A stretch of DNA of 64,000 bases. It comes from Chloroflexota bacterium (GTDB lineage: Bacteria > Chloroflexota > Dehalococcoidia > Bin125). The translations under genes and the position numbers were made by a program. The stretch covers positions 81,920 through 145,919 of the forward strand of contig JAPPFB010000017.1 in assembly GCA_028875225.1 (NCBI GenBank), written 5' to 3'. This document shows, one piece after another, positions 1 through 64,000 of this stretch; within the stretch, counting starts at the first letter, position 1; each line of letters begins with the position of its first letter. The notes below the pieces were generated by a model. The model worked only from the letters and a program-made list of their open reading frames with translations. It ran no database searches and was not told the origin of the DNA.

Positions 1-37
1 GCGGAGGCCCAGGCGCCGAGGAGCCTCAGTCCGATTC

Positions 38-1150
38 ATGACCGCTCCCACTTCACGTCTCGACCGAATCCGCGAGCGTCTCGAACAGGCAAACGTCGAC
101 GCGCTCCTGGTCACCAATCCTCACAACCGGCGCTACGCCTCTGGCTTCACCGGCTCCAACGGCTGGCTGCTGATTCCCGCCGACGCCTCAAGTCCGCCCA
201 CGTTGGCCACCGATTTCCGCTACCTCGAGCAGGCCGCCCAGGAATCGCCCGAGTTCGAGATCGTCAACATGAAGGACGGCATCGACAAGTGGTGGGGCGA
301 ACTGGCCAAACCACTCGGCCGCGGACGGCTCGGCTTCGAGTCGAACGACGTCACCGTTGCCGCGCATAAGCAGCTCCGCGACGTCAACGCCAAACTGCCC
401 GCCAGTCAGCGACCCGCGCTCGTCCAGACCGATCAGATCGTCGAGCAGGTGCGCGCGCTCAAGGACGACGCCGAGCTGGCCCTGCTCCGCCGGGCCGTCG
501 CCCTCACCGACGACGCCTTCGCCCACGCCCAGCGCGCCATGCAGCCGGGTTGGACCGAGCGGCAAGTCTCCTGGGAGATCGAGCAGTACGCCCGCTCCAA
601 CGGCGCCGACGGCATGGCCTTCGAATCAATCGTCGCCGCCGGCCCCTGGGGCGCGAGACCGCACGCCCGCCCTCGCGACGAAGTCATCCACGAGGGACAA
701 CCCATCGTCATCGACATGGGCGTCCGCTACCACGGCTACTGCGCCGACATGACCCGCACCATCGTCCTCGGCGACCACGACGACACCTTTCCCCGCATCT
801 ACGACATCGTGCTCGCCGCCCACGAAACCGCGGCCCAGATGGTCGAGCCCGGCATGTCGGCCAAGGACGCCGACCAGTTGGCCCGCCAGGTCGTCACCGA
901 CGCCGGCTACGGCGACCAGTTCGGCCACGGTCTCGGGCACGGAGTCGGACTCCAGATCCACGAGAAGCCCTACCTCGGCATCACCTCGAAGGACACGCTC
1001 GAAGCCGGCATGGTCATCACCATCGAGCCCGGCATCTACCTGCCCGAGTGGGGCGGCGTGCGGATCGAGGACATGGGCCTGCTCGACGAGGACGGCTTCC
1101 ACTCCTTCACCGGCACGCCCAAACTGCGCATGATTGCTGAGCCCGTCTAA
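38..1150 (+). CDS. pepP: Xaa-Pro aminopeptidase / M24 family peptidase
   Basis: Creatinase-like N-terminal region; M24 metal-ligand motif HGLGHGVGLQIHE; adjacent to efp as in many bacteria. Confidence 0.9.
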   Translation: MTAPTSRLDRIRERLEQANVDALLVTNPHNRRYASGFTGSNGWLLIPADASSPPTLATDFRYLEQAAQESPEFEIVNMKDGIDKWWGELAKPLGRGRLGFESNDVTVAAHKQLRDVNAKLPASQRPALVQTDQIVEQVRALKDDAELALLRRAVALTDDAFAHAQRAMQPGWTERQVSWEIEQYARSNGADGMAFESIVAAGPWGARPHARPRDEVIHEGQPIVIDMGVRYHGYCADMTRTIVLGDHDDTFPRIYDIVLAAHETAAQMVEPGMSAKDADQLARQVVTDAGYGDQFGHGLGHGVGLQIHEKPYLGITSKDTLEAGMVITIEPGIYLPEWGGVRIEDMGLLDEDGFHSFTGTPKLRMIAEPV

Positions 1151-1228
1151 CCTGCCCATCAACCCGCTCTGCTCCCGAACACAACCGAACAGACCCGAAC
1201 GCAACGGAACACAACTGACAGGCACGAG

Positions 1229-1786
1229 ATGATCTCCACCGGCGACCTCAAGCGCGGATTCGTGATCGAACTCGACGGCAATGAGTACCAGATCGTCGAC
1301 TGGGAACACATCAAGGTCGGTCGCGGTTCGGCCCAGGCTCGGCTCAAGCTGCGCGACATCCGCGGCGGCCACACGATCGAGCGCACCTTTCAGGCCGGCA
1401 CCAAGTTCCGACGCATCCGCACCGAGCATCAGACGATGCAATACCTCTACCGCGACGGCGATCTGCTCTACTTCATGAACACCGACACCTACGAGCAGGA
1501 GCCGCTCTCCCTCGACGTCGTCGGCGACGCCGTTCACTACCTGGCCGAGAACGCCGAAGCGGAAGTCCTGATCGTCGGAGAAAACCCCGTCGCCGTCGAA
1601 CTCCCCGCCGCCGTCCCGCTGGTCGTCGCCGACTCCGATCCCGGCGTCAAGGGCGACACCGCCACCGGAGCGACCAAGCCGGCCACCCTCGAAACCGGCC
1701 TCACCGTCAACGTCCCCCTCTTCATCAACCCCGGCGACACCGTCAAAGTCGACACCCGCTCCGGCCAATACCTCGAACGCGCCTGA
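1229..1786 (+). CDS. efp: Elongation factor P
   Basis: 185 aa; KVGRGSAQARLKLRD loop; FMNTDTYEQ; DPGVKGDTATGATKPATLETG; close to Thermus-type EF-P with Arg at the modified-loop position. Confidence 0.93.
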   Translation: MISTGDLKRGFVIELDGNEYQIVDWEHIKVGRGSAQARLKLRDIRGGHTIERTFQAGTKFRRIRTEHQTMQYLYRDGDLLYFMNTDTYEQEPLSLDVVGDAVHYLAENAEAEVLIVGENPVAVELPAAVPLVVADSDPGVKGDTATGATKPATLETGLTVNVPLFINPGDTVKVDTRSGQYLERA

Positions 1787-1798
1787 CCCTTTCCGATC

Positions 1799-1833
1799 CT
1801 CTCTCCCCGAGGGAGAGGGTTAGGGTGAGGGCC
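1799..1833 (+). repeat. Family B hairpin repeat (CTCTCCC-N4-GGGAGAGGG + TTAGGGTGAGGGC)
   Basis: Same module at 46181-46276 (inverted pair), 62939-62973 and degenerate at 61153-61186. Confidence 0.8.
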
Positions 1834-1879
1834 AACGGGCCTTTGTGCCCACTCACACGAGGAGATGTCAAATCACCCT

Positions 1880-2010
1880 CCGCTCTCCCCTGTTCCAAAG
1901 GGAGACGCCTGCCCACCTCGTTCTTCCCCCTTTCAGGAGGAGATGCCTGCCCCTACTTTCTCCCCCCTTCCAGGGGAAGATGCCGAAGGCAGAGGGGGTC
2001 CCCCGTCCCA
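1880..2010 (+). repeat. Family A composite/degenerate copy (C-rich hairpins ... GATGCCGAAGGCAGAGGGGGTCCC)
   Basis: Several C5-7/G5-7 hairpins followed by the conserved GCCGAAGGC + AGAGGGGG(C/T)CCC tail; lies in the efp-xseA spacer. Confidence 0.7.
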
Positions 2011-2046
2011 TCGCAGACCCGTTCAACCAGCCAGACCTCACAAGCC

Positions 2047-3384
2047 ATGCCCAAACGCCCACCCACCGGCTTCAACGTCCGCCGAGCCCAACAACAACGC
2101 ATCGACTGGGACAATTCGCAGCCCCAACCCACCGAGCAGCCCGTCTCGACCCCTCAATCCCGACCCGTCGGCGAAGTCGCGCGACACATCAAGAGCCAGC
2201 TCAAGGCCGACCCACAGCTCAACGACGTCTGGATCGAGGGCGAGGTCCGCAGCTTCAACCGCTCCGGCGCCGGCCACTACTACTTCGACCTCGCTGATTC
2301 ACAGAAAGACGGCAAGTCCGACGCCGCCCTGGCCTGTGCATTCTTCCGCCGCGACAACCGAGGCATGGCTGTCCAACAGGGCGACCAGGTGCTCGTTCAC
2401 GGCAGCGCCGATGTCTACCTCCCCCGAGGCTCGTTGCAGATCATCGTCGACGACCTTCGCCCAATCGGCGAAGGCGTCCTCCAGGCCGAGTTCGAGCGCC
2501 TCTTTCGCAACCTGAACGCCGAGGGCCTCTTCAATCCCGAGCGCAAGCGCTCGTTGCCGCCGTATCCCCGCCGGATCGGAGTCGTCACCTCGCCCAGCGG
2601 CGCGGTCTGGCACGACATCCAGCAGGTGCTTTCCCGTCGCTGGCCCTTAACCTCGCTGGTCCTCTCCCCCTGCCTCACCCAGGGCGCCGGGGCGGCTGAA
2701 TCGATCGCCGAGGGCATCCAGCGGCTCAACCTTCTGACTGTTGACGAACCCGACCTGATCATCGTCGCCCGAGGCGGTGGCTCGCCCGAGGACCTCTGGG
2801 CCTACAACGAGGAACCCGTCGCCCGCGCCATCTTCGCCAGCGACATCCCCGTCATCTCCGCGGTCGGACACGAGACCGACGTCAGCATCGCCGATCACGT
2901 CGCCGACCGCCGAGCGCCGACCCCGTCCGCCGCCGCCGAGATCGCCGTCCCCGACCGCGCCGAAGAAGCTGCCCGCGTCGCCGGACTTCGCCAGGCTGCC
3001 GACCAGAAGATTGACAGCCGAATCGTGGAACTCGCTCAGCGAGGACTGCTCAGCCGCGAACGACTTGAACGCGCCGCGCCGCATCCGCCGACGATGCGCG
3101 TCGAACTCAACCGCCGCAGGCGAGAACTCGATCAGGCGATCGAACGGCAGCTGGCGCTCTTGAGAGCGCAGCAGACCGCCAGCGCCTCCAGGCTCAGCGC
3201 TCTCAACCCCCTGGCAACCCTCGAACGCGGCTACGCCATCGTCTCGGACGATCAGGAACGGGTCGTCACCACCGCCGCTGACCTGTCCCGCGACCAGCGC
3301 GTCTCAATCAGGTTCGCCGACGGAGAAATCGCTGCCCGGACCACCTCAGACGCCACTCCCGGCAAGGAGCTACCACATGCCTGA
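2047..3384 (+). CDS. xseA: Exodeoxyribonuclease VII large subunit
   Basis: OB-fold N-terminus (VWIEGEVRSFNRSGAGHYYFDL) and catalytic core (VVTSPSGAVWHDIQ...IVARGGGS). ATG at 2047 chosen because the track ORF from 1825 runs through an intergenic repeat region. Confidence 0.88.
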   Translation: MPKRPPTGFNVRRAQQQRIDWDNSQPQPTEQPVSTPQSRPVGEVARHIKSQLKADPQLNDVWIEGEVRSFNRSGAGHYYFDLADSQKDGKSDAALACAFFRRDNRGMAVQQGDQVLVHGSADVYLPRGSLQIIVDDLRPIGEGVLQAEFERLFRNLNAEGLFNPERKRSLPPYPRRIGVVTSPSGAVWHDIQQVLSRRWPLTSLVLSPCLTQGAGAAESIAEGIQRLNLLTVDEPDLIIVARGGGSPEDLWAYNEEPVARAIFASDIPVISAVGHETDVSIADHVADRRAPTPSAAAEIAVPDRAEEAARVAGLRQAADQKIDSRIVELAQRGLLSRERLERAAPHPPTMRVELNRRRRELDQAIERQLALLRAQQTASASRLSALNPLATLERGYAIVSDDQERVVTTAADLSRDQRVSIRFADGEIAARTTSDATPGKELPHA

Positions 3385-3574
3385 CGATCCCGAACGACCC
3401 TACGAGGAAATCGTCGAGGACCTCGAGACTGTCCTCACCGAACTGGAAGACGGAGGCCTCCCCCTCGATCAGGCCGTCGACGCCTACGAACGAGGAGTCA
3501 AGCTCAGCCAGCAAGCCCAGCAACTCCTCACCAACGCCGAACTCCGCATCGACACCCTCCGCGACGACCCGTGA
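3377..3574 (+). CDS. xseB: Exodeoxyribonuclease VII small subunit
   Basis: 65 aa; LEDGGLPLDQAVDAYERGVKL motif; overlaps xseA stop by 8 nt. Confidence 0.9.
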   Translation: MPDDPERPYEEIVEDLETVLTELEDGGLPLDQAVDAYERGVKLSQQAQQLLTNAELRIDTLRDDP

Positions 3575-3585
3575 TGCCCGCCCTC

Positions 3586-3638
3586 AGACCTCCCCCTTTG
3601 GGGGAGGTGCGCCGAAGGCGCGGAGGGGGCCGCCCGGC
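3586..3638 (+). repeat. Family A hairpin element, immediately after xseB
   Basis: CCTCCCCC-tttg-GGGGGAGG + tgcGCCGAAGGCgcGGAGGGGGCC. Confidence 0.75.
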
Positions 3639-3939
3639 CGACATCCACATAGCTCGAGTTACACAGAGAACACAGCCCATCAGAACATCCGTACACATAC
3701 AATGGCAGGTACCCGAGAAACATTGACCGCCTCCCGGAGCCTGACATGACCCGCCCCGCAATCCGGACCACCCTGGAACCGCCTGGAATGGCCCAGCCAA
3801 ACCCTCACGAATTCCGGACTGATCTGGACGAATCTGGACAAATCTGGACAAATCCGCTCGATTCTGACCAGAATCTCCATTCCACAGCGGGAAACTGTCC
3901 CTCTTCGACCCGAATTCCCTCTCCTCACCGCGCACAAGC

Positions 3940-4752
3940 TTGGGATCCGGCCCGATGACACTCCGAATCGCCTGGTTCGCGACCGCCAGGGGCACGAGTT
4001 CGCGCAAGTTGCTCCACGCCGCGAACGACGCAATTCGCGACGGCCGACTGGACGCGGAGATCGTCTGCGTCGTCTGCAACCGGGTCCGCGGCCAGTCAGC
4101 CAACACGGACCTGTTTCTCGACGACGTCGAGCAGGCCGGAATCCCCTTGATCTCCAACAGCTCGCTGGAATGGCGTCGACGCGTAGCCGGCGAAATCTCG
4201 GTGCCCGGACAAGAACTCGCTTCCTGGCGGCGCGACTACGACCGCCATCTGTTCGAGCAAATCCGCGAGCACTCGCCCGATGTGGCAATGCTGGCCGGAT
4301 ACATGCTGGTCATCACCGACGTCATCTGCGACCACCTGCCCTGCCTCAACCTCCATCCCGCCCTCCCGGACGGGCCGATCGGCACCTGGCAGCAAGTCAT
4401 TCACGAACTCATCGCCCAGCGAGCGGACCGATCCGGCATGGTCCTGCAACGCGTGACCACGGAGCTCGACCGAGGTCCAACCGTCACCTGGGCCGAGTAC
4501 CCCATCCGCGGACCCCTGTTCGATCCGCTCTGGGCCGAATACGGCGACGACGCCGAATCCGAGACCCCGCTCTTCCACGCCATCCGCGAAGCCGGCGCCA
4601 GCCGCGAGCCCGCCTTCATCCTCCAGTCCCTGCAGGCAATCGCCGCCCGGAGCTCCGCTTCATCCACATCGCTCGCCGCATCGACCGGGGACGAGATAGG
4701 CTCGGACCTCACCGCAGAGGTCGAGTCGGAGATGAAGCGGCTAGAGATCTGA
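3940..4752 (+). CDS. Formyltransferase-family protein (PurN-like fold, divergent)
   Basis: Aligns by eye to PurN: RIAWFATARGTSS, PDVAMLAGYM, LNLHPALPDG (Asn/His of the NxH motif retained), TTELDRGP (Asp retained); extra C-terminal tail. Start may be ATG at 3955. Confidence 0.6.
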   Translation: MGSGPMTLRIAWFATARGTSSRKLLHAANDAIRDGRLDAEIVCVVCNRVRGQSANTDLFLDDVEQAGIPLISNSSLEWRRRVAGEISVPGQELASWRRDYDRHLFEQIREHSPDVAMLAGYMLVITDVICDHLPCLNLHPALPDGPIGTWQQVIHELIAQRADRSGMVLQRVTTELDRGPTVTWAEYPIRGPLFDPLWAEYGDDAESETPLFHAIREAGASREPAFILQSLQAIAARSSASSTSLAASTGDEIGSDLTAEVESEMKRLEI

Positions 4753-4827
4753 CCCTCGTGTTATGTCAACTGTGGACGCTGTGAGTAATTGTTTACGTGT
4801 GTAGTCCGATAACTATATGATGCCGTC

Positions 4828-5124
4828 ATGACCGATCCGGATCTGCCGGTCCTGACTCCGACCATTGTCGAGCCGCGCTCGAACGGCCACGTGAACGAGT
4901 TGCTGCCCGCGATCCGTGAGGATTTGGCCCCATTCCTCCCCGCCTTGCGCAGCGCCGCGCAACTCATCGCGGCCGCCACCGTGCTTGAGTTCACCGCTCG
5001 CTATGCTGCACCAGCGATGATTGACCAGGTTCGACAGATCATCGCCCCGGCGCCCCAGCACAAGCAAACGATCCTGGTCGAGGAACAAACCACTGTTCGC
5101 CGTCGCGTTACGGTCGTTTCCTAA
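4828..5124 (+). CDS. Hypothetical 98-aa protein; high GC3 coding signal; may belong to the downstream LTD gene
   Basis: Strong third-position GC bias in this frame up to 5124; preceded by an AT-rich segment at 4760-4827; no recognisable domain. Confidence 0.4.
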   Translation: MTDPDLPVLTPTIVEPRSNGHVNELLPAIREDLAPFLPALRSAAQLIAAATVLEFTARYAAPAMIDQVRQIIAPAPQHKQTILVEEQTTVRRRVTVVS

Positions 5125-7471
5125 ATCTCTGGTTCCGCTCACGCTCACGATTCTCCTGTTCCCGCTTGCTAACCAACCCGGTTCCATCCATGCGTCGCAC
5201 AATCCCCGCTTGGTGATCAGTGAAGTGCATCCAAACGTTGCCGCCGACGGCTCGTCCTGGGATTCGTACGAGTGGATCGAAATCCACAATCTCGAACGCC
5301 ATCCGGCCAACCTGGACGGCTGGATCATCGAGGACGCCCAGTCCATCGCGCCGCTTCCTGACATCGAGCTGCCAGCGGGCGGCGCCGTGTTGGTCGCTGG
5401 CAGCGCCGCCGACATCGAGGTACCTTCGGGCAAGACTCTGATCATCCTGGACCGTCCGAGGATCGGCACCGGTCTGCGCAATGCCGGCGACCGGGTGGCG
5501 CTGATCAATCCGTACGGAGTTCGCTACGACGCCGTCAGTTGGGGAGACGTGCGCTGGCCGCGCGCCAGCGAGCCGCCCAATCCGCGCCAATCGATCGTCA
5601 GAACTTCCACTGGCGGGCAGTCGTTGTCGGACCGATTGACGCCCTGGACCGTCGGCGAAGCGATCAGCGCGGCACCGGACCGGCATCGCCATCCACTTCC
5701 TGAAACGTCGGTCCGGATGGTCAAGGCGCTCATCGATCCCGGCGAAGGCGACTCGGAGACGCTCACGATTCGCAACCTCTCCGATCGCCCACTGATCACT
5801 GTCAACTGGACGCTGACCGTCAACAACTCCCTGATCACGCTGCCCTCGGTCCGAATCGAACCCGGCGTGTCCTACGACATCCGAGAGGCGGATGGCACAC
5901 TGGGCGCCGGCATATCCAGCGACGGCGGCCATCTGGTCCTCCGAGACAGCAGAGGCAACTGGCTGGCGACCGCCAGCTGGGGCGACGACCACACGTTTCA
6001 CAAGATTCCTCCGCCCGCGCCCGGGCAGGAGTTGCGATTCAATCCGTTCGCGAGGATTCACCCGCGCGTCCCCTGGTTCGACGTCGATCGCGAAGACAGA
6101 CTCATGGTTGGTCGGGGTCGGGGGACGAAGTCACTGCTGGCTTCCAGCATTAGCTCTCTGTCGCTGCGCGAACATCACCGTGCGAGCCCACACCAGGATT
6201 CCGATCGAGCGCCGATCTGGATCAGCGAGGTCTACCCTAATGCCGGGCAGGGCAGAAGTGACGCCGCGCATGAGTGGTTTGAATTGACCAACTCCACCGA
6301 ATCGCCACTGCAGCTCGATGAGTGGTCAATCGCCGACAACACCTCCGCCGACTCCCTCGACGGGGTCACGATTCCACCAGGCTCATCCGTCGTCATTGGC
6401 GGCGCCGCGCAGGCTGATTCAGGCGTCGTGGCCGCTATCGAAGACGGTCGAATCGGCAATGGCCTGGCCAACAGTGGGGACCAACTCCGGCTGATCAATC
6501 CGGCCGGCGAGGTGGTCAGTGCGATCAGCTGGGGCGACGACCGGTCGTTCGACGCGATCACTGCGCCACAGCCCGATGAGTCGCTGCATCGCGAGTCGCC
6601 ATCCGACATCCCGTTCCTCGGCAGACCTTCGCCCGGGATGTTGACCGTGTCTCCGACCCCGGCGCCGGCGCTTACCAATGTCGAAACGCCGACAGCGCCG
6701 GCCGGTCAGGACGATCTGCTCGATTCCACGCAGCCTGCGCAAACAGAACCGTCGATTGCCCCGGTCATCGACGAAACCCTGCCGGTGCTGATGATCACCG
6801 AAATCCTGTCTGCTCCGTTGCCGGGACAACCGGAGTGGGTTGAGATTCACAATCCAAACGAGGAGTCTGTCGATCTCAATGGATGGACAATCGGCGATCC
6901 GCAACGACGAACGGCGTTGCACGGCACCATGACCGCCGGTTCCTACGTCGTGGTCACCACCCAACCGCTGGAGTCGGATGTCGATACCATCGTCGTCGAA
7001 CGGATTGGCAACGGTCTCAACAATGACGCCGACTCCATTGCCATCTTCACTCCAACTGGACGCGTCGTTGACGAAGTCAGCTACGGACACGGTGAGTTGC
7101 CTGCTCCTGATCGAGGACTGTCGATCGCATTGGATCCCGAGCGCTGGGTCGTCACGGCATTGCCGACTCCCGGTGCAGCCGATGTCACTCCGCTCCTGGC
7201 AGACGCCTTCCGTTCTGCCGCTCCGAAAGCTCCGATTTCCGATGAGGGTCGCCTGCCGCTGGTGAGCGCAGAAGCGGACGCCGGCGTGAATGCCTGGATG
7301 ATCGTGAGCTTCGCTCTGATCGGCGTGATCATCACCCTGGTCGTCCGTCGCGTCCAGCCCGACCAGGTACAGCCGGAGGCGACGGTTGAGGCGAGCCACT
7401 ACTCCGGGCCGGACGCTGTTTCAGCGTCCTCAGTGGACCCCGAGGAACACAATGATCCGACGAGAACATGA
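5021..7471 (+). CDS. Surface protein with three lamin-tail domains and a C-terminal TM anchor
   Basis: Three LTD (PF00932-like) units: LVISEVHPN...EWIEIHN...LDGWII...NAGDRVALINPYG (about 5210-5560), IWISEVYPN...EWFELTN...LDEWSI (about 6220-6540), LMITEIL...EWVEIHNP...LNGWTI (about 6790-7100); C-terminal hydrophobic AWMIVSFALIGVIITLVV. The 5' end is uncertain: the 5021 ATG frame has poor GC3 until about 5125 and overlaps the upstream ORF. Confidence 0.7.
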   Translation: MTRFDRSSPRRPSTSKRSWSRNKPLFAVALRSFPKSLVPLTLTILLFPLANQPGSIHASHNPRLVISEVHPNVAADGSSWDSYEWIEIHNLERHPANLDGWIIEDAQSIAPLPDIELPAGGAVLVAGSAADIEVPSGKTLIILDRPRIGTGLRNAGDRVALINPYGVRYDAVSWGDVRWPRASEPPNPRQSIVRTSTGGQSLSDRLTPWTVGEAISAAPDRHRHPLPETSVRMVKALIDPGEGDSETLTIRNLSDRPLITVNWTLTVNNSLITLPSVRIEPGVSYDIREADGTLGAGISSDGGHLVLRDSRGNWLATASWGDDHTFHKIPPPAPGQELRFNPFARIHPRVPWFDVDREDRLMVGRGRGTKSLLASSISSLSLREHHRASPHQDSDRAPIWISEVYPNAGQGRSDAAHEWFELTNSTESPLQLDEWSIADNTSADSLDGVTIPPGSSVVIGGAAQADSGVVAAIEDGRIGNGLANSGDQLRLINPAGEVVSAISWGDDRSFDAITAPQPDESLHRESPSDIPFLGRPSPGMLTVSPTPAPALTNVETPTAPAGQDDLLDSTQPAQTEPSIAPVIDETLPVLMITEILSAPLPGQPEWVEIHNPNEESVDLNGWTIGDPQRRTALHGTMTAGSYVVVTTQPLESDVDTIVVERIGNGLNNDADSIAIFTPTGRVVDEVSYGHGELPAPDRGLSIALDPERWVVTALPTPGAADVTPLLADAFRSAAPKAPISDEGRLPLVSAEADAGVNAWMIVSFALIGVIITLVVRRVQPDQVQPEATVEASHYSGPDAVSASSVDPEEHNDPTRT

Positions 7472-8247
7472 TTGACTCGGATCGAGTCCGCATCGCTGTA
7501 GCCATCGCCCGAAGTGGGGCCGCGTCCCGGCGTGCGGCAGAGACAATGGTCCGCGAACGGCGCGTCACCGTTGACGGTCAGGTCACCACCGACCTCTCCA
7601 CTCGAGTCCATCCGGCGACCCAGCAAATCACGCTCGATGGTCGACCGCTGCCCTCCCGCGAACCGCTCCGCTACTACGCGCTCAACAAGCCGCGCGGCGT
7701 GCTCTCGACCGTTCGCGACGACCGAGGCCGCCACACGGTCGTCGAGTTCCTCCCGGCTGACGCGCCACGCTGCGTGCCCGTCGGCCGGCTCGATCTGGAC
7801 AGCGAAGGCCTGCTCCTGCTGACTAACGATGGCCCCTTGATCGACAGACTGTTACACCCGTCACGCGAGGTGCAGCGGGTGTACCTGGCTGAGGTTGTCG
7901 GTCGACCGACCGATCGCGCGCTCGATCGAATCTACGAAGGCATCCACGACCAGGGCGAAGTGCTCCAGGCCAAACCGGCCAGGTCCCGTCGGCCAGGACG
8001 GACGCTGAACAACCGGCGCCCCACTTCCTGGCTCACGTTGACGCTGCACACGGGCCGCAAACGTGAATTGCGGCGCCTCTGCGACGCGATTGGCCACCCG
8101 GTGGTCACACTGCGCCGAGTTCGCTTCGGCCCGTTGTTGCTGCGCGACCTGCCAACAGGCAAGATTCGTCCGCTCAACCGCCGAGAAATCCGGATGCTGC
8201 GGCGCGCCTCCGGTTTGACCGACGACGCCGGCGTTGCTGAGTCGTAA
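7468..8247 (+). CDS. rluB: Pseudouridine synthase, RsuA/RluB family
   Basis: N-terminal S4 domain (RIAVAIARSGAASRRAAETMVRERRVTVDG) and PseudoU_synth_2 core (YYALNKPRGVLST...VGRLDLDSEGLLLLTNDG). Confidence 0.88.
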   Translation: MIDSDRVRIAVAIARSGAASRRAAETMVRERRVTVDGQVTTDLSTRVHPATQQITLDGRPLPSREPLRYYALNKPRGVLSTVRDDRGRHTVVEFLPADAPRCVPVGRLDLDSEGLLLLTNDGPLIDRLLHPSREVQRVYLAEVVGRPTDRALDRIYEGIHDQGEVLQAKPARSRRPGRTLNNRRPTSWLTLTLHTGRKRELRRLCDAIGHPVVTLRRVRFGPLLLRDLPTGKIRPLNRREIRMLRRASGLTDDAGVAES

Positions 8248-8271
8248 GTCGGCCGCCTTTACCATTGGGCT

Positions 8272-9012
8272 GTGACACGCTCCTCCAGTCCGGATTGTCG
8301 AAATCAACTAGTCGCGATCGACGGGCCGGTCGCCTCCGGCAAGACCGCTGTCGGCCGGGCCCTGGCGCAGCGCCTGGGCTGGCGGTTGTTCGACACCGGA
8401 ATCATGTATCGCGCCGCGACCTGGCAAGCACAGCGCAAGGGCGTCCATCTGGACGAAGAGGACAGCGTCACCGAGCTGATTCGCGCATCGGAGTTTCGAT
8501 TGACGCCGAGAGCAGACAGCGACTCGATCGAGATGGATGTCTTCGTCGACGGCGACGATGCCACGCCGCACCTGCGCCAGCCCGAGGTCGAGTCCGTGGT
8601 CCCCATCGTCGCCGCCAACGCCGGCGTGCGCGTGCTGATGGTCGCGATTCAGCAGTCGGAAGCCGCGCAGGGCTGCATGATCGTCGTCGGCCGAGATATC
8701 GGCACGGTCGTCCTGCCCGACGCCCCGGTCAAAATTTTCCTCGACGCCAGCGAGGAGGTCCGTGCCAGGCGGCGGGCCGCCGAGCAGGATGGTGGCGCCG
8801 ACGAAGCCGCCGTGCTCAAGGCGACCCAGCGTCGCGATCGTCGTGACCGCGGCAGAGCCGCGTCGCCGCTGACGGTGGCTGCTGACGCCGTCCGGCTGGA
8901 CACTTCAGACCTCACGCTCGAACAGGCGATTGTTGCCACCGAATCAATCGTTCGAGAACGAATGCCCGAGCTGACCCTGCAACAGGCAGCCACACCCGTG
9001 CAGCAGAGATAG
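8272..9012 (+). CDS. cmk: Cytidylate kinase
   Basis: P-loop VAIDGPVASGKT; FDTGIMYRAATW; GTP start as in the track. Confidence 0.88.
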   Translation: MTRSSSPDCRNQLVAIDGPVASGKTAVGRALAQRLGWRLFDTGIMYRAATWQAQRKGVHLDEEDSVTELIRASEFRLTPRADSDSIEMDVFVDGDDATPHLRQPEVESVVPIVAANAGVRVLMVAIQQSEAAQGCMIVVGRDIGTVVLPDAPVKIFLDASEEVRARRRAAEQDGGADEAAVLKATQRRDRRDRGRAASPLTVAADAVRLDTSDLTLEQAIVATESIVRERMPELTLQQAATPVQQR

Positions 9013-9015
9013 CCC

Positions 9016-9831
9016 ATGCGCCGACGCGTGTATCGCTGGGTCACCCGACAGCTGACGCGCCTCGTCTTTGGCGAGTACAAGGCGCTTGCCGATATCGGGA
9101 TGACCGGTATGCCCAACGCCTCCCGGGTCTGGTTTCTCGTCGCCGGCTTCTTCGCGCGCCTGGCCTTTCTCAGGATCGTCCGTTGCGAGTGGCGGCATTT
9201 CGATCGGATTCCCAAGGGCGGCGTGATCATCGCCTCCAATCACGTGTCCTCCGCCGATCCCGCGATGATGGCGTCCGCCATCTATCCCCGCTCACCGCGA
9301 TACATGGCCAAGGTCGAGCTATTTCGCAAGGAGCCGATCATTGGCTACCTCTTCGCGCTGTCGGGCGCGTTCCCGGTGCGGCGCGGCGCCGGCGATCGAC
9401 TGGCGATTCGCGAAGCAGAGCGACTGCTCGCCAATGGCGCCGCCGTCGGCATGTTTCCCGAGGGACATCGCTCCGATACCGGCGCCATGATGCAGGCGCA
9501 CTCCGGCACCGCCTTGCTGGCGCTCCGCACCCAGGTTCCTGTCGTTGCGGTGGGAATCACTGGGTCAGAGAGGATGCGGGCCGGCTGGCGCTCGCTCATC
9601 GCTCGGACCCAGGTGCGAATGACTGCCTCTCACCCCTTCGTGGTCAAACCCAGGGGCGCGCGAGTGACCCGCGACGACATTGACGCCGCGCACATCACTA
9701 TCATGCGTGCCATTGCCGAACAGCTACCCCCCGCGTATCGTGGCGTGTATGCACACTTGGTCGACGACGACGCCGACCAGGACGCTGGAAGCGACCGGTC
9801 CAGCAGCGACAGACCAGGAGCAGCAGCATGA
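9016..9831 (+). CDS. plsC: 1-acyl-sn-glycerol-3-phosphate acyltransferase
   Basis: Acyltransferase motifs NHVSSADP and FPEGHRS. Confidence 0.85.
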   Translation: MRRRVYRWVTRQLTRLVFGEYKALADIGMTGMPNASRVWFLVAGFFARLAFLRIVRCEWRHFDRIPKGGVIIASNHVSSADPAMMASAIYPRSPRYMAKVELFRKEPIIGYLFALSGAFPVRRGAGDRLAIREAERLLANGAAVGMFPEGHRSDTGAMMQAHSGTALLALRTQVPVVAVGITGSERMRAGWRSLIARTQVRMTASHPFVVKPRGARVTRDDIDAAHITIMRAIAEQLPPAYRGVYAHLVDDDADQDAGSDRSSSDRPGAAA

Positions 9832-10703
9832 AAATACACCGCGCCAGCGACATGGGCTTCTGCTTCGGCGTGCGTCGCGCTGTCGACATGATGAAAGAAG
9901 CGGCGGCCAACGGCACCAGAGTGACCACACTTGGACAGGTCGTGCACAATCCGCAGGTGGTCGCAGAGCTCGAACAGACAGGAATCAAGGTCAAGGAAGA
10001 TCGCTCGGCGGTCGGCGTCGAGAGTGATACGGTCGCGATTACGGCGCATGGAGTCGGTGAAACCGTTGTCCGCGACATTGAAGCACGCGGACTCAAGGTC
10101 ATCGACACCACCTGTCAGTTCGTCTCCCGTTCCCAGCGCGCCGCGCGCAACCTGGCCGAGCGCGGCTTTACCGTGATCATCTTCGGCGACCCCACTCACC
10201 CGGAGGTCAAGGGCGTGTTGGGCTGGTGCCGCGGGCGCGGCATTGTGATCAAGAACGAGTCGCTCGAAGATCTTCCCGACTATCTGCCGTCCAAGATCGG
10301 CGTGATTTCTCAGACCACGCATACGCCCGAGCGCTTCGCGGTGTTCGTCGCCAACCTGATGCGCGCCCGGATCGACCAGATCACCGAGATCAGAGTCGTC
10401 AACGTGCTCTGCAACGCCACGACGTCTCAACAGGCCGCCACTCGCGATTTGACGGAGGATGTCGACCTGATGATCGTCGTCGGCGGGCACAACTCCGCCA
10501 ACACCAGACACCTGGCCGAACTCTCGCGGGCCAACGGCGTTGAGACATATCACGTCGAGACCGCAGCAGAGCTGAAGTTCGAGTGGTTCGACGGTCACGA
10601 AGACATTGGCGTCACCGCCGGCGCCTCTACTCCCGATTTCTCGATTGACGCCGTGGTCGAGCGTATCGAAGAGATCGACGCCGCCTTGTCGGCCGCCGTC
10701 TAG
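9828..10703 (+). CDS. ispH: 4-hydroxy-3-methylbut-2-enyl diphosphate reductase
   Basis: LytB-family sequence throughout (GFCFGVRRAV, TTCQFV, VLCNAT, MIVVGGHNSANT). Confidence 0.92.
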   Translation: MKIHRASDMGFCFGVRRAVDMMKEAAANGTRVTTLGQVVHNPQVVAELEQTGIKVKEDRSAVGVESDTVAITAHGVGETVVRDIEARGLKVIDTTCQFVSRSQRAARNLAERGFTVIIFGDPTHPEVKGVLGWCRGRGIVIKNESLEDLPDYLPSKIGVISQTTHTPERFAVFVANLMRARIDQITEIRVVNVLCNATTSQQAATRDLTEDVDLMIVVGGHNSANTRHLAELSRANGVETYHVETAAELKFEWFDGHEDIGVTAGASTPDFSIDAVVERIEEIDAALSAAV

Positions 10704-10733
10704 TTCAGCCTGACAGAGCATCCCGGACATCGA

Positions 10734-12155
10734 ATGCCCCGTCCGCGTCGTTCTGCCGTTCCTGCTGGCGCCATTAGCACTGTCGCATCGGGCTCGCTCG
10801 CCGAGGAAGCCGGTCTGCGGCCCGGCGACCAGGTACTCGCGGTCAACGGGCAATCGATTCGTGACCCGGTCGATTACCGGTTCCAGACCACCGAGGACTT
10901 CGTCGAACTGGAAGTCGTTCACGACGACGAACTGGCAATTGTTGAGTTCGAGAAACCGATCGATGAGCCGCTCGGCATCGAGTTCGACGACGACGCGTTC
11001 GACGGCACCCGCATCTGCAACAACAAGTGCTTCTTCTGCTTTCTCAAGGGGTTGCCGAAGGGGCTGCGACGTCCGCTCTACATCAAGGACGACGACTATC
11101 GCCTCTCGTTCCTGCACGGGAACTTCGTCACTCTGACCAACCTGTCGGACGATGACTGGAACCGGCTCGAGGAACAGCGACTGAGCCCGCTGCACGTGAG
11201 CGTCCATGCCACGGACCTCGACCTGCGGCGCCAGTTGCTGGGAAATCGAAACGCCCCCGACATCATCGAACAATTGCAACGGCTGGCAGAAATGAGGATT
11301 GACGTCCATACGCAGGTCGTGCTGTGCCCGGGCGTCAACGACGGCGACGCGCTCGATCAGACCGTGGAAGACCTGCTTGGTCAAGCGAATGTGACATCCA
11401 TCGGCGTGGTCCCGGTCGGCTCTTCGCTGGAAGGCGAAGAACGAATCCAGGACGCCGGCATGCGCGCGCACAGCAGATCGGAAGCGCAGCGTGTGGTCAG
11501 GCAGCTGCGCCGCTGGCAACGTCACGCTCGGTCGCGACGTGGGCGCTCGGTCGTGTTTCCCAGCGACGAGTTCTATCTCACCGCTGGCGCTCAGATTCCG
11601 TCAGAGGGGCGCTACGACGGGTTTCCCCAGTGGGAAAACGGCGTTGGCATGACCCGCACCCTGATCGATGACTGGCGAAAGACCAGACGCCGGATTCGAG
11701 AGGGTCGGCTCCACGTTTCCCCAACCGCTGCCGTGATCGCTTGCGGGACTCTGATCGCGCCAGCACTTAGGGAACTGTGCGACGAAGTGACGAGCCTCAC
11801 AGGCGTCGAGTTCACGATCATCCCGGTCCAGAATTCTCTCTTCGGCGAACGGGTCAACGTCAGTGGTCTGATTCCCGGAGCAGACTTCGTCGCGGCGCTC
11901 TCTCGATTGGAACTGCCCGAGCACGTGTTCCTTCCGCGGGCATCCCTCGACTACTTCGGCGCGAAGTTTCTCGACGATCTCACACCTGCCGAGTTGGAAT
12001 CCAGACTCAAACGCCAGATTTCTTTCGTCTACACGCTCTCTGAGCTCCTAGAGTCAATTGCAGACGGCGATGTCCGGGACGGTTCGGCCAGCAGGCAGCC
12101 GCGACCGAATCCTCGTTCGAACGGACGCAGCTGGACCACGCCGGCGGCGGGGTAG
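10734..12155 (+). CDS. PDZ-domain radical SAM protein with C-terminal DUF512
   Basis: N-terminal PDZ (GSLAEEAGLRPGDQVLAVNG) followed by CNNKCFFCF (CxxxCxxC); architecture of the poorly characterised PDZ/radical-SAM/DUF512 family. Confidence 0.6.
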   Translation: MPRPRRSAVPAGAISTVASGSLAEEAGLRPGDQVLAVNGQSIRDPVDYRFQTTEDFVELEVVHDDELAIVEFEKPIDEPLGIEFDDDAFDGTRICNNKCFFCFLKGLPKGLRRPLYIKDDDYRLSFLHGNFVTLTNLSDDDWNRLEEQRLSPLHVSVHATDLDLRRQLLGNRNAPDIIEQLQRLAEMRIDVHTQVVLCPGVNDGDALDQTVEDLLGQANVTSIGVVPVGSSLEGEERIQDAGMRAHSRSEAQRVVRQLRRWQRHARSRRGRSVVFPSDEFYLTAGAQIPSEGRYDGFPQWENGVGMTRTLIDDWRKTRRRIREGRLHVSPTAAVIACGTLIAPALRELCDEVTSLTGVEFTIIPVQNSLFGERVNVSGLIPGADFVAALSRLELPEHVFLPRASLDYFGAKFLDDLTPAELESRLKRQISFVYTLSELLESIADGDVRDGSASRQPRPNPRSNGRSWTTPAAG

Positions 12156-12169
12156 ACGGGGGGTACGCC

Positions 12170-14026
12170 ATGTGCGGCATTGTGGGTTACGTCGGCCATC
12201 AGGCGGCCGGCCCGATCCTGATTGAGGGACTACAACGTCTCGAATACCGGGGATACGACTCGTCCGGAATCGCGGTCATCGATCGCGACGGCGTCCTCGA
12301 CGTGATGAAACGGGAGGGCAAGCTCCGCGACCTGCAGGCTGCGATCACGCGGATGCCGAATGGCGGAACCGGGATCGGACACACCAGATGGGCGACCCAC
12401 GGTCAACCGTCGGATCGCAACGCGCATCCGCACGCGTCATCCTCCGGAGATGTGATCGTCGTCCAGAACGGCATCGTCGAGAACTACCGCGAACTGCGAG
12501 CCGAGCTACAGGAACGGCTCGACGCTGAAGGCCGAACCTGGCAATCGGAGACCGACACTGAGGTCATTCCCGAACTGATTTCGAGGGAGATCTCAGCGGG
12601 GAAGCCACTCGAAGACGCCATCGCCTATGCCATTGGCCGTCTGCGCGGCGCCAACGCGATTGCGGTGGTCCATCGCGGCAGTCCAGACAGGATGTACGCC
12701 GCCCGGAAGGGCTCGGCGGGAGGGATCGTGATTGGCTATGGCGACGGCGAGATGTTCCTCGCCAGCGACCTGCCGGCGCTGTTGCCGCATACGACCAGCG
12801 TGTACCACCTCGAGGACGGTGACATCGCGGCAATCGATGCTGATCTCGTGCAGGTGCGGCGCGGCGGAAGTCCAACGTTCCAGCCCACGCCTACGCAGGT
12901 CGATCTGGATCCGGTCGCCATTGCACGCGGGCCGTATCGGCACTTCATGCTCAAGGAAATCCACGAACAGCCGCGCGCTCTGTCTGACACGATCCGGGGA
13001 CGCGCTCGGCTTGATCCGGCCAGCGCTCTGGCTGATGACTTCGATCTCGCCGACGACACCCTCCGAGGTATTGAGCGGGTCCTGGTCATTGGCATGGGCA
13101 CCTCACTGCATGCCGCGATGATCGGACGCTGGTGGATCGAACAGATCGCGGGCATCCCCGCCGATTTCGAGAACGCGTCGGAGTTCCGATTCCGGGCGCC
13201 GCTGCTAGGCCCATCGACCCTGGTCGTGGCGGTCACGCAATCCGGCGAGACGATTGACACCCTGGGCGCCATGAATCACGTCCGCGAGCGTTGGGGCGCG
13301 CCGCAACTAGTGATCACCAACGTCGACGGCTCCGAGGCAACCCGCCAGGCCGATGCTTCGATCATCATTCGCTGTGGGCCCGAGGTTGGAGTCGCATCGA
13401 CCAAGACGTTCGTGGGGTCTCTGGCAGCGTTGTATCTGCTTGCCTGTCGGATCGGACACGCCCGGGGGCAGCTGAACGAGCAGGAACTGACCGATCGCCT
13501 GGAACAGCTGCTGACCGCACCGTCTCTGCTGGAGCGCGGAATCCGTCAGGCAGAACGGTGCGCCGAAATCGCGCAGGTATTCGGCGGCGCTTCCAACTTC
13601 CTCGTCCTCGGACGCGGCATCGAATATCCGCTGGCCATGGAAGCGGCGCTGAAGTGCAAGGAGATTTCTTACGTTCACGCCGAGGGCTACGCGGCCGGGG
13701 AAATGAAGCATGGGCCGATCGCCCTCCTGGACCAGGGCTTCCCGGTGATCGCGCTGGCGCCACGCGGACCACTGTTCGACAAGATGACTTCGGCGATCCA
13801 ACAGGTCAGGGCACGCCGAGCGCCGGTGATCGCAGTGGGCGACGAGGGCGACCAGGAGCTGGCCGGGTTGGTCGACCATTTCATCGGTGTTCCGCCCGCT
13901 CCGCCGCTGTTGACCCCCTTCTCTCTGACGCCGGTCGTCCAGTTGCTTGCATATCAACTGGCGCTCACGCGCGGCCTGGACATCGATCAACCGCGCAACC
14001 TCGCCAAGACGGTCACGGTCGAGTAG
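12170..14026 (+). CDS. glmS: Glutamine--fructose-6-phosphate aminotransferase
   Basis: MCGIVGY N-terminal nucleophile; two SIS domains; ends ...KTVTVE. Confidence 0.95.
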   Translation: MCGIVGYVGHQAAGPILIEGLQRLEYRGYDSSGIAVIDRDGVLDVMKREGKLRDLQAAITRMPNGGTGIGHTRWATHGQPSDRNAHPHASSSGDVIVVQNGIVENYRELRAELQERLDAEGRTWQSETDTEVIPELISREISAGKPLEDAIAYAIGRLRGANAIAVVHRGSPDRMYAARKGSAGGIVIGYGDGEMFLASDLPALLPHTTSVYHLEDGDIAAIDADLVQVRRGGSPTFQPTPTQVDLDPVAIARGPYRHFMLKEIHEQPRALSDTIRGRARLDPASALADDFDLADDTLRGIERVLVIGMGTSLHAAMIGRWWIEQIAGIPADFENASEFRFRAPLLGPSTLVVAVTQSGETIDTLGAMNHVRERWGAPQLVITNVDGSEATRQADASIIIRCGPEVGVASTKTFVGSLAALYLLACRIGHARGQLNEQELTDRLEQLLTAPSLLERGIRQAERCAEIAQVFGGASNFLVLGRGIEYPLAMEAALKCKEISYVHAEGYAAGEMKHGPIALLDQGFPVIALAPRGPLFDKMTSAIQQVRARRAPVIAVGDEGDQELAGLVDHFIGVPPAPPLLTPFSLTPVVQLLAYQLALTRGLDIDQPRNLAKTVTVE

Positions 14027-14154
14027 CCCCGAACGGACCAGTCGAGCCCGTGCGGCGCGCAGGGATACTGCGCAACATTCGTGCGTTGCTGACGCGGTGA
14101 TATCCTGCCTCAGCGAGCCGTGAACGTCCCAGGCAGGCTGCGCGGACATCCTTC

Positions 14155-16446
14155 ATGACCTTTGACTCCCAACACATCGTCTGGTTCGCCGAAGTCGGAC
14201 GAGACGCCGTCCCGCTTGTGGGCGGCAAAGGGGCGAACCTGGGCGAGCTGACGCAGGCCCGAATTCCGGTGCCGCCAGGATTTGTCGTCACCACTCGCGC
14301 GTATCGAGAATTCATCATTCACTCCGGGCTCGACCACATTCTGCGCCGACTGCTCCATGGCCTGAACGTCGACGACGACGAGCAGCTCAACACCACTGCC
14401 GACGCTGTGCAACACGCGATCGAACAGGCGGAGATGCCGGCCACGATGCAGCAGGAGATCACTGCCGCCTACGCAGAACTGGGCGAGGGGCCGGTCGCGG
14501 TCCGCAGTTCCGCAACCGCCGAAGATCTGGCCGAAGCGTCCTTTGCGGGTCAGCAGGCAACTTTCCTGAACATCGAGGGCGGGGTCAACGTCGTCGAAGC
14601 CGTGCAGCGTTGCTGGGCCTCTCTGTTTGAAGCGCGCGCCATCTTTTACCGCGAGCAGGCCGGTTGGGGCCACCTCGACGTCGACCTGGCCGTTCCGGTG
14701 CAGCGCATGGTGCAATCGGAGTCTTCCGGCGTGATGTTCACTGTCGATCCGATCACCAATGACCGGAACCGCGTCGTGATCGAGGCCGCGTTCGGACTGG
14801 GCGAGGCCGTCGTCGGCGGCCTGGTGTCGCCTGACCACTACGAGGTCGACAAAGCGGCCAACCAGATTCTGGAACGCCAGATTTTCACGCAGGATCGCCG
14901 CCTGGTCCGTTCGCCTGACGGCCGGCTGGACCCCGAGCATGGAGCCAATGTCTGGCAAGATCTGACCGAGGCGGACGGCTCGACAGCGAAACTCAGCGAT
15001 GATCAGATCATCGAGTTGAGCTCGATCGGCAAGCGAATCGAATCACACTACGGCTCTCCTCAGGACATCGAATGGGGATGGGCCGACGACCAGTTCTACC
15101 TGCTCCAGACCCGACCGATCACGACGGTCGCGCCATCGGCGAAGACGAACGGCGACAACCCGGCGCCGACGCCCGCCTCGCCGCCGATTCTTGACGGTTC
15201 GCCGGCTTCGCCCGGAGTCGCCAGCGGGCGCATTCGCGTGATTCTCAACGCCCGCGAGACAGCGAGCATCGGCGAGGGCGACGTGTTGGTCGCCGAGATG
15301 ACGACGCCTGACTTCGTCCCCGCAATGAAGCGCGCGGCGGCAATCATCACCGAGCGCGGCGGCCGCACCTGTCACGCCGCCATCATCTCCCGCGAGCTCG
15401 GCGTGCCCTGCGTCGTCGGCGCTTCGGGAGCAGCCCAACTGGCCGACGGCCTCGAGGTCACCGTGGACGGCGCATCGGGTCTGATCTATGACGGCGTCCA
15501 GACCGACCTGCTCAATTGGTGGCACGACCGGGAGGAAGAACTGTACGCGCCGATTGCCACCGAGACCAAGCTCTACGTCAACCTCGCCGAACCGGAGATC
15601 GCCGATCGTGTCGCTGAACGCGATGTCGATGGCGTCGGGCTATTGCGCGCCGAGTTCATTATCGCCCGGCTGGGAGAGCATCCGCGGAACTTCATCAATA
15701 CCGGCCGCCAGGACGAGTACGTTCGGCGGCTGTCCGAGGGCATGCGCAAGATCGCTTCCGCCTTCGACCCTCGCCCGGTTGTCTACCGGGCCACCGACTT
15801 CAAGACCAACGAATACGCCAATCTGACCGGCGGCGACATCTACGAGCCCGACGAAGAAAATCCAATGATCGGCTATCGCGGCGCCGCTCGATACATCCGG
15901 GAACCCGACCTGTTCGAGCTCGAGCTTCGCGCGCTGGAACTGGTCCGCGAAGAGCATCCCAACCTGCACCTGATGATTCCCTTCGTCCGGACGCCAGACG
16001 AGATGGCCCAGGTCGTGCAACAGGTCGATCGGTACGGGCTGGAGCGAAATGCTGCAGAGCCCGACGGCTTCCAGCTCTGGATGATGGTTGAAGTGCCGTC
16101 CAATGTGTTGCTGCTCGACGAGTTCATCGACTGTGGAATCGACGGCGTCTCGATCGGTTCGAACGACCTGACACAGCTCACACTGGGCATTGACCGTGAC
16201 TCGGAACGATTCGCCGACACGTTCGACGAGCGGAATCCCGCCGTGCTGAGGGCCATTGAGCAGGTCATCACCACTGCCAAGCGGCGCGGCATCACCGTGT
16301 CCGTCTGCGGCCAGGGGCCGTCGGAACATCCCGACCTGGCTCAACGTCTAGTTGACTGGGGGATCACCTCGATCTCCGTCACTCCCGACGTGATCGAACA
16401 GACACGTCACCTGGTCGCCAACGCCGAGGCGAAGCGCCAGCGCTAA
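14155..16446 (+). CDS. ppsA: Phosphoenolpyruvate synthase (pyruvate, water dikinase)
   Basis: 763 aa; ATP-grasp GGKGANLGEL; phospho-His domain GGRTCHAAIISRELGVPCVVG; PEP-utilising C-terminal domain. Confidence 0.93.
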   Translation: MTFDSQHIVWFAEVGRDAVPLVGGKGANLGELTQARIPVPPGFVVTTRAYREFIIHSGLDHILRRLLHGLNVDDDEQLNTTADAVQHAIEQAEMPATMQQEITAAYAELGEGPVAVRSSATAEDLAEASFAGQQATFLNIEGGVNVVEAVQRCWASLFEARAIFYREQAGWGHLDVDLAVPVQRMVQSESSGVMFTVDPITNDRNRVVIEAAFGLGEAVVGGLVSPDHYEVDKAANQILERQIFTQDRRLVRSPDGRLDPEHGANVWQDLTEADGSTAKLSDDQIIELSSIGKRIESHYGSPQDIEWGWADDQFYLLQTRPITTVAPSAKTNGDNPAPTPASPPILDGSPASPGVASGRIRVILNARETASIGEGDVLVAEMTTPDFVPAMKRAAAIITERGGRTCHAAIISRELGVPCVVGASGAAQLADGLEVTVDGASGLIYDGVQTDLLNWWHDREEELYAPIATETKLYVNLAEPEIADRVAERDVDGVGLLRAEFIIARLGEHPRNFINTGRQDEYVRRLSEGMRKIASAFDPRPVVYRATDFKTNEYANLTGGDIYEPDEENPMIGYRGAARYIREPDLFELELRALELVREEHPNLHLMIPFVRTPDEMAQVVQQVDRYGLERNAAEPDGFQLWMMVEVPSNVLLLDEFIDCGIDGVSIGSNDLTQLTLGIDRDSERFADTFDERNPAVLRAIEQVITTAKRRGITVSVCGQGPSEHPDLAQRLVDWGITSISVTPDVIEQTRHLVANAEAKRQR

Positions 16447-16542
16447 CCGGTTCGGCTCCCACGCGAGATAGAGTGACGGCGGATCGGTCCGCCACGGCAT
16501 TGGCCATCCTCGGCCGCGGGTCTTGCAGGGCGTTGGAGACGC

Positions 16543-18456
16543 ATGGGCAGCAGAATCGGTTCAATCGCCATTCTCCTGGTCATTGGCGGGATCGTCGCCG
16601 CGGTCGTCGTCGTCATCAATCGACTCGATCTCCTCAACACCGGCGAGTCCGATGCACCCGTGATGGTGGTCTCGCTCGACGAGGGCGAACTCGTGCTGCT
16701 CAACGAGCCACGGAGCATTACGGTCACCATCTCCTCAGGCAGTCCGATCGCGACGCTGGAGCTGTTCGTCGACGACGCCAAGATCGCCGATGTGGTACCG
16801 CCCTATTCGCAGGATCGCGGCGCCTGGATCGGGTCGTTCGTATGGACTCCCGAACGGCTTGGATTCGCCAGCGTCCGTGTGGTCGCGCTCGATGCCGACG
16901 GCGAAGAATCCTTCAGGCAGATTCGGGTCGAAGTCACCGACGACCAGGCGCGCGTCGCCGCCGCTTTGAGAGTGACGGTTCTCGGCATTGCTCCGCTCCA
17001 ACAGTTTCCCGCGGGAACGACCATCCTGCTGGCGATTTCGGCCACCGGCAGCCAGCCGATTGAACGGTTCGAGATGCTGGTCAACGACAACTTCGTCATC
17101 GCGATCACGCCTCGCCTGGACGAGGCCACCGGTCGCTACTCGGCCACCATTGAATGGACGCCAGGCGAGACGGGCGAGGTCGACGTCACGATCAACGCGG
17201 TAGATGCAGCCGGCAGAACCGAATCGCAGACGATCCCGGTGGTCCTGGTGCCGCAGGGCCGAGCGGCGGAAACCACCGCCGTAGAGGAGTCGCAGGAGCG
17301 GGGCGGTACGGATGAACGCACCGCGGACGACGGCCCTGCTGCGGAAGGCGTCGGTGCGGCGCGAATCGCTTCACCGTCCGATGGTGAGCGATTCACGCTC
17401 GATTCCGACTTTGAACTTGACGTTGAACTGCAGGCGCAGAACATCGGAGTGGTCGCCAGCGCGTTGCTGTACATCACGCCGATCGCCCCCGACAACACAC
17501 TCGGTAACTCTGTCCTGATCCACTCTTCTGAAGATCATCCGGCGGGCGACTACCGAGAGCGCGTTGTTGATGTCGAAGACTTCATCGCGAGCTCAGGCTC
17601 ATACGAGCTGCAACTCGTCATTTTCACCCCCGAGGACGATCGATATGACCACCGCATCGTGATCCATGTCGTCGCAGTGGCGGACCAGGACGGGGCTGAC
17701 GCTGAGGATGATGAACAGGACGAACAGTCCGAGGCCAGCGACGAGATCGACCTCGCCATCGTCACCGCTCGACAGGCAGACGATGATCGCACGCGCCTCA
17801 ATGTCACGATCACTAACGACAGTACCGTCGACATCGATCGCACCGAGGTCGTGGTCACGGTCGTGGAAGCATCCTCGGGCGCGGAACTGGCTTCGGCCGC
17901 GGTCACGTTGGGCATCGAGTCGGACGACCTGCGAACGATTCCCCTCGATCTCAAACTGGATCCTGGCGAGCAGGTCGAAGCGCTGGTCGTGCTCGAGGCC
18001 AGTATCGACACCAACACGGCCAATAACACCTTCCAGATCACGCTGACCGCCCCAGAATCCGACAGTCAGGACGAAACGAGTCAGTCGCCAGAAGATTCGC
18101 AACAGTCGGGCCAGCAATCGCCTTCGACCCAGCCTGAATCAGAGACTCCCCGCCCCGATCTGACTTTTCTCGATGCCCAGTACACCAACGACGGCTACGT
18201 CCTGGTGACCGTGATCAACAATGGAGCAGGTCCTGCGGAGACCTTCTTCATCGTGGTCGCGAATGAGGCGGGAGAGCAAATCGAAGTGATCACTCGTCGT
18301 TCTGCCGATGCTCAACCGCTCGATTCCGGTCAAACCGAGATTCTGACCAGCCTGGAACCACATTCGGGCACCATCGTGATGACGATAGTTGCAGGAGGTG
18401 ATATCGCCGAAGACAACCTCGAAGACAACCGTCTCACGCTTGAGATCGGCAGCTGA
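16543..18456 (+). CDS. Membrane-anchored acidic protein with Ig-like and CARDB-like repeats
   Basis: N-terminal TM helix (IAILLVIGGIVAAVVVVI); repeated beta-rich modules; Asp/Glu-rich linkers; C-terminal CARDB-like modules (GEQIEVITRRSADAQPLDSGQTEIL). Confidence 0.6.
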   Translation: MGSRIGSIAILLVIGGIVAAVVVVINRLDLLNTGESDAPVMVVSLDEGELVLLNEPRSITVTISSGSPIATLELFVDDAKIADVVPPYSQDRGAWIGSFVWTPERLGFASVRVVALDADGEESFRQIRVEVTDDQARVAAALRVTVLGIAPLQQFPAGTTILLAISATGSQPIERFEMLVNDNFVIAITPRLDEATGRYSATIEWTPGETGEVDVTINAVDAAGRTESQTIPVVLVPQGRAAETTAVEESQERGGTDERTADDGPAAEGVGAARIASPSDGERFTLDSDFELDVELQAQNIGVVASALLYITPIAPDNTLGNSVLIHSSEDHPAGDYRERVVDVEDFIASSGSYELQLVIFTPEDDRYDHRIVIHVVAVADQDGADAEDDEQDEQSEASDEIDLAIVTARQADDDRTRLNVTITNDSTVDIDRTEVVVTVVEASSGAELASAAVTLGIESDDLRTIPLDLKLDPGEQVEALVVLEASIDTNTANNTFQITLTAPESDSQDETSQSPEDSQQSGQQSPSTQPESETPRPDLTFLDAQYTNDGYVLVTVINNGAGPAETFFIVVANEAGEQIEVITRRSADAQPLDSGQTEILTSLEPHSGTIVMTIVAGGDIAEDNLEDNRLTLEIGS

Positions 18457-18489
18457 CCCGCCGAATCTCGATTTTTCTTTGTTCGATCA

Positions 18490-18518
18490 TTGAAAAATAT
18501 TCCGCTTCAACGTAAATT
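18490..18518 (+). promoter_or_regulatory. Candidate sigma-70-type promoter of the dnaG-sigA operon
   Basis: TTGAAA, 17 nt, TAAATT inside a conspicuously AT-rich 60-nt island, about 50 nt upstream of the dnaG ATG. Confidence 0.4.
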
Positions 18519-18568
18519 TGCCGTATGCCCGCGCCCGCCCCTCTGAATCCTCAGCCCGGCTTCTGCGC

Positions 18569-20437
18569 ATGTCAGTAGCGGAAGAAGTCAAGGCGAAGAT
18601 CGACATCGTCGATCTGATCGCCGCCGAGGTCCCGCTGAAGCGGAGCGGCTCCACGTTCAAGGCTCCCTGTCCCTTCCACGCCGAGAAGACGCCGTCATTC
18701 ATCGTCAATCCCGACCGCCAGACCTGGCATTGCTTCGGCGCCTGTTCCGAGGGCGGCGATGCATTCAGCTGGGAAATGAAGCGCCACAACGTCGATTTCC
18801 GCGAAGCGCTGCAACGTCTGGCGCAGCGGGCCGGCGTCCAGCTCAGGCCCCGTACCGACGAGCAAGTTCGCCGTGACGAGCAGCGTCAACGGCTGCTGCG
18901 CGCCAACGACTCTGCACTGCACTTCTGGCGGGGCCAGTTGCAGGACGCATCCACAGGACGAGACGCACAAGACTACTTGCGAGAACGCGGGATCTCGGCA
19001 GAATCGGCGCAACGGTTCAACCTTGGCCTCTCCGGTTCAGATCCCGACGCGCTCGTCCACCATCTCTCCGCGCGCGGCATCCATCCGGACGACGCCGCGG
19101 CGGCCGGGCTGATTCTGCAGGCGGAGAATGGTCCACGCGACCGCTTTCGCGACCGGCTCATGTTCCCAATTCGCAATGCCCGGGGCGAGACGGTTGGTTT
19201 TGGCGGCAGAACCCTGATTGGCGAGCCGGCCAAGTACGTCAACACGCCGGAATCCGACCTGTTCCGCAAGCGCGACCTCCTGTACGGCTTCGATCTCGCT
19301 CGCGGCGCCATTCGGGAGACTGGTTCCGTGATCATCGTTGAGGGCTACACCGACGTGATCAGCGCCCACGAGTTCGGCAGCCCCAACGCCGTCGCTTCGA
19401 TGGGGACCGCGTTGACGGAAACGCAGATCGGCTTGATCAAGCCGCTGGCCACCGATATCCGTCTGGCGCTCGATCCCGACGCCGCCGGGCGTGCGGCGGC
19501 ACGGCGCGGGATCGACACAGCGCGGGAGGCGCTGGGCACGGAGCAGCAGGTAGCTACCGACTTCCGCAGAGTCGGGACGCTGCAAAACCAGCTGACCAAC
19601 GACATTCGCATCATTCCCTTGCCGGAAGGGCGTGACCCCGATGATCTGATCCGCTCGGAGCCTGATCGCTGGCAGACGCTGGTCGATACGGCCCCGACCT
19701 TCCTCGATTGGCTCGTCGAGCACGCTCGCAGCCGACACAACCTCGACACGCCACGAGGCAGGGCAGACTTCCTCGATGAGCTGATGCCGACAGTTGGCTC
19801 GATTGGCCATGCGGTCCTACGTGAGGAATATCTCAGGCGGGTCGCCGCCTGGGCTCGTGTCGAACCTGAGTCATTGCTCAATCGACAGGCTCCACCGCGA
19901 CTTCGCGAATCGGGCGTTCGACACAGCGAGGCGCCTGCAATGCGGCGCCATGAAGACCGACAACAGACCTTCATTGTGCAGCTGGCCCTCGGCTACGAAT
20001 CGGCTCGAGATGCGCTGGAGCCAACCGACATTGAGCTGATCGAGGACACGGAAGACCGCGCGATTCTCAACGCCCGACTTGCGGCTGCCGACGACGCCTG
20101 GTCAGATCACCTGACCGAATCCGAGGATCGAATTGCGCGGCATCTGCGTGACGCGAAGCGACTTCCGCCCTACAGTGACGCGGAAGCCGGAGAGGCCATA
20201 CGCGATGCCGTCGGCCGAGTTCAACGCAAACGAAGCAAAGAAGGCCTTCGCCTGAAGAACATGGAGATCGGTGAGCGCGAACGCGAACTCGGCGTCGACG
20301 AGCTCGCCCGCGCCGCTGCCCAACTTGAGAATTCAGAAGCTTGCGACCCCGACCTGGTCGAGGCCGCTCATTCCGTTGTCCAGGCGCGTGATGCAGCTCG
20401 ACGTCTGCATCAACCGTCACCCGCCAGTACGGCCTGA
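18569..20437 (+). CDS. dnaG: DNA primase
   Basis: CHC2 zinc finger CPFHAEKTPSFIVNPDRQTWHCFGAC; TOPRIM IIVEGYTDVIS. ATG at 18569; the track ORF starts at an upstream TTG at 18518. Confidence 0.9.
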   Translation: MSVAEEVKAKIDIVDLIAAEVPLKRSGSTFKAPCPFHAEKTPSFIVNPDRQTWHCFGACSEGGDAFSWEMKRHNVDFREALQRLAQRAGVQLRPRTDEQVRRDEQRQRLLRANDSALHFWRGQLQDASTGRDAQDYLRERGISAESAQRFNLGLSGSDPDALVHHLSARGIHPDDAAAAGLILQAENGPRDRFRDRLMFPIRNARGETVGFGGRTLIGEPAKYVNTPESDLFRKRDLLYGFDLARGAIRETGSVIIVEGYTDVISAHEFGSPNAVASMGTALTETQIGLIKPLATDIRLALDPDAAGRAAARRGIDTAREALGTEQQVATDFRRVGTLQNQLTNDIRIIPLPEGRDPDDLIRSEPDRWQTLVDTAPTFLDWLVEHARSRHNLDTPRGRADFLDELMPTVGSIGHAVLREEYLRRVAAWARVEPESLLNRQAPPRLRESGVRHSEAPAMRRHEDRQQTFIVQLALGYESARDALEPTDIELIEDTEDRAILNARLAAADDAWSDHLTESEDRIARHLRDAKRLPPYSDAEAGEAIRDAVGRVQRKRSKEGLRLKNMEIGERERELGVDELARAAAQLENSEACDPDLVEAAHSVVQARDAARRLHQPSPASTA

Positions 20438-20497
20438 TTGCTTCAACGAACAGGTACACCACGCTGGGGGACCACGCTGAGAGAAGGGACCACGACC

Positions 20498-22633
<2,136 letters not shown>

Positions 22634-22654
22634 CTCGGCACTTCAGGCGCAACC

Positions 22655-23119
22655 ATGTGGCAAGACGTCGTCAATCTGCTCCGCCGCGTCGGCCTGCTCA
22701 GGCCGATGGAAGAGATGGCCGTGCGGCTGACGGGCTATTCGATCATGGGCCGGATGATCACCTGGAACGCGGGGGTTCCGTACGTCGACTCGCTGATGCT
22801 GCGTTCGGTGGGCGCGAAGTCGGGGGATCTGCGTGACGCCGTGCTGTTTTATGTGCCCGACGGCCAGAGCTGGGTGATCATCGGTTCGGTTGGCGGCGGT
22901 CCGAAGCATCCGGCCTGGGTTCACAACCTTCGGGCGAATCCGCACGCCTGGGTCTTTGTCGACCGCAGTCGACATCCGGTTGAGGCGGAGTTCCTTGAGG
23001 GTGACGAGCGGGAACGCCTGTGGTCGGCGGCGGCCGAGGTCTGGCCGCCCTACCTCCAGTACGCGGAACGGGCGCAGCCGCGAGTGATCGAAATCATCCG
23101 ACTCAATCGTTCCACTTGA
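22655..23119 (+). CDS. Deazaflavin (F420H2)-dependent nitroreductase family protein (DDN-like)
   Basis: PF04075-type signature GGGPKHPAWVHNLRANPHAWV. Confidence 0.75.
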   Translation: MWQDVVNLLRRVGLLRPMEEMAVRLTGYSIMGRMITWNAGVPYVDSLMLRSVGAKSGDLRDAVLFYVPDGQSWVIIGSVGGGPKHPAWVHNLRANPHAWVFVDRSRHPVEAEFLEGDERERLWSAAAEVWPPYLQYAERAQPRVIEIIRLNRST

Positions 23120-23148
23120 TCCCGGTTCCGTCGCTTCACGCGGCGATC

Positions 23149-23186
23149 TGGGTCTGGGCCCCGTGTCAAACACGGGGCATCGCGTA
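23149..23186. repeat. Family D REP-like hairpin (GTCTGGGCCCCGTG-tcaaa-CACGGGGCATCG)
   Basis: Between convergent DDN-like and LLM genes; copies at 25284, 27920 and 28053. Confidence 0.8.
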
Positions 23187-23210
23187 GGTGGCCGAATGGA
23201 CCAGACCTGG

Positions 23211-24131
23211 CTACAGCGCCGGCGCCAGCGAACCGAGGAACTCTTCGGTGCGTGTACGTTCGTCTTCGGAACCGAAGACGACACCGACAAAGTCGGTCGT
23301 GCCGGCGTCCTTGAGTTGACGCAGCTGCGTCTCGATCTGTTCCTCGGTGCCGAGGATTGCGACGTCTTCAGGGTGGGCCGCGCCCTGCTTGTCCAGCATT
23401 GAGCGGTAGGACGGCAGTCGCTCGTAGTTGGCGAACTGCTCGGCAGCTGTGGCACGCGCGGCGTCGACGTTGGAACTGAGCATGACCGGCAGTCCGACGA
23501 CGATGCGGGCATGGGGCCGGCCGGCGTCGTCGGCGGCGGCGTTCATCGTCGGGGCGATGTATGACTCGACGACGCTGGCGGCGGTCATCCAGAGGATGGT
23601 GCCGTCGGTGCGGGCGCCGGCGAGGCGAAGCATCGCGGGACCCATGGCGGCGAGCATGCAGGAGACAGGCTTCTCGGCGTCGGGGATGTCGAGGCTGACC
23701 TGGCCGCGATAGTGTTCGCCATCGGTCTGGACCGCCTCGCCGTTGAGGAGCGGGAGCAGGACATCGAGGTACTCCTTCATGTGCCGGGCGGGGCGGTCGA
23801 AGGAGTAGCCGAACATGTTCTCGATCACGATCTTGTGCGAGAGGCCGATGCCCATGACGAATCGCTTGCCTCCGGCTGCGGCCTGGACGGTGAGCGCCTG
23901 CTGGGCCATTGCGTGCGGATGTCGCGGATAGGTCGGGACCACTGCGGTCATCAGCTCGATCCGCTCGGTTTGCGCTCCGGCGAGCGTGAGCGCGCCCATG
24001 GCGTCGTGGGAGAAGATGTTGGCCATGCCGAAAGTGGAGAATCCGGCCGCCTCGGCCGATTGGGCCTGCTCGACGATGCTCTGCACGCTGGGCGCCGGTC
24101 CGGCGCCGCCGATGAAGATGCCAATTTGCAT
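23211..24131 (-). CDS. LLM-class (luciferase-like) F420-dependent oxidoreductase
   Basis: Luciferase-like TIM-barrel sequence (MQIGIFIGG...ELMTAVVPTYPRHP...GIGLSHK). Confidence 0.75.
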   Translation of the reverse strand: MQIGIFIGGAGPAPSVQSIVEQAQSAEAAGFSTFGMANIFSHDAMGALTLAGAQTERIELMTAVVPTYPRHPHAMAQQALTVQAAAGGKRFVMGIGLSHKIVIENMFGYSFDRPARHMKEYLDVLLPLLNGEAVQTDGEHYRGQVSLDIPDAEKPVSCMLAAMGPAMLRLAGARTDGTILWMTAASVVESYIAPTMNAAADDAGRPHARIVVGLPVMLSSNVDAARATAAEQFANYERLPSYRSMLDKQGAAHPEDVAILGTEEQIETQLRQLKDAGTTDFVGVVFGSEDERTRTEEFLGSLAPAL

Positions 24132-24155
24132 GTCATGCCTCCCTGGTGGGATTCG

Positions 24156-25144
24156 CTATGAGGGACGCACGAGGATGCGTCCGCGGACGCCGCCGGCGAG
24201 GATTTTCGCGGCTGCGTCGGGGACTTCTTCGAGTCCGATGCGTGACTCAACGAGGTCGAGCAAGTTGCGGTTGCGGAAGTCCTCGGCCATGCGCGACCAG
24301 AGGCGAGGGCGGTCGTCGCTGGGCCAGTAGACGGACTCGATGCCGACCAGGGCGACGCCGCGCAGGATGAAGGGCATCACGTTGGTCTCGACGCCAACGC
24401 CGCCGGTCAGTCCGGACAGCGCCACGACGCCTCCGTACTTGGTCTGCCTGAGGATCGACGCCGAGGTCGAGCCGCCGACGGGGTCGACGGCGGCCGCCCA
24501 ACGCTCGCGCTCGATCGGACGCCGAGATTCGGCGGCCAGCTCTTCGCGGTCGAGGATTTCCGTTGCTCCGAGCGCCCGCAGGAAGTCGTGCTCAGCGGAC
24601 TTGCCGGTGCTGGCGTGGACCTCGTAGCCGCGGGCGGCGAGCATGGCCACGGCGGTTGAGCCGACGCCGCCCGTCGCGCCGCTGACGATCACGGGCCCGG
24701 CGTCGGGTCCGACGCCACCTTTCTCGATCACATCGACCGACATGGCGGCAGTGATTCCGGCGGTGCCCAGGACCATCGCTTCTTCAGACGTCATGCCATC
24801 GGGCAGCGGCGCCAGCCAGTCGGCCGGCACGCGGACTCGCTCGGCGTACCCGCCCGGATGGGCGGTACCGAGGTCGTAGCCGGTGGCCACGACCGAATCA
24901 CCCGCCGAGTAGCGAGAATCTGAGGACTCCAGCACCGTGCCGGCGAAGTCGATGCCGATCGTCATCGGGTACTTGAAGACGACGCGGCCGTTTGGCGTGC
25001 AGGCGAGGCCGTCCTTGTAGTTCAGGTCGGACCACTCGACGGCCACCGTGACATCGCCTTCGGGCAGCGATGATTCCTCCAGCGTCTGCACCGACGCGGT
25101 GAAGTCGTCCTCGTCCTTGTTGACCACAAACGCTCGAAAACTCA
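24156..25144 (-). CDS. NADPH:quinone oxidoreductase, YhdH/AcuI family (MDR superfamily)
   Basis: LNYKDGLA motif; GATGGVGSTAV Rossmann. GTG start at 25144 with AGGAGA SD. The longer track ORF (to 25463) reads through an intergenic repeat array and is rejected. Confidence 0.8.
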
Positions 25145-25283
25145 CGGGGTCTCCTGTCTCATCGGTTGCAGTCAGGCTAGGTGGGAGTCTAGGTGCGGGG
25201 AAGGGTACGGGCTGGTGGGCGAGTGGCAAGCTCTTGATGATGGGCTCGGCGAGGGGGACTTCGACCTGCGAGCGAGGATCGAC

Positions 25284-25400
25284 GTCTGGGCCCCGCATCA
25301 AGTGCGGGGCATCGGAGTTGGGGGCGAGAGTGCGGGGCATCGGAGAGGAAGGAGTGCGAGGCATCGGAACGGGGGATGGGGGAGTGTGTGGGGAGGGGGC
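25284..25400. repeat. Family D hairpin followed by a degenerate tandem array of its 3' half (AGTGCGGGGCATCGGAG, three copies, period ~27)
   Basis: gtctgggccccgcatcaagtgcggggcatcggag, then agtgcggggcatcggag, then agtgcgaggcatcggaa, within a G-rich spacer. Confidence 0.75.
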
Positions 25401-25496
25401 GGGAGGTGGGGAAATGATGGTCGGTGCGGACCGCTGCGAGATGGCCGCGGCGAGCGCGGCCATGACGGAACCAGGGTGCGGGGATGGCGGTAGGGG

Positions 25497-26336
25497 CTAA
25501 TGGAGGCGGGCGGCGAGCATGGGGTTGGCGGTCTGGGGATCTGATTCGGCTCCGTCGTGGAGTTCGTGGCGGACGACGACTCCCTCGGCGCTGAAATCGA
25601 CGATGGTGGCTCCACCGGAGTGGCGCGGTGCGCCGGGGTAGTAGGCCGGGACGGTGCCGTCTCCGACGCCTTCGTGGACGTCGATGTGGCCGAGCGCGAC
25701 GTAGTCGGCGCCGAGCGACTGAATTTCTGAGGAGTGAATCTGGTAGGAGTAGCGCGATTCGCCAGTGCCGACGTAGTAGCCGTGGGCCATGGCCACGCGC
25801 CAGACGTACTGGCCGGAGCCGTTGGCCCAGGCGGGCATTGCGGAGGCGGGTGAGAAGTCGTTGTAGCTCTCGTGCGCCTGGCCCCAGAACTGGACGCCGT
25901 GCTCTTCGAGCAGGATCAACTCGCCCTCGGCCGAGGCGATGATGTGCACGTTGGACGGAAAGGCGTCGGCGAACTTCTGGTAGATGCCGTCGGGCATGTG
26001 CGGGTCGTGGTTTCCGGGGAGGACGACGACGGGCCGGCCGACGGCCTCCATCAGTTCCCCCGTGACTTCGACGTAGGGTCGCTTGACGCGGACGTGATCG
26101 AAGAAGTCGCCGGCGATGGCGACGACGTCGACATCGGCCTCAACACCGAGTTCCAGCACGTGCTGGAAGGCCTTGAGCGCCGGCTCCAGCGTTTCCGAGC
26201 CGTCGCGTTCGGTCTTACAGGGCTGCGAGGTGTAGGCGCCCAGGTGGACGTCGGAGGTGTGCAGCATCCGCAGCGGGCGAACCTCCTCCGTGACCTCCGA
26301 CAACCCGGCTCGCGGCGAATAAACGTCAGTACTCAT
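25497..26336 (-). CDS. Calcineurin-like metallophosphoesterase (SbcD/DNA-repair-exonuclease-like)
   Basis: MPE motifs HTSDVHLG, GDFFD, GNHD; start could be ATG at 26336 or 26264. Confidence 0.75.
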   Translation of the reverse strand: MSTDVYSPRAGLSEVTEEVRPLRMLHTSDVHLGAYTSQPCKTERDGSETLEPALKAFQHVLELGVEADVDVVAIAGDFFDHVRVKRPYVEVTGELMEAVGRPVVVLPGNHDPHMPDGIYQKFADAFPSNVHIIASAEGELILLEEHGVQFWGQAHESYNDFSPASAMPAWANGSGQYVWRVAMAHGYYVGTGESRYSYQIHSSEIQSLGADYVALGHIDVHEGVGDGTVPAYYPGAPRHSGGATIVDFSAEGVVVRHELHDGAESDPQTANPMLAARLH

Positions 26337-26420
26337 GCAGCGCACGCATCCCCGGCACCGCTCCCGCACGGCGCAATGCTCCTCGCAGACTAGCAGCAGA
26401 CCGGGATTACACTGAGCGTC

Positions 26421-27899
26421 ATGACCACTGAAACCACCACCGAATTCGAGACCGTGATCGGTCTCGAAGTGCACTGCCAGTTGCGCACGCAGAGCAAGAT
26501 GTTCTGCCGCTGTCCGGCCGATTACGCCTCAGCCGAGCCGAACACCTACGTCTGCCCGCTCTGCCTGGGCATGCCGGGGACACTGCCGGTGATTAACCGG
26601 ACGGCGGTCGAATGGACGATCCGCACGGCGCTCGCGCTGAACATGACGATTCCCGAGTTGTCGAAGTTCGACCGCAAGAACTATCCCTACCCCGACCTGA
26701 TGAAGGGCTACCAGATTTCGCAGTACGACATGCCGCTGTCGGAGGGCGGCTGGATGGATGTCGAGACGGAGGAGCTGGGCAAGCGGCGGATTGGGATTAC
26801 CAGGGTTCACCTGGAGGAAGACACGGCGCGGCTGCTGCATCGGGAGAACGAGGCGGGCGAGCGCTTCTCGCTGGTCGACGTCAACCGCTCGGGCGTGCCG
26901 CTGATGGAGATTGTCTCGGAGCCGGACATGCGCTCAGCGGACGAGGCGCGCTCGTACCTGGTGCAGCTCCGGCAGATCCTGCGCTACCTCGGAGTTTCGA
27001 CCGCAGACATGGAGAAGGGTTCGTTCCGCTGCGACGCAAACGTCTCGCTGCGGCCGGTTGGTTCGTCAGAGCTGGGCGCCAAGGTCGAGATCAAGAACAT
27101 GAACTCGTTCCGCGGCGTGCACAGCGCGCTCGAGCATGAGGTCAAGCGGCAGGCGGACGTGCTGCGCTCGGGCGGCACGATCGACCAGGAGACGCGCGGC
27201 TGGGATGAGGACCGGCAGATCACGTTGTCACAGCGCTCGAAGGAAGAGGCGCACGACTACCGCTACTTCCCCGAGCCCGATCTGCCACCGCTCTCGATCA
27301 CCAGTGAAGAGGTCGAGGCGCTGCGCAGCCAGCTTCCCGAACTGCCGGAGGATCGGCGGGCCAGGTTCAAGTCCGACTACGGTCTCGGCGAGTTCGAAGC
27401 CAACCTGCTGACCGAGGAGCCGTCGCGCGCGGACTACTTCGACCAGACGGTTGCGGCGCTCAAGGACTCGTCCAACGCCAGAGAGGCGGCGAACTGGATC
27501 ACCGGCGACCTGTTCGCGCAGATCAACAAGGATCCGTCGCATCCCGATCTCGAGAACCAGCCGATCCGGCCGGAGCAGATTGCGGAGCTGGTCGGGCTGA
27601 TCGTCGGCGGCGACATCTCGCGCAGCCAGGCGAGAACGGTCTTCGAGTCGATGTACGAGAGCGGCGACGCGCCAGCGGACATCGTGAAGGCAAAGGGGCT
27701 GACGCAGATCAGCGGCGAGGATGCGCTATCGCCGATCATCAGCCAGGTGATCGGCGATAACCCGGACGCGGTTGAGGATTATCGGTCGGGGAAAGAGGCG
27801 GCGCTGAAGTTCCTGGTCGGTCAGGTGATGCGGCATTCTCGCGGTCAGGCGAATCCGGCGCAGGCGTCGGAGTTGTTGGTGTCGGCGTTGAGCGAGTAG
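26421..27899 (+). CDS. gatB: Asp-tRNA(Asn)/Glu-tRNA(Gln) amidotransferase subunit B
   Basis: ETVIGLEVHCQL N-terminus; GatB/YqeY C-terminal domain; no gatA or gatC adjacent. Confidence 0.93.
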   Translation: MTTETTTEFETVIGLEVHCQLRTQSKMFCRCPADYASAEPNTYVCPLCLGMPGTLPVINRTAVEWTIRTALALNMTIPELSKFDRKNYPYPDLMKGYQISQYDMPLSEGGWMDVETEELGKRRIGITRVHLEEDTARLLHRENEAGERFSLVDVNRSGVPLMEIVSEPDMRSADEARSYLVQLRQILRYLGVSTADMEKGSFRCDANVSLRPVGSSELGAKVEIKNMNSFRGVHSALEHEVKRQADVLRSGGTIDQETRGWDEDRQITLSQRSKEEAHDYRYFPEPDLPPLSITSEEVEALRSQLPELPEDRRARFKSDYGLGEFEANLLTEEPSRADYFDQTVAALKDSSNAREAANWITGDLFAQINKDPSHPDLENQPIRPEQIAELVGLIVGGDISRSQARTVFESMYESGDAPADIVKAKGLTQISGEDALSPIISQVIGDNPDAVEDYRSGKEAALKFLVGQVMRHSRGQANPAQASELLVSALSE

Positions 27900-27919
27900 C
27901 AGAGCCTTGCCCCTCTGAT

Positions 27920-28120
27920 TCGATGCCCCGTGCTTGACACGGGGCCCAGAGCACGTCGCTTTACTCGCGAGGCGGCGATGCACCTTGCACAGCCTTTGAT
28001 AGCGGGATCCGTCCGAGACGAGAAGCTACTCTCATCCGCGCTCGTCGGCTGAGGTCTGGGCCCCGTGTCAAGCACGGGGCATCGCGAGCATGGGCATCGG
28101 GAGCACGGGGTATCGGGATG
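27920..28120. repeat. Inverted pair of Family D hairpins flanking about 100 nt (MITE-like), plus trailing half-repeats
   Basis: 27920-27951 is the reverse complement of 28053-28086 (31 of 32 nt); lies between convergent gatB and AKR paralog 1. Confidence 0.75.
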
Positions 28121-28153
28121 GAGTGGTCGTTTGCGTCGATGGTCGTCGATGCG

Positions 28154-29173
28154 CTAGCGGCGCATGGCGGCGACTCTTGGGTTGTGGATGATCTGCGGGG
28201 TGTTCTGGTAGGTGGGGACGCCGACGTCGTCGAAGATCTGGTTGATTCCGCTTCGGATTTCCTCGGTCAGTTTCCAGTCGGTGGCGGCGACGTTCTCCTC
28301 GAGTTCTCGCTCGTTTCGCATCCCGACGAGGGCGCAGGAGACTCCGGGATGGTCGAGGACCCAGGCGAGCGCGAGCTGGGCAACGGTCTTGCCGTAGCCG
28401 TCGGCGAATTGGGCGAGTCGGTTGCAGACTTCGACTTCGCGGCGGAAGTGCTCACGCTCGAACAGGGGCAGGTTGAAGGCGAGCGGGTTGCGACGCCAGT
28501 CGCCCTCTTCGAAGGTGTGCTCGGGCGTGAAGGCTCCGGTCAGCAGGCCAAAGGCGAGTGAGCCGTAGGACATGAAGCCGACTCCGTTGGCCATGCACCA
28601 GGGCAGGACTCGGGCCTCCATGCGCCGATCGAACATGTGGTATCCGATCTGGTTGGCCGTGATGTGTCCGTACCGCTCGCATTCCTGCATCAGGTCGATG
28701 TCGTAGTTCGAGACGCCATAGTGTCGAATCTTGCCGCTCTGCTTCAGTTCTTCGAGGGCCTCCATCGTTTCCTCGATCGGCGTGTCGAAGTCGGGCCAGT
28801 GGATCAGGAGCAGGTCCAGATAGTCCGTGTTCAGACGCCGGAGACAGCCCTCCGCGCACTCGATGACGTTCTGCTTCGACGAGTTGAGTCCCGTCATGGT
28901 CGGCGTGTCGTCGAAATCGAATCCGACTTTGGTGACGAGGATGATCTCGTTGCGCCGGCTGCCGAGCGCTCTGGCGAGTAGTTCTTCCGAGAGAAAGGGT
29001 CCGTAGCCTTCGGCGGTGTCGAAGAGGGTGATGCCGCGGTCGATGGCCATGTTGACGGCGCGGGAGGCCTCGTCGACGTCGATATGGCCGTACATCGTCG
29101 TGCTCATCTCCCAGGTGCCGAAGCCGACCGCGGAGGAGACGAGATCTGTGTTGCCGAATCGTCGCTGTTCCAT
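28154..29173 (-). CDS. Aldo/keto reductase (paralog 1 of 3)
   Basis: AKR fold: FGTWEM, IDRGITLFDTAEGYG, IHWPD, GVSNYD; tandem with two paralogs. Confidence 0.88.
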   Translation of the reverse strand: MEQRRFGNTDLVSSAVGFGTWEMSTTMYGHIDVDEASRAVNMAIDRGITLFDTAEGYGPFLSEELLARALGSRRNEIILVTKVGFDFDDTPTMTGLNSSKQNVIECAEGCLRRLNTDYLDLLLIHWPDFDTPIEETMEALEELKQSGKIRHYGVSNYDIDLMQECERYGHITANQIGYHMFDRRMEARVLPWCMANGVGFMSYGSLAFGLLTGAFTPEHTFEEGDWRRNPLAFNLPLFEREHFRREVEVCNRLAQFADGYGKTVAQLALAWVLDHPGVSCALVGMRNERELEENVAATDWKLTEEIRSGINQIFDDVGVPTYQNTPQIIHNPRVAAMRR

Positions 29174-29188
29174 CGTCGTTGCCGAACC

Positions 29189-30178
29189 TCAGATCGCCTG
29201 AGGGGCGTTCTGGTAGGTCGGGACTCCGACTTCTTCGAAGATCTCGTTGATTGCGTTGCGGATCTCCTCGTTGAGTTTCCAGTCGGTGGCGGCGACGTTT
29301 TCCTCGAGTTCTCGCTCGTTTCTCATGCCGACGAGGGCGCAAGAGACGGCGGGATGGTCGAGTACCCAGGCGAGGGCGAGTTGGGCGACGGTCTTGTTGT
29401 AGCCGTCGGCGAGTTCGACGAGGCGGTTGGTGACTTCGACTTCTTTGCGGAAATGCTCCTCCTGGAAGAGGGGGAGGTTGAAGGCCATGCCGCTGCGCCG
29501 CCAGTCGCCCTCTTCGAAGGTGGTGTCGGGCGTGAAGGCGCCGGTCAGCAGGCCGAAGCCGAGCGAGCCATAGGCCATGTAGCCGACGCCGTTGGCGAGA
29601 CACCAGGGCAGGACGCGCGATTCCATGCGGCGGTCGAACATGTTGTAGCCGACCTGGTTGGCGGCGATGTGTCCGTACTGCTCGCACTCTTCCATCATGT
29701 CGATGTTGAAGTTGGAGACGCCGTAGTGTCGGATTTTGCCGCTCTGCTTGAGTTCTTCGAGGCCCTCCATCGTTTCCTCGATCGGCGTGTCGTGATCGGG
29801 CCAGTGGATCAGCATCAGGTCGACGAAGTCGGTGTTGAGGCGGCGAAGACAATCATCCGTGTGCTCGATGATGTGTGCCTTCTTCGAGTTGCGGCCGATC
29901 ACCTTGGGCGTGTCGTCGTAGTCGAAGCCAACCTTGGTCACGAGCACGATTTCGTTGCGGCGGTTGCCGAGCGCTTTGGCCAGCAGCTCCTCGGAGTGGT
30001 AGGGGCCGTAGACCTCGGCGGTGTCGAAGAGGGTGATGCCGCGGTCGATTGCCATGTTGACGGCGCGAGCGGCCTCATCGACGTCGATGTGGCCGTACAT
30101 GGTGGTGCTCATCTCCCAGGTGCCGAAGCCGACGGCCGAGGCGACCAGGTCGGTGTTGCCGAATTGTCGTTGTTCCAT
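29189..30178 (-). CDS. Aldo/keto reductase (paralog 2 of 3)
   Basis: About 85-90% aa identity to paralog 1 by eye. Confidence 0.88.
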   Translation of the reverse strand: MEQRQFGNTDLVASAVGFGTWEMSTTMYGHIDVDEAARAVNMAIDRGITLFDTAEVYGPYHSEELLAKALGNRRNEIVLVTKVGFDYDDTPKVIGRNSKKAHIIEHTDDCLRRLNTDFVDLMLIHWPDHDTPIEETMEGLEELKQSGKIRHYGVSNFNIDMMEECEQYGHIAANQVGYNMFDRRMESRVLPWCLANGVGYMAYGSLGFGLLTGAFTPDTTFEEGDWRRSGMAFNLPLFQEEHFRKEVEVTNRLVELADGYNKTVAQLALAWVLDHPAVSCALVGMRNERELEENVAATDWKLNEEIRNAINEIFEEVGVPTYQNAPQAI

Positions 30179-30218
30179 AGTGTTCCTTGGTGGGTGATGG
30201 TGGGTTGGACTGGGCCGG

Positions 30219-30272
30219 AAGGGACCCCCTCAGCCTTCGGCAGCTCCCCCTGCAAGGGGGAGCCGGGAGGTG
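30219..30272 (-). repeat. Family A hairpin element between AKR paralogs 3 and 2
   Basis: Reverse complement reads CTCCCCC-ttgc-AGGGGGAG + ctGCCGAAGGC + tGAGGGGGTCCC; same orientation as the flanking minus-strand genes. Confidence 0.75.
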
Positions 30273-30275
30273 GAC

Positions 30276-31307
30276 CTAGTCGCGGAGGTTGCGACGGGCG
30301 CCGGTGGCTCGGGCGACGTGGACGACCTGGTCGAGGTTCTGATAGGTGGGCACCCCGACCTCGGCGAAGATCTCGTTGACTCCGCTGCGGATTTCCTCGG
30401 TCAGCTTCCAGTCGGTGGCGGCGACGTTCTCTTCGAGTTCGCGCTCGTTGCGCATACCGACCAGGGCGCAGCTGACCCCTGGGTGGTCGAGGACCCAGGC
30501 GATGCCGAGCTGGGCGCAGGTCTTGCCGTAGCCGTCGGCGAGCTCCGCGAGTCGGTTGGCGATCTCGACCTCCTGCCTGAAGCGGTCGCTCTCGAACAGG
30601 GGCAGGTTGAAGGCGGTGCCGTTGCGCCGCCAGTCGCTCTCGTCGAATTGGTGATCGGGCTCGAACGCGGCGGTCAAGAGACCGAAGGCGAGCGAGCCGT
30701 AGGACATGAAGCCGACGCCGTTGGCCATGCACCAGGGCAACACGCGAGACTCCATCCGCCGGTCGAACATGTGGTAGCCGACCTGGTTGGCGACGATCGT
30801 GCCGTGACGCTGGCACTCCTCCATCATGTCGATGTTGAAGTTGGAGACGCCGTAATGGCGGATCTTGCCGGCCTGCTTCAATTCTTCCAGACCCTCCATC
30901 GTCTCTTCGAAGGGCGTGTCGTGGTCGGGCCAGTGAATCAGCATCAGGTCGACGTAGTCGGTGTTCAGCCGGCGCAGGCAACCCTCGGTGTGCTCGATGA
31001 TGTGGTCCTTCTTGGAGTTGAGGCCGATCACCTGGGGCACGTCGTTGTAGTCGAAGCCGACCTTGGTCACCAACACAACTTCGTTGCGCCGGCTGCCCAG
31101 GCCCTCGGCGAGCAGCTCCTCGGAGTGATTCGGGCCGTATACCTCGGCCGTGTCGAACAGGGTGATGCCGCGGTCGATCGCCATGTTCACGGCGCGTGCG
31201 GCCTCGCTGCGGTCGATGTGACCGTACATGTTGCCGCTCATCTCCCACGTGCCGAAGCCGACGGCGGAAGCCACCAGGTCGCTGTTTCCGAATCGTCGCT
31301 GTTCCAT
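30276..31307 (-). CDS. Aldo/keto reductase (paralog 3 of 3)
   Basis: About 75% identity to paralogs 1 and 2; start taken at MEQRRFGNSD (31307) to match the paralogs. Confidence 0.85.
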   Translation of the reverse strand: MEQRRFGNSDLVASAVGFGTWEMSGNMYGHIDRSEAARAVNMAIDRGITLFDTAEVYGPNHSEELLAEGLGSRRNEVVLVTKVGFDYNDVPQVIGLNSKKDHIIEHTEGCLRRLNTDYVDLMLIHWPDHDTPFEETMEGLEELKQAGKIRHYGVSNFNIDMMEECQRHGTIVANQVGYHMFDRRMESRVLPWCMANGVGFMSYGSLAFGLLTAAFEPDHQFDESDWRRNGTAFNLPLFESDRFRQEVEIANRLAELADGYGKTCAQLGIAWVLDHPGVSCALVGMRNERELEENVAATDWKLTEEIRSGVNEIFAEVGVPTYQNLDQVVHVARATGARRNLRD

Positions 31308-31397
31308 GGCTTGATTCCTGTCTAGTTGGTTGGATGCCAATCGGATGCGCAGCGCCTAAGTTACTGCTTTGGCGGGGAGCGGCACTATAGTGACGTT

Positions 31398-32804
31398 ATG
31401 TTCCGCCTGCGCCGAGGAAATGATCCCCGACCAGACAACGCTCATGGCAACGGCGCGCGCGCGGAGTGGCAACTGCGCAAGTGGCTGGCGCCCGGCATCG
31501 GGATCAAGCGCTGGTTCGTCCTGCTGCTGTTCGGTATGGCGTTGCTTGGCCTGGGGGTATCGTTTCTCGCGCGCGAACTCTACCTGACCGTCACGCTGCC
31601 CGACGCCTTCTACTACATCACGCTGCAGTTTCTGCCGTACGCGGTACGCGGAGCGGTGCTGATCGGACTGGCAGTTCTCTGCGTCGGCGTGGGCATCGGC
31701 AAGTTCACATCCGGATTGGTCGTCGCGGCCCGCTCGTCGGACAGCCGGACCGGCGGCGAGGAGCCGCTGGTCGATCTGCTGCACCGGCAACGGTTCGCCG
31801 GACGCGGCATCCGGATCGTCTGCATGGGAGGCGGCACCGGGCTCTCGGTGCTATTGCGCGGGCTGAAGGCGTACACGGACAATCTCTCGGCTGTGGTCAG
31901 CGTCGCCGACGATGGTGGCTCGTCGGGTCGCCTGAGGCGCGACCTCGGGATTATCCCGCCGGGCGACCTGCGCAACTGCATCGCGGCGCTGGCCGAGGCA
32001 GAGCCCTTGATGACTCGCCTCTTTCAGTACCGCTTCCCCGAGGGTTCGGGCAACGGGCTCGAAGGGCACTCATTCGGCAACCTGTTCATCGTTGCGATGT
32101 CCGACGTCGCCGGCTCAATGGAGGAAGCGATCCATGAGACGGGTCGCGTGCTTGCCGTTCGCGGCAAGATTCTGCCCTCAACCCTGGAGAACATCCGGCT
32201 CGCGGCCGTGACCGCCGAGGGTGAGCGGATCCGGGGCGAATCGTCGATTACGGAGGCGGGACAGAGAATCGCGCAGTTGAATCTCGAGCCTCAGCACCCG
32301 CCGGCTTATCCGGAAACCGTCAACGCGATACGCAACGCGGACCTGATCGTGGTCGGACCCGGCTCACTGTTTACCTCCGTCTTGCCCAACCTCTTGGTTC
32401 CAGACCTCCGGATCGCGTTCCAGGAATCCGCGGCGATGAAGCTCTACGTCTCCAACGTCGCGACGCAACACGGAGAAACGGACAATTTCTCGGTGCAGGA
32501 TCACGTCCGCGTGATTGCCGACCATATTGGCGGTCTACCGTTCGACGCCGTGGTCGCGAACAGCAATAGCCGGGCGAGACTGCCTCGAGGCTGGAAATCG
32601 GAGCCTGTGCGGGTGGCGCCGTTGGAGGATCGATCTGATCCGGCCGGCGGGTTGCGGATTATCGAAGCGGACATCGTCGACACCGGCAACCGCTACCGGC
32701 ACGACAGCGACAAGCTCGCCGATGCGATCATGACCGCATACCATGAAGGCCGCGAGGCCGGCGTGCGGCCTCGCCGCCAGCAGCGAGTGACGATTCCGGA
32801 ATAG
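31398..32804 (+). CDS. yvcK: YvcK/CofD-like gluconeogenesis-factor family protein with N-terminal TM extension
   Basis: UPF0052 core (IVCMGGGTGLSVLLRGLK...VADDGGSSGRLRRDLGIIPPGDLRNC) preceded by about 100 aa with two hydrophobic helices; ATG at 31398. Confidence 0.8.
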   Translation: MFRLRRGNDPRPDNAHGNGARAEWQLRKWLAPGIGIKRWFVLLLFGMALLGLGVSFLARELYLTVTLPDAFYYITLQFLPYAVRGAVLIGLAVLCVGVGIGKFTSGLVVAARSSDSRTGGEEPLVDLLHRQRFAGRGIRIVCMGGGTGLSVLLRGLKAYTDNLSAVVSVADDGGSSGRLRRDLGIIPPGDLRNCIAALAEAEPLMTRLFQYRFPEGSGNGLEGHSFGNLFIVAMSDVAGSMEEAIHETGRVLAVRGKILPSTLENIRLAAVTAEGERIRGESSITEAGQRIAQLNLEPQHPPAYPETVNAIRNADLIVVGPGSLFTSVLPNLLVPDLRIAFQESAAMKLYVSNVATQHGETDNFSVQDHVRVIADHIGGLPFDAVVANSNSRARLPRGWKSEPVRVAPLEDRSDPAGGLRIIEADIVDTGNRYRHDSDKLADAIMTAYHEGREAGVRPRRQQRVTIPE

Positions 32805-32837
32805 CCCAGAGACGGGGAAGTCAGGTACAACAGAAGC

Positions 32838-33065
32838 GTGAGCACCTCGGAACTCCTCAATGTGATTCAGATCCTGGTCGCGCTCGTCGTGATCGGCGCC
32901 GTGATCCTGCAGGCGAAAGGCGCCGGACTGGGGAACATTTTCGGCGGCGCTGGGGCGGATTCCTCGTACCGGACCCGACGCGGACTGGAGCGCTCGCTCT
33001 TTCGCGGCACGATCGTGCTGATGCTCATCTTCGTCGGTCTCAGCATCGCCGCCACCCAGGTCTGA
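32838..33065 (+). CDS. secG: Preprotein translocase subunit SecG
   Basis: 75 aa; two TM helices; LQAKGAGLGNIFGG...RRGLERSL signature. Confidence 0.85.
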   Translation: MSTSELLNVIQILVALVVIGAVILQAKGAGLGNIFGGAGADSSYRTRRGLERSLFRGTIVLMLIFVGLSIAATQV

Positions 33066-33093
33066 CGACGTTCCACAGCTGCTCGGCAGAACC

Positions 33094-34036
33094 ATGCCCG
33101 ACGCGCCGCGAGTCCTCTTCTATGGATCGCCGGACTTCGCCGTTCCGACGCTTCGGGCGCTGATCGACAGTCCGTATCGGCCGATCGCGGTCGTCACTCA
33201 GCCGGACGCGCGCGCCGGACGGGGCAAGACGCTCCGACCGCCGCCGATCAAGGAGTTGGCAGCCGACCACGGCATCCCGGCCCTGCAGCCGGCGCGACTG
33301 CGCGACCCGGCCGCCATCGCCCAGGTTGGCAGTCTGAGGCCGGAACTACAGATTGTCGCCGCCTACGGACAGATCATCCCGGTCGAGATCCTCGACCTGC
33401 CAGCTCACGGCACGCTCAACGTGCATGCCTCGCTCCTGCCGCGCTGGCGCGGCGCCTCGCCGATCTCAGCAGCGATCCTTCATGGCGACGCGGAGACCGG
33501 GATCACGATCATGCTGGTCGACGAAACCGAGGACACCGGCGACATCCTGCGACAGCGGGCGACGCCGATCGATCCGTCGGAGCATGCCGGTCAACTCAGC
33601 GACCGTCTCGCAGACCTGGGCGCCGAGTTGCTGCTCGAGACCATTCCCGATTGGCTGGACGGGGCGATCACTCCGATCGAGCAACAACCAGAGCTGGCGA
33701 CCAGGGCCCGCCGGGTGAAGAAACGGCAAGGCAGGATCGACTGGACGGCCTCGGCCGAGCACATCGCTCGGCACGTCCGCGCCTACACGCCCTGGCCCGC
33801 AGCCTCGACTCAACTGGGCGAGACTCCCATCCGGATTACTGAGGCCACCGTCGGTCATGGTGAAGCGACCGCTTCGCCCGGGATGATCCTCTCGGCCGGT
33901 CAGAACATTGCGGTCTGCACCGGCTCGGGCGTGCTCGACATTGTCCGACTCCAGCGCGCCGGCAAGCGAGAGCTTGGGGCCGAGGAGTTTGCCCGCGGTA
34001 CCCGGGACCTCGTCGGCCAGCGATTCGGCTCCGGCC

Positions 34037-34044
<8 letters not shown>
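33094..34044 (+). CDS. fmt: Methionyl-tRNA formyltransferase
   Basis: VVTQPD, NVHASLLPRWRGASPI, C-terminal Fmt domain. Confidence 0.92.
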
Positions 34045-35074
<1,030 letters not shown>

Positions 35075-35078
35075 CGAG

Positions 35079-35750
35079 CTACTCCTCCGACTCTTCCTCT
35101 TCTTCGACTTCCCCTTCCGCGGCTTCGGCCAGCGCCTCTTCTGCCGCCAACTCTTCGGCTTCCTCTTCTTCCTCGGTCACGCGAGGCGCCAACGCGGTGG
35201 CGACCGCGACCGCGCCATCGGTGATGGCGATGACGCCCTCGGGCAATGACATGTCGCGGACGAGCACCGAGTGTCCAAACTCCGTGAGGACCGAGATGTC
35301 GACTTCCAGCACGGAGGGCATCTCTGTCGGCAACGCCTCCAGCGTGACGGTGTCGAGCGATTGCACGACGGTGCCGCCCATCGCGACCGCCTCCGAGTCG
35401 CCGATCAGGACCAGCCGTGCTTCGGAGTGAATTGCGCGGGTCAAGTCCACTTCGTAGAAGTCCAGGTGCAGCAGGCTGCGATTGACCGGGTGCCGCTGAA
35501 TCTCGCGTAACACGACCGGAATTGTGGCCGTCGCTCCATCAATGGACATGGGCACCACGGCGTTTCGGTCGACGGCGCCGAAGACTCGCTGAATTTCGGT
35601 CAGTTCGGTCTGGATGGCGCGGGACTCCTGTCCGCGGCCGTAGACGTTGCCAGGGACCAGACCGTCACGTCGCAGCTGCTTGACTCTCTTGCCCAGCACT
35701 GCCCGGCTCCTGGTGTTCAGCACGATTTCGGCAGCGTCAGACATCGTCAT
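35079..35750 (-). CDS. rplY: 50S ribosomal protein L25, Ctc form
   Basis: L25 N-domain plus Ctc C-domain and an acidic Glu/Ala tail. Confidence 0.88.
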   Translation of the reverse strand: MTMSDAAEIVLNTRSRAVLGKRVKQLRRDGLVPGNVYGRGQESRAIQTELTEIQRVFGAVDRNAVVPMSIDGATATIPVVLREIQRHPVNRSLLHLDFYEVDLTRAIHSEARLVLIGDSEAVAMGGTVVQSLDTVTLEALPTEMPSVLEVDISVLTEFGHSVLVRDMSLPEGVIAITDGAVAVATALAPRVTEEEEEAEELAAEEALAEAAEGEVEEEEESEE

Positions 35751-35862
35751 CCATCCGTCTCAGGCATGTGTGGTCAGTCGGCGTTGAGCCTATCCACTGA
35801 CGCTATGAGCGCATCTGAGGGCAGTCAAGCAACTCGCATACGCCTCCTAGACTGGCACGACC

Positions 35863-37887
35863 ATGACGACGAGCGCTATCGAACGCACCAGGAGCACACA
35901 GGATCTCATCCTCGGCGTTGACGTCGGGGGCACCTTCACCGACTTCGTGTTCCTCCAGGATGGTGCGATCAAGATCGCCAAGCGGCCCTCGACCCCCGAC
36001 GATCCCGGACGCGCGATCATCAATGGACTGACCGAGTTCGGCTGGTCGCCGGAGGAAGTGGTACATGGTTCGACGGTCGCCACGAACACGCTGCTCACCC
36101 GCACTGGTGCGCCCACGGCGCTGATCACAACCAGGGGGTTTCGCGACACCCTGGTCATTGGACGTCAGGCCCGGCCCGATCTGTATGCGCTCCATCCCCA
36201 GCGGCACGAACCATTGGTGCCGCAACGATGGCGCTTTGAAGTTGAAGAACGAATCTCCGCTGACGGCACTGTCGTGACCGCTCTGGATCTCGAGGAACTC
36301 GACGGGGTCCTGGACCGGATCGAGCGGACGGGAGTACGCAGCGTCGCGATCTGTTTCCTGTTCAGCTTCATCAACTCCGTGCACGAAGCGCAGGCTGCTC
36401 AACGCGCCCGAGAGCGAGGCTTTCGGGTGTCGGCCTCCTACGAAGTGCTGCCGCAGCATCGAGAGTTCGAGCGGATGAGCACCACGGCCGCCAACGCCTA
36501 CCTCGCCCCGGTGATGACCGGCTACCTGGACGCCCTGGAAGCGCGGCTCAGCAGCGATGCCTCGCGGGACGTGCGGTTGCGCATCATGCAGTCCAACGGC
36601 GGCTCGCTCTCGGCGGGCTCGGCGGGCAGACACGCCGTCCGGACGGTGCTATCGGGACCCGCCGGCGGGGTCGCGGGCGCGTTTGCCTCCGCGGAATCCG
36701 ACGGCTTTCCACAGGCCATCACGTTCGACATGGGCGGCACATCCGCGGATGTGGCTCTGTGCCCGGGTCGGCTGTTGGAACGCACCGACCTCGTGGTCGA
36801 TGACATGCCGATTCGCACTCCGGCCGTCGATTTGCATACCGTCGGCGCGGGGGGCGGCTCGATTGCCTGGTTCGATCCCGGTGGAGCCTTGAGGGTCGGT
36901 CCGCAGTCCGCCGGAGCTGATCCCGGACCGGCGTCATACGGAACCGGCACGCAGCCGACTGTGACCGATGCGCACGCCGTGCTCGGGCGTCTGCGGCCGG
37001 AGCAGCAGCTCGGGGGAACGGTCGCACTGGACATAGATCGGGCGCGACGGGCGATCGCAGCCATCTCCGAACCGTTCGGCTCAGTCGAGTCCGCGGCGCA
37101 AGCAGTGATCGACGTGGTCAACGCCAATATGGCTCGCGCGCTTCGGGTGATCTCGGTGGAGCGCGGCTACGATCCCGCCAACTTCACGCTCGTTGCATTT
37201 GGCGGGGCAGGGCCGCTGCATGCCTGCGACCTGGCCGACGCCGTGGGAATCCCACAGGCCTTAATCCCGTCGTCTCCCGGAGTCCTCTCTGCCGCCGGCA
37301 TGCTGATTTCCGACATCACTCGAGACGCCGAACAGGGACTGCATGTGGCTGTCGATCCCGATGCGTCCGGACGCATCAACGCGCTCACCGCAGCGCTCGA
37401 CGACCTCGCTGGACAGGCGCGAAGGGCGATCGCCGAAGATGGGTACGACCAGGGCGTCGTCATCGAGTTCGCAGCAGACCTTCGCTATCGAGGCCAGTCG
37501 CATGAGCTCACGGTCTCCCTGAGTGACGGGTTCGAGGCCGAATCCGTTCGCGACGCCTTCCACGTCGCTCACCGCGAGCGCTTCGGTTTTGCTTCGTTGG
37601 ATACTCCGGTCGAGGTCGTCACGGCGCGAGCCAAAGCTCGCCATCCAGGGCATCGTGGAGACATCACGCTTCGGCAAGAAGCTGGCGGCAGCGAAGATGG
37701 CCGAGCGGTCGTCACCTGGCATCAACCGCTGGACACCCGAATCCTGCCGCGAGACCTGGTCGTTGAGCCGATCCACGGACCGGCGATTATCACCCAGATT
37801 GACACGACCGTCACGGTCCCGCCCGGCTGGATCTCAGCCCCGTTGCCGAGCGGCAGTCTCCTGCTCAGCCGAGAGACACGTTCATGA
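35863..37887 (+). CDS. hyuA: Hydantoinase/oxoprolinase family protein, A subunit
   Basis: LGVDVGGTFTDFVF N-terminus; Hydantoinase_A domain. Confidence 0.88.
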   Translation: MTTSAIERTRSTQDLILGVDVGGTFTDFVFLQDGAIKIAKRPSTPDDPGRAIINGLTEFGWSPEEVVHGSTVATNTLLTRTGAPTALITTRGFRDTLVIGRQARPDLYALHPQRHEPLVPQRWRFEVEERISADGTVVTALDLEELDGVLDRIERTGVRSVAICFLFSFINSVHEAQAAQRARERGFRVSASYEVLPQHREFERMSTTAANAYLAPVMTGYLDALEARLSSDASRDVRLRIMQSNGGSLSAGSAGRHAVRTVLSGPAGGVAGAFASAESDGFPQAITFDMGGTSADVALCPGRLLERTDLVVDDMPIRTPAVDLHTVGAGGGSIAWFDPGGALRVGPQSAGADPGPASYGTGTQPTVTDAHAVLGRLRPEQQLGGTVALDIDRARRAIAAISEPFGSVESAAQAVIDVVNANMARALRVISVERGYDPANFTLVAFGGAGPLHACDLADAVGIPQALIPSSPGVLSAAGMLISDITRDAEQGLHVAVDPDASGRINALTAALDDLAGQARRAIAEDGYDQGVVIEFAADLRYRGQSHELTVSLSDGFEAESVRDAFHVAHRERFGFASLDTPVEVVTARAKARHPGHRGDITLRQEAGGSEDGRAVVTWHQPLDTRILPRDLVVEPIHGPAIITQIDTTVTVPPGWISAPLPSGSLLLSRETRS

Positions 37888-39491
37888 CAAACGTCAGCAT
37901 TGATCCCGCGCGGCTGGCCATTTTCGACTCGCTGGTCAGTTCGATCGCCGAGGAGATGGGCGCCGCGCTGCGCCATACGGCGCTCTCGCCCAACATCAAG
38001 GAGCGCGCCGATTTCTCCTGCGCCGTCTTCGACCGCGAGGGACAACTCCTGGCGCAGGCTGCTCACATTCCCGTCCACCTGGGCGCGATGCCGGAGTCGG
38101 TTCGGGCAGTCGAGCGCCTGGCGCCCTGGCGACCGGGCGACCTGGCCATCCTCAATGACCCGTTCCTCGGTGGGACCCATTTGCCCGACGTGACCATGGT
38201 CTCGCCGGTGTTTGCACACGGGGCAATGGAGGGCGACGAGCCGATCGGGTATGTCGCGAGCCGCGCTCATCAGGCCGACATCGGGGGGATGGCTCCCGGC
38301 TCGATGCCGGTGGCCCGCGAACTGATCCAGGAAGGGATCGTGATTCCGCCGATTCGCCTCTATCGCGGCGGCGTCCTGGTCGAAGAGGCGATGGACCTGA
38401 TCCTGCGCAACGTGCGCACGCCGGACGAGCGGCGCGGCGACTTCAATGCGCAGATTGCCGCGCAACGTCTGGGTGAGCGCCGCATCGCCGATCTGCACCG
38501 CGACTACGGAGACGACAGCTATCTGCGGACGACGAAGGCGTTGCTTGACTACGGCGAGCGGCTAACGCGCGCAGCGCTGATGGAGCTGCCGCACGGAACG
38601 TGGGAATTCAGCGACTCGTTGGACGACGACGGACATTCGTCCGAGCCGGTTCCCATCAGACTCAAACTGACCCTGTCGGATGATCGCGCCCACTTCGATT
38701 TCTCCGGCAGCGCCGAACAACGTGCGGCGTCAATCAATGCCGTAGCGCCGGTCACGCGATCGGCCTGCTACTACGTGATTCGCTGCCTGCTGCCTCCCGA
38801 CACGCCGATGAACTCGGGGCTGTTCCGTCCGATTACGTTCACGCTGCCCGAGCGCTCCGTCGTTGCCGCGCAGTCCCCGGTCGCGGTTGCGGCCGGCAAT
38901 GTCGAGACCTCCCAACGCATCGTCGACACCGTCTGGGGCGCGTTCAATCAACTGCTGCCAGAGCGGATGCCGGCGGCCTCGTCGGGCACGATGAACAATC
39001 TCACCGCCGGCGGGATTGACCCGCGCAGCGGTCAACCCTGGGCCTACTACGAAACGTCGGGCGGCGGGCTCGGTGGCGGTCCGGAGGGTCCTGGACTGGA
39101 CGCCGCCCACTCGCACATGACCAACACGCTCAACACCCCGGCTGAAGCGCTCGAACTGGCGTATCCCCTGCGTGTGGTCGAGAACAGTATCCGCCCGCGT
39201 TCCGGCGGCCCCGGACGGCACCGCGGCGGACACGGGCTGATCCGCCGAACCCAGTTCCTGGGTGAGGCCCAGCTCACGCTGATCACCGAACGCCGGACCG
39301 GACAGCCCTGGGGTTCTCAGGGCGGGGAGCCGGGAACCATCGGGCGCAACATCCTCGAGACCATCTCCGCCAACGGCCGGCCAGTTCGTCGCAAGCTGCC
39401 CGGCAAGGTCACGATCAACGTGCAACCCGGTGATGTGATCAGGGTTGAGACGCCGGGCGGCGGCGGTTGGGGTCGGCCCAAACCACGCTAA
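37884..39491 (+). CDS. hyuB: Hydantoinase B/oxoprolinase family protein
   Basis: Hydantoinase_B sequence (AVFDREGQLLAQAAHIPVHLGAM...ILNDPFLGGTHLPD); start overlaps the hyuA stop. Confidence 0.88.
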   Translation: MTNVSIDPARLAIFDSLVSSIAEEMGAALRHTALSPNIKERADFSCAVFDREGQLLAQAAHIPVHLGAMPESVRAVERLAPWRPGDLAILNDPFLGGTHLPDVTMVSPVFAHGAMEGDEPIGYVASRAHQADIGGMAPGSMPVARELIQEGIVIPPIRLYRGGVLVEEAMDLILRNVRTPDERRGDFNAQIAAQRLGERRIADLHRDYGDDSYLRTTKALLDYGERLTRAALMELPHGTWEFSDSLDDDGHSSEPVPIRLKLTLSDDRAHFDFSGSAEQRAASINAVAPVTRSACYYVIRCLLPPDTPMNSGLFRPITFTLPERSVVAAQSPVAVAAGNVETSQRIVDTVWGAFNQLLPERMPAASSGTMNNLTAGGIDPRSGQPWAYYETSGGGLGGGPEGPGLDAAHSHMTNTLNTPAEALELAYPLRVVENSIRPRSGGPGRHRGGHGLIRRTQFLGEAQLTLITERRTGQPWGSQGGEPGTIGRNILETISANGRPVRRKLPGKVTINVQPGDVIRVETPGGGGWGRPKPR

Positions 39492-39522
39492 ACTGATGGC
39501 AACGGGCAGCGGAGGAGCGACC

Positions 39523-39924
39523 ATGTCGGACGGTTCTGACCGACTCGAACGCGACGTTGAAGAGGTGCTCTCGAACATCGAGGATTTCGACTGGCGGCGG
39601 CGTCAATCCCGCCGGCCCGGTCCAATCCGGATCGCGATTCAGCGATTCGGAGCCGGACTGGTCAACCGAGTGACATCGCTGACGCCCAATCACCTGCTCC
39701 TGCTCGGCGCCATCCTGCTGATCGTCGGACTCGTGCTCCGCGGCGGAGGTCTCTGGATTGCGGTAGTCGGGATCGTCGTGTTCGTGATTGGGTTGTTCTG
39801 GACCTCGCGCGGCGGAAATCCGCAGGCCAATCAACCGCGCGGCGGCTACTGGCGAGATCGTTACATCAGCTACGACCAGTCCAGTCAGAGCCCCTTGCGA
39901 CGGTTCTTCCGCCGCAACCGCTAG
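39523..39924 (+). CDS. Small membrane protein (hypothetical)
   Basis: ATG at 39523 preceded by GGAGGA SD (6-nt spacing); two TM helices (LLLLGAILLIVGLVL / IAVVGIVVFVIGLFW); the track ORF starts upstream at 39445. Confidence 0.55.
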   Translation: MSDGSDRLERDVEEVLSNIEDFDWRRRQSRRPGPIRIAIQRFGAGLVNRVTSLTPNHLLLLGAILLIVGLVLRGGGLWIAVVGIVVFVIGLFWTSRGGNPQANQPRGGYWRDRYISYDQSSQSPLRRFFRRNR

Positions 39925-39941
39925 CTTCGATCGGCACTCAT

Positions 39942-41438
39942 GTGCTGACCCGGCTCCTGCTCTTCGGCCTCACACTTCCGCTCCTCGTTGTCGCCTGCCG
40001 TGGCGATGATGCAGACCAACCTGCCGTCGTGCCGACCGGTCAGTCGGCCGAACAGGCCTCGCAACAGCAACAGGCGCAACCGAACCAGAGCGATCCAACT
40101 GATCGCGCCGACAGCCCCGCCGACGCACGAGCCGAGCAACAGGATCAGACCTCTCAGTCGGAGTCGCGCGACACGGTCGAACCATCCTCACAATCTGTCG
40201 AACAGCAACACCAGCCCCAATCTCCACCGCTCAGACCCGGCGGGCCGCCTGAGCCTGAGTTCGACTACGACATCGCGGTCGGCTATCTCAATCATCTCGC
40301 GGGAGTACTGGGACCGCGCGCCTCGGGAACCGAGCAAGAACGAGCAGCGGCCGCGTACCTGGCCGAGACGTTCGCCAGCCTCGGTTACGAGGTCGAATTA
40401 CAGGATTTCGGCTACACCACGCAGGCGGGGATCAGCCGGATCGATACCCCCGACGGTTATCGCAGCTTCGCCTTTCGCTTTCCCGGCTCGGCCGACAATC
40501 CGGTGAGTGGGGAATTGGTCAACGTCGAGGGTTTCGGTGAGCCTGCTGACTTTGCTTCGGTCGATGTGCGCGGCAAGATTGCCATCGTTGATCGAGGGCT
40601 GATCGAGTTTCGGGAGAAGGGCGCCAACGCCGTTGCGGGCGGCGCGATCGCCCTGATCATCGCCAACCGAACACTGAGCGAGACGATCGGCGGCACGCTG
40701 GGCGAGGAGACCAGCACGATTCCACTTCTTCAGGTCAGCAAGGAGGCGGGCGACGAACTTCGGAGTCGGCTGGGCACCATGATCTCAATTCCAGAATCCA
40801 CGCCAAACATGGGTGAGTCGCAAAATGTGATCGCTCGGAAGACGGACGGCGCCTGCCGTGTCGTCGTGGGCGGTCACTACGACACGGTGCCCGATGTCGA
40901 CGGCGCCAACGACAACGCCTCGGGCACGGCGCTCACGCTCGCACTGGCCGAGCTCTGGTCCGAGCACCCGAGCGCGATCGACATCTGCTTCATCGGATTC
41001 GGCGCCGAGGAGCTCGGCCTGCACGGCTCCAGGCATTACGTCAGACAGCTTCGCGCCGAGGACACCCTCTCGCACGTCACGTCAATGCTCAATCTCGACG
41101 CGATCGGCGATGGCCGCGCACCCTACCGCATCATGGCGTCATTCCAGCTGCAGGACATCACCGGCTCTGTAGCGGCACAGCTTCAGATCAACGCCGGATC
41201 CGGCAGTCCGCCTCGGAACCTGGGCTCGGACCACTCCAGCTTCGCCAATGCGGGCATCCCCGTCGTCTTCGTATTCCCTCCCGGTGCGATCCTGCACACA
41301 CCGCTGGACAACCTCGACAACGTTAATCATGAGCTGTACAAGGACATCTCCCTGCTCAACCACGGCATCCTCGCTTGCCTGCTGGAGCGCGCGGGAAGCC
41401 CGATCTCGCCAAAGATTTCCTGCGACGCCGAACAATGA
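39942..41438 (+). CDS. M28-family zinc aminopeptidase lipoprotein with PA domain
   Basis: Lipobox LLVVAC; M28 motifs GGHYDTV, NDNASG, GAEELGLHGS; long low-complexity linker. Confidence 0.82.
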   Translation: MLTRLLLFGLTLPLLVVACRGDDADQPAVVPTGQSAEQASQQQQAQPNQSDPTDRADSPADARAEQQDQTSQSESRDTVEPSSQSVEQQHQPQSPPLRPGGPPEPEFDYDIAVGYLNHLAGVLGPRASGTEQERAAAAYLAETFASLGYEVELQDFGYTTQAGISRIDTPDGYRSFAFRFPGSADNPVSGELVNVEGFGEPADFASVDVRGKIAIVDRGLIEFREKGANAVAGGAIALIIANRTLSETIGGTLGEETSTIPLLQVSKEAGDELRSRLGTMISIPESTPNMGESQNVIARKTDGACRVVVGGHYDTVPDVDGANDNASGTALTLALAELWSEHPSAIDICFIGFGAEELGLHGSRHYVRQLRAEDTLSHVTSMLNLDAIGDGRAPYRIMASFQLQDITGSVAAQLQINAGSGSPPRNLGSDHSSFANAGIPVVFVFPPGAILHTPLDNLDNVNHELYKDISLLNHGILACLLERAGSPISPKISCDAEQ

Positions 41439-42130
41439 CGATCGCCGTCACGTGCGACACTAGAAGCGTGAGACTCCACCCCTTTGCCGGCGTGCTGGTC
41501 GCGTTGTCCGTGTTGATCACGGGGGCATTGGCGGTTGGTTGCGCCAATGGCGCGGAGACCGTAGCCGAGGTTCCTGAGACCGTCCCCACCGCCGAACGCA
41601 CAACTGTCGATGAAGACATCCCCGTTGAGGCGCTGCCCGATCCGCTGCCCGTGCCCTATCTCTTCCGCGACGATGTCGTCTTTGAGGAAGCGCCGATCAC
41701 CGAGACCATTTATGTCGTGCAACCGGGCGACACGCTGGCCACCATCGCCAACCAGTTCTGTCTCACCGTCGAAGAGATTCAACGTCTCAACAACATCGTT
41801 GACATTGACGCATTGAGTGTCGGCCAGGAGTTGCGCGTCCCAATCCGTGAGGGCGCCTGCGGCGCGGCGGCGCCGGAACGCCCGGACGCCGAAGAGCCTG
41901 AGGGTCCGCAACGACCGCCCGGCGAGATCTACATCGTCCAGGAGGGCGACACGCTCGCTCAGATCGCGGCCGTCTATGGCTACACCTGGGTCGATCTGAT
42001 GAACTACAACAATCTCACCGAGGCGCAGGCCGCCAACATACAAATCGGCCAGGCTCTGATCATTCCGCCGCCGCCCATCGAACAGCAAGAGACAGCTCAA
42101 CAGGCAGGCCCGTCCGAGCCTCCCGGATGA
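41435..42130 (+). CDS. LysM-domain (2x) secreted protein or lipoprotein
   Basis: Two LysM modules (YVVQPGDTLATIANQF...; YIVQEGDTLAQIAAVYG...); signal/lipobox ALAVGC; ATG overlaps the upstream stop (ATGA). Confidence 0.78.
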   Translation: MTIAVTCDTRSVRLHPFAGVLVALSVLITGALAVGCANGAETVAEVPETVPTAERTTVDEDIPVEALPDPLPVPYLFRDDVVFEEAPITETIYVVQPGDTLATIANQFCLTVEEIQRLNNIVDIDALSVGQELRVPIREGACGAAAPERPDAEEPEGPQRPPGEIYIVQEGDTLAQIAAVYGYTWVDLMNYNNLTEAQAANIQIGQALIIPPPPIEQQETAQQAGPSEPPG

Positions 42131-42247
42131 CGGACGGACCGATCAGCCCGTTCGCGATTGATTGTCCGCGCGATACCCCTGTTGTAGCCTCAACCCCTGC
42201 CAAGCCTCGTCCAACAGGCTCTGTTCCGGCCGATCGACAGGTAACTC

Positions 42248-43846
42248 ATGGTCTCTGAATCCGCTCAGCAAACTTCGCAGACAGTCACACAGCGCGGCAT
42301 TGATTTCCTGCTCGAGGAAGTCGCCCAGCGACGCCTCAATGGCAACGCCAGCGAGGTCCGAGCGGCCGCGATGGAACGCCAGCACGGGCGCGGCAAACTC
42401 GGCGCCCGCGAGCGGCTGGACATCCTGTTCGACGCCGGATCGTTCACCGAGATCGATCCTTTCGTCAAGCATCGGGGCGCCGGATTCGGGCTCGAGAACA
42501 ACCGACCCGAGGGTGACGCCGTCGTCGTTGGTCATGGCACGGTCGACGGCCGCACGGTCTTCGCCTACGCCCAGGATTTCACCCTGTACGGAGGTTCGGT
42601 TTCCGAGGCCGCCGCCGAGAAGATCGCCAAGATCCAGGACCTGTCGATGAAGGTCGGCGCGCCCATCGTTGCGATCAACGACGGGGGCGGCGCGCGCATC
42701 CAGGAAGGCGTGACGTCACTGCGCGGCTACGGCGAGATCTTCCTGCGCAACACGCTTTCGTCCGGCCTCGTGCCCCAGATCGCGGTCTGTGCTGGACCGG
42801 CCGCCGGCGGCGGCGTCTACTCACCCGCGATTATGGACTTCATTTTCATGGTCCAGGGCACCGGACAGATGTACATCACGGGCCCCGATGTGATCCGCGC
42901 CGTCTCCGGTGAAGAGGTCACTCACGAGGAACTCGGCGGGGCGATGACCCATGCCACCAAGACCGGCGTCGCGCACTTCTGCATCCCCGGCGAGGAGGCC
43001 ACGCTGAACAGCGTCCGCCAGCTGCTCACCTTCTTGCCTCAGAACAACATGGAAGACCCGCGCTGGACCGACACCGGCGACTCGCCGGAGCGCAAACTCG
43101 ACAGCCTCGTCGACATCGTTCCGGCCGACTCGACCCGCCCATACGACATTCGGCGCGTGATCCGGGAGATTGTCGATAACGGCGAATACATGGAAATCCA
43201 GGCGCAGTGGGCGCGCAACGTGTCCGTGGGATTCGCCCACCTGGGCGGCTACGGCGTCGGAATCGTCGCCAACGATCCCGACACCATGGCCGGCGTGCTC
43301 GACATCGACGCCTCGCGCAAGGCGGCCCGCTTCGTCCGCTTCTGCGACTGTTTCAATATCCCCATCATCACACTCGTCGACGTACCCGGTTTCCTGCCCG
43401 GCACGCAACAGGAGTACGGCGGGATCATCGCCCACGGCGCCAAGCTGCTCTACGCCTACGCCGAGGCGACCGTGCCCAAAGTCGCCGTCACCCTGCGCAA
43501 GTCGATCGGCGGCGCATATGTGGTGATGAGCAGCAAGCACCTGCGCTCCGACATCAACCTCGCCTGGCCCACGGCGCAGATCGCCGTGACCGGCTCCGAC
43601 GGCGCGGTGAACATCATCCATCGCCGCCGAATCGCCGCCGCGGACGATCCTACGGCCGAACGAGCCAAACTCATCGCCGAGTACGAGGCGGAGTTTTACC
43701 GTCCGTACCAGGCTGCGGAACTGGGATTCATCGACGACGTGATCCACCCGCGCGACACTCGCACCGCCATCTTCCGAGCGCTCGACATGCTTGCCGACAA
43801 GGTCGATACCTCGCCGCCCAAGAAACACGGCAACATCCCTCTCTAA
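42248..43846 (+). CDS. pccB: Acyl-CoA carboxylase carboxyltransferase beta subunit (propionyl-CoA carboxylase beta-like)
   Basis: AccD/PccB family across both CoA-carboxyltransferase domains (VVVGHGTVDGRTVFAYAQDFTLYGGS). Confidence 0.9.
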   Translation: MVSESAQQTSQTVTQRGIDFLLEEVAQRRLNGNASEVRAAAMERQHGRGKLGARERLDILFDAGSFTEIDPFVKHRGAGFGLENNRPEGDAVVVGHGTVDGRTVFAYAQDFTLYGGSVSEAAAEKIAKIQDLSMKVGAPIVAINDGGGARIQEGVTSLRGYGEIFLRNTLSSGLVPQIAVCAGPAAGGGVYSPAIMDFIFMVQGTGQMYITGPDVIRAVSGEEVTHEELGGAMTHATKTGVAHFCIPGEEATLNSVRQLLTFLPQNNMEDPRWTDTGDSPERKLDSLVDIVPADSTRPYDIRRVIREIVDNGEYMEIQAQWARNVSVGFAHLGGYGVGIVANDPDTMAGVLDIDASRKAARFVRFCDCFNIPIITLVDVPGFLPGTQQEYGGIIAHGAKLLYAYAEATVPKVAVTLRKSIGGAYVVMSSKHLRSDINLAWPTAQIAVTGSDGAVNIIHRRRIAAADDPTAERAKLIAEYEAEFYRPYQAAELGFIDDVIHPRDTRTAIFRALDMLADKVDTSPPKKHGNIPL

Positions 43847-43902
43847 GCTGGTTTCAAACGGCGAACATTGCCTCAGGCATCAGCACCGAACTGGACCTCG
43901 CC

Positions 43903-46170
43903 ATGGCTATCGAACCCGACGCCCTCCTGCGAATCGAGGAGGCATACGCGAAGCTGCGCGACGGCATTGACGTCGCCCGACGACGAATCGATCGACCGCT
44001 GACGCTGGCCGAGAAGATCCTCTTCGGTCACTTCACCGATCCGGCCAATCAGCCGATCGAACGCGGCGTGGACCACGCCGCGCTGCAGCCGGACCGAGTC
44101 GCGCTACAGGACGCCACAGCCCAGATGGCGCTGCTCCAGTTCGAACTGGCCGGACTGCAACGCGTCGTGGTGCCGACCACCGTCCACTGTGACCACTTGA
44201 TCCAGGCTCGGATCGGCGCCGACCCAGATCTCGAAGTCGCCATCTCGGAGAACGAGGAAGTCTACGAGTTCCTGCGCAGCGCCGCCGCCCGCTATGGCGC
44301 GGGCTTCTGGAAGCCCGGCTCCGGCATCATTCACCAGGTCGTCTTTGAGAACTACGCGTTCCCCGGCGGCATGATGATCGGTACCGACTCGCATACGCCC
44401 AACGCCGGAGGCATGGGAATGATCGCGATCGGCGTCGGGGGCGCCGACGCCGTCGACGTGATGGCCGGACTCGGCTGGGGCGTCACCATGCCAAGGCTGA
44501 TCGGCGTCCACCTGACCGGCGAACTCGACGGCTGGACCGCGCCCAAGGACGTCATCCTGCGCGTCGCCGACGAACTCACGGTTAAGGGCGGTACCGGCGC
44601 GATCGTCGAGTACTTCGGTCCCGGCCTCCAGTCGATGAGCGCCACCGGTCGCGGCACCGTCACCAACATGGGCGCCGAAATCGGCGCGACGACCTCGCTC
44701 TTCCCCTTCGACGAGCGAACCGCTGCGTATCTGCGCAGCACCGACCGCGCCGACATCGCCGCACTGGCAGAGGCGAATGCCGACCATCTCCGCGCCGACG
44801 ACGACGTCGCCGACGCGCGTCACGAAATCTTCGACCGGGTGATCGAGATCAACCTCAGTGAGCTGGAGCCGGCCTGGGTCGGACCGCACACGCCCGACCT
44901 GCGTAACACCGTGGCAGAGATTCGCGGATTCATGGAGTCTGAGGCCTACCCGCTCAATGTGACCAACGCCCTGATCGGCTCATGCACCAACTCCTCATAC
45001 GAGGACATGAGCCGCGCCGCCCACATCGCCCGCCAGGCCGCCGACGCCGGCCTCGAACTGCGCGCGCCCCTGTTGGTCACGCCGGGCTCCGAACAGATCC
45101 GCGCCACGACCAAGCGCGACGGCCAGATCGACGCCTTCGAGTCGGCCGGCGCGACCGTGCTCGCCAATGCCTGCGGACCCTGCATCGGTCAATGGAAGCG
45201 CGAGGACATCGAGGGCGACGAGCAGAACACGATCGTCACGTCCTTCAACCGCAACTTCCCGGGCCGCAACGACGCCAACCGCAACACCCTCGCCTTCATC
45301 GGCTCGCCCGAGCTGGTCGTCGCCACCGCCTTCGCCGGTGAAATGGGATTCGATCCTCGCAGCGACTCCATCGCCACGGCCGACGGCGAGTTCCGCTTCT
45401 CTGCGCCCACAGGTGACGAGTTGCCGGCAGATGGGTTCGATGTCGGGGACGAGGGATTTATCGCTCCGCCCAAAGATGGCAGCGACGTCGACGTAATCGT
45501 CAGCCCTGAGAGCGACCGTCTCCAGCGGCTCACCCCGTTCAACGCCTGGGACGGTAACGACTACACCTTCATGTCGCTGCTACTCAAGACCCAGGGCAAG
45601 ACCACGACCGACCACATATCGCCGGCCGGTTCCTGGTTGCGATTCCGCGGCCATCTCGAGAACATCTCCGGCAACCTCTTCAGCGGCGGGGTCAACGCCT
45701 TCACCGGCGAGACCGGAACCACGCTCAATCAGATCAGCGGTCAGGCCGACCAACCAATCAACGAGGTCGCCCGCGCCTACAAGGACGCCGGCATCCGCTG
45801 GGTCGCCGTGGGCGACGAGAACTACGGCGAGGGATCCAGCCGCGAGCACGCCTCGATGGAGATCCGCTGGAGCGGCGGCTACATGGTGATCGCCCGCTCG
45901 TTCGCCCGCATCGCCGAGACCAACCTGAAAAAGCAGGGCATCCTCGCACTCACCTTCAGCGACCCGGCGGACTACGACCTCGTCGGCCAGCTCGACCGCT
46001 TGAGCGTGCTCGGATTGTCTGAGTTCGCCCCCGGCCAGCCTCTCACCCTGCGCATCGACCACGAGGACGGCTCCAGCGACGAGGTCGCCGTCAACCACAG
46101 TTACACCGACGAGCAGATCACTTGGTTCCAGGCCGGCAGCGCCCTGAACAAGATCGCGGCGTCGCAGTAG
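43903..46170 (+). CDS. acn: Aconitate hydratase, mitochondrial-type (ACO2-like)
   Basis: 755 aa; [13 protein letters not shown]...[13 protein letters not shown]...[11 protein letters not shown]...[12 protein letters not shown]; domain order and size of the mitochondrial-type enzyme rather than AcnA/AcnB. ATG at 43903; the track ORF from 43207 is an overlap artefact. Confidence 0.88.
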
Positions 46171-46180
46171 CGCCAGTCAG

Positions 46181-46276
46181 GCCCTCACCCTAACCCTCTC
46201 CCTTGGGGAGAGGGAAAACGAGCGAAGAGCGAAAGATCGGCTCCCTCTCCCACTGGGAGAGGGCTGGGGTGAGGGC
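46181..46276. repeat. Inverted pair of Family B modules forming a long potential hairpin (acn to mdh spacer)
   Basis: GCCCTCACCCTAACCctctcccTTGGggagaggg ... ccctctcccACTGggagagggCTGGGGTGAGGGC with a 26-nt spacer. Confidence 0.8.
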
Positions 46277-46408
46277 CCGCCAAGAGGCAAGTCTCGTCAT
46301 CTCAGCCACTCACATAGCAGACTCAAAGCCCCCTATCCGATAACAATTGGACAAGTCCCGTCTATTCCCCGCGGGTATGGCTGCCCGTGTTCAGAAAGGT
46401 CCGAGACC

Positions 46409-47356
46409 ATGCGAACGAAGGTGACCGTCATTGGAGCTGGAAACGTCGGCGCGACCACAGCTCAGCGACTCGCCGAGCGCGGATACGCCGACGTTGTCCT
46501 GGTCGATATCGTCGATGGCCTGCCCCAGGGCAAGGCGCTCGACATGTACGAGGCTTCGCCTGTGATCGGCATCGACTCCAGCATCACCGGCGCTACCGAC
46601 TACGGCCCAACCGCGGGCTCCGACATCGTCGTGATCACCTCCGGCGTCGCCCGCAAACCAGGCATGTCCCGCGACGACTTGCTGCAAATCAACATGGGCA
46701 TCGTCGACTCGGTCACCCGCGCCGCGATCGCCGAGTCGCCCGACGCCACCATCGTCGTGGTCTCGAATCCGCTCGACGCGATGTGCCACGTCGCCTACGA
46801 CGCGGCAGGGATTCCCAGTTCGCGCGTCGTGGGCATGGCCGGCATTCTCGACACCGCGCGCTACCGCTCTTTCCTCGCCGAAGCGATCAACGTCTCGGTC
46901 GAGGACATCAACGCCTTCGTCCTCGGCGGCCACGGCGACACCATGGTCCCGCTCGCTTCCTACACCACCGCCGCCGGCATTCCGATCACGAAACTCCTGC
47001 CTCAGGACCAGCTCGACCAGATCATCCAGCGCACCCGCGACGGTGGCGCCGAGATCGTCAACCTGCTCAAGACCGGTTCCGCCTTCTACGCGCCCTCCGC
47101 CGCCGTCGCGCAGATGGTCGACGCCATCGCGCTCGACAAGCGCCGCATCCTCCCCTGCGCCGCCCTATTGAACGGCGAGTACGGGGTTGACGGCCTGTTC
47201 ATCGGTGTGCCGGTCGTGCTCGGCCAGAACGGGATCGAGCAGATCCTCGAGATCAGCCTCACCGACGAGGAGCAGTCTCAGCTCCAGCACTCTGCCGACG
47301 CCGTCCAGGGCCTCGTCGACGACATGGCCCGACTCAGCCAGAACAACGGCGGCTAA
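46409..47356 (+). CDS. mdh: Malate dehydrogenase (LDH-like)
   Basis: VIGAGNVG; LDH/MDH family throughout. Confidence 0.92.
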
Positions 47357-47470
47357 ATCCGCACTTCGACTGACCAGGATCGCACAGCGACCGTCCAACA
47401 TCGAACAGAATCGAACAGAATCGTCCAAGACCGAACAACGAGAGCGCTCAAACCCCGCTGAGGACTGAAC

Positions 47471-48859
<1,389 letters not shown>

Positions 48860-48865
48860 GGCTCT

Positions 48866-48945
48866 TTTCTCCCCCCGCTTTGCGGGGGGAGATGCCGAAA
48901 GCCTGCCCCCGCGAAGGCGGGGGGCAGAGGGGGCTCCCGCTTTGC
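48866..48945 (+). repeat. Family A two-hairpin element (fumC to PPOX spacer)
   Basis: TCCCCCCGC-tttg-GCGGGGGGA + gatGCCGAAAGC + CTGCCCCCGC-gaag-GCGGGGGGCAG + AGGGGGCTCCC. Confidence 0.85.
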
Positions 48946-48988
48946 GCCCCTACACTTCTCGTATCGCAGAAACCGGAGCGGAGTAACC

Positions 48989-49468
48989 ATGCCCAGCCGA
49001 CGCAACATGATCGCCATGACCGACGAGGAAGCCAAGGAGTTCATCGAGACCGGCTGGACGCTGCAGGTCGCATCCAACGGCCACAATGGCTTCCCGCACA
49101 TGGTCGCCATGTGGTACGGCGTGATTGACGACAAGATCCACTTCACCACCTACGCCAAGGCGCAGAAGGTGCTCAATCTCAAGCGCGATCCGCGGATCAC
49201 GGTCATGCTGGAGTCGGGCGTCGAGTATTCGAAGATCAAGGGTCTCGTGATCGAGGGCGAAGCCGACGTGATCGAGAACGACCCCCAGCTGGTGATGGCC
49301 GTCCAGGACGCCACCGGCGAGAAGCGTAATCCCAACGCCCAGGGCCGCTCCACCACCCCCATGGATGACGAGCAGCGAGTCCGCCAGGCTTCCAAGCGCG
49401 CGGTCGTGCGAATCAATCCCACCCGCGTCTACAGCTGGGACCACAACAAGCTCGGCGGCGTCTACTGA
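48989..49468 (+). CDS. Pyridoxamine 5'-phosphate oxidase family / PPOX-class F420-dependent protein
   Basis: Split-barrel PNPOx-like sequence (GWTLQVASNGHNGFPHMVAMWY). Confidence 0.7.
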   Translation: MPSRRNMIAMTDEEAKEFIETGWTLQVASNGHNGFPHMVAMWYGVIDDKIHFTTYAKAQKVLNLKRDPRITVMLESGVEYSKIKGLVIEGEADVIENDPQLVMAVQDATGEKRNPNAQGRSTTPMDDEQRVRQASKRAVVRINPTRVYSWDHNKLGGVY

Positions 49469-49660
49469 CGCGCTTGCGCCTGGTTACAATGACCCCACAG
49501 TCAGGCGGAGGGATCCGTATGGCAACTGCCAAACCAACGGACGACCGGCAGACCAATACGCGCCCGCCAGAGACGGAGCAGGAGCCCCTCCGTCTGTATG
49601 GCGTGGAACCTCCTTGGACGCTCTTCTTCATCGCCCGGGACTGGTGGCGAGAGCGGAAAG

Positions 49661-50140
49661 CTAGACAGCAAGAATCGCAGCCACCGCAATAGCAATCGCA
49701 GTTGCCCCCGTCAGCAACAATGCAGCGCCAACCAGGGCCGACTTGACGCGGAGCAGCCTCCTGCTGCGGCGCTCTGCGGTCCATATTTCTTCAGCAGCAC
49801 CATGAAACGCACTGGTCTCATCCTCCCCCGAGGTCGCGCGAGACATTGCCAATGGCGTGGGAATGACGTCGGAGCGACCGATCAGCAATGCGGCCGTTAA
49901 CACCACGATGTTCGCGATAAACAAGCCCGCCGCCGCCGTCACTGCGGCTGCGACTCCGCCTTGCTCAACCGGCGCAGCAAAGATCAGGGCCGATCCCAGC
50001 AGGGCAATCATCGCCGCACTCAGAGCGAAAGCGCTGCCCAGCTTCGAGTCCAATGATCTGCCATATTCGATTTGCTCGCGCAGACGCCACAGCGCGGTCT
50101 CGTAGGCCAATCGCGCCCCCGAAACATCATCAGCCATCAC
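49661..50140 (-). CDS. Hypothetical membrane protein
   Basis: 159 aa; three predicted TM segments; overlaps the downstream cupin gene start by 4 nt; no recognisable domain. Confidence 0.45.
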   Translation of the reverse strand: MMADDVSGARLAYETALWRLREQIEYGRSLDSKLGSAFALSAAMIALLGSALIFAAPVEQGGVAAAVTAAAGLFIANIVVLTAALLIGRSDVIPTPLAMSRATSGEDETSAFHGAAEEIWTAERRSRRLLRVKSALVGAALLLTGATAIAIAVAAILAV

Positions 50141-50442
50141 CCCGCTCCGGCCCCGTGTTCTCCGCCCTCGGGCCCGTAGAACACCACCCAGACGGCCAGG
50201 TCGTCGCTGAAGTCCTCAAACCGGTGCCGCGCCCCGGCACCCACGAAGAACGTGTCGCCCGGGCCGCACGCCATCCGCTTGTTGCCCAGGGCGAACACGC
50301 CCGTGCCTGACGCCACGATGTAGACCTCGTCCTGATTATGTGGACTCTGCTTATCCACCTCATGCGGTGTGTAGAGGCCTACCGACATCGTCCCGTGCCG
50401 CAGCATCTCGCGGTATTCGTCGGGCTGGACTTGGCTGGCCAT
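50137..50442 (-). CDS. Cupin-domain protein
   Basis: Cupin_2-like core (VYIVASGTGVFALGNKRMACGPGDTFFVGAGARHRF). Confidence 0.7.
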   Translation of the reverse strand: MASQVQPDEYREMLRHGTMSVGLYTPHEVDKQSPHNQDEVYIVASGTGVFALGNKRMACGPGDTFFVGAGARHRFEDFSDDLAVWVVFYGPEGGEHGAGAG

Positions 50443-50508
50443 GACAATCTCCTCGCGCTGAACCCTTGGCTCAGCTTATGATCGACGAGTGTCCGAATCT
50501 GGTGGAGG

Positions 50509-51045
50509 ATGAGTCTGATGCCCCTCTCGCAACTGGAAGTGATTCAGGAAGGCCTCGACGGTATGCACGCCATGCTCGACCGTGCCGTCCCCGACATGAC
50601 CGCCGACCAATGGAATGCCCGACCCGCCGGCGACGGCGTCAGCGCGTTTTTCTCGCTCTGGCACTATGTCCGCACCGAGGACAACATCGTCAACTGGGTC
50701 GTCCATCGCCGCCCCACCGTCTGGCTCGACGGCGAGTGGGACCAGTGCTTTGGCCTGCACAGAACCTCCCAGGGCACCGGCATGACCAAAGAGGAAGCCG
50801 ACGCCGTCCTGCTCAACGACGTCGACGCCTGGCTCACCTACCAGCAGGGAGTCTGGGTCGTCACACGCGAATGGGTCTCATCGCTCACCGAGGACGATCT
50901 GCCAAAAGAAATCGTCATCCGGCCGACGCCGCCGATGTCGATCTGGCAGGCGCTGACCGGCATGCTGCTCTACCACGGCTATCGTCACGTCGGAGAAGTC
51001 GAACACGCGCGCGGCCTGCTCGGACTTGGCGGCCTGACGATCTGA
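50509..51045 (+). CDS. DinB/YfiT-family metal-dependent protein
   Basis: DinB_2-like His positions (WHYVRTED, YHGYRHVGE). Confidence 0.65.
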   Translation: MSLMPLSQLEVIQEGLDGMHAMLDRAVPDMTADQWNARPAGDGVSAFFSLWHYVRTEDNIVNWVVHRRPTVWLDGEWDQCFGLHRTSQGTGMTKEEADAVLLNDVDAWLTYQQGVWVVTREWVSSLTEDDLPKEIVIRPTPPMSIWQALTGMLLYHGYRHVGEVEHARGLLGLGGLTI

Positions 51046-51049
51046 TTCG

Positions 51050-51985
51050 CTAGAACACCGCAATGGGATTGACCGGCGAACCTGTGCCGCCCTGGATGTT
51101 CAGCGGCAGGACGCAGAGCAACATCTCGTAGCGTCCTTCCTCGGCGCAGGCTTCGGCCAACGGTTGCAGCAGCGCGTTGTCCAGCAATACAACGCCGAAG
51201 CTGTAGATCACGCCGTGCACCGGCCAGGCGAGCCCGTATTCGCTAGGTCTGTGGTCCATCATGTCCCAGCCCAGCATCGAGACATCCTGGTCTCGGATGA
51301 AAATGCTGCACGACGCGTGCAGCCCTGGTGACGGCGGACTGCCAAAGAAGTCGTCGGGATGATCGGCCTGGTAGGCCTCGCGGCCGGAGTAGACGAGCAG
51401 CGCGTCGCCCGGCTCGACGGCGACGCCCTGCGCATCGGCGATGTCCTGCAGCTCGGCGCCCATGACCGGCTGATCGAACGTGACGTACGGCTCGCCGCGG
51501 AATCTGGGCACATCAAGCAGCACGGCCTTCGTGAAGATGCCCTGGTTCCAGGCCGTGACATCGGCGAATGTGGCGCCCGTCGCAGAGTCAATCGCCTCGT
51601 CGGGGTCGCGACCCTGCCAGATCCCGTCTGAGTCCCAGATGTGGCACAGGGCGTCGACGTGGGTGAACGTGTGGCCGTGATAGATGAAGCCGTAGTAGTC
51701 GACCACCGCGCCGTCACCCTCGTCGCCACGATCGAACGTCCGCATGAAGTGCTGCGCCGGGGTCGGATTGAGCGCCGATGGATCCTTCGGATAGGGCCGG
51801 GACAGCGAAACCGTCCGCCCGTTCTGCACCGAGGCAAGCGCGCTCAGTCGCTTCTCGACGGTGATCAGATTGACCGCGCCGACTGAATCGTCGTCGCCCC
51901 AACGACCCCAGTTGCGCCGCTCCTTGAAGTTGCGCATGATCTCTTCGCGGCTTGGCGACGGGTACTTCTGCTGGTGACTGGCCAT
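51050..51985 (-). CDS. Putative cyclase / kynurenine-formamidase-like protein
   Basis: PF04199 motif HxGTHxDxxxH present as YHGHTFTHVDALCH; start at MASHQQ. Confidence 0.75.
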   Translation of the reverse strand: MASHQQKYPSPSREEIMRNFKERRNWGRWGDDDSVGAVNLITVEKRLSALASVQNGRTVSLSRPYPKDPSALNPTPAQHFMRTFDRGDEGDGAVVDYYGFIYHGHTFTHVDALCHIWDSDGIWQGRDPDEAIDSATGATFADVTAWNQGIFTKAVLLDVPRFRGEPYVTFDQPVMGAELQDIADAQGVAVEPGDALLVYSGREAYQADHPDDFFGSPPSPGLHASCSIFIRDQDVSMLGWDMMDHRPSEYGLAWPVHGVIYSFGVVLLDNALLQPLAEACAEEGRYEMLLCVLPLNIQGGTGSPVNPIAVF

Positions 51986-52113
51986 CGTGCATTCCTTTCC
52001 AGGATTCACAAGTAACGCCGTGAGACGCTATGGATCGCAGCGAAGATAGCGCCCGGACATCCACGCGATATCCTCAGTCGCGAACCTTGAGAAGCACACA
52101 GACAGGACACAGC

Positions 52114-52962
52114 ATGACCGACTTCGGCGTATCGATGTTCCCGACCGACTACGCGATCCAGCCGCCCGAGCTGGGTCGCGAAGTGGAAGCGCGCGGCTTC
52201 GAGTCGCTCTGGTTCCCCGAGCACACGCACATTCCAACCTCGCGCATTTCACCCTGGCCGGGCGGCGGCGACCTGCCCCAGGAATACTGGCACACCCACG
52301 ACCCGTTCGTCTCACTCATGGCAGCCGCCGCAGCTACTGAGACGATCAAAGTCGGCACCGGCATCCTGCTCGTCCCCGAGCACGATGTGCTGGTCTCAGC
52401 CAAGTCGGCGGCCTCACTCGACATGATCTCCGGCGGCCGCCTGATTCTGGGCATTGGCGCCGGCTGGAATGCGGAAGAACTCGAGAACCACGGCTGGAAC
52501 TTCAAGGATCGCTGGAAGGTCACCCGCGAGATCGTCCTCGCCTGGCGCGAGCTCTGGACCCAGGACGAGCCCGAGTTCCACGGCGAATTCATCGACTTCG
52601 ACCCCGTCTGGAGCTATCCGAAGCCGGTGGACGGCGATGTCCCCGTCCTGCTGGGAGCGCAGTCGAAGTGGTCCTTCGACCGGGTGGTTGACTACTGTGA
52701 CGGCTGGCTGCCGATCAACGGTCGCGGCGACCTGCGGGCCGACATGGAGCAGCTCCGCGCCGCAGCCGACCGAGGCGAACGCGACTTCGAGACCATCCAG
52801 CGCAGCGTCTTCGGAGTCGGACCCGACCCAAAACTCGTCCAGGATCTGATTGACATGGGCTTCCAGCGGATCATCTTCGGCCTGCCGCCGGCGGACGCCG
52901 GGACCGTGATTCCGCTCCTCGATCGCTACAACGACGTCAAGGCCGAGTTCAACGGCAGCTAG
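52114..52962 (+). CDS. LLM-class F420-dependent oxidoreductase
   Basis: Luciferase-like fold (MFPTDYAI...LWFPEHTHIP...GTGILLVPEH...GIGAGW); ATG at 52114. Confidence 0.78.
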   Translation: MTDFGVSMFPTDYAIQPPELGREVEARGFESLWFPEHTHIPTSRISPWPGGGDLPQEYWHTHDPFVSLMAAAAATETIKVGTGILLVPEHDVLVSAKSAASLDMISGGRLILGIGAGWNAEELENHGWNFKDRWKVTREIVLAWRELWTQDEPEFHGEFIDFDPVWSYPKPVDGDVPVLLGAQSKWSFDRVVDYCDGWLPINGRGDLRADMEQLRAAADRGERDFETIQRSVFGVGPDPKLVQDLIDMGFQRIIFGLPPADAGTVIPLLDRYNDVKAEFNGS

Positions 52963-52983
52963 TCACAGAAAGCCCTCTCCCAT

Positions 52984-53056
52984 CTCCCCCCGCTGAGCGG
53001 GGGGAGATGCCGCAAGCCTGCCCCGCACTTTATGCGGGGGCAGAGGGGGGGCTCCC
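52984..53056 (+). repeat. Family A two-hairpin element (LLM to trmH spacer)
   Basis: Near-identical architecture to 48866-48945; the 3' G-run abuts the GTG start at 53057. Confidence 0.85.
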
Positions 53057-53839
53057 GTGAGCAACGAGGAACCAGTCCAACGACTTACGCGCGCCCGCCT
53101 GCGCCAGTTGCAGCAACTCAAGACGGCTCGAGAACGCCGAGAGCAGGGTCGGTTTCTGATCGATGGCGAAAAGCTCGTTCGCGACGCCCTCGAAGCCGGC
53201 GCGCCGGTGGTCGAGATCTTGTCCACGACTCCCGAGCTGTGGCAACAAGCGGACCTACCGCTCACTGCGCTGAGTCGAGCAGACGCAGAACGAATCTCCG
53301 ACACACGAACGCCGCAGGGACACTTCGCGCTCGTTCGAGATCATCTCGGCGAGGTCCAGACACCCTCGGGCGATCGCTGGCAAGTCGTCGCGCTGGACGC
53401 GATCCAGGATGCCGGCAATGTCGGCGGCATCATCCGCTCGGCCGCAGCATTCGGCGTTGACGCATTGCTGGTCGGGCCAGGCAGCGCCGATCCCACCCAT
53501 CCCAGGGTCACGCGTGCGGCCACAGGTGCCTGGTTCAACATACGGATTAGTCGATCAATGGACTTGTTCGCGGACGTCAAGGAGCTACGCGAACAGGGAG
53601 CAGCCGTCTGGGCGGCCGACCAGCGAGGCGCACCGTTGCAGGATCAGAAGCTGCCGTCAAAGATCGTATGGATCTTCGGCAACGAGGGCTCAGGAATCAG
53701 CGCCGAGCTTGAGCCGCTCGTCGATGAGCGAGTCGCAGTCCCGATCGCCGAAGGCGTCGATTCGCTCAACGTCAATGTCGCCGCCGGCATCATCCTTCAT
53801 CATGCATATGCGAGAGTTCACGAGAGGAGCGCGACGTGA
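53057..53839 (+). CDS. TrmH/SpoU-family RNA 2'-O-methyltransferase (RlmB-like)
   Basis: SpoU motifs (ALDAIQDAGNVGGIIRSAAAFG; IFGNEGSGIS; VDSLNVNVAAGIIL); GTG start directly after a repeat element. Confidence 0.82.
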   Translation: MSNEEPVQRLTRARLRQLQQLKTARERREQGRFLIDGEKLVRDALEAGAPVVEILSTTPELWQQADLPLTALSRADAERISDTRTPQGHFALVRDHLGEVQTPSGDRWQVVALDAIQDAGNVGGIIRSAAAFGVDALLVGPGSADPTHPRVTRAATGAWFNIRISRSMDLFADVKELREQGAAVWAADQRGAPLQDQKLPSKIVWIFGNEGSGISAELEPLVDERVAVPIAEGVDSLNVNVAAGIILHHAYARVHERSAT

Positions 53840-54612
53840 AGATCACCACCTGGAACGTGAACTCGATCAGGGCGCGAGAAGACCGCGTCCTCAACTGGCT
53901 CGACCAGCACCAGCCCGACGTCCTCTGCCTGCAAGAGCTCAAGTGCACCGAGGAACAATTCCCCTTCGACGGCTTCGACGCGCTCGGCTACAACGTCGTC
54001 CTGCACGGACAGAAGTCCTACAACGGCGTCGCAATCGTCTCGCTCGACTATCCGGACTGGGTAGAGGAGGCCGTGCCCTGGCCCGAGGACGATCAGTCGC
54101 GCGGGATCGCCGCAGAGGTCAACGGCGTGCGCGTCGTCAGCCTCTACTGCCCCAACGGCCGCGAGGTCGGTCACGAGATGTATCGCTACAAACTGGATTG
54201 GTTCGACCGTCTGCGATCATGGCTCGATGGGCAGGATCAGGAGGCAGAGTTGGTACTCACTGGCGATTACAACATCACTTTCGACGACCGCGACGTGAAC
54301 GACCCCGAGTTCTGGCACGAACGAATTCTCTGCTCGACGCCGGAACGGGAACGGCTCAACGCCCTGGTCGACTGGGGCCTGACCGACGCGCTGCGCCTGT
54401 TCGACGAGTCGGACGGCGTCTACACCTGGTGGGACTACCGAACCGGCGGCGTGCAGCAGGACAAGGGATTGCGGATTGATCATCACCTGATCACCGCGCC
54501 GCTGGTCGACCGGGCCGTCGCAGTCGAGATCGACGTCGAAGAGCGGCAGATGGAGGGCGACGGCGACAAGCCCTCCGACCACGCACCGGTCACACTGGTG
54601 CTTGCGGACTAG
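53836..54612 (+). CDS. xth: Exodeoxyribonuclease III
   Basis: MKITTWNVNSIRAR...LCLQELK; ExoIII/APE family. Confidence 0.92.
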   Translation: MKITTWNVNSIRAREDRVLNWLDQHQPDVLCLQELKCTEEQFPFDGFDALGYNVVLHGQKSYNGVAIVSLDYPDWVEEAVPWPEDDQSRGIAAEVNGVRVVSLYCPNGREVGHEMYRYKLDWFDRLRSWLDGQDQEAELVLTGDYNITFDDRDVNDPEFWHERILCSTPERERLNALVDWGLTDALRLFDESDGVYTWWDYRTGGVQQDKGLRIDHHLITAPLVDRAVAVEIDVEERQMEGDGDKPSDHAPVTLVLAD

Positions 54613-56005
54613 CGTCGTTCAATCCCGCCTCTTCCAGGACGGCTGCGCAGCGGATGACGGTGGCGTCGTTGCCTTCTCTGGCCACGAGCTGCACCGAGAC
54701 CGGCAGCCCATCAGCGTCGAGACCCGCCGGCATCGCCATGGCCGGCGCCTGAATCAGGTTGGCCAGCGGCGTGTAGAGGATGGAGATCATCCACGGATTC
54801 ACCGGTCGACCGGCGATTTCGTCGATTCGGGCGCCGTGCGGATGCGCGGCGATGGCGCTGGTCGGCGCAAGCAGGACATCGAACTCATTGAACCACGCCT
54901 CCATCTGTCGCCTCAGCCGGTCGAGACGTGCATAGGCCTCGGCGACCTGAACTCCCGTCAGCGATCGGCCTCGCCGAATGCTGCCGCGCGTGTAGTCGGA
55001 CAGCTCGTCCTCGCGCCCCTCGCAGAGCGCCCTGTAGTTCGCTGTCGCGCCGACCGCCGAGAGCGTGGGAAACACCTCGAGCGGGTCGGCGATTGACGGA
55101 TCAGATCGTTCAACTAGTGCGCCGGCGTCGCCGAGCATTGCCGCAGCCCGCTCCACCCGCCTGGCGATGTGCGGCTCGCAGGGCGTCGGGCCGGCCAGAT
55201 CCGTTGTCCACGCGACTCGCAGCTCGCTGAGCGATCCTGCCTGCGCCGCCTCGTTGACGTCGCTCAGCGTGGTACTGCGCTGCGCTGGATCGCGCGTATC
55301 CGTCCTAGCCATGACCGAGAACATCATCGCTGCGTCGGCCACGGAACGCGCCAGGACTCCATCGGTGGAAATCTGCGACATTCCGGCCCCTCTGACGCGG
55401 CGAGGCACCAGTCTGCCGGTTGGCTTGAGTCCCACGACCCCGCAATAGGCCGCGGGAACGCGAACCGAGCCGCCGCCGTCCGTCCCATGATGCAGCGGTC
55501 CGAAGCCCGCCGCACACGCCGCTGCCGCCCCACCACTCGAACCGCCGGCGGTCCGCTCCATATTCCACGGGTTTGCCGTCGGCTGCCCCAGCCGATTCAT
55601 GGTCTGCGCCGCGAGGCCAAACTCGGATGTGTTGGTTTTGCCAAGGAAGACAGCGCCCGCGTCCCTGAGCCGTTCGACAAACAATTCGTCTCGTTGCGCA
55701 GGCTGGCGGTCAGTGACCAGCGATCCCATCGTCGTTGGAACGCCCTGAACATCAACGAGATCCTTGATTGTGATCGGAACGCCGAGCAGCGGCGGCTGGT
55801 TCCCATCCCTCAAGCGCCACCGTCGAGCGGCGGCGTGTGCCTGCTCGAGCGCAGCGTCCCGAGTCTGATTGATGAACGCATTCAGCGATGGCTCAAGCGC
55901 GTCGATGCGCTTGTAGATCGCCTCGACGACCTCTTCGGGCGAAAACGTTCGAGCCTCGTACCCGGCTCGCAGCTCACGTGCCGAGAGTTCGTGGATCTCC
56001 GCCAT
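54590..56005 (-). CDS. Amidase (amidase-signature family)
   Basis: AS-family GGSSGG in ERTAGGSSGGAAAACAAG and the Ser-cisSer-Lys context. Confidence 0.85.
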   Translation of the reverse strand: MAEIHELSARELRAGYEARTFSPEEVVEAIYKRIDALEPSLNAFINQTRDAALEQAHAAARRWRLRDGNQPPLLGVPITIKDLVDVQGVPTTMGSLVTDRQPAQRDELFVERLRDAGAVFLGKTNTSEFGLAAQTMNRLGQPTANPWNMERTAGGSSGGAAAACAAGFGPLHHGTDGGGSVRVPAAYCGVVGLKPTGRLVPRRVRGAGMSQISTDGVLARSVADAAMMFSVMARTDTRDPAQRSTTLSDVNEAAQAGSLSELRVAWTTDLAGPTPCEPHIARRVERAAAMLGDAGALVERSDPSIADPLEVFPTLSAVGATANYRALCEGREDELSDYTRGSIRRGRSLTGVQVAEAYARLDRLRRQMEAWFNEFDVLLAPTSAIAAHPHGARIDEIAGRPVNPWMISILYTPLANLIQAPAMAMPAGLDADGLPVSVQLVAREGNDATVIRCAAVLEEAGLNDASPQAPV

Positions 56006-57976
56006 CTACAGGTTCTCGATCTTGACCGGCTCAATCTCTCCGGCCGGCGTGAACCCGAAGATGCGGCCGTAGAAGTCGAGTTCCGCTTCGGTCGCGCGCT
56101 GGATGTTCGCCGCCTGGCGAAACCCGTGCTGCTCGCCCTCAAAGGCGAGGTACGCGACAGGTAACCCCTTCTCCCGCAGCGCATCGACCATCCGCTCTGC
56201 CTGGTTCGGCGGCACGATCTTATCTTCCAGGCCCTGAAGGAAAATGATCGGGCAGGACAGCCGGTCAACAGCGTGGATCGGCGACCGCTGCTCATACAGC
56301 TCGGCTCGCTCGGGATACGGACCAATCAGCGAATCGAGATAGCGCGACTCGAATTTGTGCGTGTCCTCGGCCAGGGCCGCAACATCCGACACGCCGTAGT
56401 AGGACGCGCCCGCGGTAAACACATCGCCGAAGGTGAGCGCGCCCAACGTGGTGTAGCCGCCGGCCGATCCGCCGCGGATGGCGAGCCGGGATCCGTCGAC
56501 ATCGCCGCGCTCGACCAGGAATTGTGCGGCAGCTTCACAGTCCTCCCGGTCGACGATGCCCCAGCGTCCGTTCAGCGCGCGGCGATAGGCGGTGCCGTAT
56601 CCGGTCGAGCCTCGGTAGTCCACGTCGACCACCGCGAACCCCCGCGTCGTCCAATACTGGATGGCCAGGTTGAATCCGGGGCTGGTCGCGCTGGTGGGAC
56701 CGCCGTGAATGAACGTGACCAGGGGCGGAAGCTCGCCCGCAGGGGGTTCGAAATCGGGATTGCGCGGCGCGTAGTAGTACGCGTGAGATGTCGCTCCGTT
56801 CGTTGTCGGGTACTCGATCGGTTCTGCGGTCGAGAAGTAAGCGCCATCAATCTCCGGCGCCTCGGACGCGCGAAGCGTCTCAATCTCGCCGTTGTCGACG
56901 TCGATTGCAACGATTGCTGCTCCAGTCTGCGATCCGGCCCCGGCGCAGACCGCTCGTGGCCCGACGGCGGCAGTGAAGTAACCGAAGCTGTTGAACGGCG
57001 TCTCAAGCTCCCGGAGCTCGCCCGCCTCAACGTCGATCACGCCGATGCGGCGTCCGTCGGCGTTGCCGTACTGCGCAACAATGCAGCATTCATCCATCAC
57101 CGCATAGGTCGACATTGAGAATTCCCACTGCGGCTGTCCGAACTCGGCCTCCATCGACAGTACCGGGACCAGCTCGGCGCCATCCCAGCGTTGGATGTTC
57201 CACCACCCGGACGCGTCGGAGACGCAGTACAGCGCGCCATCCGGGCCCCATTTCGGCTCGATGATCGAGACGTCGCCTCGAGCGTCGCCGGCAATTCTGC
57301 GCGGCGAGAGCAGCGAGCCGTTGGTTGCGATTTCGGCAAGCCACAGCTCGGTGGCGTCCCAGGGCATGTTCGGATGATTCCAGCAGATCCAGGCCAACCG
57401 GCGCCCATCCGGGCTAATGCGCGGCGACGAACAGAAATCGAACCCTTCGTGCAGACGAGTGATGTCGTCCGCATCCGCGCCGCTGCCGTCGGTCGGAATC
57501 GAGGCCAGATAGTTTTCGGCCTCCAGACCTTCTCGGCGGTGGTCCTCGGCGACGCAGATCAATCGTCCTCTGGCATCGTCTACGGCGGCGTCCGCGTAAC
57601 GGACCGGCAGTTCCGGGGTCAACGGAGTCGGCTCCGCCGAACCGTCGACCGGCCGTCGATAGAGGCGTTGATCGCTGAAGTTGGAGTAGTAGCCGATGCC
57701 CTGGGACACGGCAAAGGAGCCGCCGCCGTACTCGTGGACGAGTGTTCGCGCGCTGTGGTCCGATGTCGTCACCTCCGAGATCTGGCCACTGGCTGAGTAG
57801 CGCATGGCGGCATACCGGCCGCGCTCATCCGGCCTGGACTCGACCCAGTAGAGGTCATCGCCATCCACATCGAGTTCATCGAAGCGAAGGGCTCCGGCAG
57901 TCAGCATTTCCGTGGCGACCGGAGACTCCCAGGATCCGTACGGTGCGACCCGCGGCGTGCGCGATTGTTCACTCAT
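56006..57976 (-). CDS. S9-family serine peptidase (prolyl oligopeptidase / acylaminoacyl-peptidase-like) with N-terminal beta-propeller
   Basis: C-terminal alpha/beta hydrolase with GGSAGGYTT nucleophile elbow; start at MSEQSRT. Confidence 0.85.
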   Translation of the reverse strand: MSEQSRTPRVAPYGSWESPVATEMLTAGALRFDELDVDGDDLYWVESRPDERGRYAAMRYSASGQISEVTTSDHSARTLVHEYGGGSFAVSQGIGYYSNFSDQRLYRRPVDGSAEPTPLTPELPVRYADAAVDDARGRLICVAEDHRREGLEAENYLASIPTDGSGADADDITRLHEGFDFCSSPRISPDGRRLAWICWNHPNMPWDATELWLAEIATNGSLLSPRRIAGDARGDVSIIEPKWGPDGALYCVSDASGWWNIQRWDGAELVPVLSMEAEFGQPQWEFSMSTYAVMDECCIVAQYGNADGRRIGVIDVEAGELRELETPFNSFGYFTAAVGPRAVCAGAGSQTGAAIVAIDVDNGEIETLRASEAPEIDGAYFSTAEPIEYPTTNGATSHAYYYAPRNPDFEPPAGELPPLVTFIHGGPTSATSPGFNLAIQYWTTRGFAVVDVDYRGSTGYGTAYRRALNGRWGIVDREDCEAAAQFLVERGDVDGSRLAIRGGSAGGYTTLGALTFGDVFTAGASYYGVSDVAALAEDTHKFESRYLDSLIGPYPERAELYEQRSPIHAVDRLSCPIIFLQGLEDKIVPPNQAERMVDALREKGLPVAYLAFEGEQHGFRQAANIQRATEAELDFYGRIFGFTPAGEIEPVKIENL

Positions 57977-58063
57977 CGTTACCCATCCCCCTGTGCAAAC
58001 GTGCAATCATCGTATGCGAGGTTTCGGAACACAACCGCGACCGAGCGGTGCGACGGAAGGTGA

Positions 58064-60949
58064 ATGATGGCCGCCTCTGCTGAGGGAAGCGCCCAGGTCG
58101 CCAGCCCGACCGTACCGGGCCCGAACCATGACCGAGCCCTGGTTGACGCGCCCCTGGCCGCCGACGTCAGGTTGCTGAGCAGCCTGCTGGGCAACACCAT
58201 CCGCGTGGTCGACGGCGAAGAAGTGTTCAACGCCGTCGAGCAGCTTCGCGGCCTCGCCCAGCGACGCCGAGGCGTCCGCCAGGAACCGGAGCCTCAACTA
58301 ACGGCCGAGATTGTCGATCTGGTCAAGAGTTGGCCGTTGTGGCTGGCGGCTGAAGTCGGCAATGCGTTCCTGACCTACTTCCTGCTCACCAACACCGCCG
58401 AAGAGACGCACCGCATCCGTCGCCGCCGGCTGCGTTCGTCCGAAACCGGCGCGGCGCCCCGATCAATCGCCGCCATGGTCGAACAACTGTTGTCGTCGGG
58501 CAATGACGAAGCAACCATTCGCCAGCGGGCGATGGCAATCCATTTGCAGCCCGTGTTCACCGCTCATCCGACAGAGTCGCAGCGCCTGACCATGCTGGGC
58601 ACGCTGCAGGACGTACATCGGCTGCTGCTGGAACGCGAGCACGCGATTCCTTCCGAACTCGAAGACATCGACTTCGCCCTCAGGACCCACATTGAAGGGC
58701 TCTGGCAGGCCGATCATCTGCGCCACCGGCGACCCACCGTCCTTGAGGAGTCGCGATTGCTGTTGCGCACCTTTGAGACCACCCTGTGGGACGCCGTGCC
58801 CGAGGTCACGCGCCGATTCCGCCGAGCCACCGGCGTCAGCGCCAGCGAATCGCCGGCGCCGATCGTCCTGGGTTCCTGGATGGGCGGCGACGCCGACGGC
58901 AATCCCAACGTGACCCCCGATCTCACCTGGCAGACCGCGCTGACCATGCGCGCCCGCGTACTGCGCATGCACCTGGAGGCTGTCAGGTCGATGGATGCGA
59001 TGTTGCCGCACTCGGTTCGGCGAGTCGCGACATCGCAGGCGCTGGACGCTTCGATTCAACGAGATGAGCGCCGGATGCCGCGTGTCGAGGAACGCCTGCA
59101 GAATCGCAACCAGGCCGAACGCTATCGGCACAAGATCCGCTACATGGCCGCCCGCCTGCAGGCGACGTTGGAGGCGGACTACGCGTTGCTGGACACGCGC
59201 GCTGCGCAAATCCATGACGCCAGACTGACGACCAATGAACCAGACGGCGTTCCCTACGACTCGGCTCGAGACTTCGTGGAGGATCTCCAGGACATCGCCG
59301 ACAGTCTCCGCCATCACGGCGCGACCTCCGGCGCCGAGCAGGTGGTCCAACCGCTGATCGATCGCGCCAGGGCGTTCGGCTTCCATCTGGCCACGCTCGA
59401 CATCCGCGATCATGCCGATCGTTTTCACGCCGCAGCCGATGGCGTGCTCCAGGGTCTCGATATCCAGCCGCCAAGCGGCAGTTATCTGGAGTTGGACAAA
59501 GATCGCCGCGAAGAGTTTCTCGCCGGCGAACTCGACCGCGACTACTTCCCGGTCGGTCACGCCATGTCAACCCACGACGACGAGACCTTGCGCCGGTTTC
59601 GCACGGCTCGGCGGATTCAGCGCATTTGCGGCGATGAGGCGGTTCAGACCTGCATCGTCTCGATGGCGGAACATGCCGCCGACGTGCTGGCCCCTGTGCT
59701 GGTCGCCAGACAGGCCGGACTCAACGACATCCAGCTCGGCGCGCCTGCCGGCCGCATCAGAATCGCCCCGCTGTTCGAACGCGTCGCCGACCTGGACCGG
59801 GCCCCGTCCGTGCTCCGCTCACTCTTCAGCCATGGCGCATATCAGCGACATCTCAAGGCCCACAACAACCTGCAGGAAGTCATGGTCGGCTACTCGGACT
59901 CGGCCAAGGACGCCGGCGTGCTGCCCTCGCTCTGGGGTCTCTACCGGGCTCAGGACAACATGCATGAGGTCGCGCGTGAGTTTGACGTGGATCTTATGTT
60001 TTTTCACGGCCGCGGCGGCACCGTCAGCCGCGGCGGTGGGCCGTCGCACGACGCCATCCTCGCGCTGCCCCCGCACACGACCGAGGGCGGAATCAAACTC
60101 ACCGAGCAGGGCGAAATGATCCAGTTCACGTACGGGATGCCCGGACTGGCGAAATGGAACCTCGAGCAAACACTGGCCGCCGCAGTCGTCAAACGCTTCG
60201 ACCATGACCACAACGACACGCCCGACGCCGAGCGTGAACGCTACCACGCGGCGATGGACGAACTGGCGGCGACCGCCGAGCAGGCCTACCGCACGCAGGT
60301 CGTCGATGACGCCGACCTTCATGCCTACTTCCAGCGCGTCACACCGATCGGCATGCTGGGCAACCTCGCCATCGGCTCACGACCCACCTTCCGACCCGGC
60401 TCCGACGCCTCGCTCACCTCGCTGCGGGCAATCCCGTGGGTCTTCGCCTGGATGCAGACCCGCCACGTCATCACCGGATGGATGGGCGTCGGCACGGCGC
60501 TCGAACAGTTCATCCAGAATCACGGCGACGCCGGCGAAACACTGTTGCGAGACATGCGCGCCCGCTGGCCGTTCTTCGCCACGCTGCTCTCGAATGTGGA
60601 AATGGTGCTGGCCAAGGCCGACTTCGATGTGGCCGAGCACTACGCGCGAACCCTGGGCGACGCGGACCGCGATTTACGCACCTTCGCCCGGCTGAGCGAG
60701 GAGTATCACCGGACGGTCGACATGGTCAATCGCCTCTCAGACCAGGATCGCCTGCTCGATGGCACGCCGGTCTTGCAGCGCTCGATCGCGCTGCGCAATC
60801 CCTACGTCGACGCGCTCAGCTTCCTGCAAGTGGAGCTGCTCAGCCGAATCCGCGATCTGCCCGAGGATGATCCCGAATACGCCGACACCCTGGAAGCCAT
60901 CCTGCGCAGCGTCAACGGCGTCGCCGCCGGGCTGCGCAACACCGGCTAG
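58064..60949 (+). CDS. ppc: Phosphoenolpyruvate carboxylase
   Basis: VFTAHPTE; FHGRGGTVSRGGGP; C-terminal ...NTG. Confidence 0.95.
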   Translation: MMAASAEGSAQVASPTVPGPNHDRALVDAPLAADVRLLSSLLGNTIRVVDGEEVFNAVEQLRGLAQRRRGVRQEPEPQLTAEIVDLVKSWPLWLAAEVGNAFLTYFLLTNTAEETHRIRRRRLRSSETGAAPRSIAAMVEQLLSSGNDEATIRQRAMAIHLQPVFTAHPTESQRLTMLGTLQDVHRLLLEREHAIPSELEDIDFALRTHIEGLWQADHLRHRRPTVLEESRLLLRTFETTLWDAVPEVTRRFRRATGVSASESPAPIVLGSWMGGDADGNPNVTPDLTWQTALTMRARVLRMHLEAVRSMDAMLPHSVRRVATSQALDASIQRDERRMPRVEERLQNRNQAERYRHKIRYMAARLQATLEADYALLDTRAAQIHDARLTTNEPDGVPYDSARDFVEDLQDIADSLRHHGATSGAEQVVQPLIDRARAFGFHLATLDIRDHADRFHAAADGVLQGLDIQPPSGSYLELDKDRREEFLAGELDRDYFPVGHAMSTHDDETLRRFRTARRIQRICGDEAVQTCIVSMAEHAADVLAPVLVARQAGLNDIQLGAPAGRIRIAPLFERVADLDRAPSVLRSLFSHGAYQRHLKAHNNLQEVMVGYSDSAKDAGVLPSLWGLYRAQDNMHEVAREFDVDLMFFHGRGGTVSRGGGPSHDAILALPPHTTEGGIKLTEQGEMIQFTYGMPGLAKWNLEQTLAAAVVKRFDHDHNDTPDAERERYHAAMDELAATAEQAYRTQVVDDADLHAYFQRVTPIGMLGNLAIGSRPTFRPGSDASLTSLRAIPWVFAWMQTRHVITGWMGVGTALEQFIQNHGDAGETLLRDMRARWPFFATLLSNVEMVLAKADFDVAEHYARTLGDADRDLRTFARLSEEYHRTVDMVNRLSDQDRLLDGTPVLQRSIALRNPYVDALSFLQVELLSRIRDLPEDDPEYADTLEAILRSVNGVAAGLRNTG

Positions 60950-61007
60950 CCGCATCATCGTCATTCCCGCGCTCGACGACACCGCCGTCATTCCCCCGCT
61001 TGCAGCG

Positions 61008-61186
61008 GGAATCTCGATTCCTTCTCCCTGAGGAGACCTGCGCGTAAACCCATCAAAGTCGGCCCCGCGTAGGCGGGGCCCAGCGCATGTTGTCTGGACA
61101 CGCCGCCCCCGCCTGCGCGGGGGCGACTTCTTCAAGGAGCTACGCGCAGGTCTCCTGAGGGAAAGGGCTAGCGTGAGGGCCGTACC
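61008..61186. repeat. Family C nested-palindrome composite element (MITE-like), copy 1
   Basis: Outer ~25-bp inverted repeat (cttctccctgaggagacctgcgcgta / tacgcgcaggtctcctgagggaaag) enclosing two GC hairpins (GGCCCCGCG-tagg-CGGGGCC; CGCCCCCGC-ctgc-GCGGGGGCG); sits between convergent ppc and the DUF35 gene. Confidence 0.8.
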
Positions 61187-61190
61187 TGGC

Positions 61191-61649
61191 CTACTCGACC
61201 ACTTCCCAGTGAACCAGCGTGAACGGGTCGATCTCGTCGTTTCCCTCGTGGTCCTCGAAGTATGGACGCACCTCGGCGCCGATCTCGACCGTCTGCATCG
61301 GGTCGCCGACGAGATTGCCGACCATGCGCACGTTCTCGTGATTCGGCAGCTCGACCAGCACGACGAGATACGGACAGCTGTCTTGCAGGGCCGGATGCAC
61401 CGGATGCCAGACGCGCTCCCACGAGTAGATCCGGCCATTGCCCTCGACCGGTTTCCAGCCGAGGTCGAAGGAGTGGCAGCGGTGGCAATTCCATTCGGGG
61501 CCGAACTGCGGTCGGTCGCACGTGTTGCAGTTCTGGACAAGCAGCTCGTGGCGCTTGACCGCTTCCCAGTACTCCGTGTCGAGTCCGTCGATCGCCGGCG
61601 CGGGCGCGGGCATGCCCTCGCCCAGGTAGTAGGCTCCGGGATTCGCCAT
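61191..61649 (-). CDS. Zn-ribbon/OB-fold DUF35 protein (partner of SCP2-type thiolase)
   Basis: CNTCDRPQFGPEWNCHRCHS zinc ribbon plus OB fold; translationally coupled to the upstream thiolase. Confidence 0.8.
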   Translation of the reverse strand: MANPGAYYLGEGMPAPAPAIDGLDTEYWEAVKRHELLVQNCNTCDRPQFGPEWNCHRCHSFDLGWKPVEGNGRIYSWERVWHPVHPALQDSCPYLVVLVELPNHENVRMVGNLVGDPMQTVEIGAEVRPYFEDHEGNDEIDPFTLVHWEVVE

Positions 61650-62830
61650 TAGAGCACCGCCTCAGAACCGACGATCATGTCGGACACCGGCGTCACCATC
61701 GGACCCGACGCGACCAGCGACACATTCACGTCGTCGACCTGGTTGCAGGACTCGCCCCGCACCTGGCGGACCGCCTCGATGTTCAATTCCAGGCCGTGCA
61801 TGTAGCACTCGGCCAGGTTGCCGCCGCTGGTGTTGATCGGCATCTTGCCATTCGGCGCGGTCAGGTTCTCGAACGTGATGAACTCGTTGGCCTCTTCGTA
61901 AGTGGTCAGCCCATGCTCGATGATGCTCATCACGACGCCGCCGGTGAAGTTCTCATAGACCTGCGCCACGTCGACCTCTTCCGGCTTGACCTGCGCCATC
62001 TCGTACATGCGCGGCGCGACCGTCTTGAAGTTGGAGGTGGCGTAATCGGTGGCGTTGTGCGAGCCGGATCCGGCCCGGTTGCCCGAGCCGACCGCGCCGC
62101 CGAGGAAGTAGACCGGCGTCTTCGCGTAGTCCTTGGCCCGATCGGCCGAGACGAAGATCATCGCCGCCGCGCCGTCGTTCTCCTGGCAGCAGTCGAACAG
62201 GTGGAACGGTTCGACAATCCAGCGCGAGGCGTCGTAGTCCTCCGGCGTTAGCGGACGGCCGTACATCACCGCGCGCGGGTTGTTCTGCGCGTGGTGGTAC
62301 GAGGCCAGCGAGCACGCCTTGAGCGTGTCCTGCGTGATCCCGTGGTCCTCGTACAGCCGATGGATGCGCATCGCAAACGACTGCGCCGGCGACATCAGTC
62401 CGTACGGCGCCGTGTAGGCCTGGTCGCCGCGCACGTGCGGTACGCGAGCGCCCTGCCCGAAGCGTCCGAATTGACCCTGCGCCAGTCCCCGGAAGACGAC
62501 CACCGTGTCGGCCAGACCGGTCGCAACCGCCGAGGCCGCGTGAGCGCAGGCCGCCGAGCCGCCGCCGCCACCGCCACCCCACTCCATGTTGGAGAAGCGC
62601 AGGTCCTTGATGTCAAGCGCCGCCGCGATCCGCGACGGGTCGTTGCGGTCGTTGGAGTACGAGGCAAACCCGTCAATCTCCCGCGGGTCAATGCCTGCAT
62701 CGGCGCTGGCCTTGAGGATCGCCTCGATCACGAGCTTGAACTCCGGATCGGGCGAGCGTCCCCGCTTGTAGTACGTCGTCTCACCGACGCCGATGATCGC
62801 CACTTCGCCGCGCATCGTGCGGTTACCCAT
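61649..62830 (-). CDS. Thiolase-like protein, SCP2/lipid-transfer type
   Basis: Thiolase fold lacking the standard acetyl-CoA thiolase motifs; typical DUF35 partner; ATG at 62830 with GGAAGGA SD. Confidence 0.8.
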   Translation of the reverse strand: MGNRTMRGEVAIIGVGETTYYKRGRSPDPEFKLVIEAILKASADAGIDPREIDGFASYSNDRNDPSRIAAALDIKDLRFSNMEWGGGGGGGSAACAHAASAVATGLADTVVVFRGLAQGQFGRFGQGARVPHVRGDQAYTAPYGLMSPAQSFAMRIHRLYEDHGITQDTLKACSLASYHHAQNNPRAVMYGRPLTPEDYDASRWIVEPFHLFDCCQENDGAAAMIFVSADRAKDYAKTPVYFLGGAVGSGNRAGSGSHNATDYATSNFKTVAPRMYEMAQVKPEEVDVAQVYENFTGGVVMSIIEHGLTTYEEANEFITFENLTAPNGKMPINTSGGNLAECYMHGLELNIEAVRQVRGESCNQVDDVNVSLVASGPMVTPVSDMIVGSEAVL

Positions 62831-62938
62831 ATCTGATGTCCTTCCCAGTGCCTCGTTACGCAGGCAGTTTAGATGATGGTCGTGAGAACCACTCAGCTCG
62901 CACCCCGAATTCATCGATTCATGACTCGGACTTCGGTT

Positions 62939-62973
62939 CCCTCTCCCTGAGGGAGAGGGTTAGGGTGAGGGCG
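62939..62973 (+). repeat. Family B hairpin repeat
   Basis: ccctctcccTGAGggagagggTTAGGGTGAGGGC; an inverted partial copy follows at 63021-63047. Confidence 0.8.
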
Positions 62974-63018
62974 CCTCGGCGATGGAGGACGTGCAATGAC
63001 CAGAGAGCGAGCAACGGC

Positions 63019-63185
63019 CAGACCCTCACCCCGGCCCTCTCCCGGTGGAGGCTTGCGCGTCAACCAACCAAGGTCGGCCCCGCGCAGGCGGGGCCCTGCA
63101 GCGCCTATCCGGTCACCGCGCCCCCGCCTGCGCGGGGGCGACTTCATCGAGGGATTACGCGCAACTCTCCAGTGGGAGAGGCAGT
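63019..63185. repeat. Family C nested-palindrome composite element, copy 2
   Basis: Same two inner hairpins (GGCCCCGCG-cagg-CGGGGCC; CGCCCCCGC-ctgc-GCGGGGGCG) and a homologous outer stem (cctctcccggtggaggcttgcgcgtcaa / ttacgcgcaactctccagtgggagagg). Confidence 0.8.
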
Positions 63186-63251
63186 CGTGCAAACACGGTG
63201 CGAACGAAGGTCACTACCGCGAGATGGCTCCAGTGAGATTTCCGAAGATTC

Positions 63252-64000
63252 CTACTGCAGCGCCCCGGCGACCAACGCTTCCGTAATCTCCTCGTCCGGC
63301 ACCGACAGGATCTCCGAGAGCACATAGTGCGTATGCTCACCGATCGCCGGCGCGGCTCGGCGCAGACGCGCCGTCCCTCCGGAGAACCGGGTGACCAGGC
63401 CGTCGTAGGGCGTTGGACCCATGACCGAGTGGTCGAGCGTGACGAAGAAATCACGATGAGTCAGCTGCGGGTCCTCGTAGAGGTCCGACGGCCATTCAAC
63501 CGTCGCCGCCGGAACACCGGCAGCCGTGAGCGCGCCGACGACCGCATTGGCAGTCTGAGGCGCGCACCACTCGGCAACCGCCGCCTCGATCTCGGCCTTG
63601 GCCGCGATTCGCGTTGACAGGTCGTCGTACTCGCTACCGGACCAGTTCTCCAGGCCCGCTGCGTCGCGCAGCGCGTGCCATTGCTCGGCCGTCTCCGTCG
63701 CAATCGCCACGTAGCGCTCCTCGTTGCCGACTCGGAAAATGCCGTTCGGCGCGGCGTACAACGATCCGTGGCCGGGCGCGTCAGCGACGCGGCCATTCTC
63801 CAGGTAATCGAGCAACAGCGGCGCATTGAAGTGGATCCCTGCCTCGGTCTGCGCCAGGTCGATGTACTGGCCCTTGCCCGTCTGGTCGCGGTAGCGGATC
63901 GCAGCGGCGAGCGTGCCGGAACCAAACCGTGGGTTGATGAAGTCGGTGTATGCGCCCCACGTGCCCGAGGGCTGCCGGTCGGGCCAGCCGGTAATCCGGT
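63252..64000 (-). CDS. CoA-transferase family III (CaiB/BaiF-like), 5'-partial at window edge
   Basis: C-terminal CaiB-family sequence (...ITGWPDRQPSGTWGAYTDF...LVTRFSGGTA); the reading frame stays open to the window end, so the N-terminus lies beyond 64000. Confidence 0.8.
   Translation of the reverse strand, partial: RITGWPDRQPSGTWGAYTDFINPRFGSGTLAAAIRYRDQTGKGQYIDLAQTEAGIHFNAPLLLDYLENGRVADAPGHGSLYAAPNGIFRVGNEERYVAIATETAEQWHALRDAAGLENWSGSEYDDLSTRIAAKAEIEAAVAEWCAPQTANAVVGALTAAGVPAATVEWPSDLYEDPQLTHRDFFVTLDHSVMGPTPYDGLVTRFSGGTARLRRAAPAIGEHTHYVLSEILSVPDEEITEALVAGALQ

Follow-up and report, generated by a model that had tools for sequence, protein, structure and literature searches.

A 64-kb stretch of a sponge-associated Chloroflexota genome, which we call the window throughout, carries short GC-rich hairpins in its intergenic spacers. 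The first of them, just past efp, raises the question of what kind of element it is and how such elements come to lie between so many genes. The original prediction sorted the hairpins into families A, B and C, regarded them as a combinatorial repertoire, and placed them in most longer spacers, at 12 or more sites. The occupancy holds, with 13 repeat-occupied intergenic sites counted in 64 kb. Family B is not private to this genome, being a member of the BoxC/PIT/TMECO repeat family. Such repeats have been known since the 1990s, and we know of no agreed function or mode of spread for them; the early BoxC/PIT work is reportedly that of Bachellier and colleagues in the 1990s and of Hoyne et al. 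in 2000. As a whole, our data are probably best explained by a triplex-capable member of this family that behaves as a REP-type non-autonomous repeat.

Anatomy of the family B unit

Family B is an interspersed non-coding element of 33-34 nt with three blocks separated by two 3-nt loops. Block 1, CCCTCTCCC, consists of pyrimidines; block 2, GGGAGAGGG, is complementary to it; and block 3, GGGTGAGGG, repeats block 2 as a mirror image. Copies with TTA in the second loop are termed type A, and copies with CCG or CTG type B. The pattern CCCTCTCCC-N3-GGGAGAGGG-(TTA/CTG)-GGGTGAGGG-C occurs at 1799, 46181 (minus strand), 46243 and 62939 and is absent from shuffled sequence, and the full units are 77-100% identical to the reference copy. 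All four places had been named in the original prediction, which gave the hairpin a 4-nt loop; written literally, that pattern has no match, the loop being 3 nt long.

The unit at 1799..1832 (plus strand) is of BoxC/TMECO type A, with TTA in loop 2 and one mismatch in its C block (CTCTCTCCC), and begins 12 nt past the efp stop codon. Two further units form an inverted doublet between the aconitase gene (acn) and mdh. The left arm (46181..46214, minus strand) is type A, with TTA, and lies 10 nt past the acn stop codon; the right arm (46243..46276, plus strand) carries CTG instead of TTA and is thus type-B-like. The doublet had been expected to form a long hairpin, and its 36-nt arms, 86% complementary and separated by 26 nt, are indeed predicted to fold as one (-37.6 kcal/mol, z = -6.4 against shuffles). 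The fourth full unit (62939..62972, plus strand), type A with TGA as loop 1, is found 109 nt ahead of the thiolase start codon, annotated at 62830; a thiolase ORF start at 62914 was rejected, as it is absent from the record.

Two degenerate units are split. One has its C block (CCTTCTCCC) at 61020..61028 and its first G block, CTA and second G block (GGGAAAGGG CTA GCGTGAGGG C) at 61159..61180, both on the plus strand; the latter part is the degenerate copy that had been forecast within 61153-61186. The other, a type-B unit on the minus strand, has its second G block, CCG and first G block at 63023..63043, where the plus strand reads CCCTCACCC CGG CCCTCTCCC, and its remaining piece at 63174..63182. 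The copy at 63023-63043 was missing from the original list. With the split units included, four B units lie on the plus strand and two on the minus strand. All are intergenic with respect to called or annotated genes, and none is in frame within a gene in the window.

Could such units be unrelated low-complexity hairpins that recur by chance in a genome of 64% G+C? The genome is GC-rich, and many weak direct or inverted 'families' (e.g. D5-D8) are indeed chance matches within coding sequence. Yet TTAGGGTGAGGGC has three exact matches in the window (1820 and 62960 on the plus strand, 46181 on the minus strand) and two more with two mismatches (46264 and 61168, plus strand), against 0.88 expected from shuffles, and none of 100 shuffles reached five. 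Similarly, CTCTCCC-N{1,8}-GGGAGAG matches four times (1801, 46196, 46245, 62941) against 0.00 expected. Three to five matches per motif, an ordered three-block structure of 33-34 nt that fits an E. coli consensus exactly, and purely intergenic locations in the window all speak against coincidence. Shuffle controls and matches in other genomes thus refute this reading, to which we attach next to no probability; the families are real, with conserved flanks, as had been proposed, and recur far above chance.

Family B as a BoxC/PIT/TMECO repeat

The published BoxC/PIT/TMECO consensus is 5'-CCCTCNCCC N3-6 GGGNGAGGG N3 GGGNGAGGG [G/T/C/-]-3' (PMC4666352). Three window copies match it exactly, where none would by chance, and the fourth has one mismatch. 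When the window copies are aligned with four E. coli copies, the unit at 62939 equals E. coli K-12 TMECO no. 17 save for the last base. A 51-nt segment of the window finds matches in 4608 of 5426 complete E. coli genomes, at a median of six places in each, all unannotated. The likeness extends to arrangement. Both window pairs are inverted and join a type A to a type B-like unit (46181(-) TTA with 46243(+) CTG; 62939(+) TTA with 63023-63182(-) CCG), as do five of five E. coli pairs. Among 37 inverted pairs from other genomes, 36 join a TTA unit to one with another loop 2; as that sample was seeded with TTA units, the count is no independent test of the A-with-B rule. Family B thus resembles BoxC/PIT/TMECO in its identical three-block core and consensus, its type A and type B second loops, its inverted A+B pairs, the strictly non-coding placement of the window copies in both orientations, the lack of an adjoining mobility gene, and a copy number that differs strongly between close relatives.

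The window copies also differ from their enterobacterial counterparts. They are flanked by AATC...CG, whereas Enterobacterales copies have a TGT loop 1 and a CATCAGG tail; two hold a 130-nt palindrome in loop 1; their spacers are shared with a second mirror-type family, A; and their host is a sponge-associated Chloroflexota MAG, as the window's proteins bear the name 'Chloroflexota bacterium' and have contigs from sponge metagenomes. The TMECO paper (Holder et al. 2015) treats proteobacterial genomes in its text, and its Table S1 also includes Planctomyces limnophilus (PMC4666352). The same 33-nt core is now shown in a sponge-associated Chloroflexota bacterium. A strict 34-mer pattern matched at least 118 stretches in our genome scan. 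Among the matches listed, record titles name Chloroflexota 38 times, Planctomycetota 35 and Pseudomonadota 34, so that the first two are as prominent there as Proteobacteria; further titles name Calditrichota, Acidobacteriota, Dethiobacter, Nostocaceae and Armatimonadota, at least eight phyla in all. With so wide a range of titles, the B core is no enterobacterial curiosity. The 33-nt core is universal, and the flanks and loop 1 are lineage-specific, the upstream consensus being AATC in Chloroflexota and GGTC in Planctomycetota.

In Rfam, no family reaches its gathering score anywhere in the window. Candidates from its E-value mode were set aside: these were generic long-hairpin or miRNA-precursor-like matches far under threshold, and whalefall-1, whose 16.7 bits fall short of its gathering score, 37. 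The whalefall-1 match does not recur at a perfect B copy, and the identity was therefore rejected.

Turnover, nesting and mobility

The repeats in these spacers turn over rapidly. At five of five orthologous spacers compared with relatives, repeat content differs. The acn-mdh doublet, present here, is decayed in one relative (L378) and absent from three (L377, L379, L380), and over 21 kb of synteny the window has two B and two A units against zero or one B and no A in relatives. In E. coli, too, copy number of the element differs among strains (PMC4666352). Outside the window, one alpha-2-macroglobulin gene carries a 48-nt in-frame B insertion that a homologue lacks. These presence/absence pairs and the in-frame insertion point to gain by insertion.

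Family A contributes to the turnover. Its layout is similar to that of B (a hairpin, a mini-hairpin linker and a mirror G block), and we describe it as a lineage-restricted repeat on a similar hairpin-plus-mirror-block plan. Three copies share the efp-xseA spacer with the B unit, all on the plus strand: a truncated A-like hairpin without the mirror G block at 1883..1914 (CTCTCCCC...GGGAGA + CGCCTGCCC), a second truncated hairpin at 1922..1953 (TCTTCC...GGAGGA + GATGCCTGCCCC), and a full unit at 1959..1998 with C block, loop, G block, the mini-hairpin linker GCCGAAGGC and the mirror block GAGGGGG. Elsewhere, family A units lie 13 nt past the xseB stop (3588..3629, plus strand; ACCTCCCCC ttt GGGGGAGGT, GCGCCGAAGGCGC and GGAGGGGG, an exact mirror of the G block; z = -3.1), 12 nt past the stop codon of an aldo/keto reductase (AKR) gene at 30276-31340 (30225..30263, minus strand), and 8 nt past the fumC stop (48868..48933, plus strand; z = -4.5). 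The fumC unit has an extra GC hairpin in the linker ahead of its mirror block, AGAGGGGG, and is absent from four of four relatives. A unit at 52981..53024 (plus strand; hairpin + GAGATGCCGCAAGCCTGCCCC) lacks the mirror block and follows a solitary CCCTCTCCC at 52973-52981. All five full or near-full copies are sense to the upstream gene.

The proposal that the families are concatenated stands as co-location, for B with A (1799-1998) and for B with C (61020-61180 and 62939-63182). The efp-xseA spacer itself measures 260 nt here, 51 nt with a decayed B unit in one related lineage and 52 nt with a different hairpin in another. With relatives at 51-52 nt, the B and A copies look like separate elements accumulated in one spacer and not like a recombined composite module. 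Likewise, the finding of different hairpin families at the same spacers in relatives fits the idea of a repertoire; combinatorial shuffling of functional units is not borne out.

The association of B with C is better described as nesting than as concatenation, because in both copies a 130-nt palindrome separates the C block of a B unit from its first G block. Family C copy 1 (61029..61158) occupies loop 1 of its host unit and has perfect 15-nt terminal inverted repeats (61032-61046 and 61141-61155), TGA on both sides, and a core made of an inverted pair of GC hairpins (61061-61080, 61104-61125), with a predicted fold of -60.8 kcal/mol (z = -10.2). Copy 2 (63044..63173, 130 nt) lies within loop 1 of the minus-strand unit, is 78% identical (direct-repeat family D4) and is predicted to fold at -58.6 kcal/mol (z = -8.5); it keeps the plus-strand orientation of copy 1 and so runs counter to the polarity of its host unit. 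With the B-unit arms included, the arms of family C are 27 nt long and 89% complementary. A length of about 130 nt, the perfect terminal repeats of copy 1, one long predicted hairpin and a possible 3-nt target duplication (TGA/TGA in copy 1; GGT/AGT, imperfect, in copy 2) recall MITEs. In contrast to MITEs, family C was seen in two copies only and has no known parent IS and a core that is a REP-like inverted doublet. That core is widespread in soil metagenomes without the family C arms: scanned with a core 23-mer, metagenomes gave simple REP-like doublets, mostly from soil, and no further full C copies. REP loops are landing sites for IS1397 and ISKpn1, and family C in the loop of B is analogous. 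Both B/C composites are absent as a whole from the relatives L381 and L382, which have no intact C-free B unit at either site, so insertion into the loop is judged from anatomy and may be the origin of the nesting.

On our preferred reading, family B would behave as a REP-type non-autonomous repeat that is gained and lost between close relatives, settles mostly a few nucleotides past stop codons in either orientation with no mobility gene adjoining, and offers its loop as the site where the palindromic family C sits. Short extragenic palindromes at gene 3' ends, present as singlets and inverted doublets in mosaic clusters with other repeats and turning over rapidly, are also traits of REP/BIME and REPIN-RAYT systems. 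Might the inverted A+B doublet, then, be the unit that replicates, moved in trans by a REP-associated tyrosine (HUH/Y1) transposase whose gene lies elsewhere? Within 200 nt, 37 of 47 neighbouring B pairs are inverted; from one relative to another, the acn-mdh doublet comes and goes as a unit; copy numbers diverge sharply among close relatives, as they do among E. coli strains (PMC4666352); and the core of family C is itself a REP-like doublet. Nevertheless, no transposase, including Y1/HUH, was found in the window with its flanks of ~17 kb (~80 kb of genome) or at the 118 genome loci listed, and an earlier E. coli study found none either. Pfam scans over 12-41 kb of the window gave no transposase. 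When 765 ORFs of the 118 loci listed were clustered all against all, no mobilising gene emerged, and the clusters were of housekeeping kinds only (luciferase-like, ABC ATPase, sigma factors, LeuA, MFS and similar). A REP family is normally confined to one species and co-evolves with its RAYT, and RAYT-associated REPs have a conserved 5' GTAG tetranucleotide beside the palindrome. Family B, by contrast, has an extra mirror block, an upstream AATC or GGTC in place of GTAG, and a core nearly identical in genomes titled as at least eight phyla. We therefore regard mobilisation by a RAYT as decidedly improbable.

As for other vehicles, 5 of 50,697 cultured phage records contain the B element, some of them mislabelled bacterial DNA, and phages were rejected as the main vehicle on that count. 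Plasmid records with the element number 352, of which 216 are conjugative or mobilizable.

Position at genes and fold of the unit

By our own rough GC3-based gene calls, on which the enrichment given here depends, 174 of 202 B copies are intergenic, and 36 of 139 copies (window plus genome loci) lie 6-20 nt past a stop codon against 12.4 expected, a roughly three-fold excess. Orientation is mixed, with 60 copies sense and 48 antisense. Such positions could reflect an element that acts in RNA at gene 3' ends, its 9-bp GC hairpin terminating transcription without a U tract or, like a REP, blocking 3' exonucleases, with block 3 incidental. Besides the enrichment, the B and A units that start 8-13 nt past the stops of efp, acn, xseB, fumC and AKR fit this idea, as does the sense orientation of family A; and the 3' end of efp has a hairpin in three lineages, of differing families, which looks like selection for 'a hairpin here'. 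Several observations argue otherwise. No copy is followed by a T/U run (the bases directly past the B units are CCAACG, CCTGAC, CCCGCC and CGCCTC), and a terminator scan found no terminator-like site, and no canonical promoter, at 1700-2100 or 46100-46450. The near balance of B orientations leaves the strongly conserved block 3 G-rich one way and C-rich the other, and copy 62939 stands before a gene start. In earlier work, E. coli PIT elements acted neither as promoters nor as terminators and had no effect on replication in vivo (PMC4666352 and work cited there). Purine-motif triplexes do not form in RNA (cited in PMC4666352), so an RNA-level role leaves unexplained the mirror covariation described below. 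We consider such a role unlikely.

The triplex-capable reading that we favour places the structure in DNA. Where the DNA is single-stranded or negatively supercoiled, a 9-bp hairpin would arise from blocks 1 and 2, and block 3 could fold back as a third strand of the purine motif, lying antiparallel against the purine strand in an intrastrand triplex; alternatively, two inverted units could extrude as an imperfect hairpin or cruciform of ~36 bp. The single copy at 1799 folds no better than shuffles (z = -0.8) in ViennaRNA, which cannot model triplexes. For the E. coli element, CD and NMR in vitro and a DMS footprint in vivo support an intrastrand purine-motif triplex (PMC4666352).

Natural variation bears on the fold. 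In 369 non-redundant B copies, with triads counted anchored on the G blocks, 6 of the 12 with G at block 2 position 4 also have G at block 3 position 6, its mirror position, as against 0 of the other 357 (Fisher p = 2.7e-10, a statistic that ignores phylogeny and draws on 12 variant copies that may share ancestry). A same-index control gives no signal. Opposite the other A-T pair, block 3 has T in 324 copies, A in 32, G in 5 and C in 3, a rule that fits a triplex, since the purine-motif code admits just A and T at that place. Of nine copies in which the hairpin pair is a compensated C:G, four lack a matching third-strand change. The common E. coli subtype has a G.A mismatch in its hairpin (30 copies), so perfect hairpin pairing is not required. 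Covariation of the third block with the hairpin in the mirror register fits a triple helix and, as far as sequence comparison can tell, appears to favour it over a quadruplex or plain hairpin. The covariation also names natural variants, making the triplex question more testable. One natural variant has the blocks CCCTCCCCC/GGGGGAGGG/GGGTGGGGG, with GGGAGAGGG as its uncompensated form.

The sequence allows a quadruplex equally, as a perfect G3N3G3N3G3N3G3 tract runs through block 2, loop 2 and block 3. Every full window copy holds the canonical motif of four tracts, G3+ N1-7 (GGG AGA GGG TTA GGG TGA GGG), and the four G3 tracts are retained in nearly all 369 copies. A G-quadruplex of GGGAGAGGGTTAGGGTGAGGG might compete with the C-block hairpin as an ion-dependent switch regulating neighbouring genes. 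The same E. coli sequences are the HPG1 and HPG2 motifs of Kaplan et al. 2016, which share the C-rich 5' flank, are frequently paired on opposite strands and by CD form a K+-dependent quadruplex and Mg2+-dependent alternative folds (PMC5100583). Quadruplex topology is stressed in that work, whereas the mirror-register covariation seen here is something a quadruplex does not need. Nor would it give a reason for the near-invariant middle G of the AGA and TGA loops or the A/T-only rule at the A-T pair. Copies in both orientations, mostly at gene 3' ends, are unlike a promoter-proximal regulator, and family A keeps a similar mirror layout with runs that are not the four G tracts of the standard motif. 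Judged from the motif and its variants, a quadruplex switch seems rather improbable.

The triplex reading could be carried further. The 33-nt B core may be a pan-bacterial, self-propagating triplex-forming element of at least eight phyla that enters past stop codons and in frame without a dedicated transposase. The triple helix would be the selected structure and perhaps the driver of spread, for instance when forks stall and switch template or when a universal replication or repair protein recognises it; here the element would have expanded recently together with family A and become a landing pad for family C. We put this forward tentatively and think it doubtful as a whole. Our data show to which family the units belong, where they lie, how they differ between relatives, their nesting and the covariation in mirror register; triplex formation in this organism, spread by insertion and any benefit to the cell are inferred. 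The presence/absence pairs, the in-frame insertion and the preferred position 6-20 nt past stop codons make both spread and function more testable.

Rickettsia palindromic elements (RPE; Ogata et al. 2000) are reportedly 100-150 bp long and restricted to Rickettsia. Family B resembles them in that, outside the window, units lie in frame within long genes, where they are translated as PHPNPLPxGEG or a second 12-residue peptide; it differs in its length of 33-34 nt and in having no in-frame copy in this window. For annotation, B units account for many short 'hypothetical proteins' and for odd PHPNPLPxGEG peptides in MAG gene calls.

Family B and the BoxC/PIT/TMECO repeat

The recurrence of the family B module in the window is borne out. 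TTAGGGTGAGGGC has five matches at two or fewer mismatches, against 0.88 expected from shuffles. The original prediction gave the hairpin a 4-nt loop, which has no match as written; with the loop left free, CTCTCCC...GGGAGAG matches four times (0.00 expected), and the loop is 3 nt in all four. Dinucleotide-preserving shuffles of the window (64% G+C) reproduced none of the B motifs. Four full units can be placed. The first, at 1799-1832 (+), starts 12 nt past the efp stop codon. Units at 46181-46214 (-, second loop TTA) and 46243-46276 (+, CTG) are partners in an inverted doublet that starts 10 nt past the aconitase stop codon, and the fourth, at 62939-62972 (+, TTA), is found upstream of thiolase, 109 nt from the annotated start codon (62830). 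A repeat finder joined 1794-1832, 46238-46276 and 62934-62972 into one family and recovered the inverted pair that had been proposed after acn, with 36-nt arms (46180-46215 and 46242-46277) that are 86% complementary and 26 nt apart. No T run follows any unit in the window, and scans of the two main spacers found neither a canonical terminator nor a sigma-70 promoter.

A full-text search with the 21-mer GGGAGAGGGTTAGGGTGAGGG led to two papers (Holder et al., 2015, PMC4666352; Kaplan et al., 2016, PMC5100583). The first lists 23 'TMECO' copies in E. coli K-12 (Table 1), and window 62939-62972 is identical to copy 17, CCCTCTCCCTGAGGGAGAGGGTTAGGGTGAGGGG, except for the final base C. The published consensus, CCCTCNCCC N3-6 GGGNGAGGG N3 GGGNGAGGG (PMC4666352), has three exact matches in the window against 0 expected. 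The element was first named BoxC and, on later rediscovery, PIT (PMC4666352); it is also among the E. coli stem-loop families listed by Petrillo et al. (2008). Our own search confirms the identification: a 51-nt window segment matches in 4608 of 5426 complete E. coli genomes, at a median of 6 places per genome, with no annotation beneath. Holder et al. define types by the second loop (A, TTA; B, CCG), and 5 of 5 E. coli inverted pairs combine one of each (PMC4666352). The window pairs have the same layout: 46181(-) TTA with 46243(+) CTG and, for 62939(+) TTA, a CCG partner on the minus strand at 63023-63182. Judged by sequence, membership of family B in BoxC/PIT/TMECO is secure, with very little room for doubt.

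Distribution, vehicles and coding copies

Window EF-P, malate dehydrogenase and fumarase exactly match proteins labelled 'Chloroflexota bacterium' that are encoded on sponge-metagenome contigs. We scanned a genome collection with the strict type A pattern CCCTCTCCC NNN GGGAGAGGG TTA GGGTGAGGG C, which returned at least 118 stretches from at least eight named phyla, each assigned by record title. Among the matches listed were Chloroflexota (38; mostly Dehalococcoidia and SAR202, other sponge MAGs included), Planctomycetota (35), Pseudomonadota (34; Pseudomonas 15, Enterobacterales 8, others 11), Calditrichota (4), Acidobacteriota (2), Dethiobacter (2), Nostocaceae (1), Armatimonadota (1) and one unclassified record, proportions that are only indicative. 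The text of Holder et al. covers 262 proteobacterial genomes (PMC4666352). Within the portion of its supplement considered here, Table S1 includes Planctomyces limnophilus, with 2 copies, and no Chloroflexi. The 33-nt core is constant across lineages, and loop 1 and the flanks vary by lineage: AATC/core/CG with loop 1 TCT, TCC or CGA in Chloroflexota, GGTC/core/C with TTT or TCC in Planctomycetota, and TGT with the tail CATCAGG in Enterobacterales.

Family B is scarcely present among genomes of cultured phages (5 records). It occurs on 352 plasmids, of which 216 are conjugative or mobilizable, and at least 120 IMG/VR contigs match a generic B pattern; host flanks may explain some of the latter. 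Two Campylobacter phage records (MG065686.1 and MG065691.1) each carry a GC-rich B unit twice (95% over 41 nt), an odd match for such genomes that could be contamination or real acquisition. A RAYT-type mobiliser could, with low probability, be behind the spread of B; against this, the genes in and around the window (~80 kb of the genome) include no transposase and are all housekeeping genes.

Positions across genomes rely on our own GC3-based gene calls outside annotated loci, so the following counts are rough. B copies are intergenic in 174 of 202 cases, lie 6-20 nt past a stop codon in 36 of 139 (12.4 expected if uniform within their own spacers), and are sense to the upstream gene in 60 cases and antisense in 48. 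Called ORFs contain 28 copies. In long genes, B is translated as (G/S/R)PHPNPLP(K/E)GEG or as a second 12-residue peptide; such copies lie at L157:1276-1308 and 3133-3165, L241:4236-4268, L193:2061-2165 and 3789-3886, and L169:4609-4641 (L-numbers denote loci from other genomes or metagenomes). The host genes encode an alpha-2-macroglobulin, a UvrA-like ABC ATPase and a class I tRNA synthetase-like protein. One 48-nt in-frame segment with a B unit, in the alpha-2-macroglobulin gene (Pfam A2M, bMG10, MG2) of a Planctomycetaceae genome, is missing from a Pirellulales homologue (L220), and the flanks align cleanly; the UvrA-like gene carries two B doublets in frame. These in-frame copies provide evidence that B can be gained by insertion, in a manner like that of Rickettsia palindromic elements. 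The tRNA synthetase-like ORF, from a Rickettsiales MAG (L169:2906-7579; 1557 aa), contains, besides its B unit, embedded DUF559 and GNAT acetyltransferase domains; it may represent a gene fusion or an interrupted gene.

Third-block structure and nesting of family C

ViennaRNA, which does not model triplexes, confirmed a 9-bp B hairpin and a long doublet hairpin. Triads were tabulated for 369 non-redundant B copies from all loci, with block 3 aligned as an antiparallel third strand. C-G.G stands in place of T-A.A in 5 copies, and C-G.A does so in 4. Of the 12 copies with G at block 2 position 4, 6 also have G at block 3 position 6, compared with 0 of the 357 others (Fisher p = 2.7e-10, uncorrected for shared ancestry, the variant copies being perhaps not independent); a same-index control gave 0/12 vs 5/357. 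At the other A-T pair the third-block base is T in 324 copies, A in 32, G in 5 and C in 3. These patterns obey purine-motif triplex rules, and a G-quadruplex does not require them, although the four G3 tracts of B fit the quadruplex motif perfectly as well. B may also act as a quadruplex switch, as an RNA 3'-end element, or as both. We infer that the T in GGGTGAGGG also rules block 3 out as a competitor of block 2 for the C block.

The two family C copies (78% identical; repeat-finder family D4) are predicted to fold as single long hairpins (-60.8 and -58.6 kcal/mol; z = -10.2 and -8.5). What had been described as concatenation of B with C is nesting: for both 'orphan' B tails in the window (2/2), a C block that matches lies upstream at a distance of exactly 130 nt, so that a B unit is split at its loop by the palindrome. 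Copy 1 reads CCTTCTCCC / TGA / GGAGACCTGCGCGTA ... TACGCGCAGGTCTCC / TGA / GGGAAAGGG CTA GCGTGAGGG C, a degenerate B unit with the palindrome in place of the 3-nt loop. The palindrome has perfect 15-nt terminal repeats with TGA on either side; the intact unit at 62939 likewise has TGA as its loop. Copy 2 is built alike, with flanks GGT/AGT, inside a minus-strand type B unit, which places the third block on the opposite side. Family C may have arrived by insertion into the B hairpin loop. IS1397 uses REP loops, and the arrangement of C in B resembles this. An intermediate, B without C, was not seen at the nested sites in relatives, since these lack the entire composite.

The C core 23-mer GCCCCCGCCTGCGCGGGGGCGAC is widespread in metagenomes (mostly soil, among the matches listed) as an arm of simple inverted doublets (metagenomic loci L255-L374; at least 120 matches): GTCGCCCCCGCGCAGGCGGGGGCC, a variable spacer of ~30-70 nt (~42 nt in most), and GGCCCCCGCCTGCGCGGGGGCGAC. 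This doublet looks REPIN-like. In a Dehalococcoidia MAG, an ~80-nt segmental duplication (L214:6021-6110 and 6268-6345) includes a B unit and its flanks and, as part of a rearranged mosaic, adjoins fragments of the outer arm of family C (GGAGACCTGCGCGTAAACC).

Family A, turnover and other hairpins

Family A copies lie at 1883-1914, 1922-1953, 1959-1998, 3588-3629 (after xseB), 30225-30263 (-), 48868-48933 (after fumC) and 52981-53024. GAGAYGCC...TGCCC matches four times in the window (0.16 expected) and GCCGAAGGCNGAGGGGG twice (0.19 expected). A full unit runs C block, loop, G block, mini-hairpin linker (GCC GAA GGC) and a G block mirroring the first: GGGGGAGG then GGAGGGGG after xseB, AGGGGGAG then GAGGGGG at 30225-30263, and GGGGGGAGA then AGAGGGGG after fumC. 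This layout makes A and B similar in plan, a hairpin plus a mirror third block. Each of the five copies that are full or nearly so lies sense to the gene upstream, starting 8-13 nt past the stop codon of that gene. Among the loci compared, family A also occurs in two further sponge Chloroflexota MAGs (L221, L227). A Planctomycetota B unit (L242:2520-2561, with a minus-strand twin near 7427) has as loop 1 a 21-nt mini-hairpin (GGCACCGGCCGAAGGCAGGTC / GGCACCGACCGAAGGTTGGTC) resembling the CCGAAGG linker of family A.

Spacers differ between relatives. The efp-xseA spacer is 260 nt in the window, with B and three A copies; in one related lineage it is 51 nt with a decayed B, CCCTCTCCC TCT AGGAGAGGG CTA GGGTGAGAG, and in another 52 nt with the hairpin CCTCCCCC TCT GGGGGAGG. 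The acn-mdh doublet is decayed in one relative (L378) and absent from three (L377, L379, L380); L377 Mdh is 97% identical to that of the window. The fumC-PNPOx spacer is 129 nt with A in the window and 39-54 nt without A in 4 of 4 relatives. Lengths of the PEPcase-OB-fold spacer are 241 nt vs 50, 9 and 44 nt, and upstream of thiolase 421 nt vs 88 and 174 nt. Over a syntenic 21 kb, the window genome has 2 B and 2 A and relatives have 0-1 B and 0 A; the window lineage has therefore acquired elements of this kind recently. In our working model, B would be a REP-like repeat able to form a triplex, gained and lost at the ends of genes, and a host for C. We consider this model supported, not proven, and its mechanistic part tentative, a shade nearer to doubt than to acceptance.

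About 95 nt of non-coding sequence directly upstream of mdh (window 46285-46408; GCAGACYCAAAGCC...ATCNGATAACAAT...CCCGCGGGTRTGGCTGCCCGTGTYCWGAAAGGTCC) is conserved across five lineages that differ in their other spacers. It has no Rfam match and could be a promoter, 5' UTR or regulatory RNA. The mdh-fumC spacer, of 114, 62, 104, 54 and 11 nt across relatives, holds a short tandem repeat at 47400-47423 (ATCGAACAGA x2.4), and L378 has a related repeat, AAATCCGATCAAC.

Three aldo/keto reductase paralogues stand in tandem at 28154-31340 (minus strand), with an internal 300-nt repeat (77-85% identity between copies); at their 3' ends a family A unit is present together with a GCCCCGTG hairpin. A fourth hairpin family, TCTGGGCCCCGTG-tcaag-CACGGGGCATCG, has no mirror block and occurs at 23151-23184(+), 25283-25316(+), 27921-27950(-) and 28053-28086(+), with 76-100% identity between copies and a constant orientation to the 3' end of the neighbouring gene (luciferase-like monooxygenase, metallophosphoesterase, GatB and aldo/keto reductase). 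A fifth type, CGTCATTCCC-cgcttgcagc-GGGAATCTCG, lies at 60959-61016 with a partial duplicate immediately upstream, and is found in the same spacer of one relative (L381); another relative, L382, has the variant GTCATACCCGCGCTTGCCGCGGGTATC upstream of its thiolase gene. In contigs from soil metagenomes, hairpins of this class, ATTCCCGCG...CGCGGGAAT, are also neighbours of the family C core.

Follow-up and report, generated by a model that had tools for sequence, protein, structure and literature searches.

An out-of-frame gene pair in Dehalococcoidia and a predicted signal peptide hidden in its spacer

Where does translation of a protein with three lamin-tail domains (LTD) begin, when gene callers start it at a GTG (5213) behind an apparent intergenic spacer and a sequence-only reading of the region suspected that part of the protein lies further upstream, in or across the end of a 98-aa ORF in another frame? 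The window analyzed here is a stretch of 64,000 nucleotides from a Chloroflexota bacterium of an uncultured lineage in the class Dehalococcoidia. We favor, with a probability of roughly 0.85, a model in which two separate conserved genes overlap out of frame in a small operon, with the export signal of the LTD protein hidden in the "spacer". Transcription from a promoter at 4792-4821 would probably give a leaderless mRNA beginning at ATG 4828. The first cistron would encode a protein of about 94-98 aa ending at TAA 5122-5124, and the second, read in the +1 frame and overlapping the first, would encode a cell-surface protein that starts with a cleavable Sec signal peptide, continues with its three lamin-tail domains and ends in a membrane anchor at the C-terminus. 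The hydrophobic core and cleavage site would fall within the 88 nt annotated as intergenic, and the positively charged n-region and initiation codon in the final 31-104 nt of the small ORF. LTD translation would probably be coupled to ribosomes traversing that ORF.

The small upstream gene, its promoter and its neighbor

4760-4777, + strand: conserved intergenic box GTTATGTCAACTGTGGAC
4792-4821, + strand: sigma-70-like promoter (-35 TTTACG at 4792-4797, 18-nt spacer, -10 TATGAT at 4816-4821)
4828-5124, + strand: small conserved gene of 98 aa (about 94 aa in relatives), ATG start, TAA stop at 5122-5124
4996-5020, + strand: conserved rare-codon patch GCT CGC TAT GCT GCA CCA within the small ORF

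In total, 44 Dehalococcoidia loci were read, and tests of reading frame were done on 33 genome loci. A metagenome scan gave two extra loci, and eight exact-protein look-ups gave extra clade-1 loci. Judging from the bin names, several bins of these bacteria appear to be sponge-associated.

The 98-aa ORF ends in ...TVRRRVTVVS before its stop, as had been described. Judged by its homologues, it is a real and independent, stand-alone gene family: these form 45 protein clusters with 63-98% identity and lengths of 85-141 aa (most 94), the ...RRRVTVVS C-terminus stands at a conserved stop in nearly all 45, and none of the 45 is fused to the LTD protein. Searches of Pfam and NCBIfam gave no match for the small protein. 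Its AF2 model (mean pLDDT 74.6) predicts a long helix (residues 20-72) and a C-terminal beta-hairpin, a fold for which Foldseek found no match in the PDB. GC3 is 0.83-0.90 until about 4990 and 0.60-0.70 over the last ~100 nt; thus the strong coding bias previously ascribed to this frame up to its stop holds for all but that terminal part.

Within the small ORF, the patch at 4996-5020 has a GC3 of 0.06-0.21 and very low synonymous variation. Its codons are infrequent in the background usage (TAT 0.24, GCT 0.14, GCA 0.16, CCA 0.16), and the motif is found in about 30 of the 33 loci. Read in the LTD frame it contains a mini-ORF, ATG CTG CAC CAG CGA TGA (5003-5020), the stop of which directly precedes TTG 5021. 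Patch and mini-ORF are not accounted for by the overlapping-gene model. The conserved TATGCT (5002-5007) was considered as part of an internal sigma-70 promoter and rejected, as there is no acceptable -35 element at 16-18 nt and the promoter scanner was silent there.

The segment upstream of the ORF is AT-rich, as was noted previously: GC content is 0.45 at 4753-4827 versus 0.644 over the whole window. The element at 4792-4821 is the sole promoter-like match in 4600-5400 (one found, 0.2 expected), and in almost every orthologous locus the TATGAT-N6-ATG block keeps its spacing. No Shine-Dalgarno (SD) sequence was found before ATG 4828. Since the -10 element ends 6 nt before this ATG, the mRNA of the small ORF is predicted to be leaderless. 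From these sequence features, the AT-rich segment is a conserved promoter with its putative transcription start at the ATG. The box GTTATGTCAACTGTGGAC lies upstream of the promoter, and most of the 33 genome loci carry a similar sequence at an equal offset; it is a possible operator.

An LTD gene lies directly downstream of the small ORF in all 33 genome loci, in the +1 frame relative to it in 32 of them, and the distance from the small-ORF stop to the LTD motif LVISEV is 89 nt in 28 loci and 98 or 155 nt otherwise. The exception in frame is L028, where the LTD gene is in frame 0 of the small ORF and has its own ATG right after a TAG stop. Ten further loci have the same downstream arrangement as the genome loci. 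The recurrence of this arrangement in every related locus examined is more than chance would give.

Coding potential of the spacer

5125-5212, + strand: annotated "intergenic spacer", coding in the LTD frame (h-region, c-region, signal peptidase I site)
5192-7471, + strand: predicted mature LTD protein with its three lamin-tail domains (first domain about 5192-5545)
5213-5215, + strand: GTG, the gene callers' LTD start (752-aa product), called in L001 and L003

The LTD frame is open from 5021 and, just past the small-ORF stop, reads KSLVPLTLTILLFPLANQPGSIHASHNPRLVISEV. Signal-peptide features were judged by rule. They comprise an h-region of 15 aa, SLVPLTLTILLFPLA (5126-5170), a c-region, NQPGSIHA (5171-5194), and a predicted signal peptidase I cut that separates Ala 5192-5194 from Ser 5195-5197 (I-H-A↓S). 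Comparison of the spacer among loci distinguishes the LTD frame from the other two. Stops interrupt it in 0 of 28 loci, versus 5 and 21 of 28 for the alternative frames; the mean maximum 12-aa Kyte-Doolittle score is 2.61 versus -0.03 and 0.34; and the ratio of synonymous to nonsynonymous differences is 66:103 versus 21:160 and 26:125. Diversity at codon positions 1, 2 and 3 is 0.44, 0.29 and 0.51, that is, lowest at the second and highest at the third. A hydrophobic stretch is encoded in this frame in all 28 aligned loci. The residue at -1 of the cleavage site is Ala in 26 of the 28 and Gly in one, position -3 is small or aliphatic (I, V, A, T, L or S), and the site as a whole follows the conserved motif x-A↓S/T-H. 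All loci encode Arg or Lys ahead of the h-region in the LTD frame. No Tat twin-arginine motif (S/T-R-R-x-F-L-K) was found: the window reads A-L-R-S-F-P-K, with a single Arg, and relatives read SRSFLE, ASRLFLE or GLRFSLS, with no RR conserved in the LTD frame. These observations indicate that the spacer codes for a Sec-type signal peptide of the LTD protein, with a putative cleavage site at its end, and bear out the suspicion that the hydrophobic stretch after the stop belongs to an export signal.

The identification of a triple lamin-tail-domain protein is supported by three stretches matching Pfam PF00932 (E=6e-53, 178.3 bits against a cut-off of 34.3). Near its C-terminus is a transmembrane helix (7289-7345) followed by RR and a tail of ~40 aa, an arrangement in which the N-terminal part must be exported.

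Start codons of the LTD gene and alternative readings

5021-5023, + strand: TTG, the only canonical LTD-frame start upstream of the signal-peptide core in the window
5080-5085, + strand: SD-like GAGGAA, made by the small ORF's invariant Glu-Glu codons
5093-5095, + strand: CTG, candidate non-canonical start, 8 nt (5085-5092) past the GAGGA core at 5080-5084

From comparison of the loci, the true LTD start appears to lie inside the 3' end of the small ORF and to be a TTG or possibly a CTG, reached without a frameshift. The codon at 5021 had been taken for an ATG; it is a TTG, and the nearby ATG 5017 belongs to the small ORF's own frame. Initiation at TTG 5021 (-103 relative to the small-ORF stop) would give the 104-nt overlap (5021-5124) that had been suggested and a 35-aa Arg/Lys-rich n-region, which is unusually long. 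No SD sequence was found before this codon. It is present in five of the six members of the window's subclade and absent from the whole sister subclade. The synonymous rate from -103 to -52 is 0.18 in the window's subclade versus 0.38 upstream. L006 has lost the TTG at -103 and gained one at -46 among only about six synonymous differences from its sister L004. A start further upstream, ATG 5003 (-121), was rejected because it is followed by TGA 5018-5020 in the window, and likewise in most loci; in L022 a TAG takes the place of the TGG of its close relatives, so the frame from ATG 5003 is dispensable.

The candidate CTG 5093 (-31) would yield the predicted product M-FAVALRSFPK-SLVPLTLTILLFPLA-NQPGSIHA↓S. 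The SD-like GAGGA(A/G) is found in all 15 loci of the window's clade, where the other 29 loci have GAAGAR, and the CTG, made possible by the rare Thr codon ACT (background 0.125), is likewise found in 15 of 15 clade loci and 0 of 29 others; it should be noted that the GAGGA/CTG state may go back to one ancestral event, so that its exclusivity would count as a single evolutionary observation followed by retention. In six sister species this region lacks ATG, GTG and TTG altogether, and CTG is their only shared candidate. The 3' synonymous sites of the small ORF are constrained in the window's clade: the last 17 codons show 14 synonymous differences out of 81 versus 98 out of 249 elsewhere (2.3-fold fewer, p=2.4e-4). 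In E. coli, CUG initiation reaches only 1-2% of that at AUG (bioRxiv 10.1101/063800). Roughly weighed, TTG 5021 has a little under an even chance of being the window's start, and CTG 5093 a slightly smaller one; both codons may be used.

In other lineages a TTG is found at -46 or -49 (28 loci), created through the rare codons GTT (background 0.13) or CTT (0.075), and one subclade has switched between the two positions; L036 has a GTG at -19. On this comparative evidence, the position of the putative LTD start codon is one that has turned over between lineages, among UUG at -46, -49 and -103 and an SD-like motif with CUG at -31. Both a genuine overlap and a non-ATG start, raised as alternatives in the sequence-only reading, are thus supported by the comparative data. 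For the window's clade one may go further, if doubtfully, and suppose that CUG is a conserved start of an exported surface protein that replaced UUG, aided by the GAGGA that the Glu-Glu codons provide; it would then lie within the 3' end of a leaderless gene, in a different frame from it, and be the sole start in the six sister species. More exotically, the window's clade might use at this spot a mechanism of recoding or coupling that has yet to be described.

A programmed +1 ribosomal frameshift of the prfB or antizyme type near the end of the small ORF is very unlikely. It would fuse a cytoplasmic N-domain of 94-98 aa to the LTD protein, with RRR as positive-inside charge and SLVPLTLTILLF as a signal anchor. 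The +1 relation and the 89-nt spacing, kept in 32 of 33 loci, would suit it, as would the lack of a conserved start codon and of any canonical start in the six species. The constraint on the last 17 codons would also suit it, but no such constraint is seen in the 24 clade-2 genome loci (0.39 versus 0.38), which conserve the TTG. A Ser codon, UCN, always stands last before the stop, resembling the antizyme UCC-UGA site, but that stop is TAA, TAG or TGA depending on the locus and the base after it varies, whereas the prfB stop is invariant. The ends themselves differ (GTT TCC TAA, GTT TCT TGA, CTC TCT TAG, GCT TCC TGA and others), with no CUU-U-type slippery codon and no homopolymer run for transcriptional slippage; neither +1 shift sites nor homopolymer runs are conserved in the last 50 nt. 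The GAGGA motif, in only 15 of 44 loci, is 36 nt from the stop rather than 3 nt from a shift site. An Rfam 15 covariance scan of 4600-5400 gave no match at E<=1, and four sub-regions between -150 and +60, folded with RNAalifold, reached only -3 to -8 kcal/mol without a convincing helix. The separate starts of L028 and L036, and a conserved A↓S/T motif that favors a cleaved signal peptide over an internal anchor, also speak against a shift. The earlier idea that the RRR of the small ORF is the n-region of a signal split by a frame change, whether programmed, mutational or erroneous, is not upheld: the small protein is an independent family of conserved stop and length, without fusions, and its stop codon and context vary freely.

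Termination-reinitiation at a non-canonical codon just past the small-ORF stop, with CTG 5129 as an example, has a similarly small chance. It would leave almost no n-region, and L028, with a stop-adjacent start and an uncharged n-region (MAWLLAV...), suggests that this can work in the family. A CTG at +5 is found in the window, L004, L006, L007 and L039, but it is missing in L005 and all loci of the sister subclade; no SD sequence precedes it, and the synonymous constraint upstream of the stop would be left unexplained. This option, also raised in the sequence-only reading, is not favored, because conserved candidates lie upstream of the stop.

Still less probable is that the current annotation is right, with a start at GTG 5213 (or TTG 5210), no signal peptide and 5125-5212 non-coding. 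GTG 5213 is called in two assemblies, and GC3 in the frame of the LTD gene is no higher than 0.62-0.69 between 5110 and about 5260, rising to 0.76-0.86 later; the good bias formerly reported from 5125 onward thus sets in only some 130 nt past the stop. However, coding regions for signal peptides and near the 5' end commonly show low GC3, and all the signatures of coding sequence are present in the LTD frame of the spacer. Roughly half of the orthologous loci lack a start codon at the corresponding positions (+86/+89). The match of the first LTD domain (profile positions 2-108) begins at about nt 5192, upstream of GTG 5213, and an ectodomain anchored at its C-terminus needs an export signal. 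Since the spacer is coding in this frame, the GTG call is most probably a mis-call that cuts off the Sec-type signal peptide; the sequence-only reading was right to question the start.

Finally, the splitting of one ancestral ORF by an error or a mutation has nothing in its favor beyond the frame change itself, which is common to 32 of 33 genome loci: sequencing error is excluded, as 4753-5560 is identical between the window and two other, independent public assemblies of the same organism, and a pseudogene is not supported, with LTD ORFs intact in 34 of 34 cases (769-809 aa), a conserved small-ORF stop and orthologs that show two separate, overlapping genes in place of one continuous ORF.

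Comparison with known systems and implications

The two-gene model resembles overlapping, translationally coupled bacterial cistrons, whose overlaps range from ATGA to tens of nt. As in those, both genes are on the same strand, the downstream start lies in the upstream 3' end and GC3 drops near the internal start; 44 of 44 loci keep the pair, and at the next junction the LTD stop and the following gene's ATG form a classic ATGA overlap (7468-7471). The overlap here is longer than usual, with 32 nt from CTG 5093, 104 nt from TTG 5021 and 46-49 nt in most relatives, and the start has moved repeatedly while the signal-peptide core stayed at a fixed distance from the upstream stop.

Bacterial initiation at codons other than AUG, GUG and UUG is known from the AUU of infC and from rare CUG starts. 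The near-cognate CUG here has good spacing from an SD-like motif and is kept via a rare synonymous codon of the overlapping frame, but it is a candidate only, with a canonical TTG also available in the window. The locus shares with prfB (RF2) a +1 change at the end of a short upstream ORF and an SD-like motif upstream, but it lacks a CUU-UGA-type site, its stop is unconserved, its SD-like motif is at the wrong distance, its upstream ORF is a conserved protein and in one species the two genes are not linked in frame. Like other Sec signal peptides lost to automated start calls, the predicted one has a positive n-region, a 15-aa core and small residues at -3 and -1, with a downstream start picked; it differs in that its n-region is encoded within another gene's frame. 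As would be expected of a leaderless mRNA, the -10 element ends 6 nt before the ATG, with the same spacing almost throughout the loci, and no SD sequence is present, but the transcript predicted here would be polycistronic and the start of its second cistron internal and possibly weak.

Public starts of the LTD protein vary, lying at -46, -10, +29, +32, +89 and +104 relative to the upstream stop. With its start mis-called, the protein is scored as cytoplasmic, although secretion to the cell surface, with a membrane anchor, is very probable; this bears on how the cell surface of these bacteria is interpreted. Gene finders restricted to ATG, GTG and TTG miss the conserved N-terminus in at least six species. 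What is described here is ordinary biology apart from one twist of moderate interest, the candidate CUG initiation. The locus offers a clear-cut natural case of start codons turning over within an overlapping frame and a directly testable candidate for conserved CUG initiation; if that reading is true, it would represent natural, evolutionarily maintained CUG initiation that replaced an ancestral UUG.

Two genes in different frames

On re-reading positions 4500-5700 and listing the ORFs, we found the 98-aa ORF (the small ORF) from ATG 4828 to TAA 5122-5124 with the C-terminus ...TTVRRRVTVVS, as in the sequence-only reading, and the gene for the triple lamin-tail-domain (LTD) protein in the +1 frame, open from 5021. 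An ATG had been claimed at 5021; the codon there is TTG, and the nearby ATG 5017 is in the small-ORF frame. The GC3 bias of the small ORF, described as strong up to its stop, is 0.83-0.90 only to about 4990 and 0.60-0.70 thereafter. The good bias reported for the LTD frame is present further on (0.76-0.86) but does not set in right after the stop, GC3 being 0.62-0.69 until about 5260. The segment preceding the small ORF, 4753-4827, is AT-rich as described (45% GC vs. 64.4% in the window). The facts of that reading essentially hold, corrected for codon 5021 and for where GC3 bias weakens.

A search of 5.8 billion proteins placed the small protein in 45 clusters of 63-98% identity to the query (85-141 aa, most of them 94 aa), none of which contained a Pfam domain or a long LTD fusion; neither a family nor a fold match was found. 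The C-terminus, QTILVEEQTTVRRRVTVVS, is almost invariant in the alignment, and nearly every member shares the stop position. From this alignment AlphaFold2 predicted one long helix (residues 20-72) and a C-terminal beta-hairpin (strands 80-84 and 92-96), at a mean pLDDT of 74.6 for the model. The RRR, which had been proposed as a signal-peptide n-region, is in this model part of the conserved hairpin and therefore not such a region.

When orthologous loci were compared for one continuous ORF, a check the sequence-only reading had proposed, two separate genes were found. The LTD gene lies directly 3' of the small ORF in all 33 genome loci, in the +1 frame in 32, and ten further loci have the same downstream arrangement. 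Between the small-ORF stop and LVISEV, the opening of the first LTD domain, 28 loci have 89 nt, four have 98 nt and one has 155 nt. In the exception, the related locus L028 (4283-4400 of OZ220495.1), the LTD gene shares the small-ORF frame and has its own ATG directly after TAG, encoding MAWLLAVALAFALLLPGHTRLALS...; it is the only species so arranged, and TTG remnants at -46 (offset from the last base of the small-ORF stop) persist in its closed +1 frame. L028 shows two proteins that would be made separately. On this comparative evidence, we take the small ORF to be a real gene, separate from the LTD gene.

A promoter scan of 4600-5400 gave one promoter-like site, TTTACG-18-TATGAT (4792-4821). 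In an alignment of the 75 nt that precede the small ORF, '...ACTGTATACGCGC...ATAACTATATGAT-N6-ATG' is found at fixed distance in nearly all orthologous loci. The -10 ends 6 nt from the small-ORF ATG and there is no SD before this ATG, so the mRNA is probably leaderless. Most orthologous loci also keep a box, GTTATGTCAA-TGTGGAC (variant GTTATGTCAA(A/C)TGTGGAC; 4760-4777), a possible binding site for a regulator. It is intergenic, upstream of the -35 and just past the stop of a formyltransferase-like gene (3940-4752; weak Formyl_trans_N match, E=2e-14) that starts at TTG 3940 as a mechanical ORF or ATG 3955 according to gene callers, and shows synteny with the small ORF in all further loci that were checked. 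At the other end, the LTD stop overlaps the ATG of an RluB-like pseudouridine synthase gene (ATGA, 7468-7471), and the operon probably runs on into housekeeping genes (cmk, a plsC-like acyltransferase, ispH).

A predicted signal peptide of the LTD protein

Translated past the small-ORF stop, the LTD frame gives K-SLVPLTLTILLFPLA-NQPGSIHAS-HNPRLVISEV, followed by three lamin-tail domains (Pfam PF00932, E=6e-53). Gene callers start the protein at GTG 5213, leaving a spacer (5125-5212). Among the 28 loci whose spacer is 89 nt long, stops interrupt the LTD frame in none and the other two frames in 5 and 21, and the mean best 12-residue hydropathy is 2.61 in the LTD frame vs. -0.03 and 0.34. Nucleotide diversity at codon positions 1/2/3 is 0.44/0.29/0.51, an order shared with the LTD domain next to it (0.35/0.29/0.45). 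Ala precedes a conserved S/T-H-N-P in 26 of the 28, and position -3 of the cleavage site is I/V/A/T/L/S, consistent with the signal-peptidase I rule. These patterns show that the spacer codes in the LTD frame, for a predicted signal peptide, which bears out the earlier suspicion of an export signal past the stop.

The Pfam LTD match sets in near nt 5192, before GTG 5213, and where the window has this GTG about half of the loci lack a start codon. At its end the protein has a strong TM helix (hydropathy 2.34; 7289-7345) and then RR, a topology that requires export of the N-terminal part. Taken with the coding signs in the spacer, these observations indicate that GTG 5213 truncates a Sec-type signal peptide. 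Annotation errors of this kind, with a signal peptide hidden by a mis-called start, are common. The cytidylate kinase gene (8272-9012) has a similar start ambiguity: one assembly has it called from GTG 8272 (246 aa), two others with the same sequence from ATG 8404 (202 aa).

Candidate start codons within the overlap

Since TGA 5018-5020 closes the LTD frame, the start must fall between 5021 and about 5128. All clade 2 loci (28, counting the disused remnant in L028) have TTG at -46 and/or -49, made from rare small-ORF codons, GTT-G or CTT-G (GTT accounts for 13% of Val codons, CTT for 7.5% of Leu codons). In L008-10 and L019, which form one subclade, GTT-G has given way to CTT-G. AAG invariably follows TTG -46. 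L036 has GTG at -19.

Clade 1, essentially monophyletic in the LTD-protein tree, comprises 15 loci (the window, L004-7, L039, L031, L032, L034, L035, L041-45), and both TTGs are missing except for TTG -46 in L006. All 15 have GAG GAA/G ... ACC ACT (ACT being 12.5% of Thr codons), which in the LTD frame gives GAGGA-N8-CTG (5080-5095); neither element occurs in any of the other 29 loci. No ATG, GTG or TTG was found from the frame opening to +28 in L032, L034, L035, L041/42, L043 and L045. Even so, from +2 to +31 these loci clearly code in the LTD frame, where synonymous:nonsynonymous is 66:103, compared with 21:160 and 26:125 for the two alternatives.

Synonymous-site change at the end of the small ORF
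Clade 1, all pairs: last 17-18 codons 0.14; rest of small ORF 0.35
Clade 1, five phylogenetically independent pairs: last 17-18 codons 14/81; rest 98/249 (Fisher p=2.4e-4)
Clade 2: last 17-18 codons 0.39; rest of small ORF 0.38

The constraint in clade 1 would fit a demanding initiation context, an SD with a weak codon. In the clade 2 overlap the TTG alone is held, which would fit a canonical start and an n-region that tolerates sequence change.

In the window's subclade, TTG -103 (5021) is present in five of six members. In the sixth, L006, ATT to ATC has removed it and GTC to GTT has created TTG -46, two changes among only about 6 synonymous differences from its sister L004. The synonymous rate from -103 to -52 is 0.18 vs. 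0.38 upstream in this subclade, and 0.38 vs. 0.48 in the sister subclade, weak evidence that TTG 5021 may be used. The missing SD before TTG 5021 is not decisive, because few called starts in this genome carry an SD motif (2-3 of 13). As a start, CUG reaches 1-2% of AUG in E. coli (bioRxiv 10.1101/063800). For the window's clade we give roughly one chance in three to a conserved use of CUG as the start, or else to a coupling mechanism not yet described.

Rare codons (GCT CGC TAT GCT GCA CCA, 4996-5013; background use 14-24%) form a patch within the small ORF with GC3 of 0.06-0.21. About 30 of the 33 genome loci keep it; L015 and L028 do not, and L036 has it in altered form. In the LTD frame the patch gives rise to a 5-codon mini-ORF, ATG CTG CAC CAG CGA TGA (5003-5020), abutting TTG 5021 in the window. 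Eight genome loci have a sense codon (mostly TGG) for its TGA, which puts the ATG in frame with the LTD gene; in L022 a silent change makes this codon TAG, so the ATG is not needed as the LTD start. The patch may act in standby or reinitiation, as a processing site or as a translational pause.

Recoding and overlapping gene pairs

A programmed frameshift or other recoding event joining the small ORF to the LTD frame, as the sequence-only reading also considered, is very improbable. The last sense codon before the stop is always Ser UCN, recalling the antizyme UCC-UGA site, but this Ser is a conserved C-terminal residue of the small protein, the penultimate codons vary, and the stop may be TAA, TAG or TGA with variable neighbours. 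Neither a CUU-U-like slippery codon nor a homopolymer run, an Rfam match or conserved structure was found, and GAGGA is 36 nt from the stop. L028, L036, the clade 2 TTG conservation and the cleavage motif all favour independent initiation. The locus does not belong to the prfB-type frameshift class, since its defining sequence features were tested for and are absent.

Two further suggestions, a pseudogene and a sequencing error, are excluded, the first because 34 of 34 LTD ORFs are intact (769-809 aa, read from just past the small-ORF stop), the second because, of three public contigs with the identical small protein (one ENA metagenome scaffold and two GenBank MAGs), two match the window throughout 4753-5560. 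Every one of the 33 genome loci comes from a MAG with a Chloroflexota or Dehalococcoidia label. L002 (GCA_028874415.1), otherwise identical to the window, has nine clustered mismatches in the 52 nt corresponding to 5323-5374 (8/9 G/A to T), which split its LTD call in two (40 aa and 701 aa), apparently through a local error of assembly or consensus in that MAG.

The locus behaves like translationally coupled out-of-frame overlapping gene pairs, with a mis-called downstream start in addition. Three features are less common than in ordinary pairs of this kind: the start codon has moved repeatedly inside the overlap, the signal-peptide core stays at a fixed distance from the upstream stop and, in one clade, the sole conserved candidate start is CUG with an SD-like motif.

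Follow-up and report, generated by a model that had tools for sequence, protein, structure and literature searches.

The 64-kb stretch of DNA analysed here (the window) carries, in the order given by Pfam matches, a sigma-70 gene (+), an F420H2-dependent quinone reductase gene (22655-23119, +), a luciferase-like monooxygenase gene (23211-24131, -), a zinc-ADH-like gene (-), a metallophosphoesterase gene (-, stop at 25497) and gatB (26421-27899, +). Downstream of gatB lie three tandem aldo/keto reductase (AKR) genes (-), the first of which was assigned by Pfam to 28154-29173. The identical GatB protein is encoded on sponge-metagenome contigs (ROBB21-1 scaffold_48, GCA_034423335.1 and GCA_028874415.1); the ROBB21 label and the IRC/RHO bin names appear to fit the study of coral-reef sponge MAGs reported in PMC8163846.

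Full copies of a hairpin of the form TCTGG-GCCCCGYR-TCAAG-YRCGGGGC-ATCG (30-31 nt) were found at 23152 (+), 25284 (+), 27921 (-) and 28054 (+). A search of the window for the hairpin with up to 3 mismatches gave 3 matches against 0.00 expected from 100 shuffles, and the 31-mer GTCTGGGCCCCGTGTCAAGCACGGGGCATCG is present with at most one mismatch at 23152 (+), 27921 (-) and 28054 (+). At 25284 (+), two compensatory changes turn the stem GTG/CAC into GCA/TGC, and this is the only difference. No copy besides these four was found in the 64-kb window. All four positions named in the original prediction (23149, 25284, 27920 inverted and 28053) are real, with an offset of 1-3 nt. The features of the region are collected in Table 1.

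Table 1. Repeat features between the F420H2-dependent quinone reductase gene and the first AKR gene (window coordinates)
Feature	Positions	Strand	Description
91-nt lineage-specific insert	23120-23210	+	Between TGA 23117-23119 (F420H2-dependent quinone reductase) and CTA 23211-23213 (convergent monooxygenase)
Hairpin copy 1	23152-23182	+	GTCTGG-GCCCCGTG-TCAAA-CACGGGGC-ATCG; loop TCAAA
Spurious N-terminal extension of ORF 24156-25463	25146-25463	-	Pro/Ser/Ala-rich translation of the repeat region
Hairpin copy 2	25284-25314	+	Compensatory stem variant GCCCCGCA/TGCGGGGC
Polar tail of copy 2	25315-25420	+	3' arms GTGCGGGGCATCG at 25330-25342 and GTGCGAGGCATCG at 25354-25366, then a G-rich tract
Type I element	27900-28010	-	Hairpin 27921-27951 plus 5' extension ending in ...GACGTGCTC, followed by TGGG
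Type II element	28008-28084	+	5' extension ending in ...GGCTGAGGTC, followed by TGGG, plus hairpin 28054-28084
Inverted heterodimer, type I + type II	27921-28084	.	164 nt; convergent gatB and AKR genes on either side
Two degenerate 3'-arm reiterations	28085-28117	+	GCATGGGCATCG at about 28088-28099; GCACGGGGTATCG at 28103-28115

Some 40 nt of 5' extension with weak conservation (about 25244-25283) precede copy 2, which lies between the start of the ADH-like gene (about 25145) and the metallophosphoesterase stop codon (25497). The ORF at 24156-25463 has a length of 435 aa, and alignments with solved homologues of the YhdH/AcuI family (324-331 aa) begin at residue 108-111 of the ORF, opposite residue 2-5 of the homologue. 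The Pfam domain ADH_N begins at residue 135, and one public annotation gives 329 aa for the gene. From the homologue alignment and the start of ADH_N it follows that the first 106 codons are read-through of the repeats and that the real gene is located at about 24156-25145 (-). The suspicion that this ORF is long only because it runs through the repeat array was therefore justified. Gene prediction in these MAGs is corrupted by repeats of this kind, public annotations making the ADH-like ORF 65-106 codons too long.

The 3' arm of the hairpin is reiterated at two of the four copies. The half-repeat GTGCGGGGCATCG occurs at 25302, inside the full hairpin of copy 2, and again in the tail that follows it, successive 3' arms being 28 and 24 nt apart; the period of about 27 nt proposed originally was roughly right. 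The second set of reiterations sits between copy 4 and the AKR stop codon (28154). The half-site pattern gave 8 matches against 1.76 expected.

The type I element begins right after the gatB stop codon (27897-27899). In the inverted pair formed with the type II element, the CCAGA tails face inward and the CGATG ends outward. The near-perfect inverted repeat described for this pair is borne out: the arms at 27921-27950 and 28055-28084 are 100% complementary, with 104 nt in between. The interior had been taken for about 100 nt of unique sequence. It consists instead of two 5' extensions, that of type I on the minus strand (element 27900-28010) abutting that of type II on the plus strand (element 28008-28084), and its pattern and length are conserved in doublets of other genomes.

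Extent of the family and conservation of the stem

To obtain further copies, we scanned one genome per species with the pattern TGGGCCCCGNNTCAANNNCGGGGCAT. At least 105 stretches were matched, the true counts being higher. Among the matches listed, nearly all belong to Dehalococcoidia/Chloroflexota MAGs and a minority to Alphaproteobacteria. Counting as a copy any site with up to 4 mismatches over the 26 specified positions, we found at least 184 copies in ≈ 0.9 Mb of repeat-bearing related DNA, from 19 Chloroflexota/Dehalococcoidia assemblies and the window. A single MAG has 65 copies within 175 kb among the matches listed. Genes were called by a simple codon-usage caller that reproduces the public calls in the window, and 179 of the 184 copies (97%) lie outside them. 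The four hairpins of the window probably belong to one REP/BIME-like family of intergenic repeats in sponge-associated Dehalococcoidia (Chloroflexota). Viral contigs were searched as well and yielded no copy of the family, and thus no sign of carriage by phages.

The unit of high identity comprises ≈ 32 nt: an unpaired TCTGG, an 8-bp G+C-rich stem, the loop TCAAG and an unpaired ATCG(GA). In an alignment of 119 copies, the loop and the unpaired flanks TCTGG and ATCG are invariant. A loosely conserved 5' extension of ≈ 50 nt, which begins near cTGAGgTGAGG, and a G-rich 3' tail after the hairpin are also seen in this alignment. The 5' extension ends in ...TTGGGTGCTC in type I (TGGGTGCTC in consensus form) and in ...GATCGAGGTC in type II (...CGAGGTC). 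By BLAST, the similarity of non-orthologous copies extends over no more than about 32-44 nt, which makes the high-identity unit one of REP size. Related hairpins having the same loop with other stems are also present (CCCCCGCG, TCCCCGCA and others). The type II 5' extension bears an apparent similarity, too weak to be relied on, to the reverse complement of the gatB 3' end.

Although the search pattern imposed no base at two inner stem positions, these pair in 116-117 of the 119 aligned copies (99.7% of cells paired), as TG/CA, CA/TG or CG/CG. The pair types are U-A 71, C-G 46 and G-C 1 at one position, and G-C 84 and A-U 33 at the other. Changes on both sides of the stem account for 80 cells, a value reached by 0 of 500 shuffles, and pairing falls to 25-59% in a control in which the partner columns were slid. 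These counts refer to sequences, not to events; no fewer than two or three compensatory switches are needed, with CG/CG as the natural step from TG/CA to CA/TG or back. At the level of the alignment, the compensatory changes show that the hairpin stem is kept by selection. The mismatches in the stem (10 G·T versus 14 C·A) revealed no asymmetry that would indicate a functional strand.

Consensus folding of 119 single elements and 20 oriented doublets gave no conserved structure outside the hairpin cores, and the 5' extension is therefore not a structured RNA. We also considered folding of the whole doublet, as DNA or RNA; its low energy is trivial, since two identical cores pair with each other. 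A known structured RNA was likewise rejected: Rfam gave no match at the gathering score in the 64-kb window and, in E-value mode over 22900-28400, only one at chance level (E = 4.8).

Additional 3' arms, one to four in number, lie within 90 nt downstream of 26 of the 184 copies, usually 17-22 nt apart. Additional 5' arms upstream were found in 0 of 184 copies. The extra arms always have the stem variant of the adjacent hairpin and are therefore local duplications, in agreement with the slippage or amplification of the 3' half that had been suggested for the array at copy 2. To our knowledge, a polar reiteration confined to the 3' arm has not been described for BIMEs.

Doublets, arrays and turnover between relatives

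To analyse the arrangement of the copies, we considered neighbours up to 400 nt apart in the set of 184. Such neighbours form 31 (-)(+), 7 (+)(-) and 37 tandem pairs. The start-to-start spacing is 140-145 nt in 22 of the 31 (-)(+) pairs and 134 nt in the window pair. Each of the 24 distinct doublets examined is composed of type I plus type II. Doublets oriented alike align across ≈ 174 nt, most of the 24 having a length of 173-175 nt and that of the window 164 nt. One inner half is not the inverted copy of the other: they score like shuffled controls, with z mostly below 2.5, and only the two cores pair in the doublet consensus fold. In some doublets (L079:7271, L105) even the stems of the two hairpins differ. 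Tandem arrays comprise 3-4 units with a period of 134 nt (L044, L073), and 122 of the 184 copies are located outside inverted doublets. The pair at 27921-28084 is thus a recurrent BIME-like heterodimer of two REP types at a fixed distance. Of the two readings first offered for its geometry, the BIME-like unit stands, on account of this recurrent two-type inverted pair; the MITE does not, in view of the many copies outside doublets and of the missing target duplication described below.

Orthologous loci from three related MAGs, with protein identities of 78-97%, were compared with the window. At the quinone reductase/monooxygenase site, where the window has the 91-nt insert, the two stop codons abut in both L051 and L096 (TTGA directly followed by TCA and by CTA, respectively). 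Only positions 32-63 of the insert, which contain the hairpin, resemble other copies; two thirds of it is sequence foreign to the family. No target duplication is visible at this one clean filled/empty pair (23120-23210), which concerns a single copy and not a doublet. Further filled/empty pairs were sought among the orthologous loci, where the regions are too diverged for boundaries to be placed to the nucleotide.

The gatB/AKR site differs between relatives as well. In L056 a type I and a type II element follow each other in tandem, and L042 has a single copy, made up of a type I 5' part and a type II 3' flank, as would be expected from a deletion between two direct hairpins. The ortholog of the window type I copy is oppositely oriented in both L056 and L042, and that of the type II copy is 95% identical over 56 nt in L056. 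At the ADH/metallophosphoesterase site, an additional ORF is present in L051 and L096, together with repeats of several families that are interleaved; one hairpin of L096 (7330-7372) has a second small hairpin repeat inserted in its loop (GCCCCGCATC[CCCTGTTCAAGCCAGGGGCCGGC]AAGTGCGGGGC). A comparison based on flanking sequences showed that the copy number differs at many other orthologous intergenic regions.

Several orthologous sites are occupied identically across species (L006/L008/L038, L009/L025 and L033/L076), which indicates that turnover is slow. Taken at the level of orthologous sequences, the comparison shows that copies have been gained, lost, deleted between direct hairpins and re-oriented among close relatives; recent transposition would go beyond what the occupancy data demonstrate. 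The original prediction was to be abandoned if no further copies existed or if all relatives were occupied identically. Many copies exist and occupancy differs, from the 91-nt insert opposite abutting stop codons to the tandem and single forms between gatB and AKR, so neither applies. The repeats thus flag places between genes where closely related symbionts differ by rearrangement. Short-read assemblies are likely to break at them, and they provide strain-level markers for sponge Dehalococcoidia.

Position, orientation and possible spread

For the multiplication of the copies, we tentatively favour a scheme in which the hairpin would extrude in single-stranded DNA and be cut and rejoined by a hairpin-specific enzyme acting in trans, for which a RAYT/IS200-like HUH enzyme, or another, would be a candidate. 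The 3'-arm reiterations would then come from local slippage, and the deletions and arrays from recombination between hairpins. Copies would probably be retained because of their position, most of them closely following a gene in an orientation that gives a stable hairpin at the 3' end of the mRNA (CGAUG-GCCCCGYR-CUUGA-YRCGGGGC-CCAGA, with C-rich RNA before it). By analogy with the REPs of E. coli, such an mRNA hairpin could protect or delimit transcripts. We searched the window, 105 genome loci and 29 metagenome loci (≈ 0.9 Mb) for RAYT/Y1 proteins with E. coli RayT, a profile of 120 RayT sequences (enterobacterial and of low diversity) and the motif HUH...Y..NP; nothing scored below E = 0.3. 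The homologue search used for the profile returned only enterobacterial relatives, and the profile therefore added little reach.

The position of the copies also bears on a reading without transposition, in which the hairpins would primarily be functional 3'-end signals, either factor-dependent terminators or mRNA-stabilising elements, that arose and were homogenised by gene conversion, and the C-rich reiterated arms would be a Rho-loading tract. Convergent intergenic regions are occupied most often (29 of 93, against 37 of 355 unidirectional regions), and there a doublet supplies each converging gene with the same RNA hairpin. In 27 versus 11 unidirectional regions (p = 0.014; 51 versus 16 copies), CGAUG comes first along transcription, an orientation that all copies of the window fit. 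A converging stop codon is found at most 40 nt away from 21 of 74 copies, and the hairpin stays invariant between diverging flanks. Against this, 17 of 93 divergent regions are occupied, where no transcript should end, and no U-tract follows the stem on either strand (ATCGGAGGG on one strand, CCAGACC on the other). The latter also led us to reject an intrinsic (Rho-independent) terminator; a terminator/promoter scan detected no canonical signal and no terminator-like site at any copy. A signal would need neither arrays of 3-4 units with a 134-nt period nor a hairpin nested in a loop, and 30 invariant nucleotides, including unpaired flanks and loop, at more than 180 sites in 19 assemblies are beyond the needs of a hairpin signal. 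We consider a pure signal unlikely, and a signalling role is in any case compatible with copying by an enzyme in trans, the two not being exclusive.

The copies are oriented with respect to strand composition, too. For this analysis doublets were removed, 400 nt around each copy were masked, and the strand-symmetric part of the GC skew of coding regions was used. The strand reading from TCTGG to CATCG is the locally G-rich strand in 35 loci versus 6 (p = 5e-6), and this holds in convergent (9:1) and divergent (8:3) regions. Such a polarity, together with GGGNAGGG-like words in the tails, which may resemble FtsK-orienting sequences, could point to what is mainly a motif of chromosome architecture, that is, to a polar DNA site recognised by a protein of the host (gyrase, a nucleoid protein or a translocase of the FtsK type, the last of which would read the G-rich tail) and oriented by the direction of replication and not by genes. 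However, pieces of 8 kb cannot tie the skew to replication, and genes are without strand bias relative to it (121 versus 125 kb). Sense strands are C-rich (mean skew -0.042), and an uneven, transcription-linked skew could yield the same polarity. So could strand-specific insertion into the lagging-strand template, as is known from IS200/IS605 elements, which is part of the extrusion scheme. An architectural motif therefore seems to us quite improbable.

That 27921-28084 is a MITE with 30-nt terminal inverted repeats moved by a DDE transposase, single hairpins being decayed remnants, is hardly credible: the perfect 30-nt repeats around 104 nt, the constant length (173-175 nt for most of the 24 doublets, which come from several genomes) and the conserved 5' extension upstream of many single copies, which could be the remnant of a partner, are outweighed by 'terminal repeats' that are each self-folding palindromes with stems differing within some doublets, by a non-palindromic interior whose halves always differ in type, by the 122 of 184 copies outside doublets and the excess of tandem pairs (37) over inverted doublets (31), by an orthologous site with the halves in tandem (L056) or with only one of them (L042), by the lack of a target-site duplication at the one clean filled/empty pair (a single copy) and by the fact that no transposase gene was noticed in the regions inspected by the RAYT/Y1-type search.

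The same hairpin core, with the stems GGA/TCC or GGG/CCC, is repeated, among the matches listed, in Microbaculum marinum (4 loci), in a Methyloligellaceae MAG (5 loci) and in other Alphaproteobacteria (other Hyphomicrobiales), and it dominates the 29 metagenome matches. The alphaproteobacterial core often has an inverted partner ≈ 24 nt upstream, forming a tail-to-tail doublet with a shorter linker. The cross-phylum search pattern fixes 21 bases, and beyond these the cores of the two groups agree in the fifth loop base, the complementarity of the stem and the C before TGGG. By a rough estimate, less than one chance match is expected in the whole collection, and the alphaproteobacterial repeats are thus real families. 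Common descent, horizontal transfer or convergence may account for the shared core.

A more far-reaching proposal, which we regard as doubtful, is that CTGG-GCCCCGnn-TCAAG-nnCGGGGC-AT would be the putative site of one trans-acting enzyme or host factor, and that site and factor would have moved between phyla as a system. It is suggested by the combination of one loop and one set of flanks with several complementary stems, in multiple copies in both Dehalococcoidia and Alphaproteobacteria, by the tail-to-tail inverted doublets common to the two groups, and by the strict polarity, only the 3' arm being reiterated and the copies being oriented with the G-rich strand. If this were true, the polarity would be the trace of a copying process that is specific to one strand, coupled to replication and independent of a classical RAYT, with its nick inside the loop or beside it.

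Comparison with known repeat systems

The family is of an ordinary kind among bacterial repeats (REP/BIME-like), in a little-studied, uncultivated lineage. Its 30-nt palindrome with an 8-bp stem and a 5-nt loop, in many and almost exclusively intergenic copies, has the generic features of REPs; the doublets (type I plus type II in 24 of 24; spacing of 140-145 nt in 22 of 31) and the 134-nt arrays are those of BIMEs. Like the REPs and BIMEs of E. coli and other Enterobacteriaceae, the repeats are short, G+C-rich imperfect palindromes situated between genes, mostly downstream of them; distinct types, oppositely oriented and set at fixed distances, make up mosaic units and arrays, and they are interleaved with other repeat families. 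In contrast to the enterobacterial repeats, they lack the GTAG tag (neither GTAG nor CTAC is in the consensus, the flanks being TCTGG and ATCG(GA)), have another stem, loop and flanks, belong to an uncultivated Chloroflexota lineage and, in the loci searched, are not accompanied by a RAYT.

Pseudomonas REPINs, with their RAYTs, share with the present family the inverted REP doublet of narrowly fixed spacing as the commonest arrangement, and single copies may in both cases partly be remnants of doublets. The present halves, however, are always of different type, there is no GTAG, no RAYT was found, and no long hairpin extends beyond the two cores. We rejected a REPIN because the inner halves behave like shuffled controls, only the cores pair and the stems differ within some doublets. 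MITEs such as Correia elements and ERIC are similar in being non-coding units of about 100-200 nt with inverted repeats at the ends, intergenic and variable between strains; the present unit differs in that it is without target duplication, its self-folding ends also occur alone and its interior is poorly conserved. A CRISPR array was rejected as well, since the 134-nt arrays in L044 and L073 repeat the whole unit including the 'spacer' and other copies are dispersed.

In Chloroflexi, the GTAG-23 REPs of Thermomicrobium roseum, as described by Di Nocera et al. (2013, PMC3733652), resemble the present repeats in that the genome is G+C-rich, the copies are clustered in blocks and they are inserted within small palindromes, as is the nested hairpin of L096. 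They differ in tag and sequence, and they are described from few loci there, compared with many contigs here.

The closest likeness may be with the CGTC-tagged REP superfamily, which in that publication is characterised by a terminal unpaired CGTC (or TGTC, CCTC), an 8-9-bp stem with complementary A/T at its first and second positions, a 4-5-nt loop and a CCA tail (PMC3733652). REP families are described there as sitting between convergent and unidirectional ORFs, and those of the CGTC type as occurring mainly in Alphaproteobacteria, predominantly as inverted heterodimers and without an associated transposase. Read on the reverse strand, the present hairpin has the same layout of tag, 8-bp stem, loop CTTGA, stem and tail CCAGA; it, too, forms inverted heterodimers and is located between convergent and unidirectional genes, and its core is also repeated in the Alphaproteobacteria in which the CGTC superfamily predominates. 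This comparison is with the published description and not with a consensus sequence (PMC3733652), and on that basis three differences can be named: the tag is CGAT-G in nearly all Chloroflexota copies and not CGTC, TGTC or CCTC; the stem begins with G-C and C-G (GCCCCG.../...CGGGGC) and not with A/T; and clusters and arrays, common here, are given as rare there. Because of the tag CGAT and the first stem pairs, the family is REP/BIME-like in kind and falls into neither tagged superfamily.

It adds to the known repeats a well-resolved REP/BIME-like system in Chloroflexota that has no GTAG tag and so far no RAYT, and it bears on the way in which 'orphan' REP families, such as those of the CGTC type, propagate. 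The strictly 3'-polar reiteration of the arm, the orientation with the G-rich strand and the core held in common with Alphaproteobacteria are worth following up, the last two being testable leads to the propagation of orphan REPs.

Nested and tandem hairpins

At one position in L096, a locus from a related MAG, the loop of a studied-family hairpin is interrupted by a 23-nt hairpin of a different family, arranged as GCCCCGCATC[CCCTGTTCAAGCCAGGGGCCGGC]AAGTGCGGGGC. One repeat is thus nested inside another by insertion, which suggests that hairpin loops serve as insertion targets. Elsewhere, in loci of MAG jk18x34bins.13, complete units form tandem arrays with a period of 134 nt, or of 165–169 nt in L027. 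The L044 and L073 arrays also reiterate the stretches that separate their hairpins.

A second hairpin family in the window has the layout CCCTCTCCC-n4-GGGAGAGGG, followed by TTAGGGTGAGGGC, and its copies there are 77–97% identical. Hairpins of this family (CCCTCTCCC-n4-GGGAGAGGG) are also interspersed with the studied ones in L096 and in L051, another related-MAG locus. Three G+C-rich palindromic pairs (for example, TCTCCCCCCGC-TTTG-CGGGGGGAGA) presumably represent additional REP-like families of the same genome.

Features of the window and of the loci compared
Feature	Sequence	Positions	Strand
Sigma-70 ORF	window	20438-22633	
Three tandem aldo/keto reductase paralogues	window	28154-31307	
Extra ORF, ADH-metallophosphoesterase intergenic region	L051	6376-7203	-
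Same ORF, start	L096	from ~7580	
Nested hairpin	L096	7330-7372	
Tandem arrays, 3 or 4 complete units	L044	232-658	
	L073	7010-7437	
	L077	54-495	
	L027	7121-7480	
Second hairpin family	window	1794-1832, 46180-46216, 46238-46277, 62934-62972	both
G+C-rich palindromic pairs	window	1963-2002 / 30221-30260	
	window	48868-48894 / 52981-53007	
	window	61020-61046 / 61141-61167	
Core, Microbaculum marinum (among matches listed)	L005, L012, L021, L108		
Core, Methyloligellaceae MAG OZ245780 (among matches listed)	L043, L047, L063, L078, L097		
Core, further Alphaproteobacterial/metagenome loci	L022, L026, L074, L109; most of L111-L139		

Genes and strand composition

The ADH–metallophosphoesterase region measures 350 nt in the window, which lacks the extra ORF, versus ≈ 1400 nt in the relatives. 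In L051 and L096, the N-terminal part of this ORF is helix-turn-helix-like (…YLAQRGYSQRKIAEQLKISKATVTSDL…). The aldo/keto reductase paralogues share 77–85% DNA identity (300-nt blocks), with start-to-start spacings of 1005 and 1129 nt, and their order is kept in the related-MAG loci L042 and L056. Region 1.2 of the sigma-70 ORF begins at residue 307, preceded by a long N-terminal region; public annotations place the start differently, giving 650 or 711 aa.

Over all Chloroflexota loci compared, the sense strands of called genes were C-rich on average (GC skew –0.042; below zero in 65% of 542 genes). The strand-symmetric local skew in these loci was large (median |R| 0.066) and predicted the orientation of the studied repeats.

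The hairpin core in Alphaproteobacteria and metagenome contigs

Alphaproteobacteria share this hairpin core with the studied family: there, and across many metagenome contigs, CTGG-GCCCCGGR-TCAAG-YCCGGGGC-AT recurs in multiple copies, often with an inverted partner ≈ 24 nt upstream.

Follow-up and report, generated by a model that had tools for sequence, protein, structure and literature searches.

Family A, a structured intergenic repeat of Chloroflexota with a layout resembling BoxC-type triplex motifs

Two structured G/C-rich elements at 48866-53056, one between fumC and a PNPOx-family gene and the other between the LLM gene and trmH, raise the question of whether they regulate their neighbors or belong to a more general repeat. 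A sequence-only reading had grouped them with three further copies in the 64-kb window (the whole stretch of DNA analyzed) as an oriented hairpin element, and had proposed an attenuator or Shine-Dalgarno-sequestering switch, or an mRNA 3' stabilizer or processing site, rather than a plain terminator. Searched with an nhmmer profile of 174 related units, the 64 kb yield these same five copies (E = 1e-10 to 0.04) and no others, with somewhat refined coordinates. All five copies of this Family A are intergenic and their number is far above chance, the expectation for the core pattern in shuffled sequences being 0.00.

Anatomy of the unit and its five copies

A Family A unit consists of 40-70 nt with three parts on one strand: a hairpin X-CTCCCCC/GGGGGAG-X' (hairpin 1), whose pyrimidine (Y) and purine (R) arms form a perfect C-run/G-run stem of 8-10 bp; a T and then a mini-hairpin with C-GNA-G closure; and a G-rich tail (RH), X''-GAGGGGG, which is the mirror of the R arm and not a direct repeat of it. 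In copies A and B, the role of the mini-hairpin as second loop is taken over by a longer hairpin-containing segment (hp2). The parse X-CTC4-8 / loop / G4-8AG-X' fits 189 related units as well as the five copies of the window. The conserved linker GCCGAAGGC, the optional second hairpin (present in both copies of 48866-53056) and the tail AGAGGGGG(C/T)CCC had all been recognized correctly, but a hairpin loop of always 4 nt is not found, the loops of hairpin 1 comprising 3-5 nt in the window and 3-9 nt family-wide. The second loop measures 10-14 nt when formed by T and the mini-hairpin and ~33 nt in copies A and B.

Copy A, 48868..48938, + strand, long variant (profile and sequence parse)
48868-48876, +, Y arm TCTCCCCCC, followed by the loop region GC-TTT-GC
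48884-48892, +, R arm GGGGGGAGA, then T 48893
48894-48902, +, degenerate mini-hairpin GCCGAAAGC
48903-48927, +, extra hairpin hp2
48926-48933, +, mirror tail AGAGGGGG, trailed by CTCCC
Setting: fumC stop at 48857-48859, copy starting 9 nt on; PNPOx-family start at 48989, 51 nt past the copy end

Copy B, 52973..53056, +, long variant
52973-52981, +, C-rich upstream flank CCCTCTCCC
52983-52991, +, Y arm TCTCCCCCC
52999-53007, +, R arm GGGGGGAGA, then T 53008
53009-53017, +, GCCGCAAGC, after T 53008
53018-53043, +, hp2
53042-53051, +, mirror tail AGAGGGGGGG, then CTCCC 53052-53056
Setting: trmH/SpoU GTG at 53057; G run 5 nt upstream, i.e., at Shine-Dalgarno distance

Copy C, 3581..3635, +, short variant, C-G*G class
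3581-3585, +, flank CCCTC
3589-3596, +, Y arm CCTCCCCC, loop TTT following
3600-3607, +, R arm GGGGGAGG, then T 3608
3609-3621, +, mini-hairpin GCGCC-GAA-GGCGC
3622-3629, +, tail GGAGGGGG
Setting: 6 nt past the xseB stop (3574); next gene (3940) ~305 nt on

Copy D, 30221..30270, - strand, short variant, G-C*T class
30270-30265, -, flank CCTCCC
30263-30256, -, Y arm GCTCCCCC, loop TTGCA following
30250-30243, -, R arm GGGGGAGC, then T 30242
30241-30233, -, mini-hairpin GCC-GAA-GGC
30232-30225, -, tail TGAGGGGG, then TCCC 30224-30221
Setting: 5 nt past the stop of gene 30276-31340 (-); start of an aldo-keto-reductase-like gene at 30178, 42 nt on

Copy E, 1959..2004, +, short variant, T-A*A class, R arm decayed
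1959-1967, +, Y arm TCTCCCCCC
1973-1980, +, R arm GGGGAAGA, one mismatch to Y, then T 1981
1982-1990, +, mini-hairpin GCC-GAA-GGC
1991-1998, +, tail AGAGGGGG, then TCCCCC 1999-2004
Setting: xseA ATG at 2047, 42 nt past the copy end

1882-1914 and 1921-1953, +, two tandem partial units without tail, upstream of copy E

Each of the partial units consists of hairpin 1 and then (C/T)GCCTGCCC(C), and comparable tandem tail-less units occur in L051 (4583-4660), while L082 and L109 hold long variants that are near-identical to copy A. All five window copies lie in sense orientation between co-directional genes. Four of them begin 5-20 nt past a stop codon, and the GTG of trmH does adjoin a tail; a distance of 0-60 nt to the next start does not hold for copy C.

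Covariation among three strands

Mini-hairpin stems are perfect in 182 of 189 units, with 8 different stem sequences, and 177 of these 182 carry a GNA loop. A trinucleotide GNA loop closed by C-G is extraordinarily stable in DNA. The stability of GNA mini-hairpins is much higher as DNA than as RNA (PMC13037366).

The mirror relation between R and RH is kept at positions 2-8 in 211-223 of 227 units, depending on the position. At position 1, where X'/X'' should be A/A, G/G or C/T, 228 of 236 units conform, a degree of conformity reached by none of 10,000 permutations. Among 189 strictly defined units (a profile-defined set holds 207), the X/X'/X'' classes are T/A/A (127), G/C/T (37), C/G/G (21), and other (4). 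Each covariation class is combined with 11-12 different mini-hairpins; the classes could nevertheless partly reflect subfamilies inherited by descent. At one further position, G-to-A replacements occur jointly in R and RH in 6 units and on one side only in 3 and 2 units (Fisher 1e-8). Speaking against a triplex, two of the five units that combine an R arm GGGGGAAGC with a tail TGAAGGGGG have an uncompensated Y arm. The older literature considers T opposite C-G a favorable antiparallel triplet. The Y-R-RH layout corresponds to a class II purine-motif intrastrand triplex arrangement (G*G-C, A*A-T, and T opposite C-G), and to judge from the sequence, units might adopt this fold in the cell, with 8-9 triplets predicted without mismatch in copies A-D and one mismatch in copy E.

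Turnover between genomes and orientation toward genes

A sample of ~1 Mb from sponge-associated MAGs of Dehalococcoidia/Chloroflexota contains more than 200 units. In a motif scan, 114 or more genomic stretches matched; almost all come from Dehalococcoidia/Chloroflexota MAGs, and single copies or small numbers occur in Bacteroidota, Firmicutes, Proteobacteria, Patescibacteria, and a few viral contigs. Matches from unrelated phyla also possess the tail, although it was absent from the scan query. Flanking genes are diverse, unrelated and of housekeeping type; among ten genes bracketed by units, a small sample of housekeeping genes or genes with no Pfam hit, no RAYT gene was seen.

In syntenic relatives with FumC 92-98% identical, the fumC-PNPOx spacer is filled in five cases, by different variants, and empty in two; the LLM-trmH spacer is likewise filled in five syntenic relatives and empty in two. 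Because the element comes and goes between closely related genomes, Family A is not a gene-specific RNA switch. Neither fumC-PNPOx nor LLM-trmH has a regulator of its own in this element. In relatives, 76-78 units (~38%) are arranged as tail-to-tail inverted doublets with spacers of 15-51 nt, the tails of the partners being mutually complementary; no such doublet occurs in the 64-kb window. In low-GC genomes of other phyla, antisense units lie in frame inside mnmE (L029), recJ (L103), and an ABC ATPase gene (L113), where the unit encodes a short added peptide …PSAFG(I/T)SP… in a loop, and alignment to the solved MnmE 3gee places extra residues at the unit site of the L029 mnmE. No in-gene insertion is seen in the window. 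Since neither a transposase nor a target-site duplication was found, we infer mobility of Family A from its distribution.

Family A probably belongs to the short interspersed repeats of the REP/BoxC type, which lie between genes; its units, with their Y-R-RH layout, would propagate as DNA. Insertion, deletion or gene conversion among copies would drive propagation and turnover, and spread probably involves a folded single-stranded form. Copies would survive mainly just past stop codons, where they might do little harm, and effects on expression would be by-products.

Solitary units in co-directional spacers are oriented 50 sense to 19 antisense (72% sense). This family-wide bias stems only from a lack of antisense copies in the last 50 nt before a downstream start, where the ratio is 29:2, as compared to 21:17 farther away; without the window and its syntenic loci, it is 12:1 within 30 nt of the start and 23:18 beyond 30 nt. 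A strict orientation with the genes, as the sequence-only reading had it, is thus true for the window and its syntenic relatives (15 of 15 units sense), but not for the whole family, given the 50:19 ratio, the units in convergent spacers and the inverted doublets. Its view of an oriented, structured element whose G-rich 3' end beside downstream starts is meaningful is borne out, and at no less than eight sites a distance of 5-8 nt separates the end of the G run from ATG or GTG. When a sense copy abuts the next gene, its GAGGGGG tail may replace the Shine-Dalgarno sequence, for example at trmH (53057). Antisense copies near starts would place CCCCCTC there, which would not be tolerated, and this intolerance would create the apparent orientation rule. 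Since no antisense unit occurs among the 15 of the window and its syntenic relatives, a transcript-level benefit may exist in the window's clade.

Rival readings and known systems

Could the element act as RNA instead? The folding energy of hairpin 1 is about -20 to -30 kcal/mol, with z-scores of -2.7 to -3.9 for entire copies. Every transcript would carry a very stable stem-loop a few nt after the stop codon. A bistable attenuator or Shine-Dalgarno-sequestering switch, in which tail and 3' arm of hairpin 1 compete for CTCCCCC and thereby control downstream translation or read-through, would draw on the ability of the G runs to pair with the C run, on the Shine-Dalgarno distance of the tail at trmH and at least eight other sites, and on decayed copy E, whose two folds differ by only 5 kcal/mol. 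However, the tail mirrors the 3' arm and therefore does not pair in register with CTCCCCC; forcing this pairing costs 13-20 kcal/mol in copies A-D. Moreover, the next start lies 3 to >500 nt away, flanking genes are unrelated, close relatives lack the element in these spacers, some units form inverted doublets or lie within genes, and an Rfam search of the element matched no family. This switch is largely refuted and we consider it highly improbable; a riboswitch or attenuator was rejected likewise, on the additional ground that there is no fixed gene association.

Another rival is a REP-like RNA function under selection. Here hairpin 1, with or without hp2, would block 3' exonucleases past the stop codon, or serve processing or partial U-less termination, and so set the relative expression of co-directional neighbors. 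The stable hairpin, the position of four window copies directly past stop codons and the 15 sense units of the window's clade are consistent with it, as is the preference for gene 3' ends, with 61 units in convergent and 18 in divergent spacers and a median distance of ~30 nt between sense solitary units and the upstream stop. Yet purifying selection against promoter disruption predicts the same enrichment at 3' ends, a palindromic hairpin 1 requires neither orientation nor mirror tail nor GNA triloop, and GNA loops are much weaker in RNA. Orientation preference is lost more than 50 nt from the start, the same spacers lack the element in close relatives, and BoxC/PIT elements are without terminator activity. 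Selection for such a function is unlikely, but stabilization or processing of mRNA 3' ends as a side effect is possible. A mobile or recombinogenic DNA repeat might also fold as a Watson-Crick three-way junction whose three arms would be hairpin 1, the GNA mini-hairpin and the TTCCCC flank paired to the tail, recognized by a putative single-strand-specific DNA enzyme or host protein, the mirror and the X'/X'' link reflecting protein contacts or shared descent. The flank consensus is indeed TTCCCC upstream (~70% of units) and YYCCC downstream, so that the C-rich upstream flank could pair with the G tail in most units, which speaks against the triplex; this pairing appears in the minimum-free-energy folds of copies C and D, both as RNA and as DNA. 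Doublet tails are complementary to each other, CCGAAGG-type mini-hairpins belong to recognition sites in single-stranded DNA (such as ssiA and N4 promoters), and in vivo footprinting found no stable triplex of TM_ECO (PMC4666352). On the other hand, flank-tail pairing extends in register only in the T-A*A class, and units lacking the flank, such as copy A, retain an intact tail. Watson-Crick pairing predicts neither the tracking of X' by X'' nor the joint G-to-A changes in R and RH. In seven mixed doublets, a C-G*G unit is partnered with a G-C*T unit, and their X'' positions mismatch each other and match their own units, which means that X'' tracks its own unit and not the partner. We therefore regard the junction, too, as improbable, and return to the triplex-type DNA repeat for comparison with known elements.

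REP/BIME/REPIN elements are mobilized by RAYT transposases (Y1 transposases), and REPs can stabilize upstream mRNA. Like them, Family A consists of short G/C-rich palindromic intergenic repeats that are enriched past gene 3' ends, occur as solitary units or as inverted doublets with short spacers, and vary between strains; unlike them, it lacks a GTAG or CGTC tag at the hairpin foot and possesses a mirror tail and a GNA mini-hairpin. Rickettsia palindromic elements (RPE) are selfish repeats of ~100-150 nt that reside in frame in protein genes. The in-frame units of low-GC genomes are RPE-like, but Family A is shorter (37-45 nt), differs in sequence and is intergenic in the window and its clade. 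With intrinsic (Rho-independent) terminators, Family A shares a strong G/C-rich stem-loop directly past stop codons. It differs from them by its conserved, sequence-specific tail and mini-hairpin and by copies that lie within operon-like gene strings and abut start codons. An intrinsic terminator was rejected, the stem-loop having no U tract, in agreement with the sequence-only reading; within 46000-54000 no terminator-like site was found at any copy, and the tails are G/C-rich.

The G/C-rich triplex motif BoxC/PIT/TM_ECO is of class II, lies between genes and is sometimes arranged in inverted pairs; it shows neither promoter nor terminator activity, and local instability has been linked to it (PMC4666352). 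Its triplex forms in vitro, and CD, NMR, UV melting or DMS footprinting were used on TM_ECO (PMC4666352); a triplex of Family A is predicted from the sequence layout. Both share the class II layout, a length of ~37-45 nt, many copies, strictly intergenic location in the main hosts, occasional inverted pairs of two different subtypes, the lack of a tie to a gene class, and presence/absence and small-deletion polymorphism between close relatives. Family A has a Y block followed by a complementary R block and a mirror RH block, as in the PIT/ITxF definition, which asks for 6-8 triplets or more and allows a single mismatch. Its second loop, made of T and a C-GNA-G mini-hairpin of 9-13 nt, or of a ~33 nt hairpin segment, as compared to 3 nt in TM_ECO, is longer than the 1-6 nt of the ITxF search (0-10 nt in Hoyne et al., as far as summarized in PMC4666352); being self-folding, it would leave a short effective connector. 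The arms differ as well, CTCCCCC/GGGGGAG/GAGGGGG in Family A being not self-mirror, as opposed to CCCTCNCCC/GGGNGAGGG/GGGNGAGGG in TM_ECO, and no Family A unit matches the TM_ECO/BoxC consensus CCCTCNCCC-N3-6-GGGNGAGGG-N3-GGGNGAGGG. Hosts of TM_ECO are E. coli and other Proteobacteria according to the summary of Hoyne et al. (2000) in Holder et al. (2015; PMC4666352), whereas Family A is hosted by Chloroflexota and scattered other phyla, and in one of its classes a C-G pair stands opposite T. From its sequence, Family A resembles BoxC-type intrastrand triplex repeats, with the structured second loop as a variant feature.

The window also holds canonical TM_ECO motifs besides Family A; the TM_ECO pattern has five exact matches in it and two with 2 mismatches.

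Near 1811, 46182, 46255, 61159 (2 mismatches), 62951, and 63023: TM_ECO-type elements, separate from Family A (pattern match)

Family A copies in the window and unit anatomy

The five Family A copies described by the sequence-only reading are borne out by inspection of the window and by a profile trained on 174 related units, with refined coordinates. Across the 64 kb the profile recovers these copies alone, and the expected number of occurrences of the core pattern in shuffled sequence is 0.00.

1959-2004, plus strand: copy E, spacer between efp and xseA
1882-1953: two partial units without a tail, upstream of copy E
3581-3635, plus strand: copy C, spacer between xseB and a formyltransferase-like gene
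30270-30221, minus strand: copy D, spacer between an unnamed gene and an aldo-keto-reductase-like gene, minus strand
48868-48938, plus strand: copy A, spacer between fumC and a PNPOx-family gene
52973-53056, plus strand: copy B, spacer between the luciferase-like monooxygenase (LLM) gene and trmH (SpoU)

As had been claimed for the window, all five copies lie in sense orientation between co-directional genes, our own gene calls agreeing with the database annotation of this contig. Four of them begin 5-20 nt after a stop codon. A distance of 0-60 nt to the next start is not general, since copy C lies about 305 nt from it. Partial units that consist of hairpin 1 and the linker and lack a tail are arranged in short tandem arrays, with one complete unit last, at 1882-1953 of the window and at the related locus L051 (4583-4691), which suggests slippage or unequal exchange inside the repeat. 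Strand asymmetry in the window follows gene direction, coding strands being C-rich and A-rich: GC skew falls to -0.2 and AT skew rises to +0.18 over plus-strand genes, and both signs flip at 22-32 kb, a stretch of minus-strand genes.

When about 190-236 units of the window and of related loci are parsed explicitly, a single architecture emerges, in which a pyrimidine arm Y, X-CTCCCCC(C), a loop of 3-9 nt and a purine arm R, (G)GGGGGAG-X', are followed by T, a mini-hairpin G-stem-GNA-stem-C, the tail X''-GAGGGGG(G) and finally YYCCC. Explicit parsing was used because MAFFT with RNAalifold (36 units) misaligned the variable-loop hairpin; covariation was recovered there for the mini-hairpin alone (CG to UA in 14 sequences). 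The mini-hairpin stem is perfect in 182 of 189 units, with eight stem sequences in use; 177 of these 182 have a GNA loop (GAA 109, GGA 30, GCA 23, GTA 15), every GNA loop being closed by a C-G pair. The d(C-GNA-G) mini-hairpin is extraordinarily stable as DNA and far weaker as RNA (PMC13037366; PMC3201870). In the long subfamily, to which copies A and B belong, an extra hairpin (hp2) follows a degenerate mini-hairpin and precedes the tail; this form is also found in other genomes (loci L003, L017, L068, L082, and L109), and stem changes in hp2 between the window and the relative L198 are compensated. In the IMG/VR contigs L205-L211 the first hairpin is longer (…CTCCCCCAAAT…ATTTGGGGGAG…), with linker, mirror tail and X'/X'' classes unchanged.

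Mirror tail and covariation

The tail X''-GAGGGGG is a mirror of R (GGGGGAG-X') and no direct repeat; the proposal that the tail and the 3' arm can both pair with CTCCCCC holds for the bare G run and fails otherwise, because the tail is a mirror. The alternative RNA fold this implied, with the 3' arm barred from pairing, costs 13-20 kcal/mol in copies A-D; for the decayed copy E the cost is 5 kcal/mol. The mirror relation of R and tail is the one needed for a purine-motif intrastrand triplex of class II (Y-R-RH), whose third strand lies antiparallel to the purine strand and forms G*G-C and A*A-T triplets (PMC4666352).

Among 189 units the variable bases X/X'/X'' are T/A/A in 127 (class T-A*A), G/C/T in 37 (G-C*T) and C/G/G in 21 (C-G*G), with four exceptions. 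Under a looser parsing the triplet rule holds in 228 of 236 units, a value that none of 10,000 permutations reached. Each X class occurs with 11-12 different mini-hairpins, which sit between X' and X'', and outside Chloroflexota 23 of 25 units fit one of the three classes (G/G 12, A/A 7, C/T 4). A small subfamily of five units combines R = GGGGGAAGC with the tail TGAAGGGGG, a mirrored double change (Fisher 1e-8) that is accompanied by a compensating T in Y in three of the five. Seven mixed doublets pair a C-G*G unit with a G-C*T unit, so X'' matches its own unit and not the tail of the partner. The T of the G-C*T class has a precedent in the triplex literature of the 1990s, according to which antiparallel triplexes favour T as the third base facing a C-G pair. 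Such three-strand covariation, at two positions, in 11-12 mini-hairpin backgrounds and in several phyla, may constitute comparative evidence for a triplex.

A Watson-Crick explanation would have the upstream flank pair with the tail in a three-way junction; TTCCCC stands directly upstream in about 70% of units, and the minimum-free-energy folds of copies C and D contain this pairing, which, however, does not predict the link between X' and X''. A G-quadruplex was set aside, given that each unit has two G runs and that the mirrored A and the X'/X'' link would be left unexplained. That the intrastrand triplex is the structure actually seen by selection or by an enzyme is a tentative proposal, and somewhat doubtful. 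With similar reserve, the triplex, which may consist of the hairpin, the GNA mini-hairpin and a reverse-Hoogsteen G tail, could be the selected or recognized fold of an invasive mini-repeat that crosses phyla and may be a substrate for a single-stranded DNA enzyme. If so, Family A would represent a natural DNA tertiary fold maintained by evolution and no coincidence of sequence.

Orientation, spacer turnover and regulatory interpretation

The orientation counts are based on profile-defined units and on genes called by a self-trained hexamer method whose results match the database calls. Solitary units in co-directional spacers are sense in 50 cases and antisense in 19 (p = 2e-4), or 46:19 with the window removed; 78 units form inverted tail-to-tail doublets, and convergent spacers hold 61 units versus 18 in divergent spacers. 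The orientation bias arises wholly from units near a downstream start, the sense:antisense ratio being 29:2 at up to 50 nt from it and 21:17 beyond, or, leaving out the window and syntenic loci, 12:1 within 30 nt and 23:18 beyond. Random orientation genome-wide had been named as an outcome that would speak against a regulatory element; orientation is indeed random away from starts but strongly constrained beside them. At no fewer than eight sites a G run ends 5-8 nt ahead of ATG or GTG, for example at trmH (GAGGGGGGG-CTCCC-GTG, GTG at 53057). A sense copy could let its GAGGGGG tail stand in for a Shine-Dalgarno sequence, and an antisense copy would put CCCCCTC in that place and be purged by selection. 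The simplest reading of the orientation rule near genes is substitution of the G tail for the ribosome-binding site. Unit strand against position on the chromosome, taken to approximate the direction of replication, was considered in seven assemblies (six labelled chromosomes and one 2.65-Mb contig), which hold too few solitary units.

Turnover was followed in eight relatives with FumC 89-98% identical. Gene order is kept in six of them (FumC 92-98% identical) and not in the remaining two.

Table. Occupancy of two spacers in the window and in loci of relatives (L197-L202)
fumC-PNPOx spacer, window and L197: long variant
fumC-PNPOx spacer, L199, L200, and L201: short variants, mini-hairpins differ
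fumC-PNPOx spacer, L198: empty, 35 nt
fumC-PNPOx spacer, L202: another repeat in place of Family A
LLM-trmH spacer, window and L198: long variants, hp2 differs
LLM-trmH spacer, L197, L201, and L202: short variants
LLM-trmH spacer, L199 and L200: empty, 41 and 27 nt

The pattern at both spacers is unlike what a conserved regulator would show and like what would be expected of an unstable, invasive or gene-converting repeat; comparable local variability is reported for TM_ECO, the BoxC/PIT-type intrastrand triplex motif of E. coli (PMC4666352). No unit was found in 80 fumC loci of JGI metagenomes, which at 59-74% identity are too remote for use as controls of orthologous sites. The repeat occupying the fumC-PNPOx spacer of L202 (7900-7950) represents a third type of small repeat, whose core is CCGTCATTCCCGC...GCGGGAAT(C), present also at 60960-61015 of the window and in several loci, e.g., L102 and L035.

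Scans for sigma-70 promoters and terminators gave neither a promoter nor a terminator-like site on the copies, and no U tract follows the hairpins. Rfam searches at gathering and permissive E-value thresholds returned no relevant family. The genes beside units are unrelated (MTHFR, short-chain dehydrogenase, enoyl-CoA hydratase, IGPD, ferritin, and others), and a transposase sought in 10 unit-bracketed genes was absent from these ten, which are housekeeping genes or give no Pfam hit. With unrelated neighbours, no Rfam match, a worse alternative fold and variable or empty spacers in relatives, the switch proposed by the sequence-only reading is not supported, whereas its observations largely stand. 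Taken as a whole, the explanation of Family A as an interspersed triplex-type repeat is rather probable; its triplex fold, its means of spread and any effect on mRNA are what we infer.

For annotators, these G/C hairpins of Chloroflexota symbiont genomes are repeats and not regulators. Since the repeat is stop-free and GC-rich, open reading frames extend into it and start-codon annotation is disturbed. In some relatives automatic callers start trmH within the repeat or ahead of it (database calls at L201 11658 and L202 12907), and in one MAG a truncated product of 93 aa is called (L001 16088-16369).

TM_ECO-type motifs and distribution across genomes

The BoxC/PIT/TM_ECO motif, CCCTCNCCC-N3-6-GGGNGAGGG-N3-GGGNGAGGG, is a class II G/C-rich intrastrand triplex motif that is intergenic, lacks strand bias and at times occurs as inverted pairs of two subtypes; it shows no promoter or terminator activity, is linked to local genomic instability and forms a triplex in vitro that was undetected in vivo, and no function was found (PMC4666352). 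Family A resembles it in architecture, size, genomic behaviour and doublet habit but has another arm sequence and, most notably, a structured second loop, which puts it beyond the loop limits of published triplex-motif searches. Tested against the TM_ECO consensus, Family A does not match and is no member of TM_ECO; the element is of the same kind. Unlike those of TM_ECO, the arms of Family A are not self-mirror, and a mirror tail can be distinguished from a direct-repeat (Watson-Crick) tail. The biological role of intrastrand DNA triplex motifs has been a standing question since the description of BoxC/PIT, and Family A, with non-self-mirror arms and third-strand covariation, makes the triplex question testable as TM_ECO cannot.

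The window itself contains five TM_ECO motifs (GGGNGAGGG-N3-GGGNGAGGG) at zero mismatches, where 0.17 are expected, and a degenerate one.

1800-1833, plus strand: TM_ECO-type motif
46180-46213, minus strand, with 46243-46277, plus strand: TM_ECO-type motifs
62939-62973, plus strand, with 63021-63050, minus strand: TM_ECO-type motifs
61147-61180, plus strand: degenerate TM_ECO-type motif

One inverted pair has the second loops TTA and CCG, like types A and B of E. coli, and one motif directly adjoins the Family A copies in the cluster 1800-2004. TM_ECO has so far been reported in Proteobacteria, and the window belongs to a Chloroflexota MAG contig, with the accessions GCA_034423335.1 and GCA_028874415.1. 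A second repeat of about 130 nt (61020-61150 and 63040-63175) has two hairpins, CCCCGCGYAGGCGGGG and CCCCCGCCTGCGCGGGGG, flanked by inverted GCGCGTAA/TTACGCGC; each copy adjoins a TM_ECO-type motif, with which it may form a composite element.

A degenerate pattern of hairpin 1 and linker, with the tail left out, matches at least 114 genomic stretches, which among the matches listed are nearly all from Dehalococcoidia/Chloroflexota MAGs, many of them sponge-derived. Other matches listed are from Actinobacillus indolicus, Dialister succinatiphilus, Rhodanobacter, a Nomurabacteria MAG, Lentimicrobiaceae, Flavobacteriaceae, Clostridia, and others. Most of the listed matches outside Chloroflexota carry an intact tail, which was absent from the query; the tail is degenerate in few (Dialister, Rhodanobacter, a Rhodospirillaceae MAG, and one Oscillospiraceae match). 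Viral contigs gave seven matches among 2.9 million. The consensus unit had no blastn match in PLSDB plasmids or complete E. coli genomes, a search in which the low-complexity filter may mask G runs. Units form GC islands in a 39%-GC gammaproteobacterial MAG, six of them within 8 kb.

Family A repeats can provide Shine-Dalgarno-like sequences or, in other phyla, add peptides to proteins. In low-GC genomes (Flavobacteriaceae, Nomurabacteria, and gammaproteobacterial MAGs) units lie inside genes, in frame and antisense, as in these loci.

L029 2440-2476, antisense, in frame: unit in mnmE
L103 5380-5419, antisense, in frame: unit in recJ
L113 6630-6673 and 5593-5636, antisense, in frame: units in an ABC ATPase gene and, N-terminally, in a cytochrome c assembly protein

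The added peptide, e.g., APSAFGISPQGGE, is of the type (A/T)PSAFG(I/T)SP. Such in-frame insertion is reminiscent of the Rickettsia palindromic elements, and alignment of MnmE to the solved structure 3gee places extra residues at the site of the unit.
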